Positions 1 to 64,000 of a stretch of DNA of 64,000 nucleotides are shown here, piece after piece. The notes under the pieces were generated by a model. That model did not search any database and was not told the origin of the DNA. It saw nothing but the letters and a program-made list of their open reading frames with translations. The position numbers and the translations under genes were made by a program. How positions within the stretch are numbered: the first letter of the stretch is position 1; the number at the start of each line of letters is the position of its first letter. Source of the stretch: Mustelus asterias (lineage: Eukaryota); assembly GCF_964213995.1 (NCBI RefSeq), contig NC_135809.1:59520001-59584000 (forward strand). The letters are read 5' to 3'.

Positions 1-1322
1 CGGGGAGGAGGGAGCCACGGCGGGGAGGAGGGCGCCGCGGCGGGGAGGAGGGCGCCGCGGCGGGCGGAGGGAGCCGCGGCGGGGCGGAGGGAGCCGCGGC
101 AGGGCGGAGGGAGCCGCTGGGGGCAGAGGGAGCCGCTGGGGGCGGAGGGAGCCGCGGCGGGGAGGAGGGAGCCGCGGCGGGGAGGAGGGAGCCGCGGCGG
201 GGAGGAGGGAGCCGCGGCGGGGAGGAGGGAGCCGCGGCGGGGAGGAGGGAGCCGCGGCGGGGAGGAGGGAGCCGCGGCGGGGAGGAGGGAGCCGCGGCGG
301 GGAGGAGGGAGCCGCAGCGGGGAGGAGGGAGCTGCTGGGGGCGGAGGGAGCTGCGGCGGCGGAGGGAGCTGCGGCGGGGAGGAGGGAGCCGCTGGGGGCG
401 GAGGGAGCCGCGGCGGGGCGGAGGGAGCCGCTGGGGGCGGAGGGAGCCGCGGCGGGGCGGAGGGAGCCGCGGCGGGGCGGAGGGAGCCGCTGGGGGAGGA
501 GGGAGCCGCTGGGGGAGGAGGGAGCCGCTGGGGGAGGAGGGAGCCGCTGGGGGAGGAGGGAGCCGCTGGGGGTGGAGGGAGCCGCTGGGGGCGGAGGGAG
601 CCGCTGGGAGAGGAGGGAGACGCTGGGGGAGGAGGGATCTGCGGCGGGGAGGAGGGAGCCGCGGCGGGGAGGAGGGAGCGGCTGGGGGCGGAGGGAGCTG
701 CTGGGGGCGGAGGGAGCCGCTGGGAGAGGAGGGAGACGCTGGGGGAGGAGGGATCTGCGGCGGGGAGGAGGGAGCCGCGGCGGGGAGGAGGGAGCGGCTG
801 GGGGCGGAGGGAGCTGCTGGGGGCGGAGGGAGCCGCTGGGGGCTGCGGCGGGCGGAGGGAGCCGCGGCGGGGTGGAGGGAGCCGCGGCGGGGAGGAGGGA
901 GCTGCGGCGGGGAGGAGGGAGCCGCGGCAGGGAGGAGGGTGTCGCTGGGGGCGGAGGGAGTCGCTGGGGGCGGAGGGAGCCGCGGCGGGGAGGAGGGAGC
1001 CGTGGCGGGGAGGAGGGAGCCGCGGCGGGGAGGAGGGAGCCGCGGCGGGGAGGAGGGAACCGCGGCGGGGAGGAGGGAGCCGCGGCGGGGAGGAGGGAGC
1101 CGCGGCGGGGAGGAGGGAGCCGCGGCGGGGAGGAGGGAGCCGCGGCGGGGAGGAGGGAGCCGCGGCGGGGAGGAGGGAGCCGCGGCGGGGAGGAGGGAGC
1201 CGAGGAGGGAGTCGCGGCGGGCGGAGGGAGCCGCGGCGGGGAGGAGGGAGCCGCGGCGGGGAGGAGGGAGCCGCGGCGGGGAGGAGGGAGCCGCGGCGGG
1301 GAGGAGGGAGTCGCGGCGGGCG
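1..1322. repeat. GC-rich minisatellite, ~20-bp unit (GGGGAGGAGGGAGCCGCGGC), runs off the left edge
   Basis: Direct tandem repetition with variant units (GCCGCTGGGGGCGGAGGGA). The ORFs at 572-1391 are simple translations of the repeat. Confidence 0.97.
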
Positions 1323-1329
1323 GAGAGAA

Positions 1330-1415
1330 TAGAACCTGGGTGGGATTTTTGTTGGTGCAGGCTCGATGAGCCAAATGGCCTCCTTCTGTAGTGATCTTAT
1401 TATTCTATGATTCTT
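1330..1415 (+). mobile_element. 3' tail of HE1-like V-SINE
   Basis: CCTGGGTGGGATT...GCAGGCTCGATGAGCCAAATGGCCTCCTTCTG...TTCTATGATTCT matches the tail of the full copy at 7215-7560. Confidence 0.8.
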
Positions 1416-1419
1416 TGAT

Positions 1420-1870
1420 GATCCAGCCTCTGCAGCCCTCTGTGATAAAGAGTGCCACAGATTCACTAACCTCCGAGAGAAGAAATTCCTCCTCGTCTCT
1501 GTCTTAAACGGGTGGCCCTTTATTCTGAGATTATGCCCTCTGGTTCATACAGTTTCCCATAAGGGGAAATATCCTCTTAGCGTCTATCCCATCAAGCCCC
1601 CTGTGAATCCTATATGTCTCAATAAGGTCGCCTCTCATTTTTCTAAACTGTAATGAGTACAGGCCCAACCTACTCAATCTCTCCTCATGAGAAAATCCCT
1701 CCATACCCAGGATAAACCTCGTGAACCTTCACTAGACTGCCTCCAATGCCAGTATATCTTTCCTTAGATAAGGGGACCTGTTCACAGTGTTCCAGGTGTG
1801 AGTCCAACTAGTGCCTCGTATAGTTTTAGCAAGATGTCACTATGTTTATGCTTCATTCCCTTTGAAATAA
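1420..1870 (-). mobile_element. Degenerate CR1 LINE ORF2 3' fragment
   Basis: Reverse complement resembles the LLKLY.ALV..HLE and downstream region of the CR1 copies in this window. Confidence 0.75.
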
Positions 1871-2572
1871 CAGACAAAGTATCCCGGTCTTCAGAAAATG
1901 AGCATGAGGTAAATGCAATACATTTTACATAGAAAGTGAAAGAAGAAAGATAAAAGTAGTAGTTCCAGAGGAGAGAATATCTCAAGTCACCCTTCATAAC
2001 ATTGTTTCCCATCCACTGCATCAATCATAGGAATGTAGGAAAAGTAATAGGCCACTCGGCCCCTTGAGCCTGCTTTGACATTCAATGAGATCATCGCTGT
2101 TCTACAATTTAACTCTAATTACCCACCTTTGCCTCATGTCACTCAATACGCTTAGGTCAGAATTCAGATTTAAGATTGATAATTGATCTACCATCAATTG
2201 CTGTTTGCAGTATAGCGTTCCTAACTTCTCCCACTTTGTGTTGTAGAATTATTTCCTAATTTCACTCCTGAAAGGTCAGCCTCTCATTTAGAACTATGCC
2301 CCTTAGTCTTAGACTCCCCAACCAACAAAAATCTTTTCCATCATTCTGTTCTTCTTTGTATCTTAGTCAAATCATCCCTTCATTGTCTAAATTTCAGACA
2401 GTACAACATTAGTTTGTGCAATTTTGCCTCCTAATTTAAGCCTTGCAGTCGGGATATCCTTCTGGTGAATATACGCAGCACTCCCTCCTATATCCTTCCT
2501 AAGTTATAGTGCCCAGACTGCGCACAGTGCATCCAGGTGAGTCGAGCCAGGGCTTTCGATCCCATGACCATT

Positions 2573-2740
2573 ATAGAATCCCTCCAGTACAGAAGGGGGC
2601 CATTTGGCCCATCGAGTCTGTACCAACCACAATCCCACCCAGGCCCTATTCCCGAAACCCCACACATTTATCCTGCTAATCGCCTGGCACTAGGGTCAAT
2701 TTAGCATGGCCAATCAACCTAACCCGCACATCTTTGGACA
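2573..2740 (-). mobile_element. HE1-like V-SINE, 3' half
   Basis: Matches the reverse complement of 7370-7560. Confidence 0.85.
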
Positions 2741-3237
2741 TGATGCAAATCATAAATAAACAGTGAATAACTGAGCCCAAACAGTGATTCCTGTGGAACA
2801 CCACTTGTCACATCCAGCCAATTAGAGAATCTGCCTGTTGTCCCAACTCACTCTCTCGTCTCATCGTTCTGCCAATGTACTTCCAGAGCAATCATTTGCC
2901 TTCAAATCCATGAGGTTCACCTGTAGCTACACTTAAATTTGTGCCTCATCAAGAGGTCATCGGGCTGGAAATGTAGAAAGGCCCCAAGATAAAATGAAGA
3001 ATATCTCAACTCGTTGAGGTCAAAAATATCTTACTTTTCATTTCGACCAATGGGATTTTGTAGATGTGGGGAGGTGGTCTTCATTTTTTGAATTCACTCA
3101 TGAGATGTGGTTGTCGTTGGCTAGGCCAACATTTATTACGCATCTCTATTTGCCTTTGAGAAGGTTTAGTTTAAGGTTTATTTATTATTGCCCCAAGTAA
3201 GCTTACATTAACACTGCAATGAACTTACTGTGAAATT

Positions 3238-3757
3238 CTATACTGTGATCCTAGTAAATCTTTTCTGCACTCTTTCTAGTTTAATAATATCCTTTCTATA
3301 ATAGGGTGACCAGAATTGCACACAGTATTCCAAGTGTGGCCTTACCAATGTCTTGTACAACTTCAACAAGACATTCCAACTCCTGTATTTAATGTTCTGA
3401 CTGATGAAACCAAGCATGCCGAATGCCTTCTTCACCACTCTGTCCACCTGTGACTCCACTTTCAAGGAGCTATGAACATGTACCCCTAGATCTCTTTGTT
3501 CTGTAACTCTCCCCAACGCCCTACCATTAACTGAGTAAGTCCTGCCCTGGTTCAATCTACCAAAATGCATCACCTCGCATTTATCTAAATTAAACTCCAT
3601 CTACCATTCGTCAGCTCACTGGCCAAATTGATCAAGATCCCGTTGCAATTGGGGATAACTTTCTTCACCGTCCACCAATCTTAGTGTCATCTGCAAACTT
3701 ACTAACCATGCCTCCTACATTCTCATCCAAATCATTAATATAAATGACAAATAACAC
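3238..3757 (-). mobile_element. CR1 LINE RT C-terminal fragment
   Basis: ORF 3238-3600 reads MEFNLDKCEVMHFG...LVRPHLEYCVQFWSP. The FADDTK motif lies upstream on the minus strand. Confidence 0.95.
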
Positions 3758-4194
3758 TCGATAAGGCCATGGCTGATCTGATTGTAACCTACCGTGTTCG
3801 CTGCCTTTTGAGGAAGAGAGTTCTAAAGACTCACTTCCCTCAAATTCCAGACTTGTTTTAGTAAAAATAGATTTATTAATTGAATATAAATTCCACCAGC
3901 TGCCATGGTGGGATTTGAACTCATGGTCTCAGAGCATTAACCTAGATTACCAGTTCAGTGACATTACTACTACACCATCATCTCCCCAAGTACTGTTTGA
4001 TACTAAAGTGCCCTAGGGCCTTGACCAGACGCAGCAGGGACATTTTTGCCAAAACAATTGACCCTCTGTCATATCAATGGGTCTTCCACAATTAGCCATT
4101 CCCTCACCTCCCCAAATCTCTCTCTGAAAAAGGGAATGTCACTTTGCATAATGTGACTCTTTAATAAGTTTTCTTCTTTTATAATCATTCACTA

Positions 4195-4595
4195 ATGAAT
4201 ACGATTGTCCACCTAAGAAACTCCGTGGGTTCTGTGGGTCTTTGTGTGGCTGATGAGCCCAATCCTAGAGTCGCATCTTCAACTGCACACTTAGCAGGTG
4301 TTTCTGGGAGGTGGGTTCAGTCCTTGAAGACTGGTATTCCTTTCTAAGGCTCGTTTCCGGATCTCCTCTTGCCGTCGGATGTCCTCGAAGAATTGTGTCC
4401 CTTCTACCAGGAGGTTCCTCTAAGTAGGTCCCTTCTGAGCAGGGACCTGCCAGGCGTTGGCGTCTATGTTGCATTTCTTGAGGTGAGCCTTCAGGGTATC
4501 TTTGAAGCATTTCCTTTGTCCTCCTCATGTTCGGGAGCCTTCCTTGAGCTGGGTGAAGAAGAATTACTTTGGCAGTCTGGACTCTGACATCCTAT
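4195..4595 (-). mobile_element. RTE-clade LINE 3' fragment
   Basis: Minus strand reads GGQRKCFKDTLKAHLKKCNIDANAWQ, typical of the RTE ORF C-terminus. Confidence 0.7.
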
Positions 4596-5934
4596 CAGAA
4601 CATCAGCCATCAGCACACCTTGACTGTCATCGCCTTTTGTTACCAGCTCCTTGCTCACCTATCCAGTTCATTCACTCTGACAGATCACTGCTCAGTTTGC
4701 ACTGAGTCTTGCAGGTATGAACTGACAAGACTGAGAGCCATCAAAAGTGTTTATAACGAACTTCAAAACACATTAGCTGAGTATAGTGAGTTGTCTTTGC
4801 GATGGGCATCCTGGATTAGAATCCTGTTGCACGCTATGTTTAACACAGATTCTCTTGTTGAGTTGGCGGTATTCATGCTGTCCTTGACCTTCCACTGATA
4901 AAGGTCATGGGTTTTGGAGCTGCTGTTGGAGGAGCCTTGACATGTTGCCGCAGTGCATCTTGTATCTCGCATACACTGTAACAATGGGATGTCGGTGCTG
5001 TTAAATGTAAGCTTACTTGTGACACTAATAAATAAACTTTAAACTTTATTCCCTCATAATTAAATTTCTCCATTCCAGGCAAGAACCCCGTAAATCTCCT
5101 CTGTACTGTCTCTCATGCAAGTTTATGTTTCCGCTAGTGCAGTGACCAGAATTGCATGTGGCACTCTAACGGTGGTCTAACTAACGTTATTATACAGTCC
5201 CAACATAATCTCCCAGCTTTCCCTCCCTACAGATGCTGCCAGACCTGCTGAGATTTTCCAAGCATTCTCCATCCTTCAATCTGAGGCTGAATTGAGATTA
5301 ACCAACTCGGTACAGACCCAGGACTGAACCTGGGGTCTGCCAGATCTGCAGATATTATACTCATAAAACCTTACAGCACAGGAGGCCGCCATTCGGCCTC
5401 TTTGAAAGAGATATCCAGTTAGCTTCACCAACCTGCACCTTGCTCATAGATCCAGTTATATTTTGTGCTACCTATCTATCCACTGAGTCTTCACTGGGGA
5501 TGTTATTACTGGAGATATAATGGACTATTTAAAAAGAACATGGCCTTTCCTTACTTCAGCAAGTCGCAAGGTGTTTCACCCCATCAATGAATTATTACTG
5601 AAAAGTACTGGCTGCTTTCTCATTCAAATTCATTTAATTACATTAATCATCCAGGTTACATAAACACATAGAGCCGCAACAATGCAGGATTAGGCCTTTA
5701 TTTGGACACCAGAGTCACGATTCCCATCTGAATACTATCCGTTGATAGTTATACCATTCTGACCTTTGGTCATTACAATTCATGTAAATTGCCACAAGGT
5801 GGTCATCATGAAGGAAAGATGCATATAAGTGACAACAGAACAACGTTGGCACCGCAAAGCACACTTAGTTCCTCATAATCTCTGCCAATCAGCTTGTTAC
5901 CATGGTTACATGGCCCTCCACATCCCAGCTGTAA

Positions 5935-6175
5935 TACTGAGGACTTGTGTTAAAGAACCCCAGCGTGCTTGTAGCCAAGCTATTGCAGTACAGCTACAAC
6001 ACTAGCAATTAGCCAACAATGCGGAAAATTGCCCAGGTCTGCCCTGTCCACAACAGGACAAATGCAAGCCAGACATTTACCACCCCACCAATCTGCTCTT
6101 GATTATCAGCTAAATAATGGAAGGTATGGTCGACAGTGCAACCAACCAGCACTTGCTCAGCAATGACCTGCTCCT
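5935..6175 (+). mobile_element. RT fragment of a second CR1-group LINE ('LINE-B'), host of the CR1 insertion at 6215
   Basis: Degenerate KIAQVCPVH...Y.P..LL.IIS..MEG motif. It resumes at about 9590 after the CR1. Confidence 0.7.
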
Positions 6176-6214
6176 GATTTATAACCTGCTCCTGATATAT
6201 AACCTGCTCCTGAA

Positions 6215-9200
6215 TACCAATATTCTGGGGGGGGGGAGATTTGCTAATGCTCTTCGGGAGGGTTTAAACTAATTCGGCAGGGGAGTGGGAACCTGAATTG
6301 TTGCTCCAGTGTACGGGAGGATGTGAGTGGTGAGGTCATGAATAAGGTTTCAAGGTCGCAGGAGTGTACCGGCAGGCAGGAAGGTGTTTTGAAGTGTGTC
6401 TACTTCAACGCCAGGAGCATCCGGAATAAGGTGGGTGAACTTGCAGCATGGGTTGGTACCTGGGACTTCGATGTTGTGGCCATCTCGGAGACATGGATAG
6501 AGCAGGGACAGGAATGGTTGTTGAAGGTTCCGAGGTTTAGATGTTTCAGTAAAATCAGAGGTGGTGGTAAAAGAGGGGCAGGTGTGGCATAGTTAGTCAA
6601 GGACAGTATTAGGGTGGCAGAAAGGATGTTTGATGAGGACTTGTCTACTGAGGTAGTATGGGCTGAGGTTAGAAACAGGAAAGGAGAGGTCACCCTGTTG
6701 GGAGTTTTCTATAGGTCTCTGAAAAGTTCCAGAGATGTAGAGGAAAGGATTGCAAAGATGATTCTGGATAGGAGCAAAAGTAACAGAGTAGTTGTTATGG
6801 GTGACTTTAACTTTACAAATATTGACGGGAAACTCTATAGTTCAAGTACGTTAGATGGGTCAGTTTTTGTCCAATGTGTGCAGGACGGTTTCCTGACACA
6901 GTATGTAGATAGGCCAACAAGAGGCGAAGCCACATTGGATTTGGTACTGGGTAATGAACCAGGCCAGGTGTTAGATTTGGAGGTAGGTGAGCACTTTGGT
7001 GATAGTGACCACAATTCGGTTACGTTTACTTTAGCGATGGAAAGGGATAGGTATATACCGCAGGGCAAGTGTTATAGCTGGGGGAAAGGAAATTATGATG
7101 TGATTAGGCGAGATTTAGGATGCATAGGATGGGGAAGAAATCTGCAGGGGATGGGCACAATTGAAATGTGGAGCTTGTTCAAGGAACAGCTACTGCGTGT
7201 CCTTGATAAGTATGGGGCAGCACGGTAGCACAGTGGTTAGCACTGCTGCTTCACAGCTCCAGGGTCCTGGGTTCGATTCCCGGCTCGGGTCACTGTCTGT
7301 GTGGAGTTTGCACATTCTCCTCGTGTCTGCGTGGGTTTCCTCCAGGTGCTCCGGTTTCCTCCCACAGTCCAAAGATGTGCGGGTTAGGTTGATTGGCCAG
7401 GTTAAAAATTGCCCCTTAGAGTCCTGGGATGCGTAGGTTAGAGGGATTAGTGGGTAAATATGTGCGGATAGGGCCTGGGTGGGATTGTGGTCGGTGCAGA
7501 CTCGATGGGCCGAATGGCCTCCTTCTGCACTGTAGGGTTTCTATGATTTCTATGATCTATGATGTACCTGTCAGGCAGGGAGGAAGTGGTTGAGTGAGGG
7601 AACCGTGGTTTACTAAAGAAGTTGAATCTCTTGTGAAGAGGAAGAAGGAGACTTATGTAAAGATGAGACATGAAGGCTCAGTTAGGGCGTTTGAGAGTTA
7701 CAAGTTAGCCAGGAAGGACCTGAAGAGAGAGCTAAGAAGGGCCAGGAGGGGACATGAGAAGTCTTTGGCAGGTAGGATCAAGGAAAACCCTAAAGCTTTC
7801 TATAGGTATGTCAGGAATAAAAGAATGACTAGGGTAAGATTAGGGCCAGTCAAGGACAGTAGTGGGAAGTTGTGCGTGGAGTCCGAAGAGATAGGAGAGG
7901 CGCTAAATGAATATTTTTCATCAGTATTCACACAGGAAAAAGACAACGTTGTCGAAGAGAATACTGAGATACAGGCTATTAGACTAGGCGGGATTGAGGT
8001 TAATAAGGAGGAGGTGTTAGCAATTCTGGAAAGTGTGAAAATAGATAAGTCCCCTGGGCCGGATGGGATTTATCCTAGGATTCTCTGGGAAGCTAGGGAG
8101 GAGATTGCAGAGCCTTTGGTTTTGATCTTTATGTCCTCGTTGTCTACAGGAATAGTGCCAGAAGACTGGAGGATAGCAAATGTTGTCCCCTTGTTCAAGA
8201 AGGGGAGTAGAGACAACCCTGGTAATTATAGACCAGTGAGCCTTACTTCTGTTGTGGGCAAAGTTTTGGAAAGGATTATCAGAGATAGGATTTATAATCA
8301 TCCAGAAAGGAACAATTTGATTAGGGATAGTCAACACGGTTTTGTGAAGGGTAGGTCGTGCCTCACAAAGCTTATTGAGTTCTTTGAGAAGGTGACCAAA
8401 GAGGTGGATGAGGGTAAAGCAGTTGATGTGGTGTATATGGATTTCAGTAAAGCATTTGATAAGGTTCCCCATGGTAAGCTATTGCAGAAAATACGGAGGC
8501 ATGGGATTGAGGGTGATTTTGCGGTTTGGATCAGAGATTGGCTAGCTGTAAGAAGACAGAGGGTGGTGGTTGATGGGAAATGTTCATCCTGGAGTTCAGT
8601 TACTAGTGGTGTACCGCAAGGATCTGTTTTGGGGCCACTGCTGTTGTCATTTTTATAAATGACCTGGACGAGGGCATAGAAGGATGGGCTAGTAAATTTG
8701 CGGATGACACTAAAGTCGGTGGAGTTGTGGACAGTGCGGAAGGATGTTGCAGGTTACAGAGGGACATAGATAAGCTGCAGAGCTGGGCTGAGAGGTGGCA
8801 AATGGAGTTTAATGCGGAAAAGTGTGAGGTGATTCACTTTGGAAGGAGTAACAAGAATACAGAGTACTGGGCTAATGGTAAGATACTTGGTAGTGTGGAT
8901 GAGCAGAGCGATCTCGGTGTCCATGTGCATAGATCCCTGAAAGTTGGCACCCAGGTTGATAGGGTTGTTAAGAAGGCGTACGGAGTGTTAGCTTTTATTG
9001 GTAGAGGGATTGAGTTTCGGAGCCATGATGTCATGTTGCAGCTGTACAAAACTCTGGTGCGGCCGCACTTGGAGTATTGCGTACAGTTCTGGTCGCCACA
9101 TTATAGGAAGGATGTGGAAGCATTGAAAAGGGTGCAGAGGAGATTTACCAGGATGTTGCCTGGTATGGTGGGCAGGTCTTATGAGGAAAGGCTGAGGGAC

Positions 9201-9588
9201 TTGAGGTTGTTTTCGTTAGAGAGAAGAAGGTTAAGAGCTGACTTAATAGAGGCATACAAGATGATCAGAGGATTAGATAGGGTGGACAGTGAGAGCCTTT
9301 TTCCTCGGATGGTGATGGCTAGCACGAGGGGACATAGCTTTAAATTGAGGGGTGACAGATATAGGACAGATGTCAGAGGTAGGTTCTTTACTCAGAGAGT
9401 GGTAAGGGCGTGGAATGCCCTGCCTGCAGCAGTAGTGGACTCGTCAACATTAAGGGCATTTAAATGGTAATTGGATAAACATATGGATGATATTGGAATA
9501 GTGTAGGTTAGAGGGGCTTTAGATTGGTTTCACAGGTTGGCGCAACATTGAGGGCCGAAGGGCCTGTACTGCGCTGTAATGTTCTATG
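6215..9588 (+). mobile_element. HER1-like CR1 LINE: end of ORF1, near-complete disrupted ORF2 (APE endonuclease + RT) and 3' tail
   Basis: ORF1 end ...RFANALREGLN*. APE motifs YFNARSI, ISETW, MGDFN, SDHN. RT motifs DFSKAFDKV, GVPQGSVLGP, FADD. Premature stops, a frameshift near 8655 and a SINE insertion at 7215. Confidence 0.97.
7215..7560 (+). mobile_element. Full-length HE1-like V-SINE inserted in CR1 ORF2
   Basis: tRNA-like head with A/B boxes (GTGGTTAG, GGTTCGATTCC), V-domain GTGTGGAGTTTGCACATTCTCC...GGTTTCCTCCCACAGTCCAAAGA and a (CTATGATT) tail. It splits GATAAGTATG|TACCTGTCAGG. Confidence 0.95.
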
Positions 9589-9659
9589 ATGGCTCATTTT
9601 GGGTTCTACACCTGGCCTCATTGCAGCCTTGGAGTACCACCAACATCTGAGGGAATTGG

Positions 9660-9885
9660 TGGTACTCCAGAGACTCAGTCTATTGCTCTGGAGACACGGG
9701 TTCAAATCCCACCACGGCAGATGGCAGAAGTTAAAATCAATCGGTAAAATATGGAATATAAAACTAGTCTCAGTAATGATGACCGTGAAACCATCATTGA
9801 TTCTTGTCAAATCCCTTCTGGTTCACTAATGTCCTTTAAGGAAGGAAATCTGCCGTCCTCACTCAGTCTGGTCTTCATGTGACTT
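9660..9885 (+). mobile_element. Partial tRNA-derived SINE ('SINE-B')
   Basis: GGTTCAAATCCCACCA...CTGGTTCACTAATGTCCTTTAAGGAAGGAAATCTGCCGTCC is shared with 34144-34495. Confidence 0.8.
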
Positions 9886-10099
9886 TCCCCCCCCCCCGCG
9901 CCCCTCAATGAGGTTTCTTCGGAATGCCCCACTGAATATATTAACGACTCTTTTCATATATGGTTCATTTATGCTTCTAGTCTCACCTGCATGTGAAAAC
10001 ATCTTCCTTAGGTATATCCTATCAAAACATTTCATAGTCTTAAAGACATTTGTTAGGTTAACCCATAGCCTCAGACAATGCACTAAGACTGACAATAAA

Positions 10100-10470
10100 A
10101 CTGGTTTATGATTAAAGTATTTTTGATGTGTAGTCATAACTGCAATGTAAGGAATCACTGCACCAATTCAACTCCTAAGCTCCCACAAACAGCAGAGATA
10201 AGTGATTAATAATCTGGTGATGTTTCAGAGTTAAGTATTATCCAGTAAACTAGGAGAATCCAATATAACTCTTCAGATAGTGACCTGGGATTATTTGATA
10301 TCTAGGCAAGAGACTATATGGGGAGTTGGTTTAATGGCTCAACCTAATGATGGTACCTCTGACAGGGCAGCATTCCCTCAGTACTGCACTGAAGTGGCAG
10401 AATGAAGTGTTTGGAATGGGACTTGAAACCTAAAATTCAAAGACCAGAATGATATCAGTGAGCCAGGGGT
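10100..10470 (-). mobile_element. Degraded SacSINE1-like Deu-SINE
   Basis: Similar to the reverse complement of 54892-55338. Confidence 0.65.
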
Positions 10471-10925
10471 GACACTAGAATTAACTGATGATGAAAATAC
10501 AGTATATTTTATTAATCATAAAATAGTTATGACTACAATGTGTTTTATCTGTTGCAGAAATCTAATAAAGTATGCAATTTTAATAAAACTCCAAGACATT
10601 ATTTTCTCTCATTGTCAAAGAATAATGAGAATGAAGATACTGCTTATAAATGTTCATATGTGGAGCCTTGGTGGAATTGAAATGCAAAATGTTTTAAAAT
10701 GAATTATCATTGTCAAGCGACAAGTTACCACTGAAATACTCTGATCTGAAAACTAAATTAAATGTGAATTCTTTATTACGGGTTACAATTATTCAAACAA
10801 TCCTATATTTGCTAAAACTAACTGTACATGGCATCAATATTAATGTTTAATCAGAATTCTTTGACTTAAATCACATCTTACTAACTACAAGCTCTTGCCT
10901 GCTTTCTAAATATATAAGCGGATTT

Positions 10926-11217
10926 GTAGGTGGTCAGAATGGTTAAGAGGATCCAAACCGGTTGTTGAAGCAGAAAGCAAGGGCTTTACTTTATTGAGAG
11001 AATTTATTTACTTGTTCAGTCTCATAACTTTCTTCTCACATGCCCAGTGTCCCAGTATCCCCAATTGACACAAGCTCAAAGACAATCGATACAAGTCACC
11101 TGTTTCTCTTAACGTTTACAATGAAAATGACATTAACAAAAATCAATGTAATTGACAAGACATTGATAACAATTACTAGTTCAATGTTTTGTTTATAATA
11201 GAAGTAAAGACTTAACA
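10926..11217. mobile_element. Possible solo LTR
   Basis: TGT...ACA ends and TTTATT (minus-strand polyA signal). No clear TSD. Confidence 0.3.
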
Positions 11218-12197
11218 TAATGCTTCCATGATCCCAGGAGGTCCCCAAGTACTTAACAGCAATAGTAATTTGCATTAATATGGCATCTTTAACATACTTT
11301 TAAAATGTAGTCATTGTTGCAAAGTAGAAAATGCAACAGTCAGTGTTGTGCTGTTGGAATATGTTAATAAGACCCCCATCTGATTTCCAATAAATGTTTT
11401 CCTTCTGCGCTGTAACAACTCTGTCATTCTATGAAGTGATTCCCTATGTTCTTCATAGGGGGTTTTCACAACTGCTAGGAATGCTGGGATGGCTGGCATC
11501 CATTGCTTTTCCTTGCTGGAGGCAAATAGGAATCACCAGGAGAGTCTCTATAGGCTTTCGTTTGTGATATTAGAGGGTATGACCATTCAAATTCATGCAC
11601 GATACTCTGTTGGAAAGTGAAAAGTTAATGAGCTGCTTTCCTGACATGAGCAGAAACTAAAACAAGTATTGACTCTGCTCTGAAGTTTGTTGATTATTGA
11701 CCAACTTCATAATCCTAACTCTGTGAAGTGGTCTTTCGATGAGAATAAAGTTGTGGAGTGTGACATCAGCGAGGCCTGCCAAGGGATCACTGTTAAAATG
11801 GCTCTTGTTTGTCTACATGTGTTGCAGACAGAAATTGTGTGATCCCTTGTAGTCAGATGTTTGTGTGTAAGGTGTGTGTATATTTCCTTACCTTCACACT
11901 GAGACTTCAATTTAAAAACATTTTTTAAAAATGCAGCAGTGGGCCTTGTGGGGATTGTAAAGGTTATTGGTACATACAAATACACACACACATCACACAC
12001 ACTTAAACAGTGAGATGTGTAAATGTCACAGGTGGCTGTGAACTTCCCTTATTCAGGTTCATGTTTGACTAAATATTGGCAACAGAATCAAATACAGTTT
12101 AAATGCCCATAGTCACAGGTTATATTGCAGCCACCTTAATAGAGTTTGTGGCCACTTTCACAAAGTATGGTCTTAAAATCCATAATATTCAATCGTG

Positions 12198-12325
12198 GAC
12201 GAAGGAGCAGCGCTCCGAAAGCTAATGGCATTTGCTACCAAATAAACCTGTTGGACTTTAACCTGGTGTTGTTAAAACTCTTGCTGTGTTTACCCCAGTC
12301 CAACGCCGGCATCTCCACATCATGA
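12198..12325 (+). mobile_element. PLE family A terminal (pLTR) fragment
   Basis: Homologous to 13056-13142 and to the inverted part of 12577-12677. Begins inside the hammerhead core (GACGA...GAAA). Confidence 0.85.
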
Positions 12326-12576
12326 CAGGAGTGACAGCAGGCTGAGCAAGGTAAAGCTAACTTACAGGAGCACCAAAAGTGAAAAAATGAGTTCAGTGTT
12401 AGCTCAGAAGATAACAAGGGTGGCAGGTTACAGCAAAACAACAGAAACAATGGAGCAATTGTAATAGAATGGAAAATGATGCACACAGGTTTCATAACGG
12501 GAATCATGCTATCTTTTATTTCCTTCCCTTCCACTTTTCTCTGCCTCCTCTGAAGCCTGTATCAGTATTGGAAACC

Positions 12577-13142
12577 ATGATGTGGAGATGTCGGCGTTGG
12601 ACTGGGGTAAGCACAGTAAGAAGTCTCACAACACCAGGTTAAAGTCCAACAGGTTTATTTGGTAGCACAAGCCACAAACTCTCACGGGCATTCAGCCTCT
12701 GATCTTCGGGTAAATGTTCTCCAAGGCAGCCTTCATGACACACGACAACGCAGAGTCGCTGAGCTGAAACTGATAGCCAAGTTCCGCACACATGAGGACT
12801 GCCTCAACTGGGATCTTGGGTTCATGTCACACTATCTGTAACCCCCACGACTTGCCTGGGCTTGCAAAATCTCACTAACTGCTCTGGCTGGAGACAATAC
12901 GCATCTCTTTAACCTGTGCTTAACCCTCTCTCCACTCACATTGTCTGTACCTTTAGGACTTGATTACCTGTAAAGACTCGCATTCCAACCATTATTTTGC
13001 AAATTGAGTTTGTGTCTTTATATGCCCTGTTTGTGAACAGAACTCCCACTTACCTGATGAAGGGGCAGCGCTCCGAAAGCTTGTGGCTTGTGCTACCAAA
13101 TAAACCTTTTGGACTTTAACCTGGTGTTGTGAGACTTTTTAC
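12577..13142 (+). mobile_element. 5'-truncated Penelope-like element (family A): inverted pLTR piece, GIY-YIG C-terminus and pLTR
   Basis: Peptide NSHGHS...RRVAELKLIAKFRTH..CLN.DLGF is typical of the PLE GIY-YIG end. 12577-12677 is an inverted copy of the pLTR. TSD TCAG(T/C)ATTGGAAACC at 12562-12576 and 13143-13157. Confidence 0.9.
13051..13085 (+). ncRNA. Minimal type I hammerhead ribozyme motif in PLE pLTR
   Basis: TAC-CTGATGA-A-GGGGC-AGC-GCTCC-GAAA-GC-TT-GTG: core boxes, stem II, palindromic AAGCTT stem III and a short stem I. Confidence 0.8.
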
Positions 13143-13224
13143 TCAGCATTGGAAACCCATTGTTATCTTATTCAGCTTGATGGCTGAAGCTGCACGATCA
13201 GCAGATTGTTCATAGTCAGGTAAA

Positions 13225-13555
13225 AGAGACTTGCATTTATATAGCACCTTTATGATCTAAAGCCCTTCCCAACCAGTGAAGTACTTTTAAAATGTAATCA
13301 CTGTCATAATGTAATAAATGCAGCAGCTGATTTACAGATAGTACGGCCCACAACGTGATAATGGCCAGGTAATCCTGTTCCTCAATTTGGTTGAGGGATA
13401 AAGTTTGGCTGAGCCACCAGGGCTAACTCCCCTGTTCTTCTTCAAAATGAGGGATCCTTTATCATCCATTTGAGAGCGGGCAGAGAGAAACCCAGTTTAA
13501 TGATTCATTTGAAAGACCACACCTGACAGTGGAGCACTGCCTCGATGCTGCGTTG
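13225..13555 (-). mobile_element. SacSINE1-like Deu-SINE
   Basis: Tail GACTTGCATTTATATAGCACC and body match the reverse complement of 54892-55338. Confidence 0.8.
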
Positions 13556-13564
13556 GAGGCTTTA

Positions 13565-13800
13565 GGCATCATGGATAGAGAATAAGAGAGGCTGGGCGAA
13601 TGAGGGAACGGATTCCAAAGTTTAGGGCCTTGGCAGCTGAAGGCATGGCCAGCACATTGGAATGATTAAAATCGGGAATGATCAAACGGCTGGAATTGGA
13701 GGTTCGCCGGGATCTCAGAGAGTTGCAGGGATCAAGGTGATTACAGAGACAGGGAGGAGCCAAGCCAGGCAGAGATTGGAAAACCGGGATGAGAATTTCA
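13565..13800 (-). mobile_element. L2 LINE 3' fragment
   Basis: Minus strand reads KILI.VFQSL.GLAPP.LCN.L...SLRS..TSNS..L.IP, typical of the L2 ORF2 C-terminus. Confidence 0.75.
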
Positions 13801-14044
13801 TAATCCCCGACTTAATTCCCAAGCTTCCCCTAAATCTTCAACCTGTACAACATGCATTCCACAATGAGGAACCTTTACCGGTCTGCAGATTTATAATTTA
13901 TAAAGGTTGCAGGCTTTCCTCATCTGAAAATGGATAGGGACAGGGACAAAAACAAAGCAGACTGTGGACTTTCTACACGTGTTAAACTCAATGTTGAGGC
14001 AGGAGGGTTGCAATTGCATCGTGGAAAAATTAGATTTTCTAACT

Positions 14045-14350
14045 TCTTTCACAAGGTGTGGGCATCGATGGCAAGGCAACATTTGTTGCCCACTCTTAAT
14101 TGCCTTGAGAAGGTGGTGGAGACCTGTCTTCATGAACCACTGTAGTCCCTGTGGTATAGATACACTCACAGTGTTGGTAGGGAGGGAATTCCAGGATTCT
14201 GACCCAGTGACAGTGAAGGAACGATAATATATTTCTCAGACAAGATGGTGAGTGACTTGGAGGAAAACATGCAGGTGGTGCTGTTCTCAGGTATCTGCTG
14301 TTCTTGTCCTTCTAGATAGTAGAGATTGTGGATTTGGAAGGTGCTTTCGA
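14045..14350 (-). mobile_element. LINE-B 3' end
   Basis: Matches the reverse complement of 31060-31350. Confidence 0.85.
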
Positions 14351-14505
14351 AAGTCTTGGTGTTGTGGTTCTCGAGTTTGCAGAAGTTTTACAGAAGTCTG
14401 AGGACAGAGAGGTCAGACTGAGGTGGGATGACGAATTGATGTGGCGAACGTTGCAGAGTATCGATTGCAGTTCAATAGGTCTGAAGTCTTCATAGTCATC
14501 TATTT

Positions 14506-16596
14506 GAACTAATGAAAAGTGGAATTTTTTCAAGGAACAAATACTGGATGTCCTTGATAGGTATGTTCCTGTCAGGCAGGGAGGAAATGGCCGAGTGAGG
14601 GAACCATGGTTCACAAAAGAGGTGGAATGTCTTGTGAAAAGGAAGAGGGAAGCTTATGTAGGGATGAGGAAACAAGGTTCAGATGGCTCGATTGAGGGTT
14701 ACAAGTTAGCAAGGAATGAGCTGAAAAAGGGGCTTAGGAGAGCTAGGAGGGGACATGAGAAGTCCTTGGCGGGTCGGATCAAGGAAAACCCCAAGGCTTT
14801 TTACTCTTATGTGAGGAATAAAAGAATGACCAGGGTGAGGTTAGGGCCGGTCAAGGACAGTAGTGGGAACTTGTGTATGGAGTCAGTAGAGATAGGCGAG
14901 GTGATGAATGAATACTTTTCTTCAGTGTTCACCAAGGAGAGGGGCCATGTTTTTGAGGAAGAGAAGGTGTTACAGGCTAATAGGCTGGAGGAAATAGATG
15001 TTCGGAGGGAGGATGTCTTGGCAGTTTTGAATAAACTGAAGGTCGATAAGTCCCCTGGGCCTGATGAAATGTATCCTAGGATTCTTTGGGAGGCAAGGGA
15101 TGAGATTGCAGAGCCTTTGGCGTTGATCTTTGGGTCCTCGCTGTCCACGGGGATGGTGCCAGAGGACTGGAGAATGGCGAATGTTGTTCCTCTGTTTAAG
15201 AAAGGGAATAGAAATGACCCTGGTAATTATAGACCGGTTAGTCTTACTTCGGTGGTTGGTAAATTGATGGAAAGGGTCCTTAGGGATGGGATTTACGACC
15301 ATTTAGAAAGATGCGGATTAATCCGAGATAGTCAGCACGGATTCGTGAAGGGCAAGTCGTGCCTCACAAATTTGATAGAATTTTTTGAGGAGGTAACTAA
15401 GTGTGTTGATGAAGGTAGGGCAGTTGATGTCATATACATGGATTTTAGTAAGGCGTTTGATAAGGTCCCCCATGGTCGGCTTATGATGAAAGTGAGGAGG
15501 TGTGGGATAGAGGGAAAGTTGGCCGATTGGATAGGTAACTGGCTGTCTGACCGAAGACAGAGGGTGGTGGTCGATGGAAAATTTTCGGATTGGAGGCAGG
15601 TTGCTTGCGGTGTGCCGCAGGGATCAGTGCTTGGTCCTCTGCTCTTTGTGATTTTTATTAACGACTTAGAGGAGGGGGCTGAAGGGTGGATCAGTAAATT
15701 TGCTGATGACACCAAGATTGGTGGAGTAGTGGATGAGGTGGAGGGCTGTTGTAGGCTGCAAAGAGACATAGATAGGATGCAAAGCTGGGCTGAAAAATGG
15801 CAAATGGAGTTTAACCCTGATAAATGTGAGGTGATTCATTTTGGTAGGACAAATTTAAATGTGGATTACAGGGTCAAAGGTAGGGTTCTGAAGACTGTGG
15901 AGGAACAGAGAGATCTTGGGGTCCATATCCACAGATCTCTAAAGGTTGCCAGTCAAGTGGATAGAGCTGTGAAGAAGGCCTATAGTGTGTTAGCTTTTAT
16001 TAACAGGGGGTTGGAGTTTAAGAGCCGTGGGGTTATGCTGCAACTGTACAGGACCTTGGTGAGACCACATTTGGAATATTGTGTGCAGTTCTGGTCACCT
16101 CACTATAGGAAGGATGTGGAAGCGCTGGAAGGAGTGCAGAGGAGATTTACCAGGATGCTGCCTGGTTTGGAGGGTAGGTCATATGAGGAAAGGTTGAGGG
16201 AGCTAGGGCTGTTCTCTCTGGAGCGGAGGAGGCTGAGGGGAGACTTAATAGAGGTGTATAAAATGATGAAGGGGATAGATAGAGTGAACGTTCAAAGACT
16301 ATTTCCTCGGGTGGATGGAGCTATTACAAGGGGGCATAACTATAGGGTTCGTGGTGGGAGATACAGGACGGATATCAGAGGTAGGTTCTTTACGCAGAGA
16401 GTGGTTGGGGTGTGGAATGGACTGCCTGCAGTGATAGTGGAGTCAGACACTTTAGAAACATTTAAGCGGTTATTGGATAGGCACATGGAGCACACCAGGA
16501 TGATAGGGAGTGGGATAGCTTGATCTTGGTTTCAGATAAAGCTCGGCACAACATCGTGGGCCGAAGGGCCTGTTCTGTGCTGTACTGTTCTATGTT
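14506..16596 (+). mobile_element. Young 5'-truncated CR1 (HER1-like) LINE
   Basis: Uninterrupted RT frame. The 3' UTR ends GGGCCGAAGGGCCTGTTCTGTGCTGTACTGTTCTATGTT. Confidence 0.97.
14595..16523 (+). CDS. CR1 ORF2 reverse transcriptase domain (open frame, but no endonuclease or promoter)
   Basis: 642 aa with YRPVSLTS, QHGF, DFSKAFDKVPH, GVPQGSVLGP, FADD and LVRPHLEYCVQFWSP motifs. Confidence 0.9.
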   Translation: MREPWFTKEVECLVKRKREAYVGMRKQGSDGSIEGYKLARNELKKGLRRARRGHEKSLAGRIKENPKAFYSYVRNKRMTRVRLGPVKDSSGNLCMESVEIGEVMNEYFSSVFTKERGHVFEEEKVLQANRLEEIDVRREDVLAVLNKLKVDKSPGPDEMYPRILWEARDEIAEPLALIFGSSLSTGMVPEDWRMANVVPLFKKGNRNDPGNYRPVSLTSVVGKLMERVLRDGIYDHLERCGLIRDSQHGFVKGKSCLTNLIEFFEEVTKCVDEGRAVDVIYMDFSKAFDKVPHGRLMMKVRRCGIEGKLADWIGNWLSDRRQRVVVDGKFSDWRQVACGVPQGSVLGPLLFVIFINDLEEGAEGWISKFADDTKIGGVVDEVEGCCRLQRDIDRMQSWAEKWQMEFNPDKCEVIHFGRTNLNVDYRVKGRVLKTVEEQRDLGVHIHRSLKVASQVDRAVKKAYSVLAFINRGLEFKSRGVMLQLYRTLVRPHLEYCVQFWSPHYRKDVEALEGVQRRFTRMLPGLEGRSYEERLRELGLFSLERRRLRGDLIEVYKMMKGIDRVNVQRLFPRVDGAITRGHNYRVRGGRYRTDIRGRFFTQRVVGVWNGLPAVIVESDTLETFKRLLDRHMEHTRMIGSGIA

Positions 16597-17826
16597 CATT
16601 GGTTAACTGTAAGTCTTTGTTGACTTTTAAAGTTATTTCAAATATACAGTAAAGGGTTCAAGCTAGGAGCTGTCTCCATGCTTGCCACTACACTATATGT
16701 GCCAGACTCTTATACTACAGCGAACAACCAAAAGCTTAAGGTCATGTTTGCGGACTGCCCATCCAGCAAAGCAATCACCCAATCTGCACTTGGTTTCCTC
16801 AATGTCAAGGGAAATATCTTCATCCATCAGCCACATAAGCACTTCACAATCTCGAATCCTTCACCAAAAACCACCCAATATTTTTAGAATTCACCCACTG
16901 AACCTTTCTGAAGAAAACGATGTTGTGGGTTTTGCATTTGGCTTTTGCTTTAGACAATGTTAAGCCACGGCTTAAAATGGATTCTGTCTAAGAAAAAAAA
17001 GCAATCCTTTTCATTCCTGTAGATCTGATTGACAGCTCTTGTCACTCAGTGAAAAGACTTATTTTCATCTAATGTAATCTTTTTAATGCATGATTAGTGC
17101 CCTTAGACTAAAGGTCTTTAATCCTCCCTCTGCTCTGAATCCAGCAATAAAGCTTCAAAGAGCTCGAAGAATATTTTGGTCCTGCTTTGTGAGTGTGGGT
17201 TTTAATGCCCTCAGGAGAAGGAAAGTTCTCTCAAGAACTTTTCTTAATTTCCAATTAAGATTCAGTCAAAGTAAGCAGGGCAAATGGGGCCAGCTAACTG
17301 TCAACACATTAAATAATGAGCCTTATTACAGGAAATCAAACTAGCTTCCCTCCCCTTACACCTGCTTCAAACATACCTCATATCATCCACATTGATAAAT
17401 CTTCGATGTACTTTCAATTAAATCTACAGCAGAGAAAGGAGAGTCAAAAATAGGTGCACATTTCCACTCCTTTAACTGAGAGTTGTAGCCTATCAAAATC
17501 CAATCCCAGCTCCCGATTGTTCAGTTTGTCTCATAAATAGGGTAAGCCATACGGATTCTGAGGATCCCAGTCTCCATCCTCAATCTGTGTGGACACAGCC
17601 AGAGTGTTAATAAGGCTACCACAGTTTGCCTCAGTTCCTTAGTCAAGGAAAAAGAAATTGCCATCTGAGAATCGAGTCACTGTCTGACAACTTCAGCTCG
17701 ACAGTGTTCCTGCCACTCTGTATCGACGAGATTCGATTCAGCTGCAGTAAGCTCACACAAGAGAATATCTTGCAACGCTCACTGCCAAAAATCATATCTA
17801 AATGATAATCGCAGACGGCAAAGCTG

Positions 17827-18054
17827 TCTCGCCTTTTGGCTAAGATCAAGCATCAGATCAAACGCAAGATGGGGTGCAATGCCTTATTTTGTCAGTTTGG
17901 ATCTTGCACATCTCTCTTGTGGGGACCATGAATTGGGTTCAACCTGAATTTGAATTTGGTTTTTGGAGCAAGCAAAGGAGGACTTGGGTTTGCCCAGTCC
18001 ACTCTGAGCATTGGCTTTGTAATTTTATGGTTGGGGCAAAACATTTTTTAAAAA
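17827..18054 (+). pseudogene. Diverged U2 snRNA-derived element (copy A)
   Basis: TCTCG-CCTTTTGGCTAAGATCAAG matches the U2 5' end. It is followed by colinear, diverged similarity to the U2 stem II region, an Sm-site-like TGGTTTTTGGAGCA and GTCCACTC. Possible decayed TSD AAAGCYGYC. Confidence 0.75.
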
Positions 18055-18774
18055 GCCGCCCTGAAATGACACTGACAAAGGCGTTTGTGCCCTTAGGAGA
18101 GGTGTGGAGACAATTGGCAAAAGGTCATTGCAGCATGCAACCAACATGCATTTCCATTCTGAGGGGGCAGGGTACATAAATGTTCCCGAATTTGCTGTAA
18201 CCAGTCAAGGAATGGTCTTTGCTGTTAAATTGCAATGATATTTTGTGCTGGAAGTGAGAAATGGAATCAACATCTGGAACTTGTGTGAACAAGGCAAGCA
18301 TCTGTGCCCCTCCTCAACTAACCGAGTGAAGCATCATGAATTTAACAAGAGTGGGTGAATTTAATGTCAAATCAGGAAGAGCAGGCAAAATAAAGAGAAT
18401 GAAAGAAAGGTTGGATCGAGAGAGGAAAAAACAATGAAAACATTTTTAAAAACATAATTTTAAAATAATGATTTAAATCCTGCAAAATTAGAATTTGAAG
18501 GAATGAAACTCCACACTTGTAATTAATTCGCAGTGCAGATGTTAATTGGCAGCACTTATACTTATTAAACTGTCAAAGGTCTATTTGCATTTGTAATTAT
18601 AAGGTTTAACATTTGTTCATATCTACAGTGGAAAAAATCCCAGCATACAATGCACAGAAAATGGGAGCCAATTAGCTTAATACCGAGAGAGGAATGGCTC
18701 ATTTTGGATGGTTATATTTAAATGCCTGTGCTTTAATTGTACATCTATTGAAGTTGCTGCATCATTTATGCATA

Positions 18775-19330
18775 ACTCACTTCCTGACTCCCCAAAGCCT
18801 GTCCACCATCTACAAGGCACAAGTCAGGAGTGTGTTGGAATACTCTCCACTTGCCTGGATGAGTGCATCTCCAACAACACTCAAGAAGCTTGACACCATC
18901 CAGGATAAAGCAATCCACTTCATTCATTGCCCATCCACTATCTTAAACATTCACTCCCTCTACCAGCGATGCACAGTGATAGCAGTGTGTACCATCTATT
19001 AGACGCACTGCAGGAACTCATTATGGCTCCTTTGACAGCACCTTCCAAACCCACCGACCTCTACCACCTGGCAGCACAAGGGTAGCAGATGCATAGGCAA
19101 ACCACCACCTGCAAAGTTCCCCTCCAAGTCACACATCCTCCTGACTTGGAAATATATCACAGTTCCTTCACTGTCACTGGGACAAAATCCTCAAACTCCC
19201 CCACTACCAGCCTACCTACACCACATGGACTGCAGTGGTTCAAGACGACCACCTTGTCAAGGGCAATTAAGGATAGGCAACAAATTTTGGATTTGCCAAC
19301 AATCCTCACATCTCACGAAAGAATAAAAGA
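18775..19330 (+). mobile_element. LINE-B ORF2 C-terminus and 3' tail
   Basis: LTPQSLSTIYKAQVRSVLEYSPLAWMSASPTTLKKLDTIQDKA, then tail GGGCAATTAAGGATAGGCAACAAAT. Confidence 0.9.
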
Positions 19331-20299
19331 AAGGACTTGTTTTCATTGCCTTAAAAAGTCGGGCAGTTTGGACCCCCTTTGGGTCCAAAACATTGGGCAT
19401 TGCTTGGCGATCCCTTTCAAAAGGAACTGGCAGCAGCATTGACTGTTAAAGGCCCCAGAGTCCAATTTGCTAGGAAAATGAAGTAAAAACTGGTCTTAAA
19501 CTGTTATATAGGGTACCTGAGCCAGTTTTGATACCTCAGGGAACTTGCAACAAAATTAATAATGACATCTTTATCCATAAGTACATTAATTTTAGGACAT
19601 TGGCCAAGCGGATAATACGAGTCAGAATAATGAACAACATTGCCAGATACATCTGGGAATAAATGTCACTGACTCTATTTAGGCCTCACCTTCACCTCAA
19701 TGCTCGTTTTCTGTTGGTTTCTATTTTGTTATCGGGAATAACTTCACGTAACACGGCAGAATAATTGGGTTCATCATTACACAATCCTGCTCGAGTATTT
19801 TCCGACTTTACCTCAGCAATATTTCTAACCAAGGTCAATCCTGCACTAGTCAAGTATTTAACCTAGTGATTGGCGTGTAAGCTGGAACCAAGGTAACATG
19901 CAGCACTGCAATGTCTCCAATCCATCCTGATCAGTGTAAGCTTCAAAGCATCATGCCTTCAGCAGGATGGGGAGCTGTAATGGAGTTGGAGGGGAAGAGA
20001 GAGTCGGGTTAAATTTGAGGAGAGGGGTGAAAAGCTATTTGATTGCGTGGGGGTGGAAGGATTCCAGTGCTGCTGGAACTAGGAAGGAGCGAGGTGATAT
20101 AAGCCGGCAGAACTGGAGGGAGAGAGTGAAAGGGTGATGTGAATTGTACACAGTTCACTGTCTCACTGTGTCACTAAATGTGGTTAGGGTAGGAAGGTCT
20201 CCCTAAGCTGGAATATGGGTTGAGTATGGGCAGGATGTCTGGAGGTGTAAAATGTTGATGTCAGTCTTATAAAAAAGAAAAATATTGAATTATCTGGCA

Positions 20300-20785
20300 T
20301 AAAATTTCTCCCATGGGATGTGGGTGTCGCTGGCTAGGCTATCATTAATTGACTATCCCTAATTACCCTCGAGAAGGTGGTGGTGGAACTTCATAGCAGT
20401 TGAATGGAATAGTGACTCGCAAGGCCATTTCAGCATCAACCACATTGCTGTGGGTTTGGAGTCACTTGTGAAGACAAATTTCCTTCCTTAAAGGAGATTA
20501 GAGAACCAGATGAGTTTTCACAATAAATGCCAATGACTGAGACTAGCACGAGAAACATCCAACCTCATTCAAGGCGAGGATTCTCTGCTCCCGTTTTAGC
20601 TGAGCGTCAAGTTCTCCATTCTTGTTGGCAGCGGTGTGGGAATGAACAAGAACGCAGAATCCCTGCATAGCTTTCAATTCCAGATTTTCCTATTAACTAA
20701 ATTCAAATTCCACCAGATGGAATCTGTCCCCCAGAGTATCAGCCTGGGCTTCTGAATTGCTCGTCAGGGGCATCACCACTACGCC
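20300..20785 (-). mobile_element. SINE-B with a short MITE-like insertion (~20572-20668)
   Basis: Matches the reverse complement of the SINE-B tail, body and head. Confidence 0.7.
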
Positions 20786-21574
20786 AATACTTTCCTTTTT
20801 CATGTAAAAGTTTCAACTGCACCAGAAATAGAATCACCAATTTTGTCTTTCTTTCAACTTTTCATCTGTATTAGTTCACCCCTCTTTCCTTCAATACCAA
20901 TAGGACATCTGTTAAGCATAGAAAGTCCCTTATCTTGTCTTGTTTTCACCCCATAGGCTTATATTAAGGGCACTCTTGTGTTGTCAGCCTTAGGGTTGCA
21001 ATACTGAAGCAAAGGCCAGAAATAGCAAAGCTTTGAAAGAGGAAAATCTGGGACGATGTGCTGGATTCCAGGAAGAAGGAATTAGAAAATACAACAGGTG
21101 TCAATTCATTTTTAAATCCCGCTTTAAGCATTGTGAGAGGAAGTGAGTTTTGTGAGAAACATGAGGAAAACGAACCAGAACAAGAGCACTATAAGCAGCT
21201 TAGAACCAACCTCCAGGCTCACAACTAATTATTTTCAGTTGAGAATGTGGCCAGTGGAAAAGCTCCCGAGGCCAGGGAGACAGATACAAGGGGTCAGATG
21301 GGGATGAGTGGGTATTAGCATGAAAGATACTGAAAGGAGGGCGTATATTGCTGGTGGAAGATTATTAGAAAAAGGATTAAACATAAGGTTGGTCTTTTCA
21401 GAGGTAGTGTGGGAGATCAGCAAATGGCAAATGTGCTGTAGGAATTCGACAGACAGCAGCACACCAGGGGGAGGGAGTGTGGGGGAGGGGAGGGATTTCA
21501 GGACTCCCTGTGGGGTCTTTCTTCTGGCAGGAAGCAGCACCTCCTGTCAATGTCAAAGGAGGCCAATTGGCCCG

Positions 21575-21790
21575 AAACAAAAAAAAATCAGAAAATATTG
21601 GAAAATCTCAGCAGGTCTGGCAACACCTGTGGAGATAGGGACAGAGTTAACATTCTGACTCTTCTTCAGAGTTAAAGAGAGTGAGAAATGTGAAGGATTA
21701 TATACTGAATAAAAGGGGGGTAGAGCAGCTAGAACAGAGAAGAAGGTCAGTGATTGGTGAGAGCTAGGAGAGATTGCAATAAAGGTATGT
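21575..21790 (-). mobile_element. PLE family B pLTR fragment with deleted hammerhead
   Basis: GGAAAATCTCAGCAGGTCTGG...CTGTGGAG is shared with 42432-42568. The minus strand has CTGAAGA-AGAGTC but lacks the second half of the core. Confidence 0.7.
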
Positions 21791-22690
21791 AGGTCACGAG
21801 GCCGAGGCAACGTTAATGGCAGTGAAAGGTGCTTGTAGTGGCATATAGGCAAGATACCAAATTGGCTAGGAACAGGCAGATGCTTTGGACCCCCTGGGGG
21901 GTTTGGACCCCTTCAAAATGGCAGTGGCCACATTGCTGGCATATATGGTGCAGTAACCTTATTTTGAAGGTGTGAGTGCCAAACAAAGGGGCTGAAAATC
22001 AACCGCAAACTAGCTAAAAAATATCTGGACCTGACTTGGTGCAATATTCACTATATTGAAAATGGAATGAGAGGAATATATGAGATTAGAGGAATTGCCC
22101 AGATGAAAAGGTGCTTGAAGACCACCTGAGCTCACTTGCTTCAACGGGTCAGTTTAGGAACACAGGAACAGGAGGAGGTCATTCAGCCCCTCAAGCCTGT
22201 TCCAGCATTCAATTACATCACAATTGGTCTGCAGCTTAAATCTATTTTTCCGCCTTTGCTTTGTATCCCTTTATATCATTATCTAACTAAAACCTAGGAA
22301 TCTACCTCATCGGTCTCGATTCCCCCACCAGAGTAAATGGTTTATCCTTTGAACATTTTAAGGCGCTCACTCTGACCTGAACGGTGTCTATGTTGAATGT
22401 TTTCATGATGTAACCTTCTCAGCCCCTGTACCATTCTGTTTAGTAGAGTTGCCACTAGGATCTCAATCTTACATACAATGGGTAAAGAAGGGAACATTCA
22501 ATTGACAGTAATCCAATATTACCAATTTGAATCCAGACTTTAGAAGCAGCAGTGGTGACTGAGAGGACATAACTGTTCCATTCCAGAGAGCTGAAGGATA
22601 GAACTGGAGCCAATCTTTACAACAACTGTTATATTTACCGATGCAGTTGCATTACAAGCATACACCTCCCAACACTACCATCAGAGTCGT

Positions 22691-22878
22691 AGGGCCAGAT
22701 TTTCCAATCACACCCCCCCCCCCGCCCCCAGGCCTGTTTACTGCTTGTCATTGACTGTTGGCGGGGTCTTCCAATCCCATCAATATCCACAACCTTTTGC
22801 GTAACCACCCATCCCACTGCCAGGAAAACCGCCACACGGGGGGGATTCCAAGGCGGGAAAGCCTGGAAAATCTCACCC
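22691..22878. mobile_element. Short TIR-bounded MITE-like element
   Basis: GGGCCAGATTTTCCA...TGGAAAATCTCACCC inverted ends. Related sequences at about 40930-41130 and 54520-54632. Confidence 0.55.
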
Positions 22879-25664
22879 TTAGCCTATTTATAGGATCTCA
22901 ACTGAACCAGTTTATGCCAATCTGCACACAATTTAATATTCAATTAACAATATGTACCACTACCCTAGCCTGTTAACACCTAGACGCCTGCTAGGACTGG
23001 GTGTACAAAGTATATAACTTCCACATTCAATCTTTAAAATTGCATTAAACTAGTGCAAATGTGAATTTGGCGAGAAGACAATAACAGTGCACTGAAAATA
23101 GAGCAGAGGAAATTAAATCTTCAAAAGGGGGAAAAAAAGCTTAGATCAGATTAATTTTGGCTTCAAAAGGAAACCTGTTATAATTTACTTCATAGCTAAG
23201 CCCATGTGTCAGAATATTTTCAATCCTAAATTTCCCTTCTAATGACACGCTGATGTGGATGGCTTGGTGTAAAAATGTTTGGACAAAAAGGAGCGACCTC
23301 ATTAAAAACAAAACAGAGACACAACAAGCTAGCATTAGGGCTAAATTGATAATGTTTGAAGAAAACGTGAGCAGAAGGAACCCTGATGAGAAGTTTACAA
23401 AGTGACATTTGTGAGGCTCATATTGAGAGCTCCTGCGGTGCCCGTGTTTGTTATGTTGCCCGTGGTAGGTGAAAAATAATCTCGTCCAGAGCATGGCGTG
23501 TGTGAGAAAACATTGAGGACATGTCAGGAAATGTGTAAGGTGATGCATCCATTCCCACAGGACACCCGCATTATTGATTTGTGTCAATAAGGTGTAAAGT
23601 ACAGCGCTCGTAGGACTTGCCATTGCAACCAGAGATATAAATAGTCAAATCTCACCCATCTCGTACAACAAACTCTTTGGTGTTCATCCTTCTGCCGTCT
23701 TTTAATAACTTAATAGATTGGAACTGATTAAAATGGAGAAGAGGAATCACAGGGATAAAGGATGGGCTGATTACAATTAAGGGCAAAGGAGATTGTTATA
23801 AAGAGAACCAAACTCTTCTAAGCAATTTGTTAATTTTGGGTCAGTACTTTGGGCTCATTATTTTTAAATTCAAAATGTTTCATGGGTTCGTTCTTCAAAG
23901 CCCAGCAATAATCAAATCCTGAAGTTATTGTTACATTGGGAAAAGAGCCCTTAAATAAGCTCAAACTAGTACTTCAAATAGCCAGCACTATTAAATACCA
24001 AACAGTGTGTTACAATGGTAGATTTAATGAGCAAAGTTGGGAGGATGCTTGGGTGGAGCATGAACGCCAGTATGGGCTGGTTAGGCTGAATGGTCTGTGT
24101 CATATATGGTGGAATTTAAAAACGTTCTGACTGTGATTGAGGCCAGGGCATTTAGGAATATAGAAGCCAAGCCAGTAAATGGAGCTAAGATACACACCAG
24201 CCATAATCTAACAGACATGGCAGAAAAGGCTCAAGAGTCGAACGGCCTACTCCAAGTTAATGATAAAGATAAACTCTTTAAAGTAACATATGGCACAGAT
24301 AGATCCCAGATTACTGGTCTTGTATGAATTAGGTCATCTTCGCTGAGGCAACCGAATTAACCTCAGTGCTGTTCAGCTAAGGAAGGAGGAACAGTATAAA
24401 GGTTGCTGCCAATTGGTCTCAGTGACCTCTGCTGAAACGTGCAGAGGTCAGATGAAGAGATGACCTGGAACTGCGTGTAGCTGTTCCAGTTAGCAACACT
24501 AGACTCAAAATTCATGCACGTACATGGAACCCTCACCACCCATTTACAACACAGTAAACATAGTCGACAGGGTCAACACAGTACACACGTACACACACAC
24601 GTACACGAACACAAAAAAAACACACACAAACACACGTACACGCGCACACAGTTTGAAAGTATGAAAACTGTGTATGGCATCTCCTGGGTTCGAGAGGTTG
24701 TTGCTGTCATCAAAGAAAAAAATCCCCGTTCCAAAATGGAAAGGAATTATAGGGGAAATCATTGAAGAGAACCACCAAAGCTGATCAAAGGTGATCCACT
24801 CAATGAGCTGATCAATTTAGCGATGTGGATTGGTGTTTTGTATATCTGTGCTTGTCAGCTTCTTCCCTTGTTTAAAGTGAATGACGAGACTGTAATCAGA
24901 AACCTGTGCTGTTGTGGGAAGGTAACAATCGCATGGTCACAATTCGCTGCTTCACCTTTTTAAAAAAAACTTCTTTCATTGGATGTGGGCATTGCTGACT
25001 AAGCCAGTCTCTGTAAATGATTCCCACCAATGAGGGAGTTCACCAGGAAGTGTAATTTCATAACTGGAGCCAGGCCATTCGGGGGTAAAGTCAGGAAGCA
25101 CATCCTCACACAGAGGGTAGTGACAGTCGGTATCCCTTCCCCCTCCCTGCCCCCAAGCAGCCCCAAGAGACTGTAGATGCTGAGGTTTATTAGAGGTTTT
25201 TAAAACTGACTGATATTTTTATAATATTAAAGGATTGAGGAATCAAGGGGGGTAAATGGAGTTAAGATTCATGTCATCCATTTGTCTGTTTGAATACAGG
25301 AGGCGGCTCAGGGGGTGGAATGGGCTGTCCGTTTCTATATTACTTTCCCCACTTACTACAGTATAGCAGTAATCCTTGTTTGTTTGTCACATTTTTAAAC
25401 TTGGTAAGTGGGTGATTGGCTTAAAGCCGAACTTCCCAAACTTTCCTACCGTGACTCCATTTTGGCTGTTCAGAGTGAGAGTGGGGATTGGGGCGATAGG
25501 AAGAGGAGAGTTATGAGATGAAGGGGTTTGGATGAGAGAGTTGTGAGAGCGTGGGGGAGAATTGAGGGAGCAGAGGGGAGAGTCATAAGCATGTGGTGGT
25601 GGGGGAAGAGTTTTTTTAATGCAGGGTCTCATTCAGGCAGAGTGGGGGCCTCAGAGTTCATAGT

Positions 25665-25998
25665 TCAGGTGGCACAGTGGTTAGCACTGGTACCTCACAG
25701 CTCCAGAGACATGGGTTTGATTCCCAGCTTGGGTCACTGTCTGTGTGGAGTTCGCACGTTCTCCCTGTGTCTGCGTGGGTTTCCTCCGGGTGCTCCGGTT
25801 TCCTCCCACAGTCCAAAGATGTGCAGGTTAGGTTGATTGGCCAGGTTAAATTGGCCCTTAGAGTCCCGGTATGCGTAGTTTAGAGGGAATAGCGGGGTAA
25901 ATTCGAGGGGTTATGGGGATAGGGCCTGGGTGGGATTGTTGTCGGTTCAGACTTAATGGGCCGAATGGCCTCCTTCTGCACTCTAATGTTTCTTTCTT
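25665..25998 (+). mobile_element. HE1-like V-SINE
   Basis: Colinear with 7215-7560. Confidence 0.92.
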
Positions 25999-27325
25999 AT
26001 GCCCATCCAACAGCAAGAAAAAGAAAGAGATGGCACAGATTCAAAGGTCTTCAGGTTGATCACCGGTCTGTGGAGTCACAGTCACCACAACTGTCGTGGA
26101 GGAGGGGGAGCCCATGACCCCGAGAGCGCACGAGGGAGAGAGAGAGCGAGCGCGAGAGAGAGAAAGCGAACGAGCGCGAGAGAGCGACAGTGAGCGCGTG
26201 CGGGTGGGCGCGTGTCATGACCCACAGTTTGGGAACCCCTGATCAAGAAGGGCTTGATTGATTAATTGGACAAAATTAATTGTCGGGGATTTCCTGAGTA
26301 GCAGGACGGTTAAATTGGTGCAATGGGCTTTTGTTTGGACATTCTGCAGCTGGTTTCTTTACAATAGGGTGAAGTAAGTGTGCTGCTCCAAAGATCTTCA
26401 TCCCAGCCACAAAGAAATTACAGAGGCTTGAGAAACTGTTCACAAAGCACAAGGTCAAGCCACAGAATAAAAAGTTCGGCTTGAAAAACAATGGTGTCCT
26501 GCTTAGCAGCACTTGCTGAGTCAGAATGAATGAACTCGAGCCTTTTTGCAGCTTTGTAAAGTCGAGAAGTGGCCTTGAATCCTATCTTTGATTGTTAATT
26601 GAACATGGTGTGAAAGTACATTGACGGGTGTTATAAGTTTATAAAGCTGAACAAAGGCTTCTGAAAGCTTGAAGATATTAGGCAAGATTTGAATTGCTTC
26701 CTCGGTGAGCCATCGGGTTTTGTGCAGTGTGAAAGAAGATGACAGCTCTTAGCTAATTGTTTCAGAAGAAAATGTGTGAAACAGCAAAATTAATTCCAAC
26801 CGCCTCATCTGCCAGTGGTACAATTATCATCTCTCCAAAAGAAATCAATAGGCAATTTACAGTCTATTATAGGAGACTATATTAATATAAATGTTCTCAT
26901 TTGAAGAGGACCAAAGGCTTCCTCCAGGTTACCTTGCAAAGCTTTAGCTAACACACTGACAACTCTTTTGGCGGAGGGTGGGTGGGTTTGATTGGCACAG
27001 AGTTGCACAATCCCATGGGTTTCCCAAAATGGGTTTTATGCTGGTGAGATATCCCATTACGATTCTCTCTCTCTCTCGCTCCTCCCCCGCCCCCACACCC
27101 CGCCGACGACGTATTGAGTATCCTGATGTCCAATATTGGGATCCCTATTTGAATATATTTAAATATTATTAGTTCCCCCTCCACGTTAAATTGTGTATTC
27201 ACGTCAGCGTGCCCTGAATCACAGCAGGTCCCCCATGACCTGTACCTGACGAGCAGAACCTGATGGGAGATACACAGATGAGTACAGCCCCCTGTACGGA
27301 CAGAATCATGTCCAGGCAATGCCCT

Positions 27326-27548
27326 ATGTTCTCCCCATGTCTGCATAGTTTTCCTCCGGATGCTCCGGTTTCCTCCCATAGTTCAAAGATGTGTGGGTTA
27401 GGCTGATTGGCCATGCTTTGCTGCCCCTTGGTGTCAGGGGGGTTAGCAAGGTAAATATGTGGGGTTATGGGGATAGAGCTGGGTGGGATTGTTGCCGGTG
27501 CAGGCTTGAATGGCCTCCTTCTGCACTGTAGGGATTCTATTCTATGAT
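27326..27548 (+). mobile_element. HE1-like V-SINE, 5'-truncated
   Basis: V-domain plus (TTCTA) tail. Confidence 0.85.
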
Positions 27549-27589
27549 TTTAGTACAAAAGAATCAAGGCACTAGCGAGGATGAGGGAC

Positions 27590-28525
27590 TGGAGGAAATT
27601 AGTATTTGTCAAAAAGTGGTACTCGAGAAATTAATTGGACTGAAAGTTGATAAATCTCTTCGACCTGATGAACAGAGTGTTGAAAGAGGCGCCTGTAGAG
27701 ATAGTGGTCGCATTGGTGATCATCTTCCAAAATTCTACAGATTCTGCAGTAGTTCCTGCAGAATGGAATGCAACAAATGTAACCCCGATCTTTAAGAAAG
27801 GAGGGAGAGAGAAAACAGGGAAATACAGACCTGGGATCAGCAGTAAGGAAAATGCTAGAATCTATTATAAAGGATGAGATAACTGGATAATGTTAGGATT
27901 GGGCAGAGTCAACATAGATCTATGAAAGGAAAATAATCATATTTGACAAACCTGGGAAAGTTTTTTGAGGATTGAATGAGCAGGCTAGACATGGGAAATC
28001 AGTAGATCTGGTACACTTGTATTTGCAGAAGGTTCCACACCAAAGGTTAGAAGGCAAAATGGGATTGGGGGTAATAAACTGGCATGGATTGTGAATTGGT
28101 CAACAGACAGAAAATAGAAGGTAGGAATTCTCAGATTGGCAGGCTGTGACCAGTGGGGTACCGCAAGAGTCAGTGCTCAGTCCCAGCTATTCACAATCTA
28201 GATCAATGATTTGGCTTTGGGGAACAAATGTAATATTTCCAAGTTTGTTGATGACAAAAGTAGGTGGGAGTACGAGTGTGAGGAGGATGCAAGGAGGCCC
28301 CAAGGGGATTTGGGCAGTCTAAGTGAGTGGGCAGGAACTTGGCGGATGGAATAGAATGTGGAAAAGTGTTTCCTACTTTGGCAGGAAGAACAGAAATGCA
28401 GAATATTTCTTAAATGGTGAGTGATTGGGAAGTGTTGATGTCCAAACAGGCCTGGGTGCCTATGTTCATGAGTCATTGAAAGTTAACATGCAGGTGCAGC
28501 AAGCAATTAGGAAGGTAAATGGTGA
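27590..28525 (+). mobile_element. Old degenerate CR1 RT fragment
   Basis: LKVDKS..., W.ATNVTPIFKKG, GVPQESVL and FVDD remnants with many indels. Confidence 0.85.
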
Positions 28526-28604
28526 TGTGGTGATTGCCCCTTTAAGGACAATACAGCAGTGTAAGGGTCACATGGCCTGGGTGACCAATCAGGACTCCAG
28601 TGTG

Positions 28605-28962
28605 GAATCACCCCATGGAGTGCAGAAGGAAGCCATTCAGCCCTTTGATTCTGCACTGACTCTCTCACAAGAGTATCTTACCTTGGCCCTCGCCCCCTTC
28701 CTATCCCTCTAACCCCACACATTTACCATGGCTAACCCATCTAACCTACACATCTACACATCTCCGGGACACCAAAAGGCTATTTTCTTTTACCATTCCA
28801 TTTAACCTGCACATCTTTGGACTGTGGGGGGAAAGCGGAGCACCTGAAGGAAACCCACGCAGACACGGGGAGAAAGTGCGAACTCCACATAGACAGTCAC
28901 CCAAGGCCAGAATCGAACCCGCGTCTCTGGCGCTGTAAGGCAGCAGCGCTAACCACTATGCC
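28605..28962 (-). mobile_element. HE1-like V-SINE
   Basis: Reverse-complement V-domain and tRNA head (AATCGAACCC). Confidence 0.88.
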
Positions 28963-30212
28963 AGTTTTGCAGGCTCCTTGATGTGATCTCCAAGTACTTG
29001 TTTGGTATGGTTTGTGCAGCTCTTAGGTCTGCACCTAATTTGTACAAAGGCAACCCCACTTCACCTCTGTAACCACCTTCCCCAGCACTTCATGAGAAAT
29101 CTGTCTTCCTCCAAATTTGGCCAATCCACATTTCCTTCACCCTGTCCTCTATTGCTGTCTGTGTCTTCCTGAGTGCTGCAGCAGGGCGCAGGGCACCCAG
29201 TAAAAGGGATCGCCCCCGCACGCACGCACACACTTAAACAACTATAAGTGGTAGCCTGGCTGCAAAAGCCATTGTTAATTTAAACTTTAAAAACAGCTGA
29301 GAAGATGCCACCTCGATTTTGAAATCTCCACTCCCTCACTTATCTCCCATCGCAGCCTGGAGGACCTCTCTGTTAGATCCTCCAGTTTTGAGAGTTTACC
29401 CTCTGTCCTTTATTGGATGGAGAGACCACCCTTTTGGACGTTATTTGGCCACCCTGAGAAAGATTACAACGTGTGACTGTTTCCTCACAGAGGGCTGGCT
29501 TCGAATCCACAGTTCAGCCCACTATGGGCTGCAGGAGGAAACTCCTGGCCATTGTTTCTGATTACACGACTGGGAAGGATTGTGCAATGCATCACCACGT
29601 TAAAGGCACTATCGAGACATAAACTGTTGTTGCTGTGGTGGAGGGAATCTTGGGGAATCCTTGATGCTGACACATTGATGCTTACAAACTGTGCTGGCGT
29701 CACCCTCCCCATTCCCTGACCCCACACAGAGCTGACATCCCTCACTTTACTCAGCAAAAAAAAACAAAATCAGGAGAGAAAAAATTACAATCGACTTTTC
29801 TTAAAAAAAAAAGTGGCATTCCAATTTTGCGATATCTATTCTTGATTCATGTTATAAACAAAAAAAAAGTCTATTTATTAAAGGCAGATTCTTGTCATTC
29901 AGGCAATTTGTCCCACCGGCACTGTTAATCAATAACTTTTTTTCAAGGGCACGCATAGATTTTGATGACTTGCACAAGCAAAGAGCCTCCATCGCCACGC
30001 AAAATTAAATGTAACTATCCCGCAAAGCAATGTATTTTGAGAAGAGTGTATGGGTGTCTCATAACAGCTGGTTTAGATTAGGAGGCTGAAAGAGGTTCCA
30101 TTTTCTAAAGCAGTAAAAATATAATGAACATTTCACCACAACTTCAAGCAGAAAGTGATGAAGGTCCACATCATGGTGAGAGAATACATTAACCACCCTG
30201 TGCAGGTCAGTG

Positions 30213-30625
30213 GTAGGGTTGCTAACTCTTGTTGAAGACGTCCCTGGAGATTGTTGTAATGTCCTAACTATGTTCTTGATTAATAAGGGGATCAGGGGTT
30301 ATGGGGAAAAGGCAGGAGAATGGGGATGAGAAAAATATCAGCCATGATTGAATGGCGGAGCGGACTTGATTGGCCGAGTGGCCTAATTCTGTTCCTGTGT
30401 CTTATGGTCTTATGTTAGGGGCTGTGGGTTTTAAACAAAAAGAAAAAGATGTGGTTTGCACACGTAGATTCAAACTAACAACAACAGGTTTATTGAGGAG
30501 CGGTTGTCTGTACAGAGTACAAACTGAAACTAAAAGCAGGAGCCTCTGAAACACCCCAATGACATTACCATCAAAGCATGGTACCTACTCTCAAAGAAAT
30601 CATGCAACTATTTATATATATAACA
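30213..30625. mobile_element. Nest: hAT MITE end, probable solo LTR (30252-30625) and CR1 3' end (~30270-30412)
   Basis: TAGGGTTGCTAAC TIR, TGTTGTA...TATAACA ends, and a CR1 tail (CTTATGGT) flanked by TATGTT duplicates. Confidence 0.55.
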
Positions 30626-30704
30626 ATTTTCACTCTGTGTCCCCTTCCAAGTCCTTTTTTCCCAATCCAACACTTCTATAGCTAAAAGGCTTAGAAATAT
30701 ACTT

Positions 30705-31350
30705 CTTTTCCTTCACTGTTGCTGGGTCAAAAGCCTGGAACTCCCTCCCAAATAGCACTATGGGTGTAGCTACACTACATGGACCACAGCAGTTCAAGAA
30801 AGCAGCTCACCATGACTTTCTCAAGGGCAACTAGGGATGGGCAAGGAATGCTGGTTGTAATGGAATACCTTCCACTTCCCTAGAAGAGTGCAGCTCAAAC
30901 AACACTCAAGAAGCTTGACACCATCCAGAACAAAGCAGTCCACTTGATTGCTACCCTTCCACAAACATACACTCCATCTACCACCTACAAACAGTGGCAG
31001 CAGTTGTGTACCATCTATAAGGTGCACTGTAGGAACTCACCAAGGTTCCTTAGGCAGCATCTTCCAAACCCACTACTACTATCATCTAGAAGGACAAGAG
31101 CAACAAATACCTGGGAACACTACCACTGCAAGTTCCCCTCCAAGCCACTCACCATCCTGACTTAGAAATATATCGCCGTTCCTTCACTGTTGCTGGGTCA
31201 AAATCCTGGAGGTCCCTCCTTAACAGCACTGTGGGTGTACCTACACCATGTGGACTGCAACGGTTCAGGAAGGCAGCTCACCACTGCCTTCAAGGGCAGT
31301 TAGGAATGGGCAATAAATGCTGGCCTGACCAGCGATGAATGAGTAAAATA
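30705..31350 (+). mobile_element. Two tandem LINE-B 3' ends
   Basis: CCTTCACTGTTGCTGGGTCAAAA...GGGCAA occurs twice, at about 30710 and 31180. Confidence 0.88.
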
Positions 31351-32506
31351 ACAATCACCACAGGGTCAGCTGTTTGCAAATCTGCAGACCGGAAAGTTAA
31401 GAATTGCTGTTCAAACTGGTTGAACTTTCACCACTCAGCTCTTGTTTGAAGTTCCTAACAGTGTATTGTACTTGCACTGAATCCCAGTAATTGCCAGCTT
31501 AGATCATTTGTTTTCCTTTAAGTTATTTACTGCTTATTGGCGCAGTCTATTTATTGATGACTAACTTTAAAAATTGCCTGAACTTTGAAGGCATTAACTT
31601 GCTTGGGTAAATTCTTGGCAGCAATAGAGGAATGACCTCTAATAATGGTACCATTGGCACGATTTTGGACTCATGAAAGGTTTGAATCAGTGTAGCCTGT
31701 CGCTGTTTAGTTGTTTCTCCTTTTGAGAGCACAAACGTTCCTCTTTCCCTTAACTGTTCGAATTGTGGTGTGATAGGGGTCAAGGCACAGCTTTAATTTC
31801 ATCCTGACCAATGGGAGACGTTGACGAGCAGGAAGTAAAGAAGCCAGCCAGGAAGGTCAGAGTTTTCCAGCACAGAACGAGGCCCTTCAGCCCATCGTGT
31901 CTCGGCCAGCCATCAAACTCACGCACACAAAGAAATCTGAAATAAGGATTTCCTCTTCATAACCGTATAGGGCAACTGGAGAGTATTCCATTACACGGCT
32001 GACTTATGCCTTGTAGATTCTTAACGTCAGTAGTAGCAAACTAGAGATTCCTGTGGAACCTCAAAGCCGTGGTTTATATTGTCGGTTATTTTTAGTATAC
32101 ACTCAGCCACTTTCAAAGTGATCCACCAGATCTCTGCTCTGATGGGCTGTTAGAAAACCAGAGCCTGAAGCATGTATTTCAAGGTGTTTTTAGTACATAT
32201 CCTGATGCTGTCAATCTGATCACATTATCTCAGTTACAGGGGAAGTGTTGGAGAATTCCCTAGAGTGAAAAATAGCTGCAAAGATACACCAATATTGATG
32301 CAGTGCCAATCCTGGCACATGGATATGGTTCTTTGGTAAGAAGTTGATAAGCATACAGTAAGCAGTGAGCCCACATGCATTGAGCCGTGTGGGAGAAAGG
32401 GAACTGGATATCACATTGGTTTGGACTGCAGCTTTTCATTTCTGGTGTTCAAATCCAAACTGACGGGGTAGAGGCCTCTTCTCTCTGCTTGCTGACAGAT
32501 TTTGAA

Positions 32507-32866
32507 TAGGGTTGTCAACTCTGGTTGGACATATCCCTGGAGGTGTCATCACATGACCTGCTTCCAACCACCCCATCCCCACACTCTCATTATTCATTCC
32601 CACCCTGACATGTCTATCCTCACGACTCACCTGCCTCCCACACCAACAGACTTGTTGACCAATTCAGGTACTTAATCGTCAAACGGCCTTTATCTCCCTC
32701 TCACCTCATGTCCGATTGTTAGTTGTAGACCAGAAAGCAGCATTCAAAGACTTATTTTTTAAAATGTTCCATTGTCCCGTGTTTTTTTTTCTCCCTTCTA
32801 TCTTGGTGATAGGGCTTACATTCCCAGGGACTCCAGGATTAACCTAGAGAATTGGGGACAACTCTC
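32507..32866. mobile_element. hAT MITE, same family as 60077-60414 in opposite orientation
   Basis: TAGGGTTGTCAAC left TIR, degenerate right TIR and internal homology. Confidence 0.7.
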
Positions 32867-33809
32867 AGCGTGTACAAGGTGAGCTTGGGATCCAGCTCCA
32901 CATAGCAATGGTGTCACAGCACAAAATTACCCTGAACATGGCATCATTTTTATTCTCGCCCAAAGACCATGTGATGGTTTTAATGGTTCTGAATATTGTA
33001 GGCGGAAAAACCGAGGGTGGGAAAGGGTTCCAGAATAAGAGGGGGTGAGGGGGAGATGTGTGAAGAATTGGTTTCAATAAAGCAAAGATGTGCAGAGGAG
33101 GAAGATCGTGAAAGACATGGTGACTGGATTTTAGAAGACAATATGCAGAGGCACATTGACAGCAGCAATATTAAAGCAGAGGACAAATCCTGGCATGGAC
33201 TCAATGGGTAGAATGGCCATCTCTAATTAATCTCAAACTCAATGAATGGAAATGTGAGAGAGTTTATGTTTTCTTGTGAGGAGCACGGATTGACAAAGAA
33301 TTATGCACAGTGATCTGTCCGACTATTATCTCTTTGCACTATTTCTGTCAGGAAACAGGAATAAAATCAATGTGCGTTTTGGTAACTAAAAGAAACAGGA
33401 ATTTGCTAATCTGACCTTTCAAACTATTCAGCGAGAACATTGAACGTTTCTTTGCTTTACCAGTAACTGCATCCAATAAATAAACAAGCCCCAAGGAGTT
33501 GTTTCAGTGATGGGAATATTTGCTCATTCCTCCTGGCGGGGAATGATCAGCCCTTCAAACATTTCCATTTTCTTCTCAATAGCCCATCAGCTGAAAGCAG
33601 TGAGTGAGTGAGCTGTTACAGATTGGCTGCTCCCTAGTCTGATGTGTGCTGACTTGACTGGGTGGTGGTCTTAGTATTGCAATCGGCCTCAGTACCTCTC
33701 ACTCTGGTTGGCTTGGAGGAGGGTTGTTGGGTAAGTCAGTCATGGTTCTTGATCCTGATTGTCCAAAAATGCAAACGCTAAAAATACAGGAACTAAATAC
33801 TAAAATACA

Positions 33810-34128
33810 GGGGCAGCACGGTGGCACAGTGGTTAGTGCTGCTGTCTCACAGCTCCAGGGACCCAGGATCAGTTCAAGCCTCAGGTGACTGTCTGTGTGG
33901 AGTTTGCACATTCTCCCCATGTCTGCGTGGGTTTCCTCCCACAGCCCAAAGATGTGCAAGTTAGGTGGATTGGACAAGCTAATTTGCACCATAGTGTGTA
34001 GGTTAGGGGGATAAGCAGGGTAAATTTGTGGGGACAGGGCAGGGGTGGGCCCCGGGTAAGATATTCTGTCAGAGAGTTGTGCAGATGTGACGGGCTGAAT
34101 GGCTTCCTTCTGCACTATAGGGATTCTA
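33810..34128 (+). mobile_element. HE1-like V-SINE
   Basis: tRNA head, V-domain and tail GGCTTCCTTCTGCACTATAGGGATTCTA. Confidence 0.9.
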
Positions 34129-34143
34129 ATGGAATTACTAATG

Positions 34144-34495
34144 GGAGGCAGCAGTGGTGTAGTGGTAATGTCACTAGACTAGCAATCCAGAGGCCCAGGC
34201 TAATGCTCTGGGGACAAGGGTTCAAATCCCACCATGGCAGCTGCTGGAATTTAAATTTAATTAATAATCCAGAATTGAGTTTCAGTGATGACCATTGGTT
34301 ATCGTAAAAACCCATCTGGTTCACTAACTTCCTTTAGGGAAGGAAATCTGCCATCCTTACCTGGTCTGGCCAACACTTGACGCCAGACCCACAACAATGT
34401 GGTTGACTCTTAACTGAGTAGACTACTTAGTTCAAGGGATATTAAGGATGGGCAACAAACAGTGACACCCACAACCCATGAAGGAATAAAGATGA
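34144..34495 (+). mobile_element. Full-length tRNA-derived SINE-B sharing its tail with LINE-B
   Basis: A box GTGGTGTAGTGG, B box GGTTCAAATCC and tail AAGGG.ATTAAGGATGGGCAACAAA. Confidence 0.88.
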
Positions 34496-35636
34496 AAACA
34501 GACAAAAGTACTTCACATTCCACCATCCTGCCAGCCACAGCCACACAATGATAATGGAGTTATCGGTTAATCTCTATCAATGGTTCCATTTGATCTCAAT
34601 GGACATGGGGGAGTTAAAATCTCACCAAATTAAACTACAACCAACATAGACATGAGTGGTAGAGAGCTTAGAATCACAGAATAGTTACAGCACTGATGGA
34701 GGCCACTTGGCTTGCTCTCTGCAATCACTACTCAGCCAGTGCTGCCCTGCCACCCCCCACCCCACTCCCATACCCTGCAAATCTTTCCTCTTCACATATT
34801 TGTCCAATTCCTTTTTGAATGCCACATTTGAATCTGCCTCTACCACACTCTCACACTCCAGATCCAAACCACTCAGTTGAGTGAAGAGGCTTTTCCTCAC
34901 GCTGCCTTTGGCTTTTTCTGGCAGCCGCATTGCCCTCATCAACTTTCCCTGCTATCTCTACAAAAACCTTAGCCGAGTTAGTTAAACATAATTTACCTTC
35001 AACAAATCTGTGCTGGCTTTCATTAATTAATCCACACTTGCCCAGTGCGCCCATCCACACTTGTCCGAGTCAAAATGGGAACTGCAGGAGAAAAGTCTAC
35101 GGATGCTCCCAAGCATATGACACTCAGCACTTCGCATCTCAAATTACTCAAATACTGTATCCAAAAATACTCTTTTCTGAAAGAAAACTATCGAGTTTGC
35201 ATCTGAATAAATCAATAGTCTTCCACTCTCTCCCTACTGACTTGTTTCATAGACTGACCACTTGGTAAATGAAATAACATTTCCTTCTCTGCTCCAATGT
35301 ACATCGGCTCATTTCCCTTCACGTAATAATTGTTTCTGATCCATGGTGTTACCCAGTGACTGTGGGGGTTTAAACATGTCTGCAAGGATCACATTGCCAG
35401 ATAACAGGTTGCTCCGGGGTTTATTTTCAGGAGCACAGCAGCCGACTGCACTGCTAAGCATGTCTTTACCCATTGGCAAACTTTCTGGCGCTGGGGGTCA
35501 CCAGTCAAACAACATGTAACCTCTCGGGATGAGGACTCAACCTTATCACTTAATCCACTTAGTGCCAACTGCCACTTAGCTAGTGAGCTCCAGTGCAGTT
35601 AATCACAGAATCACCACAGTGCAGAAGGTGGCCATT

Positions 35637-36543
35637 CAGTAAGCACAGGCTCTTTCCGCAGATCTGGGGTCAGATAAATGTCGGTCTAAAAGATGGCATC
35701 AAAAGTTCCTTAGAAGCGTTGCCTCGGGTGGCCGTGCAGCCTCTGGGTTAGGTGTAGCAACTGTTGGTACCAGCCATCTGAAGCAGTTTCTTGGGCACAG
35801 GGGCTGAGATAATACCAATACCACGGGGTGCAGGGGTTAGCCGCACCAAGACTGTACCACAATGGCCAGTCACCAGGCATCATACAGTGTTTGGCAACCA
35901 ATTTTGTTACCCCAGTAGCCCCTCCTCACAGGGATGATGGATAGTTTCGCCGGAATAATAGCTCCACGAATGGCAGTGGCCACTTCCATGGAACACTTGA
36001 CATCCAATCCAACAGGTCCATTCTAGTCACCAATAGCAACCAAAATCCTGAGCCTGGTTCGTTAACTGGCACGGGTCTGCTTCTGTACAGGCATGATCTT
36101 GAGAATCTCGTCCTTTAGGTTAGGTAGATTGTCCATGCTAAATAGTCCCTTTGTGTCAAACGATATGTAGTTTAGGTGGATTAGCCATGGTCAACTTCGG
36201 GGAAGGGGGTGGGGGAGGGGGAATGATCATTTGGAGAGATATTTCAGACCCGATGGCCTGAATGGTCTCCTTCTGCACTGCAGGAATTATATGGTTCTTT
36301 AAGGCCAACCCCAGGAATAAGTCAGTGATTTCAGACTCTTTTATAGGGCAGGAGAAGAGGTAAATTTCCTCCAGAGCTTTGAACTTCATATCCTTTACCA
36401 AAAACCCAGCTTAGTTAATGACACCCACTCCTTATCGTCAGCCTTTCCACCATAAGAACCATGGCCTCGGCCACATCTCCTACCCTGCCCCCGGCCATGC
36501 TGACCGGAGCCAAATGTTCTCTCCCACCAGCATCGCCCACCAT
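35637..36543 (-). pseudogene. RPS2: Processed pseudogene of 40S ribosomal protein S2 (uS5)
   Basis: Minus strand reads M.GDAGGR...[38 protein letters not shown] / LKDEILKIMPVQKQTRA.*RTR...[29 protein letters not shown]...TFDAI...YLTPDL.KE. It has no introns, has stops and frameshifts, and is interrupted by a SINE fragment. Confidence 0.95.
36118..36295 (+). mobile_element. V-SINE 3' half inserted into the RPS2 pseudogene
   Basis: SINE tail motifs that split the codons ...LALK|DEILK. Confidence 0.8.
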
Positions 36544-37344
36544 TTGCTGATAATTTTCAATCAGATGGTGGTTAGTCTGAGAAATTCTCTTTCCCAGGGA
36601 GCAGTGGGGGCTGGATCATTGAATGTATTTGGGTTTGTTATATTTTTGATAGACAAGGTAGCCAAGTGTTCTGGGTGGGGGGCAGTGGGGAAGCAGACAG
36701 GAAAATGGTGTTGACACTACAACCAGATCAATCGTACAGAATTGTGGATCAGGCTTGAAAGGCCGACTGGCCTACTCCGGCTCCTAAATCCTGTGTTCCC
36801 CAACCCTTTTCTCCACATCTCTGCAAAATCTTCCTTTTCAAGTATTTATCCAACTTCATTTTGGGCCTTTTGTCATTGAAACTGCTTCCACCATCCTATT
36901 GGGCAGTACATTCTAACCCATAACAACTCGCTATGTGGAAGCTTTATCCTTCATCACTCCTCTGGTTCTTTCCTTTGGCTGTCCTCTGGTTCACCATCAC
37001 CAGCCCCTCTCAGCATCGCCACCACCACTGAAAACTATGTACCTGATCAAAACCCTCCATGATTTTGAACACCCCTATATTAAATCATTCCTTGAAGGAG
37101 AACAATCCCAGTTTCTCTACAGTCTTCACATTTCTGTCATCTCTGAACCATTGCCCGTGATCTCCTCTGTACTCTCTGCAAGACCCCAATTATCCTTCCT
37201 GAAGTATTGGGTCCAAAATTAGACACAATCCTCCAGCTGAGGCTGAACCAGCGATTTAGGAAAGTTTAGCATGATTTGGATTTGCACTCAACCTGAGAGA
37301 AAAAGCACCTAGATATAAAGAGTGGGGGTTGGGGGGGAAATGCA

Positions 37345-37725
37345 ACGGCATAATGTCATTGTTATTGAATTAGTAATCCACAGACCCAGGACAATGCTCT
37401 GGGGACCTGGGTTCAAATCCCACCATGGCGGATGATGGAATTTGATTTCAACAAAAGTCTGGAATTAAAAATCTACTGATGACCATGAAAGCCATTGTCT
37501 ATTGTTGTAAAAACCGATCTGGTTCACTTATGTCTTTGAGGGAAGGAAATCTGCCGTCCTTACCTGGTGTGGCCTACATGTTTCTCCAGACCCACAGCAA
37601 TGTGGTCGACTCTTAACTATCCTTTGAAATGGCCTAGCAAGCCACTCAATTCAAGGGGAATTACGGATGGGCAATAAATGCTGGCCCAGCCAGCAATGCC
37701 CGCATCCCATGAATGAGTAAAAAAT
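37345..37725 (+). mobile_element. SINE-B, full length
   Basis: Colinear with 34144-34495, with a well preserved tail GGGCAATAAATGCTGGCCCAGCCAGC. Confidence 0.9.
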
Positions 37726-37879
37726 AATTCTGTGATTCTGTGAAGCCAGGTGGAAGAGAAGATAAGGTCAGGCCTTGGCCAGCCTACAGAAATATAGCTG
37801 GGAGCACTTAAACAGCATTAATATGAAAAAGGACTAAAATACTTTCAATTTGGCCTCACCTACACTGGAAGAGGAAACA

Positions 37880-38858
37880 TGAATAAGATGTTCTCATCTG
37901 TCGAGGCTCAGCTCCATAATGCAGGCTTCAGTGCTCTACAGGCTGTTCCCAGATAGACATCAGCTGCTGCTGGAGGGCCATCCACTTGGTGAAAGATCTT
38001 CATTCGTCTGCTCGAGATTTGCTGACCTTCCAGTGCAAAGAACTACTGATGACTGAGTGTTGTAGTCTGGCACATTCCAAGGTCCTGGGCTACGTGCTAA
38101 GAGACGCAGTTGTTCTACATGCCTTTAACGGATAGCCACAGCAGTATGAAATTTTTTGGCAAAGCAAGGGTTAATTTGGGACTGGAGAAGCATATCACCC
38201 ATAGTACGATGTGGAGAGTCACAGGACAGTGGACTGGAATGAGGCAGTATGGAGCCAGCACCCATGCATGTCAGTACCTGGGATACGTCCATCGTTATGG
38301 TTAACAATAAATGGCTTATGTTTAAACACGCAAGTCTCCAGATGTCTTCGTGAGACATCACTCGAACCTTTACAACAGCACTGAATGTTGGGGCCAAAAG
38401 GCTGGAGGAAGAAAGGACAGTGTCAAAGGCCTCCAATCATAGTACTCTGAGGGGCTGTAAACCATGTAAAATCCCTCAGGCTGTATGTGCAGACCCTATC
38501 ACCATAACTCCACATATTTATCCTGCTTATGCCCCTAACCTACACGTCTCGGGATCTAAGAGGCAATTTAGCATGGCCAATCCACCTAACCTGCACGTCT
38601 TTGGACGAGATTGGATTTTCTTTCTCCCTTTCTCTCTATGTCTCCACACATTGTGGAGAGATTGTGCACTATGTGCAGAGAATGTTTGATATGGAATGTA
38701 AATGGACATTGTAAATACAATCCACAAAGACTGTGTATTGAGGCACCTCATCTACTGTATTTGACAGACACCAATCTGCACTGTATGCAGTGTCAATAGT
38801 GAAGCATTATGCGATTTTACAAATTTTATGAATAAACTATATTTTTGAAAAAAAGAAA
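37880..38858 (+). mobile_element. Degenerate Tx1/L1-type LINE 3' end
   Basis: Remnant VLY.LFP...CCWRAI..VKD...ARDLL.FQCKEL..TECC.LAHSKV..YVLRDA, AT-rich 3' UTR, AATAAA and an A-rich tail at about 38848-38858. Confidence 0.65.
38494..38669 (-). repeat. Inverted local duplicate of 39469-39633
   Basis: Near-identical reverse complement, including non-SINE flank. Flanked by TATGTGCAGA direct repeats. Confidence 0.9.
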
Positions 38859-39877
38859 ATGTTTTCCTCACAATTTTCTCCTCGCCTCCCCAGAAGGCAC
38901 TGACTCACACCTGCCTCCATGGGTGCTGGAACACGTTTGTGTCTTGCCGACACATTAAGGTGGCACTATACAGTCAAGTATCCGGCTGTGACTCACCAGC
39001 TGGAGCCACCTGGGTAAATTGGAACAACTCACATCGAGATTGGAACTGTATCAGAATCAGTTTACAACACTTCAGGCCGGAAAGCTACCAGAAAGTGCAG
39101 CTGGAGCTTAGTGGAGCAGGTTTGCGAGGGCTTGCGTGGTCACAGGACACTCAACAGGTCACTTCAGGCCCAATGGGTAAAGAGCCTCTTCAGCTGACCA
39201 CACACATGATAAGGTCCCAGGTTGGTCCACACTTGGTCAAATCTATGGAATCAATCTCAATCTTGATGGGAAATACATTTATACAGATGCTGGGTGATTT
39301 AGAATTGCAGTTGATTGCAATGTCCTGCATGGACAAACGGCCAACCAATTTTCCAAATCCCTGCCCATTTAGGCAAAGTCCTATAAAAGGCCTTGGACCT
39401 GTTAAATTGGTTAATAACATCCATCACTCGAGGCGGGAGGGTGGATGTTGGGGTGGTGGAGTTGGGGGACAATGTGTGGAGACGTAGAGAGAAAGGGAGA
39501 AAGAAAATCCAATCTTGTCCAAAGACGTGCAGGTTAGGTGGATTGGCCATGCTAAATTGCCTCTTTGATCCCAAGATGTGTAGGTTAGGGGCATAAGCAG
39601 GATAAATATGTGGAGTTATGGTGATAGGGTCTGGATAAGATGCTCCATCGGAGAGAGTCAGTGCAGGCTATATGAGCCAAATGGCCTGCTTCTGTACTGC
39701 AGGGATTTTCTGATTTAGGGACTGGAAAAGCTCAAGCTGACTTTTGAATCCAGCATTCCTCCCTCGCTTGCCCCACAATGTATGCAGGCTCCAAATCGTG
39801 GCCTTGGGCTTGCTCATAGCCATTAAATGGAGACAAGGTAGCTCCATCCACAATCACCAAATTTCTGGCACTTACCC

Positions 39878-40180
39878 TAGAATCCCGACAGAAGGTGGCC
39901 ATTCGGCCCATTGAACATTCACCGACTCTCCGAAAGAGCATCTTACTCATGCTGGCCCCCACCCTCGCCCTATCTCTGTAACCCCACGCATTTACCATGA
40001 CCAATCCACCTAACATGCACATCTTTGGACTAGAGGGGAAACCGGAGCACCCGGAGGAAACCCACGCAGGCATGGGGAGAACATGCAAACTCTGCACAGA
40101 CAGTTACCTGGGTCTCTGGCGCTGTGGGGCAGCTGTGAGGCAGCAGTGCGGCAGCAGTGCTAACCACTGGGGCACCCACT
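39878..40180 (-). mobile_element. HE1-like V-SINE (a second, + strand partial copy lies at ~39508-39715)
   Basis: Reverse-complement V-domain and tail. Confidence 0.85.
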
Positions 40181-41444
40181 TCTGAGTCTTTCTTTGCATG
40201 GGTGAAGCTATAGTAAAGATCTCATTTCATCGTATTCTGATGGCCAAATCACAGTATAAGCAAGGAAATAGAAAAGAAAATGTAGCAATGATGGTTTATG
40301 AAAAACGACTTAAATCTCTTGTGTTTGCTGAGCTGTGTTGACTCAATCATTGCCTTCATCTCTCAGCAACATTACATTTCTTTGGCTAAGCAATTATGAA
40401 AGTTCACATTGTAAATAATTCTCACAAGGTGTTCGGAAAAGAAAAATTATGATTTGGACTTAAACTGCCATTAAGAGTACCCCAGAGTACTCCTTCACAG
40501 AAAATATTAGCCGTGCAGACTAAAAAAACGACCCCTGATCGAATGAGTTATTTCAGTCAAGGTAGAAATAAAGGCAACATGTTTGGTTTAATTGCTCCTT
40601 AACACAGCTTCTTTTTGAGGTAAAGCTGAGTTGCCAATGAATTACATTTTGAAGTCCAGAATTCTGTGCATTTTATTACAAGCTATCTAGAACTGACCAG
40701 GAGATATATAAAAACAATCAATCCAAGTGATTTGTACATCAAAACATTTCTGTGGTGCTACTAAATAGCTACCGAAACTTTTTTTTCTTCCATGCCTGCC
40801 TGATCTATTTAACTGGAAGTTAGGTTTTACACAATGCTTCTGTGGAACTATAAAAGCCAGATGCCACCTGAAAAATCAGGCAGAACGGTTATAAAAATCT
40901 GTGAAGCAGCACAGAAAATTCAAAGGATTTTGGTCAGAATTCTCTGGCTGTTCACGGCAGCAAGATCTTCTGGTCCTGCTGACAATGTACCTCCGACACG
41001 GGTTTTCCGGTGGTGTGGGGTGGAGTCAAATGGAAATCCCATTGACAGCGGAGGAACCAGAAGATCCCACTGCTGGTTAATGGCCGTCTCCTCCCACCAT
41101 GAGAAATTCTCCCACTGGAGAATACCCCCCTTTATCTAGTCTTAGGAGTCCAGTTAAAAAGTCAGAGCTGAAGTCTGTCATTTGGAAGATTTGATGAGGG
41201 AGGTTAATGTTTATGGCAGGGTGAGGAGCGGATACCTTAACCATCCACTGCTTATTTCACCCCAGCATTGGCAGCCTTTAGCCATCTCAGCCTTAAACTC
41301 CACAGGCGCAATGTTACTGACTGTTCATGCCCCACAACCACTGCACGCGAGGATGGAGAATTCGGCACTCAGCTCCGTTCATGGCAGCGAGACCAGAAAA
41401 TCCTGCCGGCACGAACGGCCCGAAAAAAACCCACCCCAAGATTC

Positions 41445-41727
41445 CTTCACCCCCACCACCCGCATTCCCCCCTCCCTCACCCCCACCACCCGCATTCCCC
41501 CCTCCCTCCCTCACCCCCACCACCCGCATTCCCCCCTCCCTCACCCCCACCACCCGCATTCCCCCCTCCCTCACCCCCACCACCCGCATTCCCCCCTCCC
41601 TCACCCCCACCACCCGCATTCCCCCCTCCCTCACCCCCACCACCCGCATTCCCCCCTCCCTCACCCCACCACCCGCATTCCCCCCTCCCTCACCCCCACC
41701 ACCCGCATTCCCCCCTCCCTCCCCCCC
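41445..41727. repeat. C-rich minisatellite, ~30-bp unit (TCACCCCCACCACCCGCATTCCCCCCTCCC), about 9 copies
   Basis: Direct tandem repetition. It generates the spurious Pro/His-rich ORFs. Confidence 0.97.
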
Positions 41728-42431
41728 TCTTCTCTCTCTCTTTGGTGACATGCTTAAAGCCGACCTTTCTGACCAAACATTTGGCCACTTGTCCTATCTC
41801 TCCTTCTTTGCTTCAGTGTCCATTTTTTCTATACGATTACCCTCCTTCAAATGCCTTGGGACATTTTACTGTATGAAAGCCACACACACAGACACACACA
41901 AACATGCACACACACTCACGTGTGTGGACTCACAGGCACATGTGCACACAGACACACGTGCATATATACAGACACCCACGCCACAGGGACTGCAGCATTT
42001 CAAGGCAGCTCACCACCACCTTCTCAAGGGCAATCAGGGATGGGCAATAAATATCAGTCTTACCAATGACACCCATATCCTATAAATGAATCTAATATAG
42101 CACACACACACACAACTGATATTCATGGGCCTCTAGTTTTGTTGGTCTCAAACCCTGCAGCCAGGCCTACCTGGACACAGGAACTGACCATCTCTTAAAT
42201 AGGGTTGCCAGCTCAGGCTGGACATATTCCATGAGATGTCGGCAGAAGTGGCAACACAAAGTCAGCAGCGTGCTGCGTGTGGGTTCTAGGTTTCTGAGTT
42301 GGCTGTACGAATGGAGAAAATACTAATTCTTCCCCACCTCCTCATTCTGCTGTCAATGTGCAATAGTGGGCTGGAGGACGGAGGGGGAACAGATGCTGGA
42401 AACATGGGCAACAATAAGATCTCAATTTAAC

Positions 42432-42642
42432 ATAAAAGCAAAATACTCCGGATACTGGAATCTGAAACAAAAACATAAAATGCTGCAAAATCTCAGCAGT
42501 TCTGACAGCATCTGTGGAGAGAGAACAGAGCTAACATTTCGAGTCTGGATGACTCTTCGTCAGAGCTCCAGACATCCAAATTCCAGACTCGAAACGGTGG
42601 CTCTATTCTGTCTCCACAGACGCTGTCAGACCTGCTGAAAAT
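42432..42642 (-). mobile_element. PLE family B pLTR with inverted partial copy
   Basis: 42582-42642 is the reverse complement of about 42487-42549, the inverted arrangement typical of PLE insertions. Confidence 0.8.
42528..42568 (-). ncRNA. Minimal type I hammerhead ribozyme motif (family B)
   Basis: Minus strand GAGCT-CTGACGA-A-GAGTC-ATCCA-GACTC-GAAA-TG-TT-AGCTC, with perfect 5-bp stems I and II. Confidence 0.85.
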
Positions 42643-42744
42643 CTTGATCTTAACTGAGCTATTTACCCTCTGTCACAGCCATCTCCAGCCGCTACTCTCA
42701 CCCATCACCTCAACATCTGGCATTTTCACTTGGCAACTCACAGC

Positions 42745-43140
42745 ATCGCTCAATGAGATCATTCAGCCCATTGTGTCTGCACCGACTCTCACAATGAACA
42801 ATTCACTTACTGCCATTCCTGCCCCTTTTCCCTGTACATTCTTTCTTTCCAACAGTCTAATTCTCTTTCAAATGCCTTGATTGAAACTGCCTCGACCACA
42901 CTCTCAGGCAGCGCATTCCAGACCTGAATCGCTCGCTGCATGTAAAAGGTTTTCCTCATGTTGCTTTTGCTTCTTTGACTAGTGATTTTAAATCTGTGCC
43001 TTCTCAATCTTGACCCTTTCATGAGTTGGAACAGTTTCTCTGCGTCTCCTCTGTCCAGACCCCTCAAGAACACTTCGATCAAATCTCCTCTCTGCCTTCT
43101 CTTCCCCAAGGAAAACAGCCCCAACTTCTCCAATCTACTG
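42745..43140 (-). mobile_element. CR1 3' end
   Basis: RLEKLGLFSLGKRRQRGDLIEVF...VWNALP. Confidence 0.9.
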
Positions 43141-43796
43141 GACAATTAGACAAATACATAAAGAGGGAAAAACATCTCCTTTGTTTTGGGGAAAGATTCG
43201 GGTAGTGGAACAAATTGGACAGCCATTTCAAAGAGCTAGCATAAGAATGATGGGCAGAGTGGCAAATGATGTTAATCCAGCACGGGATATGGGGCCAACC
43301 GAAAATAGTGAGGACTTGCATTTTGAAGTAGAAAGGTTATTTCCAATATATGTGAACACTTTTATCTTTAAGCATCAATCAAGGTTTTGTAATACATTCC
43401 TCTGCCAGTCGTGTAATCTGTTTTGTCAGTAAATTTGCTGTTTTCACAGAATGGGATTCAAGGCGCCAGTAAACATCAGAATCTCCACTGCGTTTCTTCA
43501 GCCGCCCATGACCAGCACCAAAAAAGGCTCACTAATCTAGCATTAAATGGTGTGGATAGATAGGCCAATTATTACTCCAGACAAGTTAACCTGGGAAGGT
43601 AAGCGGATTTAGACTTGGATTTAGTGGAAAGTAAATTTACACTGGCTGGCAAAAAAATGTCTTCATTCAAAGGATGAAATCGGTTTGCAGCAAGGCAACA
43701 AGAGTCAAAGGGAACTGAAACACCACAAAAATCCGGTCGGGAGTCAATTGAGGGGGGGGTGGGGTGACTGTCAGGGTGGGAGTGGAGGCTGGGTGT

Positions 43797-43883
43797 CCTG
43801 ATGAAGGGGCAGCGCTCCGAAAGCTTGTGCTGCCAAATAAACCTGTTGGACTTTAACCTGGTGTAGAGAGACTTCTTACTGTG
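43797..43883 (+). mobile_element. PLE family A pLTR fragment starting at the hammerhead core
   Basis: CCTGATGAAGGGGCAGCGCTCCGAAAGCTTGTG...AAATAAACCTGTTGGACTTTAACCTGGTG. Confidence 0.85.
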
Positions 43884-43959
43884 TCAAGCTCTGGTCAGGG
43901 GTTAAGAGTGGTGAGTGGTGAGAGGTCAGTGGGCCAACGGGTAATTTCTCGTATAAATT

Positions 43960-44502
43960 TGTGTCTTTACATCTTTATTCCTAGGTATGGAACGGATGTT
44001 ATTTCATTGGAGGCAGTTCAGAAAAGAAATCACTCGGATGATCCCCAGTAGGGAGGGATTGTCTTATGAGGAAAGATTAAACAGGTTGGGACTCTATACT
44101 CATTGGAATTTAGAAGAATAAGAGGCTGATCGCATTGAAACATATCGGATTCTTAAGGGACTTGACTGGGTAAATGGTAAAAGGATGTTTCTCTTCATGG
44201 GAGAGTCTAGGACCAGAGGACATAGTCTCAGAATAAAGGGTCGCTAATTTAAGACTGAGATGAGGAGGGATTTCCTCTCTCAAAGCGTCGAGTCTTTGGA
44301 ACTCCTTGTTACTGAGAGATGTGGAAACCAAGTCATTGTATATATTTAAGGTTGAGATAGATTTTTGATCAGTAAGGGAATCAAGGGGAAGTGTCAGGAA
44401 AGTGGACGTGAAGAATGTCAGATCAGCCACGATCCTATTGAATGACAGAGCAGGCTCATGGGGCCGAACGGCCCCCTCCTGTTCCTATTTCTTATGGTCT
44501 GA
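43960..44502 (+). mobile_element. CR1 3' fragment
   Basis: LEAVQK...SYEERL.RLGLY.LEFRRIR.D.IETY plus a CTTATGGT tail. Confidence 0.88.
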
Positions 44503-46507
44503 TGAGTTAAGAAGATTGACAATATGCAATGGTTAATCCTCCATTAAAAACACAGTTAGCCTAAATACATAATCTTGTTTGTATAAAAAAGCTGATTCAG
44601 TTGCCGTGCATGTTGGATACAAGAACCCACTTCTACCAGGCCATTCAATGGTAATGACTTTAAGCATTATTATAGAATCATAGAATCTACAGCACGGACA
44701 GAGGCCCTTCGGCCCAAACTGGTCCACCCCAACCAAAATGCCCATCTAAACTAACCCCATTTGCCTGCATTTGGCCCATATCCCTCTTAAGAAAAATAGA
44801 AACAAACTGAAAATAAGTTAAACAACATGGAAAGGAATGTTACTGTTAGCAGTTTTGGAAATTGCTTGCATATCATGATATTCAGCGCTGCTGAACAAAG
44901 GGACATACCATCAAAGTTTTTAATCTTGCACTCATCAGGTCATAAAGAAGAATGCCAAATTTCGAAGTGAAATATAATTTAACCTGCATGAGAAACAAGG
45001 TGTTGATTGTTGGCCAGTGGACTCTGATTGGTTGAGGCATTGCCTTGGAGAATGGACTAGGCCACAGATATCCCTGGGGTCATGTTTGACAGGATAATCA
45101 GTTTTCCTGAAAATTCAGCAGTCTGATAGCCTTGAAAATTGTTCTGGGGGTCTAATTAGTGCTATTTTTACACTCAGCATTCAATGACAATGCCACATGG
45201 ATCAAATGCCTGGCATACGAGGTGTAATCAGGGCGTCAGATACACAGCAGCACTCAGTTTCTGAGCAAGTAACGTGCACAAATCCAACACTGCATGCAAA
45301 TTGATTGATGTCCCATGTGGCTGTTTCCTAATGCCAAGACTGTACCTGCTGGGAGTGATCCCGGTGTTTGATCGAAAATAAGATCCTCAGAACATTAAGA
45401 ATTACTGGACGACAAAATACCAATGCCCATTTCTACCCACCTGGCCATCACAAGAGACAATCACGGAATTGTAGACTGTTCATACCAGCCAATCTCTATC
45501 AATTAATCTGTAAAAGACCCAGTCACGGGAAAAATGTTCTGTGCTGAACCATAGGTTCCAAGTCATCTGTTTCTCTCAAGGGAGCTGCACTCACCATATG
45601 TCAGGTCCCATATTGTTAGATCGCAAATTGGCTATTGTTCACAAACTGAAAATGTTTTATTTGTTGCTTTTGCAGTTTCAATAAATCCTTCATACAAATC
45701 AGTGAGATTATAAAGAATGAATAATTATGACAGAGAGAACATACATTTATCCAGTGCCTTTCACGACCACAGAATGTTCCAAGTTGCTTCTAGCCAAGTA
45801 GAGGCTTTTTGAAGTGTAGTCACTGTTATTGTGTGGGGGAAGTGTCAGCCAATGTGAACACAGCGAGGACACAAACATGGAAATGGAACAGAGTAGAAAA
45901 TCTTTCAACTGAATGTTGTCAATTGAGGGATAAATATTGTCCAGAGCACTCGGGATAGGGGATATGGGGGAGGCGATGGCCGAGTGGTATTATCGCTCGA
46001 CTGTTAATCCAGAAACTAAGGTAATGTGCTGGGGACCCGAGTTCGGAAATCTGCTGTCCTTACCTGGTCTGGCCTACATGTGACTTCAGAGCCACAGCAA
46101 TGTGGTTCACTCTCAACTGCCCTCCAAGGGCAACCAGGAATGGGCAATAAATGCTGGCCAGCCAGTGACAGCGACGTCACATCCCAAGAATGAAAAAATA
46201 GAAATAATACCCCCCTGGCCAGGACACTCAGGATAATACCTTTGCTCTATTTGAATAACAACATGGGATAGTTTAAATCTAACTGTTTTCGAGGACAGGG
46301 CCTCAGTTATTTTAAATTTATTCACAGGATGTGAGCGTCGCTGGCTAGGCCAGCATTTATTATCCATCCCTAAATGCCCTTTAAGAAGGTGGTGGTGAGC
46401 TGCTCCCCTTGAACAGCCACAGTCCACGTGGTGTAGTCCATCCGCAGTGCTGTTAGGGAAAGAGTTCCAGGATTTTGACCAAATGACAGTAAAAGGATAG
46501 TGATTTT

Positions 46508-48111
46508 GAGCAAGAGGTCAGCAAGAGCATGTCCTCCACCCTGAAAGCCCTAAATGAAACTGTATCTGGGGTCACCATTGCAGATGTCAGAGCAGCTTTC
46601 TTGAAGGTCAACCCATGAAAAGCAACTGGTCCAGATAGGGTATCCACACGTGCACTCAGATCCTGCGCAGATCAGCTGGCGGAGGTATTCGCAGACATCT
46701 TCAACCTCTCTTTACAACAATCTGAGGTCCTTATCTGCTTCAAGAAGGCGACCATCATCCCGATACCTAAGAAAATCCAAGCAGCGTGCCTTAATGACTA
46801 TCCGCCGGTGGCTCTGACATCGATCACTATGAAGTGCTTCGAAAGGTTAGTCATGGCACGAATCAATTCCAGCCTCCCGGACTACCTGGATCCACTACAG
46901 TTTGCCTACCGCTGCAACAGGTCCACAGCAGATGCCATTTCCCTGGCCCTGCACTCAACCCTGGAACACCTAGATAACAGGGACACCTATGTCAGACTCC
47001 TATTTATTGAGTACAGCTCAGCCTTCAACACTATTATTCCCACAAAACTCATCTCCAAACTCCGTGGCCTGGACCTCAGCACCTCCCTCTGCGACTGGAT
47101 CCTGAACTTCCTAACTCACAGACCACAATCAATAAGGATAGGCAACAACACCTCCTCCACAATAATCCTCAACACTGGTGCTCCACAAGGCTGTTTTCTC
47201 AGCCCTCTACTGTACTCCTTGTACACCTATGACTGCGGAGAAATTCCCCTCCAATTCGATTTTCAAGTTTGCTGACGACACCACCGTAGTGGGTCAGATC
47301 TCAAACAATGACAAGACAGAGTACTGGAATGAGATAGAGAATCTGGTGAACTGCTGTGACGACAATAATCTCTCCCCCAATGTCAACAAAACAAAGGAGA
47401 TTGTCATTGACTTCAGGAATCGTAGAGGGGAACATGACCCTGTCTACATCAATGGGGACGAAGTAGAAAGGGACGAGAGCTTCAGGTTTTTAGGTGTCCA
47501 GATCACCAACAACCTGTCCTGGTCCCCCAATGCCAACACGATAGTTAAGAAAGCCCAACAATGCCTCTACTTTCTCAAGACCAAGGAAATGTAGCATGGC
47601 AGCTATGACTCTCACCAACTTTTACAGATGCACCATAGAAAGCATTCTTTCTGGTTGTATCACAGTTTGGTATGGCTCCTGCTCTGCCCAAGACCGCAAG
47701 GAACTACAAAAGGTCGTGAATGTAGCCCAATCCATCACGCAAACCAACCTCCTATCCATTGACTCTGTCTATACTTCCCACTGCCTCAGCAAAGCAGCCA
47801 GCATAATTAAGGACCCCACGCACCCTGGACATTCTCTCTTCCACCTTCTTCCTTCGGGAAAAAGATACAAAAGTCTGAGGTCACAATCCAACCGACTCAA
47901 GAACAGCTTCTTCCCTGCTGCTGTCAGGCTTTTGAATGGACTTACCTTACATTAAGTTGATCTTTCTCTACACCCTAGCTATGATTGTAACACTACATTC
48001 TGCACTCTCTCGTTTCCTTCTCTATGAACGGTATGTTTTGCTGTATAGCGCGCATGAAAGAATGCTTTTCACTGTATGTTAATACATGTGACAATAATAA
48101 ATCAAATCAAA
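46508..48111 (+). mobile_element. Rex1/Babar-clade LINE, 5'-truncated and frameshifted
   Basis: [63 protein letters not shown] and FADDT motifs, with a (TCAAA)n tail. Inserted in a minus-strand LINE-B (46315-46505 / 48112-48700). Confidence 0.9.
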
Positions 48112-48707
48112 TATACTTCCAATTCAGGATGGTGTGTAGTTTGGAGATGAACTTGTCGGCAGTGGTGTTTCTAGGTATCTGCTGCCCTTGTCCTTCTCAG
48201 TGGTAAAGGTCACTGATTTGGAAGTTGCTGTTGAAGTAGCCTTGGTGGATTTCTGCAGTGCATCTTGTAGATGATGCATACCCATGTATGTTACTTGCCA
48301 CTTATCAAGGACTGAATGTTTTTCGGGGAGGTGGCGAGGCTGTCATTGACGAAGCAGCTGAAGATGGTTGGACCTAGGTCGCTACCCTGAGGAACTTCTG
48401 CAGTGATGGTTGCTAGGCCACAGTTAATGGCACACTCAATCAAATGTAGCTTTGATGTTAAGGGCTGTCACTCTGAACACATCTTTGGAGTTCAGCTCTT
48501 TTATCCATATTTGGATAAAGGCTGTAACGAAGTCAGGGACGGAGTGGTCCTGACAGGAATCAAACTGAGCCTCAGTGAGCATGTAATTTCAAAGTAAGTG
48601 CCACTTGATAGCACTATGAATGACACCTCCCATCACTCTGCTGATGATTGAGAGTAGACTGACTGGTAATTGGCTGGGTTTTTTGCTCTGCTTTTTATAT
48701 ATAGGAC

Positions 48708-48860
48708 ATATTCCCAGACGACCATAGGCTGCTTCCCCCTTTGAGGACCACTGCACCTCAGGCGAGGGGCAAAGTTGAGAACCTCAGCCAGTACGGGGAT
48801 TGAACCCATGTGTAGGTAACGCTCTGCATCGCAAACCAGCTGTCCAGCCAACGGAGCTAA
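48708..48860 (-). mobile_element. Fourth tRNA-derived SINE family (related copy at 61345-61560)
   Basis: Minus strand TTAGCTCCGTTGG...GGTTCAATCCC. Shared ACCTCAGG.GA.GGGCA..GTTGAGAA...ACCTCAGCCAGTAC. Confidence 0.7.
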
Positions 48861-49404
48861 ATTAAATACCTATATAGAACATACCTGGGCAATATTTCAC
48901 ATTGTTGGGTAGATATCAGGGTCAGGTTGGACTAGGACAGTTTGGTGAGGACGCAGCCACCTCTGCAGCTCAACGATGTCCTGTATCAGAATGGGGCTGA
49001 AATACTAAAGGAGGAAATAATTCTACAGTTGTAGCAACTTTGGTCAGACCCCATCACGAGTACTACTTAAATCCTCGCGAGCTTAGAAAAATACAGGGGT
49101 GGGACGGGGACAAAATTTAATTGAAATGTTTAAAATAATTTAGGGGTTTTGATAAGGTAAATATAGAAAATGTATTACAGATGGTGCGAGAATCCAGAAT
49201 GAGGGGGCATAATCTTATCAAGTGAGACCATGCATAACTGAAATGAGAAAACATCTTTTCCTTTACAGGGCGGTAGAAATGTGGAAATCCCACCCCTGAA
49301 AGGCTACTGATGCTGGGAGAGCAACTGGAGCTTTCAAGGTTTGGCAGATTGTTGTCAGGTGAGGGATTCAAGAGATATGAAGCAAACACGGTTGTTTTTA
49401 AAAA

Positions 49405-50040
49405 TGCATTTAAGGGACGTGGGTATCACTGGTTAGGCTGGCATTTATTGCCCATCCCTAGTTGCCCTGGAGGGTGGTGCTGAGCTGCCTTCTTGAACCA
49501 CTGCAGTCCTGAGGTGTAGGTACACCCATAGTGCTGCTAGGGTGAGTGTTCCGGGATTTTGTCCCAGCGACAATGAAGGAACAGTGATATATTTCCAAGT
49601 CAGGGTGGTGAGTGACTTGGAGGGGAACCTCCAGGTGATGGTGTTCTGAGGCATCTGCTGCCCTTTGTCCTTCTAGATGGTAGTGGTCATGGGTTTGGAA
49701 GGTGCTGCCTTCCAAACAGTATATCCTGTAGATGGACTGCTGTCACTGTTCATCAATAGTGGAGGAAGTGAATGTTTGTGGAAGGGGTAGCAATCAAACA
49801 AGCTGCTTTGTTCTGGACGGTGCGGAGTTTCTTGAGCGTTGTTGGAGCTGCACTCATTCAGGCAAGTGGAGAGTATTTAATCATACTCCTGATTTGTGCC
49901 TTGAAGATGGTGGACAGACTTTGTGGAGTTAGGATGTTACTCGCTGCAGGGTTCGTAGTCTCTGACCTCTTGTAGCCACACTATTTATATGGCTAGTCCA
50001 ATTCAGTTTCTGGTCAATGGTAACCTTCAGTATGTTGATA
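49405..50040 (-). mobile_element. LINE-B 3' region
   Basis: Matches the reverse complement of 18775-19330 and 30860-31350. Confidence 0.88.
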
Positions 50041-50516
50041 AATGGATGAGGTAAATGGAGTAGAGAACCAGATCAGCCATGATCTAACTGAATAGTGGAT
50101 GGGAGTGGCTAAGTGGCCTCCTGCTTCTTCTAAAGTTTACAATTTGCAAATTTTTTAAAAATCTTTTCCGTCCAAACCTTCCCAAGAAAATGTGATTTAC
50201 AGTGAAAACTGTTTGAAGAGCCGGAGGCGGTTCAATTTGAAATGTATATATTCCTGTCAAATTGTGCGATAATCATGCAGGAATACTAAGACCTATCCAG
50301 CATCCATCTGGTGTGACAGGCTCTCTGTTATCGGATGAAGTGATGCACGGTGCAGACAGATTACTCTAAGTGTCGGCCTGAACCTAACTGCACGTGTCTC
50401 TGATTGATGAACCCAACCGGTTAATCTTCAAAAAAAACATTCATACAAAATGGAGGAGCAGACAAACAAAGGGCAGCATTTAATGGAGGTAACCTAGGAC
50501 TTGTCTGTCATATTAC

Positions 50517-50772
50517 TATTACGATATAATACCTTAGGTTTATTTACGTACAAGGCACAAGGCAGTAATCACTCATAAGGGATTTAGAAACACGTTTGTT
50601 CATTTATTAAGATGAGGCATGTGAGAGCAGTTGTATATAGGTATAAAGTATGAAGACATCAGAGCTGTGTGTGCGCGCTCTGCTGAAAGCAAAAGTGAAG
50701 CTAAGGCTGGATTACATGACATTTCCCTTCTAGTGAGCTCATTCTGATAGCCCTTAAAGGCATATTACCACA
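50517..50772 (-). mobile_element. Possible solo LTR
   Basis: Minus strand starts TGTGGTAATATGCCTTTAAGGG, like 28527 TGTGGTGATTGCCCCTTTAAGG. Contains TTTATT. Confidence 0.4.
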
Positions 50773-51534
50773 TTTCCACCAACTAGAGAGCCGGTGGGAG
50801 CCCTGTGTTGCTTCTTTTCAGCAAGTCTTGCTGAATTTGTGTCAACAATCAGCTTAACTGAGCAGCGACAGGCCTTCTCTGGGATCAAGGACTGAGGTGG
50901 GCCACCCCTTCCTGTTGGCTGACACCGAGTGCATTTGAATGAAGAATTCTCTGGAAACTAGCATGCAATCCTGACAGGGTTCATCTTTTTGGCTTCCTGC
51001 ATGGTGAGTCCCTCACCTGCCACTAGGTAAACACAACAGCGGGTAGGATGAGGCCCTTAAGTATGAATTAATTGGCCACTCAAGGGCCTCAACTGATGAT
51101 GGGGAAGAAGACCATCCAAAGGCCATCTGGCCGCAGATTTAATCGGGGCAGGAGCAGGAAGGCGGCAGAGTTCTCACCTGCCACCCTTGCACATGATTAA
51201 ATACACCCCTGCCTCCACCAAACTCGTTACGGGAAGGACATTAAATTCTATCTAAATTGAGTCAAAATCCCTTCTGGTGTTAGTGCAGTGGAAATGGGGC
51301 GACTTGGACAAGTGAAAATACCCACGCTTTATTCAGCACTCCTTTACACTGCAGAATGCTGCAACAGTGCGCCCCAGAGAAGTTTTGAGACTGGGACGAA
51401 AATTACAACATGCTCCACTGGGTCAGCTTACATTGTTCTGGTTTGCAACAGTTCGGCATTGGATGAGGAAGGGAAATTCTATTTCCTGTGACTGAATGAG
51501 TTCAGGCAACCACATACATTAGCAGCAACAAGAA

Positions 51535-51970
51535 TAGAAAATGCTGGAAAATCTCAGCAGGCCTGACAGCACCTGTGGAGAGAGAACAGAGCCAACGTTT
51601 CGAGACTGGGTGACTCACTTTTCTGTTTTTGTTTCAGATTCCAGCATCTGCAGTAATTTGATTTTAACGTGCGTGGAGTTTTCATATTGGAGACTGGCAC
51701 ACTGCTTCAAACTGGTTGCTCAATCTGAATATTGATCAAAGCACTTATTGAACATTAAGGGTAAATTTATAAAGTCCTATATGGGTATATCATTATAATA
51801 AAAGCAAAACATTGCAGATGCTGGAATCTGAAACAAAAACAGAAAACGCTGGAAAATCTCAGTAGGTCTGACAGCAGCTGTGGAGGTCACCCAGTCTCGA
51901 AACGTTGGCTCTGTTCTCTCTCTACAGATGCTGTCAGACCTGCTGAGATTTTCCAGCATTTTCCGGTTTG
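51535..51970. mobile_element. Two internally inverted PLE family B fragments (51535-51666 and 51800-51970)
   Basis: Each joins sense and antisense pLTR pieces, and both share the variant GAGACTGGGTGAC. Confidence 0.8.
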
Positions 51971-52349
51971 TGTGTGGGTACATCATTAGTCATGAGCTAA
52001 AGTCAAACCACAGCTGACTTGAGGAATCTGTCCATTTGTCTTTGAATGTTTTAGTTAGTTCTTCATTCAATGCAACCAATGCCCTCCCATTATAATCATG
52101 TCATGTCAAGGAACCGTGGTGTCACTGTACTTTTCCAGTGAACACGATTAAATTAATTTGTACAGCGGCTCTCCAATATACCTCATTACATACCAGCAAC
52201 CTATCATGGTCTTGTTCAAAGGACGGCAGCTTTTTTAAGGAGAGAAACACTGTACTGTGTCAGATAGAATGGGAGCCTCTGTCACTTTAACACAAAGTTT
52301 CATTGCTCTGTATTTCGACATGCATAGTTGGTTCAATGGAAAGGTCAAG

Positions 52350-52945
52350 TTCACAGAATCAGAGAGTTGTTAGTGTTGAAGGAGGCCATTTGGCCCATCG
52401 TGTCTGCACAGGCTCTCAAAACGAGCATCATGGCTGAGTGCCATTCCCCTGCCTTGTCCCTGTACCCTTGCACATTGTTTCTCATCAAATAATCATCTAA
52501 TGCCCTCTTGAATGCTTCTACCACACTTCCAGGCAGTGCATTCCAGACCCCAAACACTTGTGTGAAAAAGTTTTTTCTCATATCACATTTGCTTCTTTTG
52601 AAAATCACCTTAAATCTGTTCCCTCTCACTTTTGATCCTTTTATGGGTGGGAACAGTTTACCCCTATCTACTCTGTCCAGTCCCATCATGGTTTTGAACA
52701 TTTCTATACGAAATTTCCTCTTAGCCTTCTTCCCTCCAAGGAGAACAGTCCCAACCTCTCCAATCCAGCTTCATAACTAAAGTTTCTCATCCCTGGAACC
52801 ATTCATGTAAACCTACTCTGCACTCTCTCAAATGTGTTCACATCCTTCTTATAAGGTGGCACCCAGAACTGTACACAATATTCCAGATAAGGTCCAAATA
52901 TTGTCTTGTATAAGTTCAGTATAACCTCCTTGCTCTTGTACACTA
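52350..52945 (-). mobile_element. CR1 3' fragment
   Basis: LYKTIFGPYLEYCVQFW...ERVQSRFT and FFTQ..GVWNALP. Confidence 0.92.
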
Positions 52946-54279
52946 AGTTACAAATAATGACCTTGGCTTGGTTTGATGGAGAGGTCAATTGAGAATTTGG
53001 AGGTAGTGTTGAAGGGATATGTTTATTTATTAGTGTCACAAGTAGGCTTACATTAACACAGCAATGAAGTTACTGTGAAAATCCCCTTATCGCCACATTC
53101 CAGTGCCTGTTTGGGTACACAGATATGTTCTTGGGGAGAGAGAGAGGGGATCACACAGCATAACAACAAAGAGCAGCATTTATGTAGCATCTTTAAAGTT
53201 ACACATCACCCAGGAGCATTGTCAAATAAAACTTGGCATCAAGTCACTTAAGGAGGTATTAAAACAAGTCTTAGACCTACAGCTTCACTAAATAGGTAGC
53301 TGTTAAGGAGCAGTTTGGAGAAGGAGGAAGAGGAGGTAGAGTGCCAAAGGGGTTTAGGGAGGGAATTCCAGAGCTTAGGGCTGAGCCAATTGGAGGCAGA
53401 GCAAGAGGTTGGAATTATTATACATCTGTAAGAAATAGTCAAGTATAACGGTTGCAAGAGGTGCAAATTAACCTCATTAATAATAATTTGCACCCAGTTT
53501 GGAGACAATGTTTTTTTAGTTTAAAGTGTCTGCAGCTTCAAAGAAAGTTAGAGGCCTCAGCAGGGATAATGTACAGGATGAATGATTTATAAATATAGTC
53601 AGCAGACATTAAAGTTTGATTTCAATCCAGACCACTCCTCTGGAATTATTGTTGTCGTTTCTTTTCCAAGCAGTTTAATCTGCAGGATAACATGTTCTAA
53701 TTCAGAGGGTTTTTTTGGCGTGTGTTCTTTTGATCAGCTCCCAGCTGCACTGGCCCCTGTCTGGCTGCACTGAAAGGGCAGCTGGAAATGTCAATGTTGT
53801 TGCCTCTCATTATTGTCAACCACCCAACACGTAACAAGCATTAATCCAGATTATTGGAAGTTTGAAATATAGGAACAGGTATTGGTCACTCAGCCCCTCA
53901 AACATTCAGTTGGGCTATCATTTACTGCTAGTTCCACTATCTGACTACTGCCTAATAAAACAATCTTCCTCAATCTCTGAAAGCTCCAATTGACCCCACC
54001 ATCTACAGCCTCTTATGGAACAGATTTCCGTATGATTAATAACAGTAATCTTCTAATCCTCTCTCCCTATCCTTTTATAGTTTTCAAATATTTATCTTAT
54101 TCATTTTGTGGCCAAGCATTCCATAATTTGGGGTGGGGGGGGATTTCTTCTTGCTATCCTCGAGTGGTAATCGGAGTTTGTACTCTCATTTTACAAATTC
54201 AAAAGCCAGTAGAAACCATCTTTCATACGCTTTGCACCTTTCATTATTTTGAAAACTCTGTTAAACTTGCTAACCACTA

Positions 54280-54850
54280 CAGTGACGATGTGATAATGTC
54301 ACTGGGCTAGTAATGCAGAGGCCCAGATTAATGCTGGAAAATCTCAGCTGGTCTGACAGCATCTGTGGAGAGAGAGTAGAGCCAATGTTTCAAGTCTGGA
54401 TGACCCTTCGTCAGAGCTCTGGGGTATATAGGTTCAAATCCCATCACGGCACCGGATGGAATTTAAATTCCATTACTAAAAAGAAAATCTGGAATTAAAG
54501 CCTGTCCCAGTAACAGCATGGGCAGGACTTTCCTGCTGTAGGGCTGGAAAATCCCACCCGAGGTCAATAGACCTTCGGCTTGCCCGTCATAATTACAGTC
54601 GCCCGCAACGAACCCTGGAAGATTTAGGCCCATGAACCTATTGTTGATTGCTGTAAAATCCCTTCTAGATCATGTGTTTCCATGTAGGAAAGTAAATCTG
54701 CCATCCTTACCTGGACTGGCCCATGTGTGACTCTAGTTGACTCAACTGGCTTGTGAAATACGCTAGCAAGCCACTCAGTTCAAGGACAATTAGGGATGGA
54801 CAACATATGTTGGCCTTGCCTGTGATGCCCATCCTGCAAAAGAATAAATA
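54280..54850 (+). mobile_element. SINE-B carrying nested PLE-B (54331-54420) and MITE-like (~54520-54632) insertions
   Basis: The SINE-B head AATGCT|CTGGGG is split by a PLE-B piece. Confidence 0.8.
54379..54419 (-). ncRNA. Hammerhead ribozyme motif (family B, slightly decayed)
   Basis: Minus strand GAGCT-CTGACGA-A-GGGTC-ATCCA-GACTT-GAAA-CA-TT-GGCTC. Confidence 0.75.
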
Positions 54851-54891
54851 AGATCCCAATTCTGCTCCTAATGAAAATACTCCAGCTTTGA

Positions 54892-55338
54892 GTGTCAGCA
54901 GTAGCTCAGCTGGTAGCATGCTCACCTCTGAATTGCAAGATTCCAGGTTCCAGTCCCAATCCAGGGCTTGAGGACACAAATCAAGACTAATGCTTCAGTG
55001 CAGGACTGAGGGATTACTGCACTGTCAGAGGTGCTGGCTTCTGGATGAGACTTTAAACCAACTCCCCCACTGCCCATACAGGTGGATGTAAAAGATCGCA
55101 TGGCACTATTTTGAAGAAGAGCAGAGGAGTTCTCTCCGCTGTTCTATTTACTCAAATCACAAAAAAAATGGTTTACCTGGTCACTATCACATTTTGGGAG
55201 TTTGCGGAGTGCTAATTAGCTGCTGTGTTTCCTACATAACAACAGTGACTACACTTCAAACATATGTCATTGGCTGTAAAGCTCTCTGAAACACCCAGTG
55301 GTTGTGAAAAGCACTATATAAATGCAAGTCTCATTTTT
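54892..55338 (+). mobile_element. SacSINE1-like Deu-SINE, full length
   Basis: tRNA-like head, Deu-domain-like core (GGATGAGAC.TTAAACC...GGATGTAAAAGATC.CATGGCACTATTT.GAAGAAGAGCAG) and L2-type tail ACTATATAAATGCAAGT. Confidence 0.85.
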
Positions 55339-55761
55339 AAATACCTCAATCTTTTAAAATCGAGGGAATACAAGTCAGGTTTTACATCCTGATCCTGAAA
55401 CTTTAACTCTCAAAATCCAACTACAATTCTGCTTGCATCCCTTCCAAACCCAACATCATCCTTCCTGAGACTCAATACACCAGTCTGAATTCAACATTTC
55501 AAATGTGAAAATCTTGTGCCAATACATTGCAGAATACTTGTCATTGGTCTTGCTCAGCAAGGTCATCAGCACTCCGTCCACTGAACAACTCCATGCTTAA
55601 CGTGCTGCTTATACATGGGGCTCTTTCAAGCGATCAATTTTCCCTCGTCTCCCTGTGTAGTAATTCAGCCAACACCCCTAATTGTGCAAAGGGAAAGGCT
55701 GCTTCCGTGGCTTATGGTTAGATAGTCTTCATCTCGGGACTTACAGCTCCAGTCTGGGTAA

Positions 55762-56052
55762 GGCAGTGGTTAACATTGCTGCCTCACAGCGCCAGGGACC
55801 CGGGTTCGATTACCGGCTTGGGTCACTGTTTGTGTGGAGTCTGCACGTTCTCCCCGTGTCTGCGTGGGTTTCCTCCGGGTGCTCTGGTTTCTTCCCACAG
55901 TCCAAAAGATGTGCTGGTTAGATGCATTGGCCATGCTAAATTCTCCCTCAGTGCACCCGAACAGGCGCCAGAGTGTGGTGACTTGGGGATTTTCACAGTA
56001 ACTTCCTTGCAGTGTTAATGTAAGCCCACTTGTGACTAATAAATAAACTTCT
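55762..56052 (+). mobile_element. V-SINE with alternative 3' tail
   Basis: Same head and V-domain as the HE1-like copies, but the tail is GCAGTGTTAATGTAAGCC.ACTTGTGAC.AATAAATAAACTT. Tail-only copies at ~3170, ~5000 and ~53025. Confidence 0.85.
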
Positions 56053-57104
56053 AAATACTCCCGCTGGCTGCTTCCCATTGGGTGAGCCTCCGCTTGCTCA
56101 ATAAGACAACTCATACTCCATGAAGCCCACGGGGTGATCTATCGTGGTCATCATAGCATCCTGAATATCAGAAAACTCACTGTTCTAATTAAAGACTCAA
56201 GGTAAGCTCTCTCAGTTTGGAGCTCACAACAAACTATTCTTTGTGCGGAGCTATTTGATGCTACCATTCACAAACAGTCCAAACCAGCAGAGACTGCACT
56301 AAGTAGTCATTAAACTGCTGCATAAAATTGATGTTTGTAATATTCCTTTTGAATAAAACTGTGCAATTCAGGATTTTCCTGGAACATTCTTATTTGTATT
56401 GAAAATATTAAAGCATTTTGCACAAGTCTACACCATATCACTGTTTCAGAGGAGAGCAGGGAAGTTCTCCCCTGTGGCCTGAGCAAAACTGATCCCTCAC
56501 CTAGCATCATTAAAACAGATTATCTGGCCATTGTCACACTGCTGTTTGTGGGAGATTGCTGTGCACACAACAACAGTGACTACACTCCAAAAGTATTTTA
56601 ATTGGCTGGACAGTGCTTTGGGATCTCCTGAGGTCCGAGGGGTTGCTATAGAAATGCAATTCTTTCTTTCGTCTTTGAAGTCCATTCATGACAACTCAAC
56701 ACCCCCAGCTATATACCACTTCACATGTTCCACCCTCTCGAGCACATTCTCAACAACTAGGGTTGACTCTATACAGGGGCAGATAGTTCCACAATGTCCT
56801 TCATCGCTTGCCATTTTATACTGAGAACTGAAAACATTTGATATTTTTTGCTGCTCGCCACCCCCACCTCTCTTTATTCTGACCCTAACTCCAATCCTTG
56901 CAGAGCTTGCACCTTCCCCAATATGACCCCCTAATGCTCTGCCCTCATCTTAAACTCTGCAATTTCCCCTCTCTCTCCTCGAGACTCTTTGAGCAAGTTT
57001 TTGGTCACCCGCCCTAATGTACACGACTGTCAAATTTTGCAAGATTAAAGCATCTTGGAACATTTTACCACATTAAAGGCATTATATAAATGCAAACTGT
57101 CCTT

Positions 57105-57482
57105 TTTAATTCTTTCACAAGATGTGGGCATCACCACTAGCAAGACCCAGCATTTGTTGCCCATTCCTAATTGCCCTTGTACTGAATGGCTTGCCACGCC
57201 ATGGCAGAGGGATAGACTCAGGTTGCTGTGGGTCTAGTCACACGTAGGCCAGACTGGGTAAGGATGGCAGATTTCCTTCCCTAAAGGACATCAGTGAACC
57301 AGGTAAGTTTTTACGACAATTGATAGTTTCATGGTCACCATTACTGAGACTAGCTTTATATTCCAGATCTGTTAATTGAATTCAAATTTCACCAGCTGAG
57401 ATTCGAACCCGTGTCCCCAGAGCATTAGTCTGGGCTTTTGGATTACTAGTCTAGTGACATTGCCACTACACCACTGTCTGCC
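57105..57482 (-). mobile_element. SINE-B, full length
   Basis: Reverse complement of 34144-34495. Confidence 0.88.
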
Positions 57483-57991
57483 CCTTTAGCTTTTGCTTCA
57501 GTTTCCTCAGGGACTCCAAAAAATCCCCATACCCTGGAGACAATATTAAAAAATAATTATCTTAAAGGCAAACATAAAACGGATCCATTTTCCATTATAT
57601 TCTCATCCACAACTGGTTGCACTTCTACAATATATAGTTTAATTGCATGAATTTATTATTTTCAATCTACTCTCAAAGCTCCTTTTCAGGAAGGCACTTT
57701 CATTCGTCTGGAACTATCCTGTCCATGCTGCTAGTTAGCATATATTGATCTTGTTCACAGAAATATTCACCACAAAGGTTAAAGGTACTGCCTCTCAAGG
57801 TGTTCCAGTCAAGCTCCTCCTTTACAACTACAACTGGAAGTTGAGCAGCAGCGCTATGGGAAAAGAATAGGAGTAACTGAATAGCTACTTTAAAAGGAAG
57901 CCACAGGTATGATGGCTCTCTCTGTGCTGTACGATGCCATAATTCTAAGATAACTTTGTAATTGTGGATCTACACCAATGCGACCACCAGC

Positions 57992-58443
57992 TAAAAACCT
58001 TTTGGCTAAGATCAAGTGTAGTATGGACGGTATGGGTTGCCCGTCCGTGCTGTGCTTGGTTGGGGTCATTAGGTTATATTATAAGCTTCATTTAAAAATG
58101 AATCAATTTTTAAAAACCGGCATCTCGGCCTTTTTTGGCTGAGATGCAAATGAGATCAGCCTTGGAGGAGGTGGGCTTGCGCCTGCTCCAATCAGCTTGT
58201 CTCATGTAGATCAAGCCCGAGATGGAGGCTGCAGAACCTGGTATGCATGATGTGGAGATGCCGGCGTTGGACTGGGGTAAACACAGTAAACCTGTTGGAC
58301 TTTAACCTGGTGTTGTTAAACTTCTTACTGAACCTGGTATGGCCACAGGGGATGCAGACTCTGTCTTGTCAGCTTGGATCAGGAATGTCTCAACTTGTTG
58401 AGACTTTGAATTGGATTTGATTTGATTGGAAAAGTTAAAAAAA
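57992..58443 (+). mobile_element. U2 snRNA-derived composite retroposed element (copy B)
   Basis: 57998-58024 is an exact match to U2 nt 13-39 (CCTTTTGGCTAAGATCAAGTGTAGTAT). Second U2 stem-I-like unit at 58120-58147, A-tail, and perfect TSD AATGCGACCACCAGC (57977-57991 and 58444-58458). Confidence 0.85.
58246..58329. mobile_element. Mini PLE family A insertion (inverted + forward pLTR pieces) nested in the U2-derived element
   Basis: Matches 12576-12617 and 12243-12285. 12-bp TSD GAACCTGGTATG at 58234-58245 and 58330-58341. Confidence 0.88.
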
Positions 58444-60076
58444 AATGCGACCACCAGCCATAAGTAAAAGACTCCCATTTATATTACACGTTATCACATC
58501 CCAGAACACTTCATCTGCATCGAGCCACCTTGCAGTGACCATTGAATAAATATGGGCATCATTTAAACACTGCAAGATCCCATAGAGAGTAATGGACAAA
58601 TGCCTAATTAAGCAACTCTGCTGGTGTTATGGGAGAAATGAACATTGGCTTAAATAGTGGATGTTTCGGGCAAATGGTGCCCGGAATGTGTTACACCCGC
58701 TTAAAACCTGGAACAGGCAGGGAGGGCCTCAGATTAATGGACTGGAGCTCACTGGAAAATAATGGCAAGTGCACAATGCTCGCCACTATTGACGTACAAA
58801 TCAGCTAGCAACTTAAGGCAATGAAGAAATATGCCATTAGTTGAGAATTGCCAAAATGGCCTTGTCAATTTATGCAGTTCTGCCATTTGCTTTGCACTAT
58901 AATCATCTTGCCTTTTGCCCTGCAGTTATTTTCAAGTACTTTCTGGATTGCATTTTAATTGCCTGTTAAACTTGCCACAGAAAGTTATATCTGGTAATTA
59001 AGAATATAAGTATTCTTAACAGCATGATAATTGTTAATGCAATGCCAATTAACACCCTGGTCCAGAAACTGAACAATTCAAATTGTGGAATCTCATTCCA
59101 ACAGGTAGTAAATAAGACCATAAGATATAGGAGGAGAAGTAGGCCATTGAGTCTGCTCCTCTATTCACTGAAATGCATGGCAGGCAGAACTATTTATTGA
59201 ATAGACTTTTGCTGTTAACCTTGGTCGTGTTGTCATAAAATATATCACTGTGAACACATGGCTAGAGGGATCTCGAGTTACTTGTGTTAGGGCAGAAAGG
59301 AAATGCACACAAATCTTTCCTCAGGAGGTAAAATGATTCACCATTTCGGTAACAAGATGAATTAAACATACGAGTGTGGGAGGACTGGGCCAGTCAGACT
59401 AAATAGTCTTTCCTCAGCCTATATTCTATATATTCATTTTTCCATCTTTTCTTGGTTTGAGCAGGACTTAATAAATCTTATCTCATTTGCATGTGCAGCA
59501 CTAATCAATCATGGTTTTCATGAATAGGAAGAAGAATTTGCCAATGAACAGAAAAGATGTGAGAAACGGGCTGTACTATTGTAAGCAAAAACTCCCATGA
59601 TAGTGGCCATGGAAAACAAAGAACCAAGAATTTCACCTGTGCTTGAAAAGTATCCTCCAGTCTTCAGACACAAAGCTCTCTCAGAGTTGGTCAAGCCAAG
59701 CTGCAGTTTGACCTTTGCCATTTTGACCTTGGTGGTAATAAGGCCGGTTCAGACTCTTGTTGCCCGGGAATCAGGCTCTTCCAAGGACAAAACTCTTTGC
59801 ACAATAATCCACTACTCAGCAGATGGTAAAACTAATCACAATATTTCCTCATGGCTCCTGTGAAGATTTTCTTTTGTCTGTTAGGTTCCACCAGACCACA
59901 GGGTCCGAAGTTAACAAAACAATCAACTATTTAGTCTTCTTGAGAATTGTTTTCATCCCACAGCCATTTCTGTTAATGACAGCACCAGAATATCATGAAT
60001 TGATTCCAAACATGCAGTAAACCATTCCAATGAGAAGGGGGTCCCCTTACCGACCACTGCAAACAATGGGCCCATC

Positions 60077-60414
60077 TAGGGTTGTCAACCCTCCAGGATT
60101 GACCTGGAGTCTCCAAAACACAGCTGTGTGCAACCCTGGAGAAAATCATTGGGACATTAAAATAGAATCATTTTTATTTCTTTGAACATTTCTCTTTACC
60201 AGATAAACAAATAGCAAACATGGAGGAAAAGATTGATGTTTGGATGACAGTCAAGTATCATCCGACTGGGTAATGAATCTGTACAGATTCCAATTGGTGT
60301 AGGAAGACAGCACGTCACAAGGATGGATGTGTTGGCTGACTAATGGCTGGAGTGTGGGGGCAAGCGATGTGATCAAACCTCCAGGAACATATTTAGTCAC
60401 AGTTGGCAACCCTA
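60077..60414. mobile_element. Complete non-autonomous hAT DNA transposon (MITE)
   Basis: TIRs TAGGGTTGTCAAC / GTTGGCAACCCTA and a perfect 8-bp TSD GGCCCATC. Confidence 0.92.
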
Positions 60415-60637
60415 GGCCCATCTTGTATTTTCTCAGTCACAATAGCTTCATAGTGTCAGCTGTGACGCAGTTGGTAGTTTCTGGCTATAACTGAGCGCTA
60501 CCAAGCCAACTGATGGAGGGTTGGTTTTCAAAAACTTGCATCTCACTATCTATCCAAGTTTGACAGGTCGAATATGACAGCTTTTACAATGTACGGCTGT
60601 TGCACTTGGCTTGCTGTTCATGGAGCAAGGGATCAGA

Positions 60638-60925
60638 TGCAGCATGGTGGTTAGCACGAGGGACCTGGGTTCAGTTCCAGCCTTGGATGACTGTCTGTGT
60701 GGAGTTTGCACATTCTCCCCATGTCTGTGTGGGTTTCCTCTGGGTGCCCCGGTTTCCTCCCACAGTCCAAAGATTTGTAGGTTAGGTGGATTGGCCAGGC
60801 TAAATGCATGGGGTTATGGGGATAGGATGGTGGGGTGGGCCTGGGTAAGGTGCTCTTTCAGAGTTAATATGGACTCGATGGGCCAAATGGTCTCCTTCTG
60901 CCCTGTAGTGATTCTATTCTATGGT
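60638..60925 (+). mobile_element. HE1-like V-SINE
   Basis: V-domain and (TTCTA) tail. Confidence 0.88.
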
Positions 60926-61104
60926 CATCCTGGCTGATAGGAAAATGGCAAATTTCTAGCTGAGCAACCACATACAAACTCAGCTCCATTTCATGGCTGC
61001 CCACAGCACAAAATGTACTAACAATGCCAATTAGTAGGAATAGTGTTGATAAAGGCTGGCCTAGCTGTCAGTGGACATAACCCACTCGTCTTCCAGGAGA
61101 AGAA

Positions 61105-61770
61105 CGTGCACTTACATCGCACCTTCCATGACCTTAGGCCTCCCCAAAGCACTTAAGAGTCACTGAAATACGTTTGAAGTGCAGTCACCATTGTAATGTA
61201 GGAAATGCGACAGCCAATTTGTGCACAGCAAGATCCCACAAACAGCAAAGTGATCATGACCAAATCATTTTTAAAAAATATTGGTTGAGGGATTATTATT
61301 AATAAATATGCAGATAAACATTACTCTCCCACTCATCTTTAAAATAACAAGTCTCCATCGTCCCAGGCCAAAGGCGTCACTCCCCTTTTGGGGGTGTCTG
61401 ACTGGTGATAATTTAACCTGAGGGTCACCACACCTCAGGTGAAGGGCAGGGTTGAGAAGGTGGGGCCTTCATGAATAACCTCAGCCAGTACAGGAATTGA
61501 ATCTATGCTGTTGGCATCATGAGCCAACTGTCCAACCAACTGAGCTAAACTGGCTCCCCCTATCTATTAAATAGTGCAATAAGATTTTTAATATCCACCT
61601 GAGGGGGCAGACGGGACTTTAGATTACATCTCATCTGAAAGACAGCACCTCTGACAGTGCAGAATCCCCTCAGTAGTGCCGCGAAGCAGCAGATCAGATT
61701 TTGTGTTGAAGTCTCCGGCGTGGGACTGGAACCCACAATCCACCGACACAAGAGGAAGCTACTGTTGTGA
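61105..61770 (-). mobile_element. Deu-SINE interrupted by a fourth-family SINE (61345-61560)
   Basis: Both halves match the reverse complement of 54892-55338. Confidence 0.75.
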
Positions 61771-61805
61771 CAAGGCTGAGAGTGCGGGAAGAGAGACTTT
61801 GACTA

Positions 61806-62158
61806 GAATCATAGAATCATAGAAAGAATCATAGAAACCCTACAGTGCAGAAGGAGGCCATTCAGCCCATCGAGTCTGCATCGACCACAATCCCACCCAG
61901 GCCCTACCCCCACATATTTACCCGCTAATCCCTCTAACCTACGCATCCCAGGACTCTAAGGGGCAATTTTTAACCTGGCCAATCAACCTAACCCGCACAT
62001 CTTTGGACTGTGGGAGGAAACCGGAGCACCCGGAGTAAACCCACGCAGACACGAGGAGAATGTGCAAACTCCACACAGACAGTGACCCGAGCCGGGAATC
62101 GAACCCGGGACCCTGGAGCTGTGAAGCAGCAGTGCTAACCACTGTGCTACCGTGCCGC
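61806..62158 (-). mobile_element. Young full-length HE1-like V-SINE
   Basis: Near-identical to 7215-7560, with flanking GACTA repeats. Confidence 0.95.
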
Positions 62159-63644
62159 TGGACTAACTGAGGTAGCTTCCAAAAAAAACATGCAGAAAAT
62201 ACCAACAGTGATTTTGAATTTTTTTTAAATCACGTACGGAGATTAGAAAACATCAAAAAACATCACCGGCTGAATAGAAGTGACTGAGATTGAGGGTGGA
62301 GCATGGTGTTCTCGTTCAGTGAGGTTGTAGCAGGCTGCAGGACAGCCCTTCTCCAGCCAGCCAATGCAGAGACACAGATGTTCAAAAGTCAAACACTTTG
62401 ATAAATCCGCAAACAATAATGCATTTTTAATGTTTGCGCATTTGCTGAGGGCCACGATTCATGTTTGTGCCTCAATTCCTCACTCTAGTAACAAGTCGAG
62501 GGCAAACAGTAAGCGGCTAATTATGCTCCGTAATGGATGTGGTGTCTTTATAGGGGGACATACTCTCAACAAACTGCCTCTTTGCAAGTGACTGCTACCA
62601 ACAGTAATTCAAATTCATTTTCAGCACGGAGGTTACATTTCCAGAAAGATATTTTCACGCTGAATTAAATGCCCCTGAAATATCATCCATTTGAGGGGGC
62701 AAATCTGGGACTTGCATCTGCATCTTTCTCTGGCCTCTTGTCATCTTAGGCTCATTACTACCTGCAGCTGTGTACTCCCCACAAGTCTCGCAAGGATTAG
62801 AACACTCTTGCATGCGCTGCGATTTATTAATGATTGCGCCAAACAAAAAAACAGATGAGACACAATAGTGGTTCAAATCGTTCTGAGAAACATTCTGTAC
62901 ACAAATGAGATAAATCGGATGTGCGTCGCCGGGGAAATTTCACCACGATTATGAAATAATTATCAGAGATTAAGAGGGGGGAATTAAATAGAATACACTA
63001 AGATTAATTCACTTGGTCTCCTGTTAAACATTCGGATAACAAGCCTTTGATAGGGTTGGGGTCACGTTGTGCTCTAATCCATCAAATAACACTGGAGTAA
63101 TTAAACCCGGTGAGTTAAGCACACTTATGCAATGATGAGGGAGTGCCTCATGGATGCTCATCACTCTGCTGGACAAAAGAGTAAAACAGACTCAAGCTGA
63201 TATTCCACCCTCAACCAGTGCCACAACCAGGATAGATCAGTGTTCAATAGGAACACCGAGAGTCCAAAGTAGATACCACGCCCTTTTTACTCAGCATCGA
63301 TGGGCAAAGCAAATTCCAAAGTAGGATAATTATGCGCTGCTCCATGCCAGTGAGGACGGAGGTGTCGGGGATGTTTGGGAATCCGGGGAAATTTAGGGAT
63401 TGAGGTAATCTTTAAGAGTTGGGGAAAATTTATAGGTTGAGGGAGGTGGAGTGAGGTCTGGGTGTTGGAGAACATTTGGGGAGAGGGGCAAGTTAAGAGA
63501 ATAAAGAGAGGATTGGGGGATCAGAGCAGGTTAAGTGGATCAAGAGGTGATTGGAGATTGGGACAGGTTTGGAAACTTTGGCTGTCAGGGGAAATTTGGG
63601 GGTTGGGGAGGTTCACGGGTTGGAGACATTCCAAGTGTTGGGCT

Positions 63645-64000
63645 ATATACTTGAGCACATAATCTAGGCCGACATTCCCGTGCAATATTGAAGGAATGCT
63701 GCACTGCCAATGTGCTGCCTTTTGGATGAATCGCTAAGAAAAAGGCTGCAACTGGCCTGTCTGATGGTTGTAAAAGATCCCATGGCATTATTTAAAGGAG
63801 GGCATGGACGTATTCCGTGTATCCTGGCCAAATATTTACCTTTCATCCAGCAGCAGTCTAACAGATTAACATCTCATTTATCTCACTGTTTGGGTGGTAC
63901 CACTGCTCAAAATTGACGACCGCATTTTCCTACATTTGAACAGTGACCACACTTCTGCTAAAGTAATTAATTAACTGCAAAACATTTCCGGGCATCTTGT
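63645..64000 (+). mobile_element. Deu-SINE, degraded, runs to the window end
   Basis: TGTAAAAGATCCCATGGCATTATTT...CCTGGCCAAATATTTA core. Confidence 0.8.

Follow-up and report, generated by a model that had tools for sequence, protein, structure and literature searches.

Two U2-derived elements, copy A and copy B, lie in the 64,000 nucleotides of Mustelus asterias DNA analysed here (the window; NC_135809.1, positions 59,520,001 to 59,584,000), and the question is what they are and from which promoter such elements could be transcribed. The promoters of snRNA genes are external, so SINEs headed by an snRNA should lose their promoter at the first jump. Copy A is an old member of a dispersed retroposon family, and copy B belongs to a younger, multi-module sister family.

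Copy A (17827..18054, plus strand) is a near-full-length U2-derived SINE of family A, with 89.4% identity to the family majority over positions 7-223. It starts with a U2 head (17827..17850, U2 nt 7-31), which matches the U2 of this genome in 24 of 25 columns. The head is followed by a module in common with copy B (17855..17959), consisting of two nested helices, a stem-IIb-like hairpin and a repeat-like spacer, then by a degenerate Sm-like U-run and a 3' part derived from stems III and IV, both missing in copy B (17960..18041), and finally by an A/T-rich tail (18042-18054), all on the plus strand. Nearly all of U2 is covered collinearly, and about 124-132 of 178 aligned columns match the genome's own U2. 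The Rfam U2 match at this place is weak (17820-18044, 34.4 bits, E 0.0032) and lies under the gathering score of RF00004 (46 bits), while copy B is absent from the Rfam matches. The strings quoted in the initial annotation were located at 17855-17936 for copy A and 58208-58416 for copy B. Its remark that copy A lacks the branch-recognition hexamer GTAGTA was correct; the Sm-like segment which it described as kept is present, yet with G in place of the conserved A. No convincing target-site duplication of copy A is left, the best candidate being 7 nt.

The quoted B string covered only the 3' third of copy B, which begins 210 bp before it with an intact U2 head that contains the branch hexamer. 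The whole element (57992..58443, plus strand, 452 bp) is a multi-module U2-headed SINE of a young subfamily with an A-rich tail, and its 15-bp target-site duplication is exact (57977..57991 on the 5' side, 58444..58458 on the 3' side, plus strand). The U2 head (57998..58024, plus strand, U2 nt 13-39) matches U2 in 27 of 27 positions and ends at the Keno target junction, the position of which on U2 was taken from section 6 of PMC4640811. A second hairpin derived from the U2 head (58120..58151, plus strand) was read in the sequence, with a sister copy folded, and a perfect octamer motif (58144-58151) closes it. The module in common with copy A (58208..58433, plus strand) is split by an 85-bp insertion made up of two fragments from an abundant repeat (58245..58329, strand not assigned), which is flanked by an 11-bp duplication (58234-58244 and 58330-58340) and missing from all 11 sister copies displayed. 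Copy B is built from duplicated modules: the U2 head, the hairpin derived from that head, and two stem modules paralogous to each other, of which the second is common to A; it stops short of the Sm site and has no 3' stems. Its 5' part (233-249 bp) is found with 92-98% identity at 19 other loci and with about 80% in older subfamilies. The repeat behind the insertion has other copies in the window (12243-12657, 13101-13143 and 43838-43881) and is also found in the main U2 spacer. In head-to-tail B pairs the octamer lies roughly 170-205 bp upstream of the start of the next copy, which could be chance; this is about the usual position of the distal element of snRNA genes.

Copy A, a sister copy of B (L053) and the genome's own U2 were put into a three-way alignment, in which 75 columns are alignable in all three. 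A and L053 share 14 changes away from U2 in these columns, where about 5 are expected (independence model, P ~0.0006), and 27 columns without U2 counterpart are common to both, 19 of them identical. The non-canonical changes which the initial annotation had seen in both copies are thereby borne out. Local alignment gave z scores of 10.5 for A-B, 6.4 for A-U2 and 2.9 for B-U2. By substitutions alone A is equidistant, with 50 of 75 columns matching U2 and 50 of 75 matching B, so the closer tie between A and B, which had been made the decisive point, stands on the shared changes and the insertions. A 15-mer shared by the two copies has two exact occurrences, and with at most 2 mismatches it gives 4 matches against 0.49 expected.

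Of 286 cells in the shared module, 96.5% keep the pairing; both sides have changed in 7 of 25 pairs, a number reached by 3 of 500 shuffles. The 12 rows of this alignment were picked by hand from about four related subfamilies, a U2 row in it is partly misaligned, and the structure was derived from these very sequences, so that a real structural constraint is suggested at most. An HDV-like ribozyme or a kink-turn was rejected for the module, since neither the helix order nor tandem G-A pairs fit (judged by eye against the consensus), and no Rfam family of either kind was found in the window.

Such pairing, together with the collinearity of A with nearly all of U2, could be taken for the trace of a functional variant U2 snRNA or structured ncRNA gene, with A and B as its processed pseudogenes. 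This is improbable. The pairing counts come from only those few related subfamilies and their own structure; A has lost the branch hexamer and the Sm-site A, while B has neither Sm site nor 3' stems and consists of duplicated modules. Both finish in a Keno-like tail with no 3' box. An A-type body was found behind none of the 75 upstream sequences of U2 genes, that is 0 of 58 of the main type and 0 of 17 of the second type (25-mers with 2 mismatches allowed, by which diverged promoters and collapsed arrays are missed), and main-type U2 upstream DNA precedes none of 59 aligned A copies. The window copies themselves have no U2 upstream region, all 58 and 17 25-mers being elsewhere, and their tails are A-rich. 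Thus common descent and modular subfamilies, as first proposed, are supported, while A-rich tails, duplications and the empty search argue against a variant snRNA gene as the source; a source locus for A carrying U2 upstream DNA was not among the 58 and 17 upstream sequences in the genome.

The two families were counted in the 3.68-Gb assembly. The copy A query gave 3,709 candidates, of which the 40 scored were all dispersed and, apart from the window copy, 83-90% identical over about 225 bp. An exact A 30-mer has 142 genome matches and its reversed control 0, and the family size was extrapolated to about 800-5,000 copies depending on the assumed divergence (about 10^3). The 59 aligned A copies are 82-96% identical to the majority, about 225 nt long and collinear with U2 except for two insertions; the starting points of all 59 fall within U2 nt 1-22, 7 being at +1, and no single shared repeat occurs at a fixed position in their flanks. 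A B-type 18-mer has 5,459 matches (reversed control 0), which is a lower bound on the B-type copies, whose length is about 310-360 nt. The suspicion of a high genomic copy number was therefore right. At an inferred total of about 8,000 copies the genome average would be about one per 460 kb, and two in 64 kb exceeds this.

Duplications of at least 11 nt flank 9 of 48 A copies with full 3' end, against 2 of 377 mismatched-pair controls. For B the figures are 41 of 66 and 46 of 323 controls, both raised by tandem heads: more than one B copy is present at 24 of 57 loci, some in opposite orientation, and 20 of the first 100 B matches listed are in pairs less than 450 bp apart. With these target-site duplications and their A-rich tails, A and B are almost certainly SINEs. 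An additional, more diverged U2-headed element (L299:1250-1500, minus strand) has two A/B-like modules in series and joins U2 nt 39, and it is possibly a third family linking A and B.

It is scarcely credible that A and B are independent chimeric U2 retrocopies instead of self-propagating families. Truncated U2 retrocopies are known in mammals, and the processed and tailless U2 pseudogenes resemble A and B as U2-derived retrocopies with target-site duplications; these, as far as the relevant part of PMC5322556 goes, are one-off copies of true snRNA, whereas A and B have derived modules in common and fall into subfamilies. Dozens of aligned copies agree in their insertions, ends and diagnostic changes, which already contradicts independent chimeras. 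For annotators this is a warning that thousands of weak U2 matches in such genomes are retroposons.

The nearest known elements are the SINEU-1, -2 and -3 families of Kojima 2015 (PMC4494074), which in the part of that paper describing them also have a U2-derived head, a length below 500 bp, an A-rich tail and repeated U2-derived segments. All of these are present in the A and B families, which moreover consist of many copies with common structure and duplications and not of independent chimeras. Further likenesses in the same account are tandem insertions around the duplication, a Tx1 partner and internal T-runs, and in both SINEU-3 and family A an entire U2 gene seems recognisable in modified form. 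SINEU is described there only from crocodilians, with Tx1-Mar as partner; no promoter was found, transcription from the flank was suggested and the matter was left open, an account repeated in the corresponding parts of PMC5381603 and PMC5786205. The differences are that the host here is a shark and not a crocodilian, that the partner targets U2 itself (Keno type) where the crocodilian one targets Mariner-N4_AMi, that the tails of A and B resemble the partner tail, and that copies at +1 behind U2 upstream DNA occur, which the SINEU account in PMC4494074 does not report. The shark families presumably arose independently of crocodilian SINEU, the likeness being one of description and not of consensus sequences. 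The literature searched holds no shark SINEU and no SINE behind U2 promoters; Repbase and Dfam were outside its scope, and the families may be catalogued there. With A and B, a second vertebrate lineage has SINEU-like families, and their genomic fossils offer an answer, open to test, to the question of transcription.

The candidate partner is a Tx1-type LINE (L111) which sits in a U2 array of 8-kb period. It was called Keno-type by its domains and its nt-39 junction: it has RNA-binding domains of the ZCCHC3 type as well as a zinc knuckle, an AP endonuclease and zf-RVT, its reverse transcriptase match is partial and falls short of the Pfam cut-off, and ORF2 in the copy read is broken into two frames. 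At the 3' end L111 runs directly into U2 nt 39, the Keno/Utopia site according to the sections of PMC4640811 and PMC6136364 on these elements, and a 20-nt U2 duplication lies before the LINE. With the Keno LINEs treated there L111 has in common an AP endonuclease, an RT (in L111 a fragment), a zinc-knuckle ORF1 and the 3' end at nt 39, while the L111 family differs in being also widely dispersed, in a fixed head of U2 nt 1-35 and in apparently carrying non-autonomous SINEs. A search with its ORF1 gave no named Keno protein at E 1e-20; a piece of ORF2 had one unnamed match (45%), and the Atlas returned ZCCHC3-like chordate clusters. The array (G000:C24:44.81-44.94 Mb) consists of sixteen units in tandem, about 8 kb long; every unit holds an intact U2 gene and a Keno copy that has lost its own upstream promoter region.

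In the genome 140 Keno ORF1 matches were found, about 40 of full length. Dispersed Keno copies start with U2 nt 1-35, often head to tail beside A or B copies, and the Keno tail resembles the tails of A and B. Junctions between an A-tail and U2 nt 39 numbered 33, of which 30 were fetched; with 14 array repeats set aside, 16 of these were examined, and the element before nt 39 was Keno in 9, B-type in 5 (one of them only about 71% alike), an A copy in 1 and neither in 1. One U2 gene with intact upstream region (L199) is split by a B-type copy, a Keno copy and a B-type copy one after another, and behind each of the three U2 resumes at nt 39. A Tx1-clade partner, judged by common target as for SINEU, is thus pointed to by the nt-39 junctions, the tandem neighbours and the similar tails. 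From the common junctions, the serial insertions and the tails we strongly infer that Keno mobilises the SINEs in trans, and a Keno-type Tx1 LINE would very probably be the partner that copies A and B. Beyond the head, the A module and the Keno 5' end have the same spacing and weak similarity (z 2.0, 10 of 200 shuffles); homology of the A/B module to the Keno 5' UTR was not accepted at a z of only about 2, which is a hint at most.

The true U2 genes are in arrays on contig C24. The main-type upstream 25-mer occurs 58 times, always on C24, and precedes U2 in 57 cases and a B-type copy in one. This sole SINE behind main-type upstream DNA is an internally deleted variant; it was rejected as master of a subfamily, as its deletion is absent elsewhere among the 40 scored of 677 candidates. 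A second U2 type (G000:C21:28.05-28.08 Mb, L309-L316) shares about 89% identity with the main type. Its unit measures about 448 bp, its Rfam score is 175.5 bits, and it has an upstream sequence of its own, a region defined by position before intact U2 genes and not by function. Behind the 17 second-type upstream 25-mers comes a B-type SINE starting at +1 in 8, Keno in 5 and an intact U2 in 4. In four of these 8 B copies about 230 bp of the upstream DNA is retained, the 7 printed belong to different subfamilies, and the identity between the copy at L308 and the eight dispersed copies nearest to it is 97.8-99.0%. No promoter-linked copy of the young subfamily of copy B was found, and no perfect octamer lies upstream of main-type or second-type U2 in the loci checked. 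In the main array at G000:C24:42.98-43.06 Mb (L195-L198), 9 of 31 U2 units examined are only 87-93% like U2; in one such unit duplicated head segments replace the Keno-site region, with upstream region and 3' box intact. These diverged units are possibly repair scars amplified in the array.

Six dispersed blocks contain upstream DNA plus SINE, and around 5 of them flanking duplications of 9-18 bp that belong to the block itself were recognised by eye, so RNAs with both U2 upstream DNA and a SINE were retroposed. On the A copy at L003 and on some Keno copies, 5' U2 extensions end at nt 50-59, inside the 16-20 nt duplication made by insertion at nt 39, as is expected if the template sat inside a U2 gene. 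A B-type query gave no RNA record among the 15 records listed, 13 of which contain part of the query.

As far as genomic sequence can indicate, A and B are probably SINEU-like families copied by Keno and transcribed from the U2 promoter, which would be regained by insertion at U2 nt 38/39. A SINE resident in a U2 gene would be transcribed from U2 +1, and the Keno ORF2 protein would bind its Keno-like tail, with endonuclease and reverse transcriptase acting on the SINE RNA in trans. The RNA would be copied mostly to weakly preferred sites and at times back to U2 nt 38/39. There the SINE head would substitute for U2 nt 1-38, because the two have the same sequence, and the upstream promoter with the whole SINE would form a new master. 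Most daughters would land elsewhere or in tandem, without promoter, while read-through RNAs from the short second-type array would also be retroposed and scatter the upstream-plus-SINE blocks. Family A would have taken this route at an earlier time and has apparently lost its masters, and the window copies A and B would be inert daughters. That promoter capture is the main source of SINE RNA seems likely as well. The wider reading, in which an independently evolved shark SINEU lineage is sustained by promoter capture, holds with Keno 13 of the 17 second-type U2 genes and spreads promoter-plus-SINE cassettes, is slightly favoured.

Several observations go against capture. Target specificity is weak, since most copies lie outside U2 genes; what the retroposed blocks document is read-through that began farther upstream and not initiation at the SINE +1; and the lone main-type-linked SINE has no daughter among the 40 candidates scored. 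The chief rival keeps the same SINE families and Keno, with an internal, tandem-neighbour or host read-through promoter, heads template-switched onto U2 snRNA and the copies in U2 genes as dead ends. It would account for the fact that only 9 copies are behind U2 upstream DNA against thousands in the genome, and the perfect octamer in B, the close B pairs and the lone copy without scored daughters agree with it. It is also close to the SINEU model, template switching included, as set out in the relevant part of PMC4494074. It is nevertheless rather unlikely, as B copies of different subfamilies start at +1 behind 8 of 17 second-type upstream sequences, upstream DNA and SINE travel together in retroposed blocks, and the U2 extensions end within the insertion duplication. 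In addition, the internal T-runs speak against Pol III, an argument also made in that part of PMC4494074.

A known system akin to promoter capture at U2 is that of the R2 SIDEs in 28S rDNA (PMC3414825), which are short and non-autonomous, belong to a site-specific retrotransposon and obtain their RNA from a target-gene co-transcript. Those SIDEs are internal R2 deletions and R2 uses a 5' ribozyme in rDNA, whereas A and B are mostly U2-derived, have thousands of dispersed copies and would be transcribed from the very start site of U2. If capture is true, SINEU had a second vertebrate origin, SINEs without internal promoters have a general route to transcription, and the turnover of SINE subfamilies is tied to that of U2 gene arrays. 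A direct test of transcription is possible at the loci where a B-type copy follows U2 upstream DNA at +1, and each of these copies has diagnostic variants.

Some further features of the window were observed. A near-perfect 114-bp inverted repeat (51846-51959) has sub-threshold miRNA matches, and a similar sequence flanks L302, so it is probably a common repeat. Other LINE reading frames are present at 6593-9470, 14508-16523 and 46619-47275. A 671-aa frame among them matches RT-domain proteins, with identities of 78% and 74% to two shark proteins and 41-56% to birds and turtles among the 120 matches listed, which agrees with a shark host; two matches labelled as bacterial (66% and 79%) are probably mislabelled. 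Lastly, a weak tRNA-like match (61483-61554, minus strand, 25.1 bits) is probably the head of a tRNA-derived SINE.

Follow-up and report, generated by a model that had tools for sequence, protein, structure and literature searches.

The closest described counterparts of the element reported here are the SINEU families (SINEU-1, -2 and -3; Kojima 2015, PMC4494074). According to the available text of that article, they are reported from crocodilians only, target Mariner-N4 and are linked to Tx1-Mar. U2 itself is transcribed by Pol II under the control of elements located upstream and, because snRNA promoters lie outside the RNA, the transcription of SINEU was left there as an open question (PMC4494074).

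Two LINEs, Keno (Tx1, APE) and Utopia (RLE), insert in U2 genes, and the 3' flank of their insertions starts at U2 nt 39 (PMC4640811, as far as the accessible part of the paper goes). A comparable situation is known from 28S rDNA. The SIDEs associated with R2 and R1 are deletion derivatives of LINEs that carry an HDV-like ribozyme, occupy rDNA sites and depend on Pol I. For SIDEs and R2, the target sequence kept at the 5' end of the RNA has been proposed to anneal and to prime the second strand (PMC3414825, PMC3774820). A step in which the cut top strand anneals to the new cDNA has been proposed for R2 (PMC3774820).

A U2-headed retroposon family in a shark

The element was found in a stretch of 64,000 nt from the shark Mustelus asterias, referred to as the window in the following. 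All features of this copy lie on the + strand unless stated otherwise. The left TSD of 15 bp (57977..57991) is repeated directly at 58444..58458, and the pre-insertion site fits the target consensus of the family (see below) at three of four positions (T-6, A-3, Y-1). A 6-nt filler that is like neither the TSD nor U2 occupies the 5' junction (57992..57997). It is followed by the U2 snRNA head (57998..58024), which is 5'-truncated and comprises U2 nt 13-39, with all 27 nt exact relative to the genome's own U2 gene. The head contains the branch-point-pairing GTAGTA and ends at the insertion position of Keno and Utopia (U2 nt 38/39). Full-length copies of the family begin at U2 nt 1, and the complete head, U2 nt 1-38/39, is identical to the genome's U2 gene.

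U2 nt 38 is immediately followed by a subfamily-specific hairpin (hypervariable region 1, 58025..58048), next to which lies an arm complementary to about nt 10-38 of the head (58049..58075) that is predicted to pair with the branch-point-recognition segment. A conserved tract of 5-6 T precedes an internal second U2 module (58121..58146), which corresponds to stem-loop I (U2 nt 7-27). The adjoining structured body (58147..58245) is not U2-derived and forms two hairpins with hypervariable loops; a search of this segment for similarity to U2 or to the ends of Keno gave none. A common short repeat was later inserted at 58246..58341 (no strand assigned), comprising 84 bp (58246-58329) and a 12-bp duplication (58234-58245 = 58330-58341). 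This nested repeat is missing from intact copies of the U2-headed family. The 3' body and terminus (58342..58436) is conserved across subfamilies and not demonstrably U2-derived. The copy ends with an A-tail of 9 A (58437..58445) and the right TSD (58444..58458); the last two A are common to both, so that the first two A's of the TSD could equally be tail. An earlier note on this DNA had described a perfect 15-bp TSD with an A-tail and an exact 27-nt U2 segment including GTAGTA, and both observations are borne out. When the nested insert is left out, the window copy and an intact relative are identical at 341 of 351 aligned positions.

The same note had proposed two further U2 modules inside the element. 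The stem-I-like module is supported by a profile of 142 copies that matches U2 nt 7-27 with 23.4 bits, a score reached by none of 200 shuffled U2 sequences. The stem II/Sm-like module did not hold up: its alignment scores of 22-33 are within the range of the shuffles (mean 28, 95th percentile 38), and the family profile showed no match in this region to either of the two U2 gene classes. The U2-derived modules in the element are two, not three. The Rfam model of U2 (RF00004) scored 20.8 bits against the window copy (E 0.41), compared to a gathering score of 46. All four Rfam matches of the window copy were under the gathering score, and none indicated a ribozyme or other RNA family. A U2 gene or simple U2 pseudogene (RF00004) was rejected, as the element is not colinear with stems II-IV and the Sm site and matches U2 at nt 1-39 and 7-27 alone.

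The earlier note had further interpreted the insert as a mobilised composite U2-headed retroposon rather than a simple pseudogene, with a single-copy element, i.e. a one-off chimera, as the competing outcome. The latter is refuted by the copy number. An internal 16-mer has 5,305 exact matches in the 3.68-Gb genome and a 21-mer from the 3' end has 5,099, both of which are lower bounds on the copy number; the reversed patterns used as controls gave 0. Intact copies are about 310-375 bp in length, non-coding and carry A-rich tails. Seven clusters of ≥3 copies, 11-22% apart, and four singletons make up the set of 142 copies in which both head and 3' end are present. With about 20 copies and 15 exact head junctions, the subfamily of the window copy is small; it is also homogeneous, at 1.7% from its majority sequence. 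Independent outer TSDs of 8-19 bp were identified at 38 of 132 sites by a strict search and at 24 of 77 in an unselected set, while a looser search had a false rate of 11/452; de-duplication on a 120-base core may merge near-identical copies, and the TSD-site and cluster counts are lower bounds. Taken as a whole, it is virtually certain that this is a real multi-copy family of U2-headed retroposons.

The unselected sample consisted of the first 90 listed places on contig C1. The head is present in 73 of 87 copies of this sample. Among the 72 copies with both ends, U2 nt 1 is the commonest 5' end (13/72), and the upstream flanks of copies starting at nt 1 are unrelated to each other (mean of 2.6 matches in 10). 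More than 99% of the SINE copies are located outside U2 genes. At all of 30 loci with the 3' motif, a SINE body is located upstream and never a LINE, and there is therefore no LINE with the same tail.

The earlier note had called the element SINEU-like, and the general features of that class are indeed present. In common with SINEU, as described in the available text of PMC4494074, the element is shorter than 500 bp, has a U2-derived head and an internal U2 module, ends with an A-tail, contains oligo-T runs, lacks Pol III boxes and has no LINE that carries its 3' end. Likewise, the partner is judged by shared targets to be from the Tx1 clade, and tandem copies sandwich a TSD. In contrast to SINEU, the host is a shark, the partner is Keno-type, insertions are found in U2 genes at the site of Keno, copies are preceded by U2 upstream regions, and U2 gene flanks are attached to dispersed ones. 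The family is not one of SINEU-1, -2 or -3, because neither the Mariner-N4 preference nor the crocodilian distribution applies to it; the comparison with the three families is based on their descriptions. Retropseudogenes of U2 that are 3'-truncated and U2-L1/Alu chimeras share the U2 5' fragment, the TSD and the LINE machinery, but are independent one-offs according to the same source (PMC4494074), whereas the family described here has thousands of copies with a common body and subfamily-specific head junctions. A literature search that mostly lay outside subscription journals and Repbase Reports returned no SINEU from sharks and SINEU from crocodilians only. An unpublished repeat-library entry for the family may exist. 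The family extends the class of snRNA-headed SINEs, in print a crocodilian one, to a shark.

The Keno-type LINE and the target site

U2 genes of the genome are arranged in arrays, with the major class on C24 and a second class in a 448-bp unit on C21. The arrays of both contigs harbor a LINE with U2 fragments at its 5' end, behind whose A-tail the U2 sequence resumes at nt 39. It encodes a zinc-knuckle ORF1 and APE/RT domains. The Pfam domains PF03372, PF13966, PF00098 and PF23057/8 scored above the cut-off, and PF00078 was partial and just under it. The LINE, which has an APE and not an RLE, is called Keno-type because of its junction with U2 nt 39; a named Keno reference does not figure among the homologues returned. 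The Keno-type LINE is mostly dispersed, with 249 matches to its 3'-UTR motif, and U2 follows in 0 of the first 30 of these matches listed. It is a relaxed family without strict U2 specificity.

The SINE is closely associated with this LINE. Eight SINE 3' ends continue into U2 nt 39 onward (control: 0). A SINE is located directly downstream of 9 of 30 sampled Keno 3' ends and on either side of 10 of them, compared to an expectation of ~0.0001 per side. The SINE family profile did not match the Keno 3' UTR, the resemblance of the 3' ends being confined to the last 7-13 nt or so, and the SINE body showed no similarity to the 5' or 3' UTR of Keno, i.e. the SINE is not an internal deletion of Keno. 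According to the accessible text of PMC4640811, Keno and Utopia have in common with the SINE the U2 nt 39 junction, the duplication of U2 downstream of the cut, a relaxed specificity for U2-like sites and tandem insertions. They are autonomous and coding, however, whereas the SINE is non-coding, about 350 bp long and shares no body with them. A non-autonomous partner of Keno was not found described in this text (PMC4640811).

Sequence preferences at the point of insertion were analysed for 34 primary dispersed sites. A total of 16 positions was examined, and four bases were enriched: T-6 (20/34, p 1e-4), A-3 (22/34, p 7e-6), G-2 (18/34, p 1.5e-4) and T-1 (16/34, p 0.012), three of which survive correction for 16 positions. 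Followed by an A, these four bases agree with the sequence of the U2 site. The motif became visible once the sites had been re-anchored at the first A, a choice made after a weak first attempt; the anchoring at the first non-A base had given an A bias only, with false sites included, and was discarded. The dispersed targets of the SINE are diverse and U2-site-like, with the relaxed consensus TnnAGY|A. For Keno itself, there were 3 usable sites, too few for a target motif.

A Tx1-clade machinery for the SINE is supported by these data. Based on the same U2 site, the same motif and the stacking of Keno copies on the SINE, Keno is very likely the partner that mobilises the SINE; as for SINEU in PMC4494074, this evidence is indirect. 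The earlier note had pointed to a Tx1/L1 remnant at 37.9-38.9 kb of the window. Such a Tx1-type remnant is present (37909-38107 and 38829-38859), but it is probably not the partner because it is only 72% identical to the genome's Keno, and it was not favoured as a candidate.

SINE copies in U2 genes and in stacks

SINE copies are found at the position of Keno in both U2 gene classes, some of them seamless, i.e. in the order upstream region, U2 1-38, body, A-tract and U2 39 onward. At 43.06 Mb of C24, an internally deleted copy lies seamlessly behind the upstream region of the major U2 gene, the only such copy found for this class, with a Keno fragment, another SINE and then U2 39-191 behind it. 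At 28.06 Mb of C21, a full-length SINE resides in a second-class U2 gene. Here, the upstream region (99% identical to the neighbouring units) is followed by U2 2-39, the body, an A-tract and U2 39-191. This copy has mutations of its own, nt 1 included, and the dispersed copy most similar to it differs by 3%. Cluster 2 accounts for most of the U2-associated copies, and a search for members of the window copy's subfamily inside U2 genes found none.

Traces of U2 genes were also found around dispersed copies. Those on C4, C10 and C11 retain the 4-5 bases that immediately precede the major U2 gene, and copies on C1, C6, C8 and C14 as well as a Keno on C7 have 32-250 bp of upstream flank from the second U2 class. 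The C12 copy is preceded by U2 33-53 and followed by U2 39-58, both inside its own 13-bp TSD. In another copy, the head extends to U2 nt 53. Targeted pattern searches account for almost every copy with U2 flanks, and the sequence of U2 nt 39-52 was found at 0 of 120 unselected loci scanned. In the simplest reading, the flank-bearing dispersed copies would have been copied from transcripts of SINE-holding U2 genes. For several of these loci, an insertion into a dispersed U2 fragment or a template jump is an alternative reading.

SINE copies are frequently stacked. A neighbour on the same strand within 440 bp was found for 22 of the first 100 listed matches, where ~0.15% would be expected at this density. 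Most inner junctions of the stacks carry a repeat of the target sequence, and a few units are joined directly without a TSD between them. Stacked neighbours belong to different subfamilies in 19 of 25 pairs, and arrays formed by unequal crossing-over were rejected on these grounds. In 9 of 25 neighbour pairs, both copies have the same 5' start (chance 0.11, p 0.0009), a pattern that a top-strand cut within the older head, followed by annealing to the new cDNA, would be expected to produce. Later SINE copies, and Keno as well, re-use the 5' junction of a resident copy.

The order of the subfamilies is nearly fixed. In 26 ordered pairs of different subfamilies, which are not independent of each other, cluster 2 is located on the left in 12/12 and cluster 7 on the right in 7/7 cases. 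The cluster of the window copy lies left of clusters 3 and 5 in 5/5 pairs, while the combination of 3 and 5 alone occurs both ways. At locus L003, the leftmost duplication includes the head of the neighbour, and the left copy is therefore the later one. The formation of TSD-separated arrays in one event is not favoured, given that the divergences of neighbours are uncorrelated (rho -0.06, p 0.79) and the order is nearly fixed; the few TSD-less dimers may be single events. The divergence is 5.2% in the subfamily placed newest by the array order, which is heterogeneous, 3.9% in the one placed oldest and 1.7% in that of the window copy. The comparison of left and right copies (p 0.81) does not date the stack order, and the mean divergence does not bear this order out. 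The stacks would be a case of target sites that are re-used by successive subfamilies.

Proposed transcription and mobilisation of the family

We consider the family to be a SINEU-like non-coding retroposon that is probably mobilised by the U2-targeting Keno/Tx1 LINE of the genome and probably transcribed, under the U2 promoter, from source copies located at nt 38/39 of U2 genes. Pol II starting at U2 +1 would yield a U2-headed RNA, and the head is best read as a co-transcribed part of the U2 target gene, which would make it target sequence rather than an internal promoter. The anatomy of the U2-embedded and flank-bearing copies makes it likely that source copies are transcribed from U2 genes. 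The endonuclease and reverse transcriptase of Keno would then copy the SINE RNA by target-primed reverse transcription, as suggested by the shared sites and the target motif. Most insertions would take place genome-wide at loosely U2-like sites of the type TnnAGY|A, and an occasional return into a U2 gene would create a new source gene and with it a new subfamily. The U2 head of a resident copy may act as a homology arm for second-strand priming, and the arm after the head is predicted to fold back over it and to hide the branch-point-pairing sequence.

A more far-reaching version, which we put forward tentatively and regard as rather less probable than not, is that of a promoterless RNA parasite cycling through U2 genes. 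Here, the 38-nt piece of U2 would serve for promoter capture, as homology arm and landing pad, and as a segment masked in antisense. Existing copies would be landing pads for both the SINE and Keno, giving rise to dated stacks of subfamilies, and the masking by the antisense arm would keep the RNA of the element from disturbing splicing. Since U2 nt 39-191 and the 3' flank are retained in the source copies, their RNA would take the export and re-import route of snRNAs to the Keno proteins. If true, the cycling through U2 genes would be a general solution for SINEU-type elements, with an origin independent of the crocodilian ones.

The shark family supplies what the crocodilian data lacked, namely a U2-targeting, named partner, copies behind U2 upstream regions and dispersed copies with flanks of U2 genes. 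With the partner, the U2-gene copies and the U2 flanks at hand, the promoter-capture model is directly testable at two known loci. The SINE would represent a non-autonomous partner of Keno and a Pol II counterpart of the SIDEs in rDNA, to which its logic is nearest. In common with R2 and the R2/R1 SIDEs of 28S rDNA, as described in the accessible portions of PMC3414825 and PMC3774820, it would depend, as a non-autonomous passenger, on a site-specific LINE and would be co-transcribed from the target gene. In contrast to SIDEs, the element has a body of its own, no match to an Rfam ribozyme, a Pol II snRNA target and over 99% of its copies off-target. Membership in the SIDEs was rejected, since the 5' and 3' ends are not derived from the partner LINE and the body is not similar to the Keno UTRs.

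Other explanations differ in the origin of the RNA, of the machinery or of the head. Mobilisation by Keno of an RNA that stems from read-through (of an upstream Keno or of host genes) or from an unrecognised internal promoter, with the U2-gene copies as by-products of Keno targeting, is unlikely in our view, although it has arguments in its favour: the 9 of 30 sampled Keno copies that have a SINE right behind them could drive read-through, few intact U2-embedded copies exist (none found for the window's subfamily), and flanking promoters were proposed by Kojima for crocodilian SINEU in the available text of PMC4494074. However, U2 nt 1 is the most frequent 5' end, with upstream flanks that are unrelated, and no 5' extensions other than U2 gene flanks were seen to be shared. 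In addition, the two copies scanned contain no A or B box with ≤1 mismatch and have internal runs of T4-T6, which argue against Pol III. It is still less probable that another, more dispersed Tx1 family provides the machinery and that Keno and the SINE merely use the same permissive sites. The lack of extended 3'-end homology between SINE and Keno would be in line with this, as would the existence of older Tx1-type elements with the same terminal motif, such as the remnant in the window; the comparisons of adjacency and target motif covered Keno alone among Tx1 families. Against it, the SINE occupies the exact U2 position of Keno, the dispersed motif fits that site, and Keno is itself mostly dispersed.

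The addition of the head copy by copy through template switching to U2 snRNA, which would make the family a sum of chimeras, is already largely refuted and very improbable. Extra U2 fragments in front of some copies, the few dimers without an intervening TSD and the jumps to snRNA described in the accessible text of PMC4494074 and PMC3414825 speak for such events. Yet the head is present in the large majority of unselected copies, its junction with the body is subfamily-specific, the body carries an arm complementary to it, and the 3'-motif loci show a SINE body upstream without exception. We give the least credit of all to source loci that are functional host genes for a U2-variant ncRNA with the dispersed copies as processed pseudogenes, a reading for which a strong RNA structure could be cited. 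Two natural copies fold far below their shuffles (z -10.0 and -6.7). The folds of both copies and of the alignment agree in predicting that the stretch behind the head pairs with U2 nt ~10-38 and that the internal module forms the U2 stem-loop I. Support from substitutions is small, with a two-sided change in 1 of 81 pairs (RNAalifold). A first test for selection on the fold (p 5e-5) used a structure from the same alignment and 44 columns only, and was not upheld on three folds from single subfamilies (p 0.20, 0.06 and 0.37). These values, the lack of an Rfam family match, the succession of subfamilies over time and the insertion-like borders of the U2-embedded copies, with A-tracts and the rest of U2, stand against a host gene. 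The sequence variation of the element is concentrated in three loops, and the T-tract between the stems resembles, in a non-canonical form, an Sm site; both are features that a host ncRNA might show.

U2 gene arrays and dispersed Keno copies

The U2 genes of the second class are arrayed on contig C21 of the source genome (G000:C21:28.05-28.08 Mb; loci L277, L138, L278 and L279) with a repeat unit of 448 bp. Compared with the major U2 gene, genes of this class have an identical 5' end, an overall identity of ~85-90% and a different upstream region. Many insertions of Keno, the Keno-type LINE that is the likely partner of the U2-headed SINE, are found in this array, and only few of its U2 genes are intact. 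On contig C24 (G000:C24:44.81-44.94 Mb; loci L081, L082 and L282), a tandem unit of 8,035 bp comprises an intact U2 gene and a second U2 gene that is split by a full-length yet broken Keno copy. This unit is amplified ~15-fold, with the dead LINE carried inside.

Among the dispersed Keno copies, the one at locus L129 (G000:C7:35.96 Mb) starts at its 5' end with 92 bp of the upstream flank of the second U2 class, followed by U2 nt 1-35. Because it begins in this way, its sequence suggests that Keno itself is transcribed from inside U2 arrays. At locus L219 (G000:C2:128.43 Mb), a truncated Keno is flanked on each side by two SINE copies, the whole stack lying within ~2.2 kb.

An old Tx1-type remnant, interrupted by other repeats, is located in the window at 37909-38859. 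It shares 72% identity with Keno ORF2 and has a 3' terminal motif of the same kind.

Possible exchange and tail change among SINE clusters

Certain variants of the loop behind U2 nt 38 are found in more than one SINE cluster, for example in clusters 2 and 5 and in clusters 2 and 3 (alignment A1). The occurrence of identical variants in different clusters suggests that the source genes of the SINE exchanged sequence by recombination or template switching. The terminal AAAGTA motif, common to the Keno 3' end and the other SINE clusters, is missing from cluster 9 and from cluster 7, which array order would make the oldest. The SINE tail may have become more Keno-like with time.

Nested repeats and minisatellites

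A piece of one common short repeat, which may be Penelope-like, is nested in 6 of the 20 copies of the young SINE subfamily represented in the window (L005, L010, L011, L015, L017 and the window copy, with its insert at 58246-58341). The inserts differ, and five of the six are located at or adjoining a single position of the SINE 3' body. The repeat was not found in unselected SINE copies of other subfamilies. The window additionally contains a GC-rich minisatellite with 67 copies of a 20-bp unit (1-1320) and a minisatellite with nine copies of a 30-bp unit (41443-41727).

Follow-up and report, generated by a model that had tools for sequence, protein, structure and literature searches.

A U2-headed SINE family in Mustelus asterias whose fold has probably been selected for retroposition

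INTRODUCTION

A 64,000-nt stretch of the Mustelus asterias genome (assembly GCF_964213995.1, contig NC_135809.1, positions 59,520,001 to 59,584,000; hereafter the window) contains near its end a chain of near-perfect hairpins beside sequence resembling U2 snRNA, raising the question of what such a structure is and what has kept it paired. The original prediction, made from the letters alone, saw at 58023-58404 a U2-derived element whose sequence had diverged while selection on RNA structure preserved its pairing, and it offered three functions: a variant snRNA, an snRNP decoy or an RT-recruiting RNA. We followed the locus through its layout, its genomic family, its insertion sites, the fate of its base pairs and the DNA upstream of its relatives.

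RESULTS

Layout of the locus

All five arm pairs that had been proposed are present at their coordinates, and the interval does fold in excess: 58023-58404 reaches -143.8 kcal/mol (z -5.17, equalled by 0 of 100 shuffles), whereas none of 41 other 382-nt stretches taken from the window went below -128.1 kcal/mol. The hairpin at 58023-58048 exists, but merely as the tip of a predicted 21-bp stem, P1 (58010-58030 with 58041-58061), that begins within the U2 head. The arms TTCATTT/AAATGAA (58087-58102) are likewise there, but at most six of their seven pairs can form, because the loop would be 2 nt; the family form of this hairpin (P2) is GCTTCA/TGAAGC, and the window copy is one pair short of it. 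The reading of 58120-58147 as a more fully paired U2 stem I was borne out, local alignment identifying a second copy of U2 nt 4-33, as was the nested hairpin at 58150-58205, which is P4 of the family. The proposal that 58387-58404 occupies the stem IIb position failed: this stem-loop lies about 390 nt beyond the head, is nearly invariant in the family and has no U2 likeness, the body (three subfamily bodies) aligning to U2 solely at the second stem I copy. The interval is structured, but it is not a unit, for a foreign 84-bp insert lies inside it and splits a sixth long hairpin, P5, absent from the earlier list. 'U2-derived' is thus right for the head and the second stem I and wrong for the remainder; and since most of the body is not U2-homologous, it did not diverge from U2 with its pairing kept.

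The SINE copy that we recognize instead runs from 57998 to 58443 and is bracketed by both copies of a 15-bp duplication (Table 1). Once the insert is set aside, 335 positions align with its subfamily consensus and 6 of them differ, one of these differences disrupting a P2 pair. It is a dead copy, showing decay rather than constraint.

Table 1. Features of the SINE copy, in window coordinates
Feature	Position	Strand	Basis
Target site duplication, 5' copy, 15 bp	57977..57991	+	repeat-pair search, arm check
Six additional bases between duplication and head; origin unexplained	57992..57997	+	sequence
U2-derived head, U2 nt 13-39; 5'-truncated (full copies begin at U2 nt 1)	57998..58024	+	
P1, predicted 21-bp stem; U2 nt 25-39, including GUAGUA, with downstream complement	58010..58061	+	
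P2, small hairpin; stem length differs among subfamilies	58085..58104	+	
U/A-rich linker, unpaired; lacks G of canonical Sm site	58105..58119	+	sequence, fold
P3, second copy of U2 nt 4-33 (stem I), pairing more complete	58120..58147	+	local alignment
ATGCAAAT octamer, made by 3' end of P3	58143-58150	+	
P4, nested hairpin, loop variable	58150..58205	+	
P5, long hairpin, interrupted in window copy by insert	58209..58380	+	
12-bp duplication of insert, 5' copy	58234..58245	+	
Secondary insert, 84 bp: two pieces of an abundant, unrelated repeat, oriented against each other	58246..58329	.	
12-bp duplication of insert, 3' copy	58330..58341	+	
P6, terminal stem-loop, 7 bp, nearly invariant	58387..58404	+	
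3' tail, short ATTTG/ATTGA repeats, terminus Keno-like	58407..58436	+	
Poly(A)	58437..58443	+	sequence
Target site duplication, 3' copy	58444..58458	+	

The repeat that forms the insert was found in 87 of the 228 sequences compared, and six members of the window's subfamily (L008, L009, L013, L015, L017 and the window copy) carry it within P5, five of them at nearly one site, in a sample of carriers that is biased because the query contained the insert. Its inverted form may recall Penelope-like elements. Elsewhere the window holds tandem repeats with units of 20 nt and 15 nt (1-1340 and 41413-41751) and two LINE copies with long RT-like frames (6593-9470 and 14508-16523), about 7 kb apart and 74-82% alike; its long ORFs, judged by eye, resemble LINE pieces or simple repeats. 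The Rfam search of the 64-kb window gave 0 matches at gathering score, and at E<=10 a weak U2 match was the only meaningful one.

A young SINE family with a U2 head

A genome search returned dispersed copies of the SINE, with at least 5,191 exact matches to P6 (control 0). We extracted 116 copies, a sample biased toward the four queries used, and aligned 115, which fall into at least 10 subfamilies of two or more copies each plus 10 singletons. Copies diverge by 0.9-2.4% from their own subfamily consensus. The head of full copies, nt 1-39, is identical to the U2 genes of this genome, an exact start at U2 nt 1 being found in 29 of 112 copies, and the junction of head and body falls at the Keno site (below) in all subfamilies. 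Target duplications of 9-21 bp were identified at 41 of the 82 copies whose 5' flank is not SINE sequence. The elements are short, non-coding, poly(A)-tailed and target-duplicated, and have one family structure rather than that of independent chimeric retrocopies.

When the bodies of three of the 10 subfamily consensuses were compared with U2, U1, U4 and the local Keno UTRs, the second U2 nt 4-33 copy alone aligned. U1 or U4 modules were rejected (no local alignment at p<0.05), as was capture of U2 upstream DNA, to which no likeness was found; nor is the SINE an internally deleted Keno, because it has no local alignment at that threshold to either the 5' or the 3' UTR of the local Keno, their likeness being confined to a short terminus. 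The octamer (58143-58150) and a CCAAT-like motif (58187-58195) are both nearly invariant across the family. Three loci on different contigs (L095, L102 and L117) have common flanks, indicating segmental duplication or assembly redundancy, and three others (L153, L155 and L156) are chimeric inserts composed of SINE, poly(A), a piece of U2 that begins at nt 38 and a fragment of Tx1.

The canonical Sm site has the consensus RAU4-6GR, and the GUAGUA of U2 comprises its branch-point-pairing bases. Both bear on whether these could be retrocopies shed by the genes of a host-functional variant snRNA or snRNP decoy, a reading to which one might be drawn by the conserved fold, by the U2 upstream DNA preceding some copies (below) and by the U-rich linker, which lies between two hairpins at the place expected of an Sm site. 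Identity as a U2 snRNA gene fails at 20.8 bits for RF00004 against a gathering cut-off of 46, however, and a free branch-point-pairing sequence was rejected, GUAGUA being paired in P1 and the linker having no G after its U run. The poly(A) and target duplications also fit an snRNA poorly, while the putative genes vary among themselves, have Keno copies lying between them and terminate in poly(A), and we saw no homogenised gene array of the element such as U1 and U2 have. We therefore regard a host snRNA or decoy as highly improbable; of the functions first offered, an RT-recruiting RNA, in the form of a SINE, is the one that fits.

Insertion at the Keno site and tandem arrays

The 8-kb unit of a U2 array carries a Tx1 LINE with a U2 head, inserted just ahead of nt 38 of U2 with a duplication of 21 bp and encoding a ZCCHC3-type ORF1, an endonuclease and an RT. 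In both U2 arrays this LINE sits at U2 nt 37/38, which is the Keno/Utopia junction described in PMC4640811. The SINE uses the same place: U2 nt 38 onward comes directly after eleven SINE tails (control 0), one of these SINEs (L163) being immediately preceded by the 3' end of a Keno within the main U2 array, and the last bases before poly(A) are alike in SINE and Keno. Dispersed insertion sites follow a relaxed form of the Keno site GTGTAGT/ATCTG (slash, nick), with G[TC]/A at 17 of 41 nick sites against a background of 14.6% (p 3e-5; the +1 A is partly set by the definition used) and a matching T at -6 in 25 of 41. The target preference is thus common to SINE and LINE, suggesting that the LINE mobilises the SINE.

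The array unit at L061 (G000:C24:44838000-44847500) is 8,035 bp long, repeats at least 13 times among the matches listed and combines an intact U2 gene with a truncated U2 and a broken Keno, so that a dead LINE copy was apparently amplified along with the array; an adjacent 1,833-bp array is without the LINE. At G000:C21:28046000-28086000 (L194-L197), 448-bp units of a second, divergent type of U2 gene, whose 3' half is unlike main U2, form a cluster in which at least five Keno copies, a single SINE and inversions are interspersed.

SINE copies cluster head to tail: among the first 100 listed, 16 lie no more than 400 bp from another copy on the same strand, where 0.06 would be expected. Such crowding might suggest that the 3' part of the SINE holds an snRNA-type promoter driving the next tandem copy, in the manner of HeT-A, the more so as in two arrays the octamer ATGCAAAT precedes the following head by 185-228 nt, a spacing typical of an snRNA enhancer, and the U1 and U4 genes of this genome have comparable octamer-type motifs near -200 (-196 to -227). 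The octamer, however, arises from U2 stem I by two changes that pairing explains, the tail scores as PSE-like at no better than P 0.06-0.75, and the body, as noted, is unlike U2 upstream DNA. Moreover, the first duplication recurs between tandem units that belong to different subfamilies, which is the pattern predicted if one nick is used repeatedly. A promoter in the tail is the least probable of the explanations that we weighed. The flanks analysed for the main U2 arrays (L038 and L031) contain no exact octamer.

Inherited and private changes in the stems

All 10 subfamily consensuses fold better than their shuffles (z -4.8 to -11.8, 30 shuffles each), the + strand beats the - strand by 21-45 kcal/mol in 10 of 10, and RNAalifold on 18 diverse copies returns the same six helices, of which P1, 21 bp in the window's subfamily, is the predicted strongest. 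Covariation across family copies, which the original prediction had led one to expect, did not appear: RNAalifold reported it for 0 of 93 pairs (18 diverse copies), and classical two-sided changes affected 1 of 81 pairs, a value as high in 399 of 500 shuffles. The family is too young for such a test, and we therefore set inherited changes, those that differ among subfamily consensuses and so have passed through source genes, against private changes present in a single copy. The count covered 82 core pairs and excluded two variable pairs as well as two segmental duplicates; it used a structure model drawn from one subfamily consensus, the subfamilies being related and mosaic.

Inherited changes kept 16 pairs and broke 5, against 60 and 68 for private changes (Fisher p 0.017), and three of the five inherited breaks come from one subfamily in which the P1 tip is re-paired in another register. 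Inherited alleles were also scarce in stems, 22 at 164 stem columns vs 61 at 130 other columns (p 3.5e-10), the latter class including poorly aligning hairpin and loop tips; the private rates per site were 0.0081 and 0.0118, respectively. Nine of 11 indel blocks touch no pair. Eight of nine subfamilies have fewer broken pairs than simulated mutants at P<=0.04 (0.087 for the ninth), and a mismatch in P4 has been closed in two ways, as C-G in three subfamilies and as A-U in the window's. Transitions away from Watson-Crick pairs yielded 14 G-U and 1 A-C among inherited changes, 39 G-U and 29 A-C among private ones.

Could mutation alone have made the hairpins, whether by fold-back template switching or by A-to-I editing of the source RNA, with no selection on structure? 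The 3' arm of P1 complements the head, so a fold-back origin is possible for it, 10 of the 15 one-sided inherited changes are A to G when the commonest state is taken as ancestral, and two-sided covariation, as just described, is not significant. Private stem mutations nonetheless bear no editing signature, A>G at 13 of 3153 sites and T>C at 15 of 4268 (p 0.70), and because these rates are equal, editing does not explain the G-U bias that separates inherited from private transitions. Fold-back would give Watson-Crick palindromes equal on both strands, whereas here the + strand folds much better, and the scarcity of inherited changes in stems would be left unexplained. We consider mutation alone very unlikely.

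Constraint on the structure in source lineages, and not in settled copies, is supported, and this is as expected of selection on retroposition. Selection on RNA structure, as originally claimed, thus holds among the source lineages of the subfamilies but not for the window copy, which shows decay. The contrast of inherited with private mutations reveals selection on the RNA structure of the SINE where covariation tests are powerless.

Upstream DNA and possible transcription

The upstream DNA common to three SINE loci proved to be the spacer of the second U2 gene type (448-bp units), which sits directly before intact U2 genes. Seventeen spacer copies extend as far as the start site. What follows is the SINE in 6, Keno in 5, an intact U2 in 3 and broken or chimeric sequence in 3. 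At all six spacer-led SINE loci a single U2 head is fused seamlessly to the SINE, and at L164, L172 and L174 the remainder of U2 comes after the poly(A). Two retrocopies (L157 and L088) have U2 sequence past nt 39 along with the SINE, and two more (L173 and L177) have spacer inside their own duplications; carrying U2-locus DNA, these four indicate that RNA from such loci was retroposed. The window's subfamily is absent from the six spacer-led loci, several of which are themselves retrocopies and may be dead. As a candidate promoter, for which a PSE would be expected at about -60, the spacer reaches P 0.06 when scored with a weak U1/U4 matrix, the main U2 upstream region itself scoring P 0.46. 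A SINE behind the upstream motif of the main U2 array was sought with one head variant and rejected, the one match being a chance flank.

The same SINE and LINE could instead draw their RNA from read-through, out of an upstream Keno, a U2 unit or a flanking gene, the ends at U2 nt 1 arising when reverse transcription switches template onto U2 snRNA, a mechanism proposed for the crocodilian SINEU. Since L173 and L177 begin upstream of the U2 start site, read-through RNAs do exist as templates; L088 and L179 have an extra U2 piece at their 5' end, and repeated 5' additions of snRNA pieces were reported by Kojima (PMC4494074). This account is nevertheless unlikely in our judgement, given that head and body meet at the Keno site in every subfamily, that at most one base matches either U2 upstream region in 28 of the 29 copies starting at nt 1, and that six loci show the seamless fusion. 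As a signature of the source U2 gene the upstream bases are uninformative, 5 matching bases occurring in 1 of those 29 copies.

DISCUSSION

On balance, we think it probable that the window holds a decayed copy of a U2-headed SINE whose family is moved by a Keno-type Tx1 LINE and transcribed from fusions with U2 genes, and whose fold is selected for retroposition and not for a host function. The cycle would begin with Keno proteins nicking U2 genes at nt 37/38, where the head of the SINE would anneal to the target's own U2 nt 1-39 to give a seamless gene of promoter, U2 head and SINE. RNA from such genes would be copied into relaxed Keno-like sites, repeat use of the same nick would leave head-to-tail arrays, and any new insertion in a U2 gene could found a new subfamily, with descendants left solely by sources whose RNA retains the fold. 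P1, by hiding the branch-point-pairing bases, may keep this RNA out of splicing.

More tentatively, and we hold this as a possibility that is rather doubtful in its entirety, the SINE may be a parasite of snRNA expression, one that renews its sources by fusing seamlessly with U2 genes at the Keno site and, through retroposition of read-through RNA, spreads U2 promoters as portable units. Its RNA would be under selection to lock the branch-point-pairing sequence, so that a transcript with U2 promoter and U2 cap escapes the spliceosome to the LINE machinery. Because the family is young and comes with candidate source loci that are intact, a partner LINE in the same genome and natural variants of the stems, the question of transcription is directly testable.

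The nearest known relatives are the crocodilian SINEU-1, -2 and -3, and we compare them through their report (Kojima 2015, PMC4494074). Like the family here, they have a U2-derived head, an extra internal U2 piece, a length below 500 bp, poly(A), target duplications and tandem insertion around a duplication, together with oligo-T runs that argue against Pol III and a Tx1 partner with a U2 head; the arrangement of tandem units seen in our arrays was described for SINEU-3. In the features tested, our family thus appears to work like SINEU, whose bodies were compared by description rather than by sequence. The host differs, that text placing SINEU in no genome outside crocodilians, and so do the targets, Mariner-N4 for SINEU against the Keno site of U2 and relaxed look-alikes of it here, solo copies having flanks that by eye are mostly unrelated. 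Unlike SINEU, our family is young, its copies lying 1-2% from consensus, and copies fused behind U2 upstream DNA, which we observe, are absent from the main text of the SINEU report. SINEU is there described as without a promoter, its transcription being left as an open question; transcription from source copies fused in U2 genes is, from the arrangement of these loci, a likely answer. We found no report of a U2-headed SINE in a cartilaginous fish in the literature searched, which lay outside Repbase, Dfam and most subscription papers, and as far as that literature goes our results extend snRNA-headed SINEs beyond crocodilians.

With Keno (Tx1) and Utopia, as PMC4640811 and PMC4494074 describe them, the SINE has in common the 3' junction at U2 nt 38/39, the U2 head and tandem insertion, and its last bases before poly(A) are similar to theirs. 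Unlike Keno it is non-coding, has no significant UTR alignment and lies, in most copies, outside U2 genes. With U2 snRNA (RF00004) it has nt 1-39 in identical form, plus the second nt 4-33 copy, but stems IIa/IIb, III and IV and a canonical Sm site are missing and the branch-point-pairing region is paired away. R2 and the R2-derived SINEs of 28S rDNA have no promoter of their own and are co-transcribed with the target gene. Those SINEs have another target and another enzyme class, and no ribozyme was seen by Rfam match in ours; the two groups would nonetheless be alike in being promoterless and co-transcribed with the gene that they invade.
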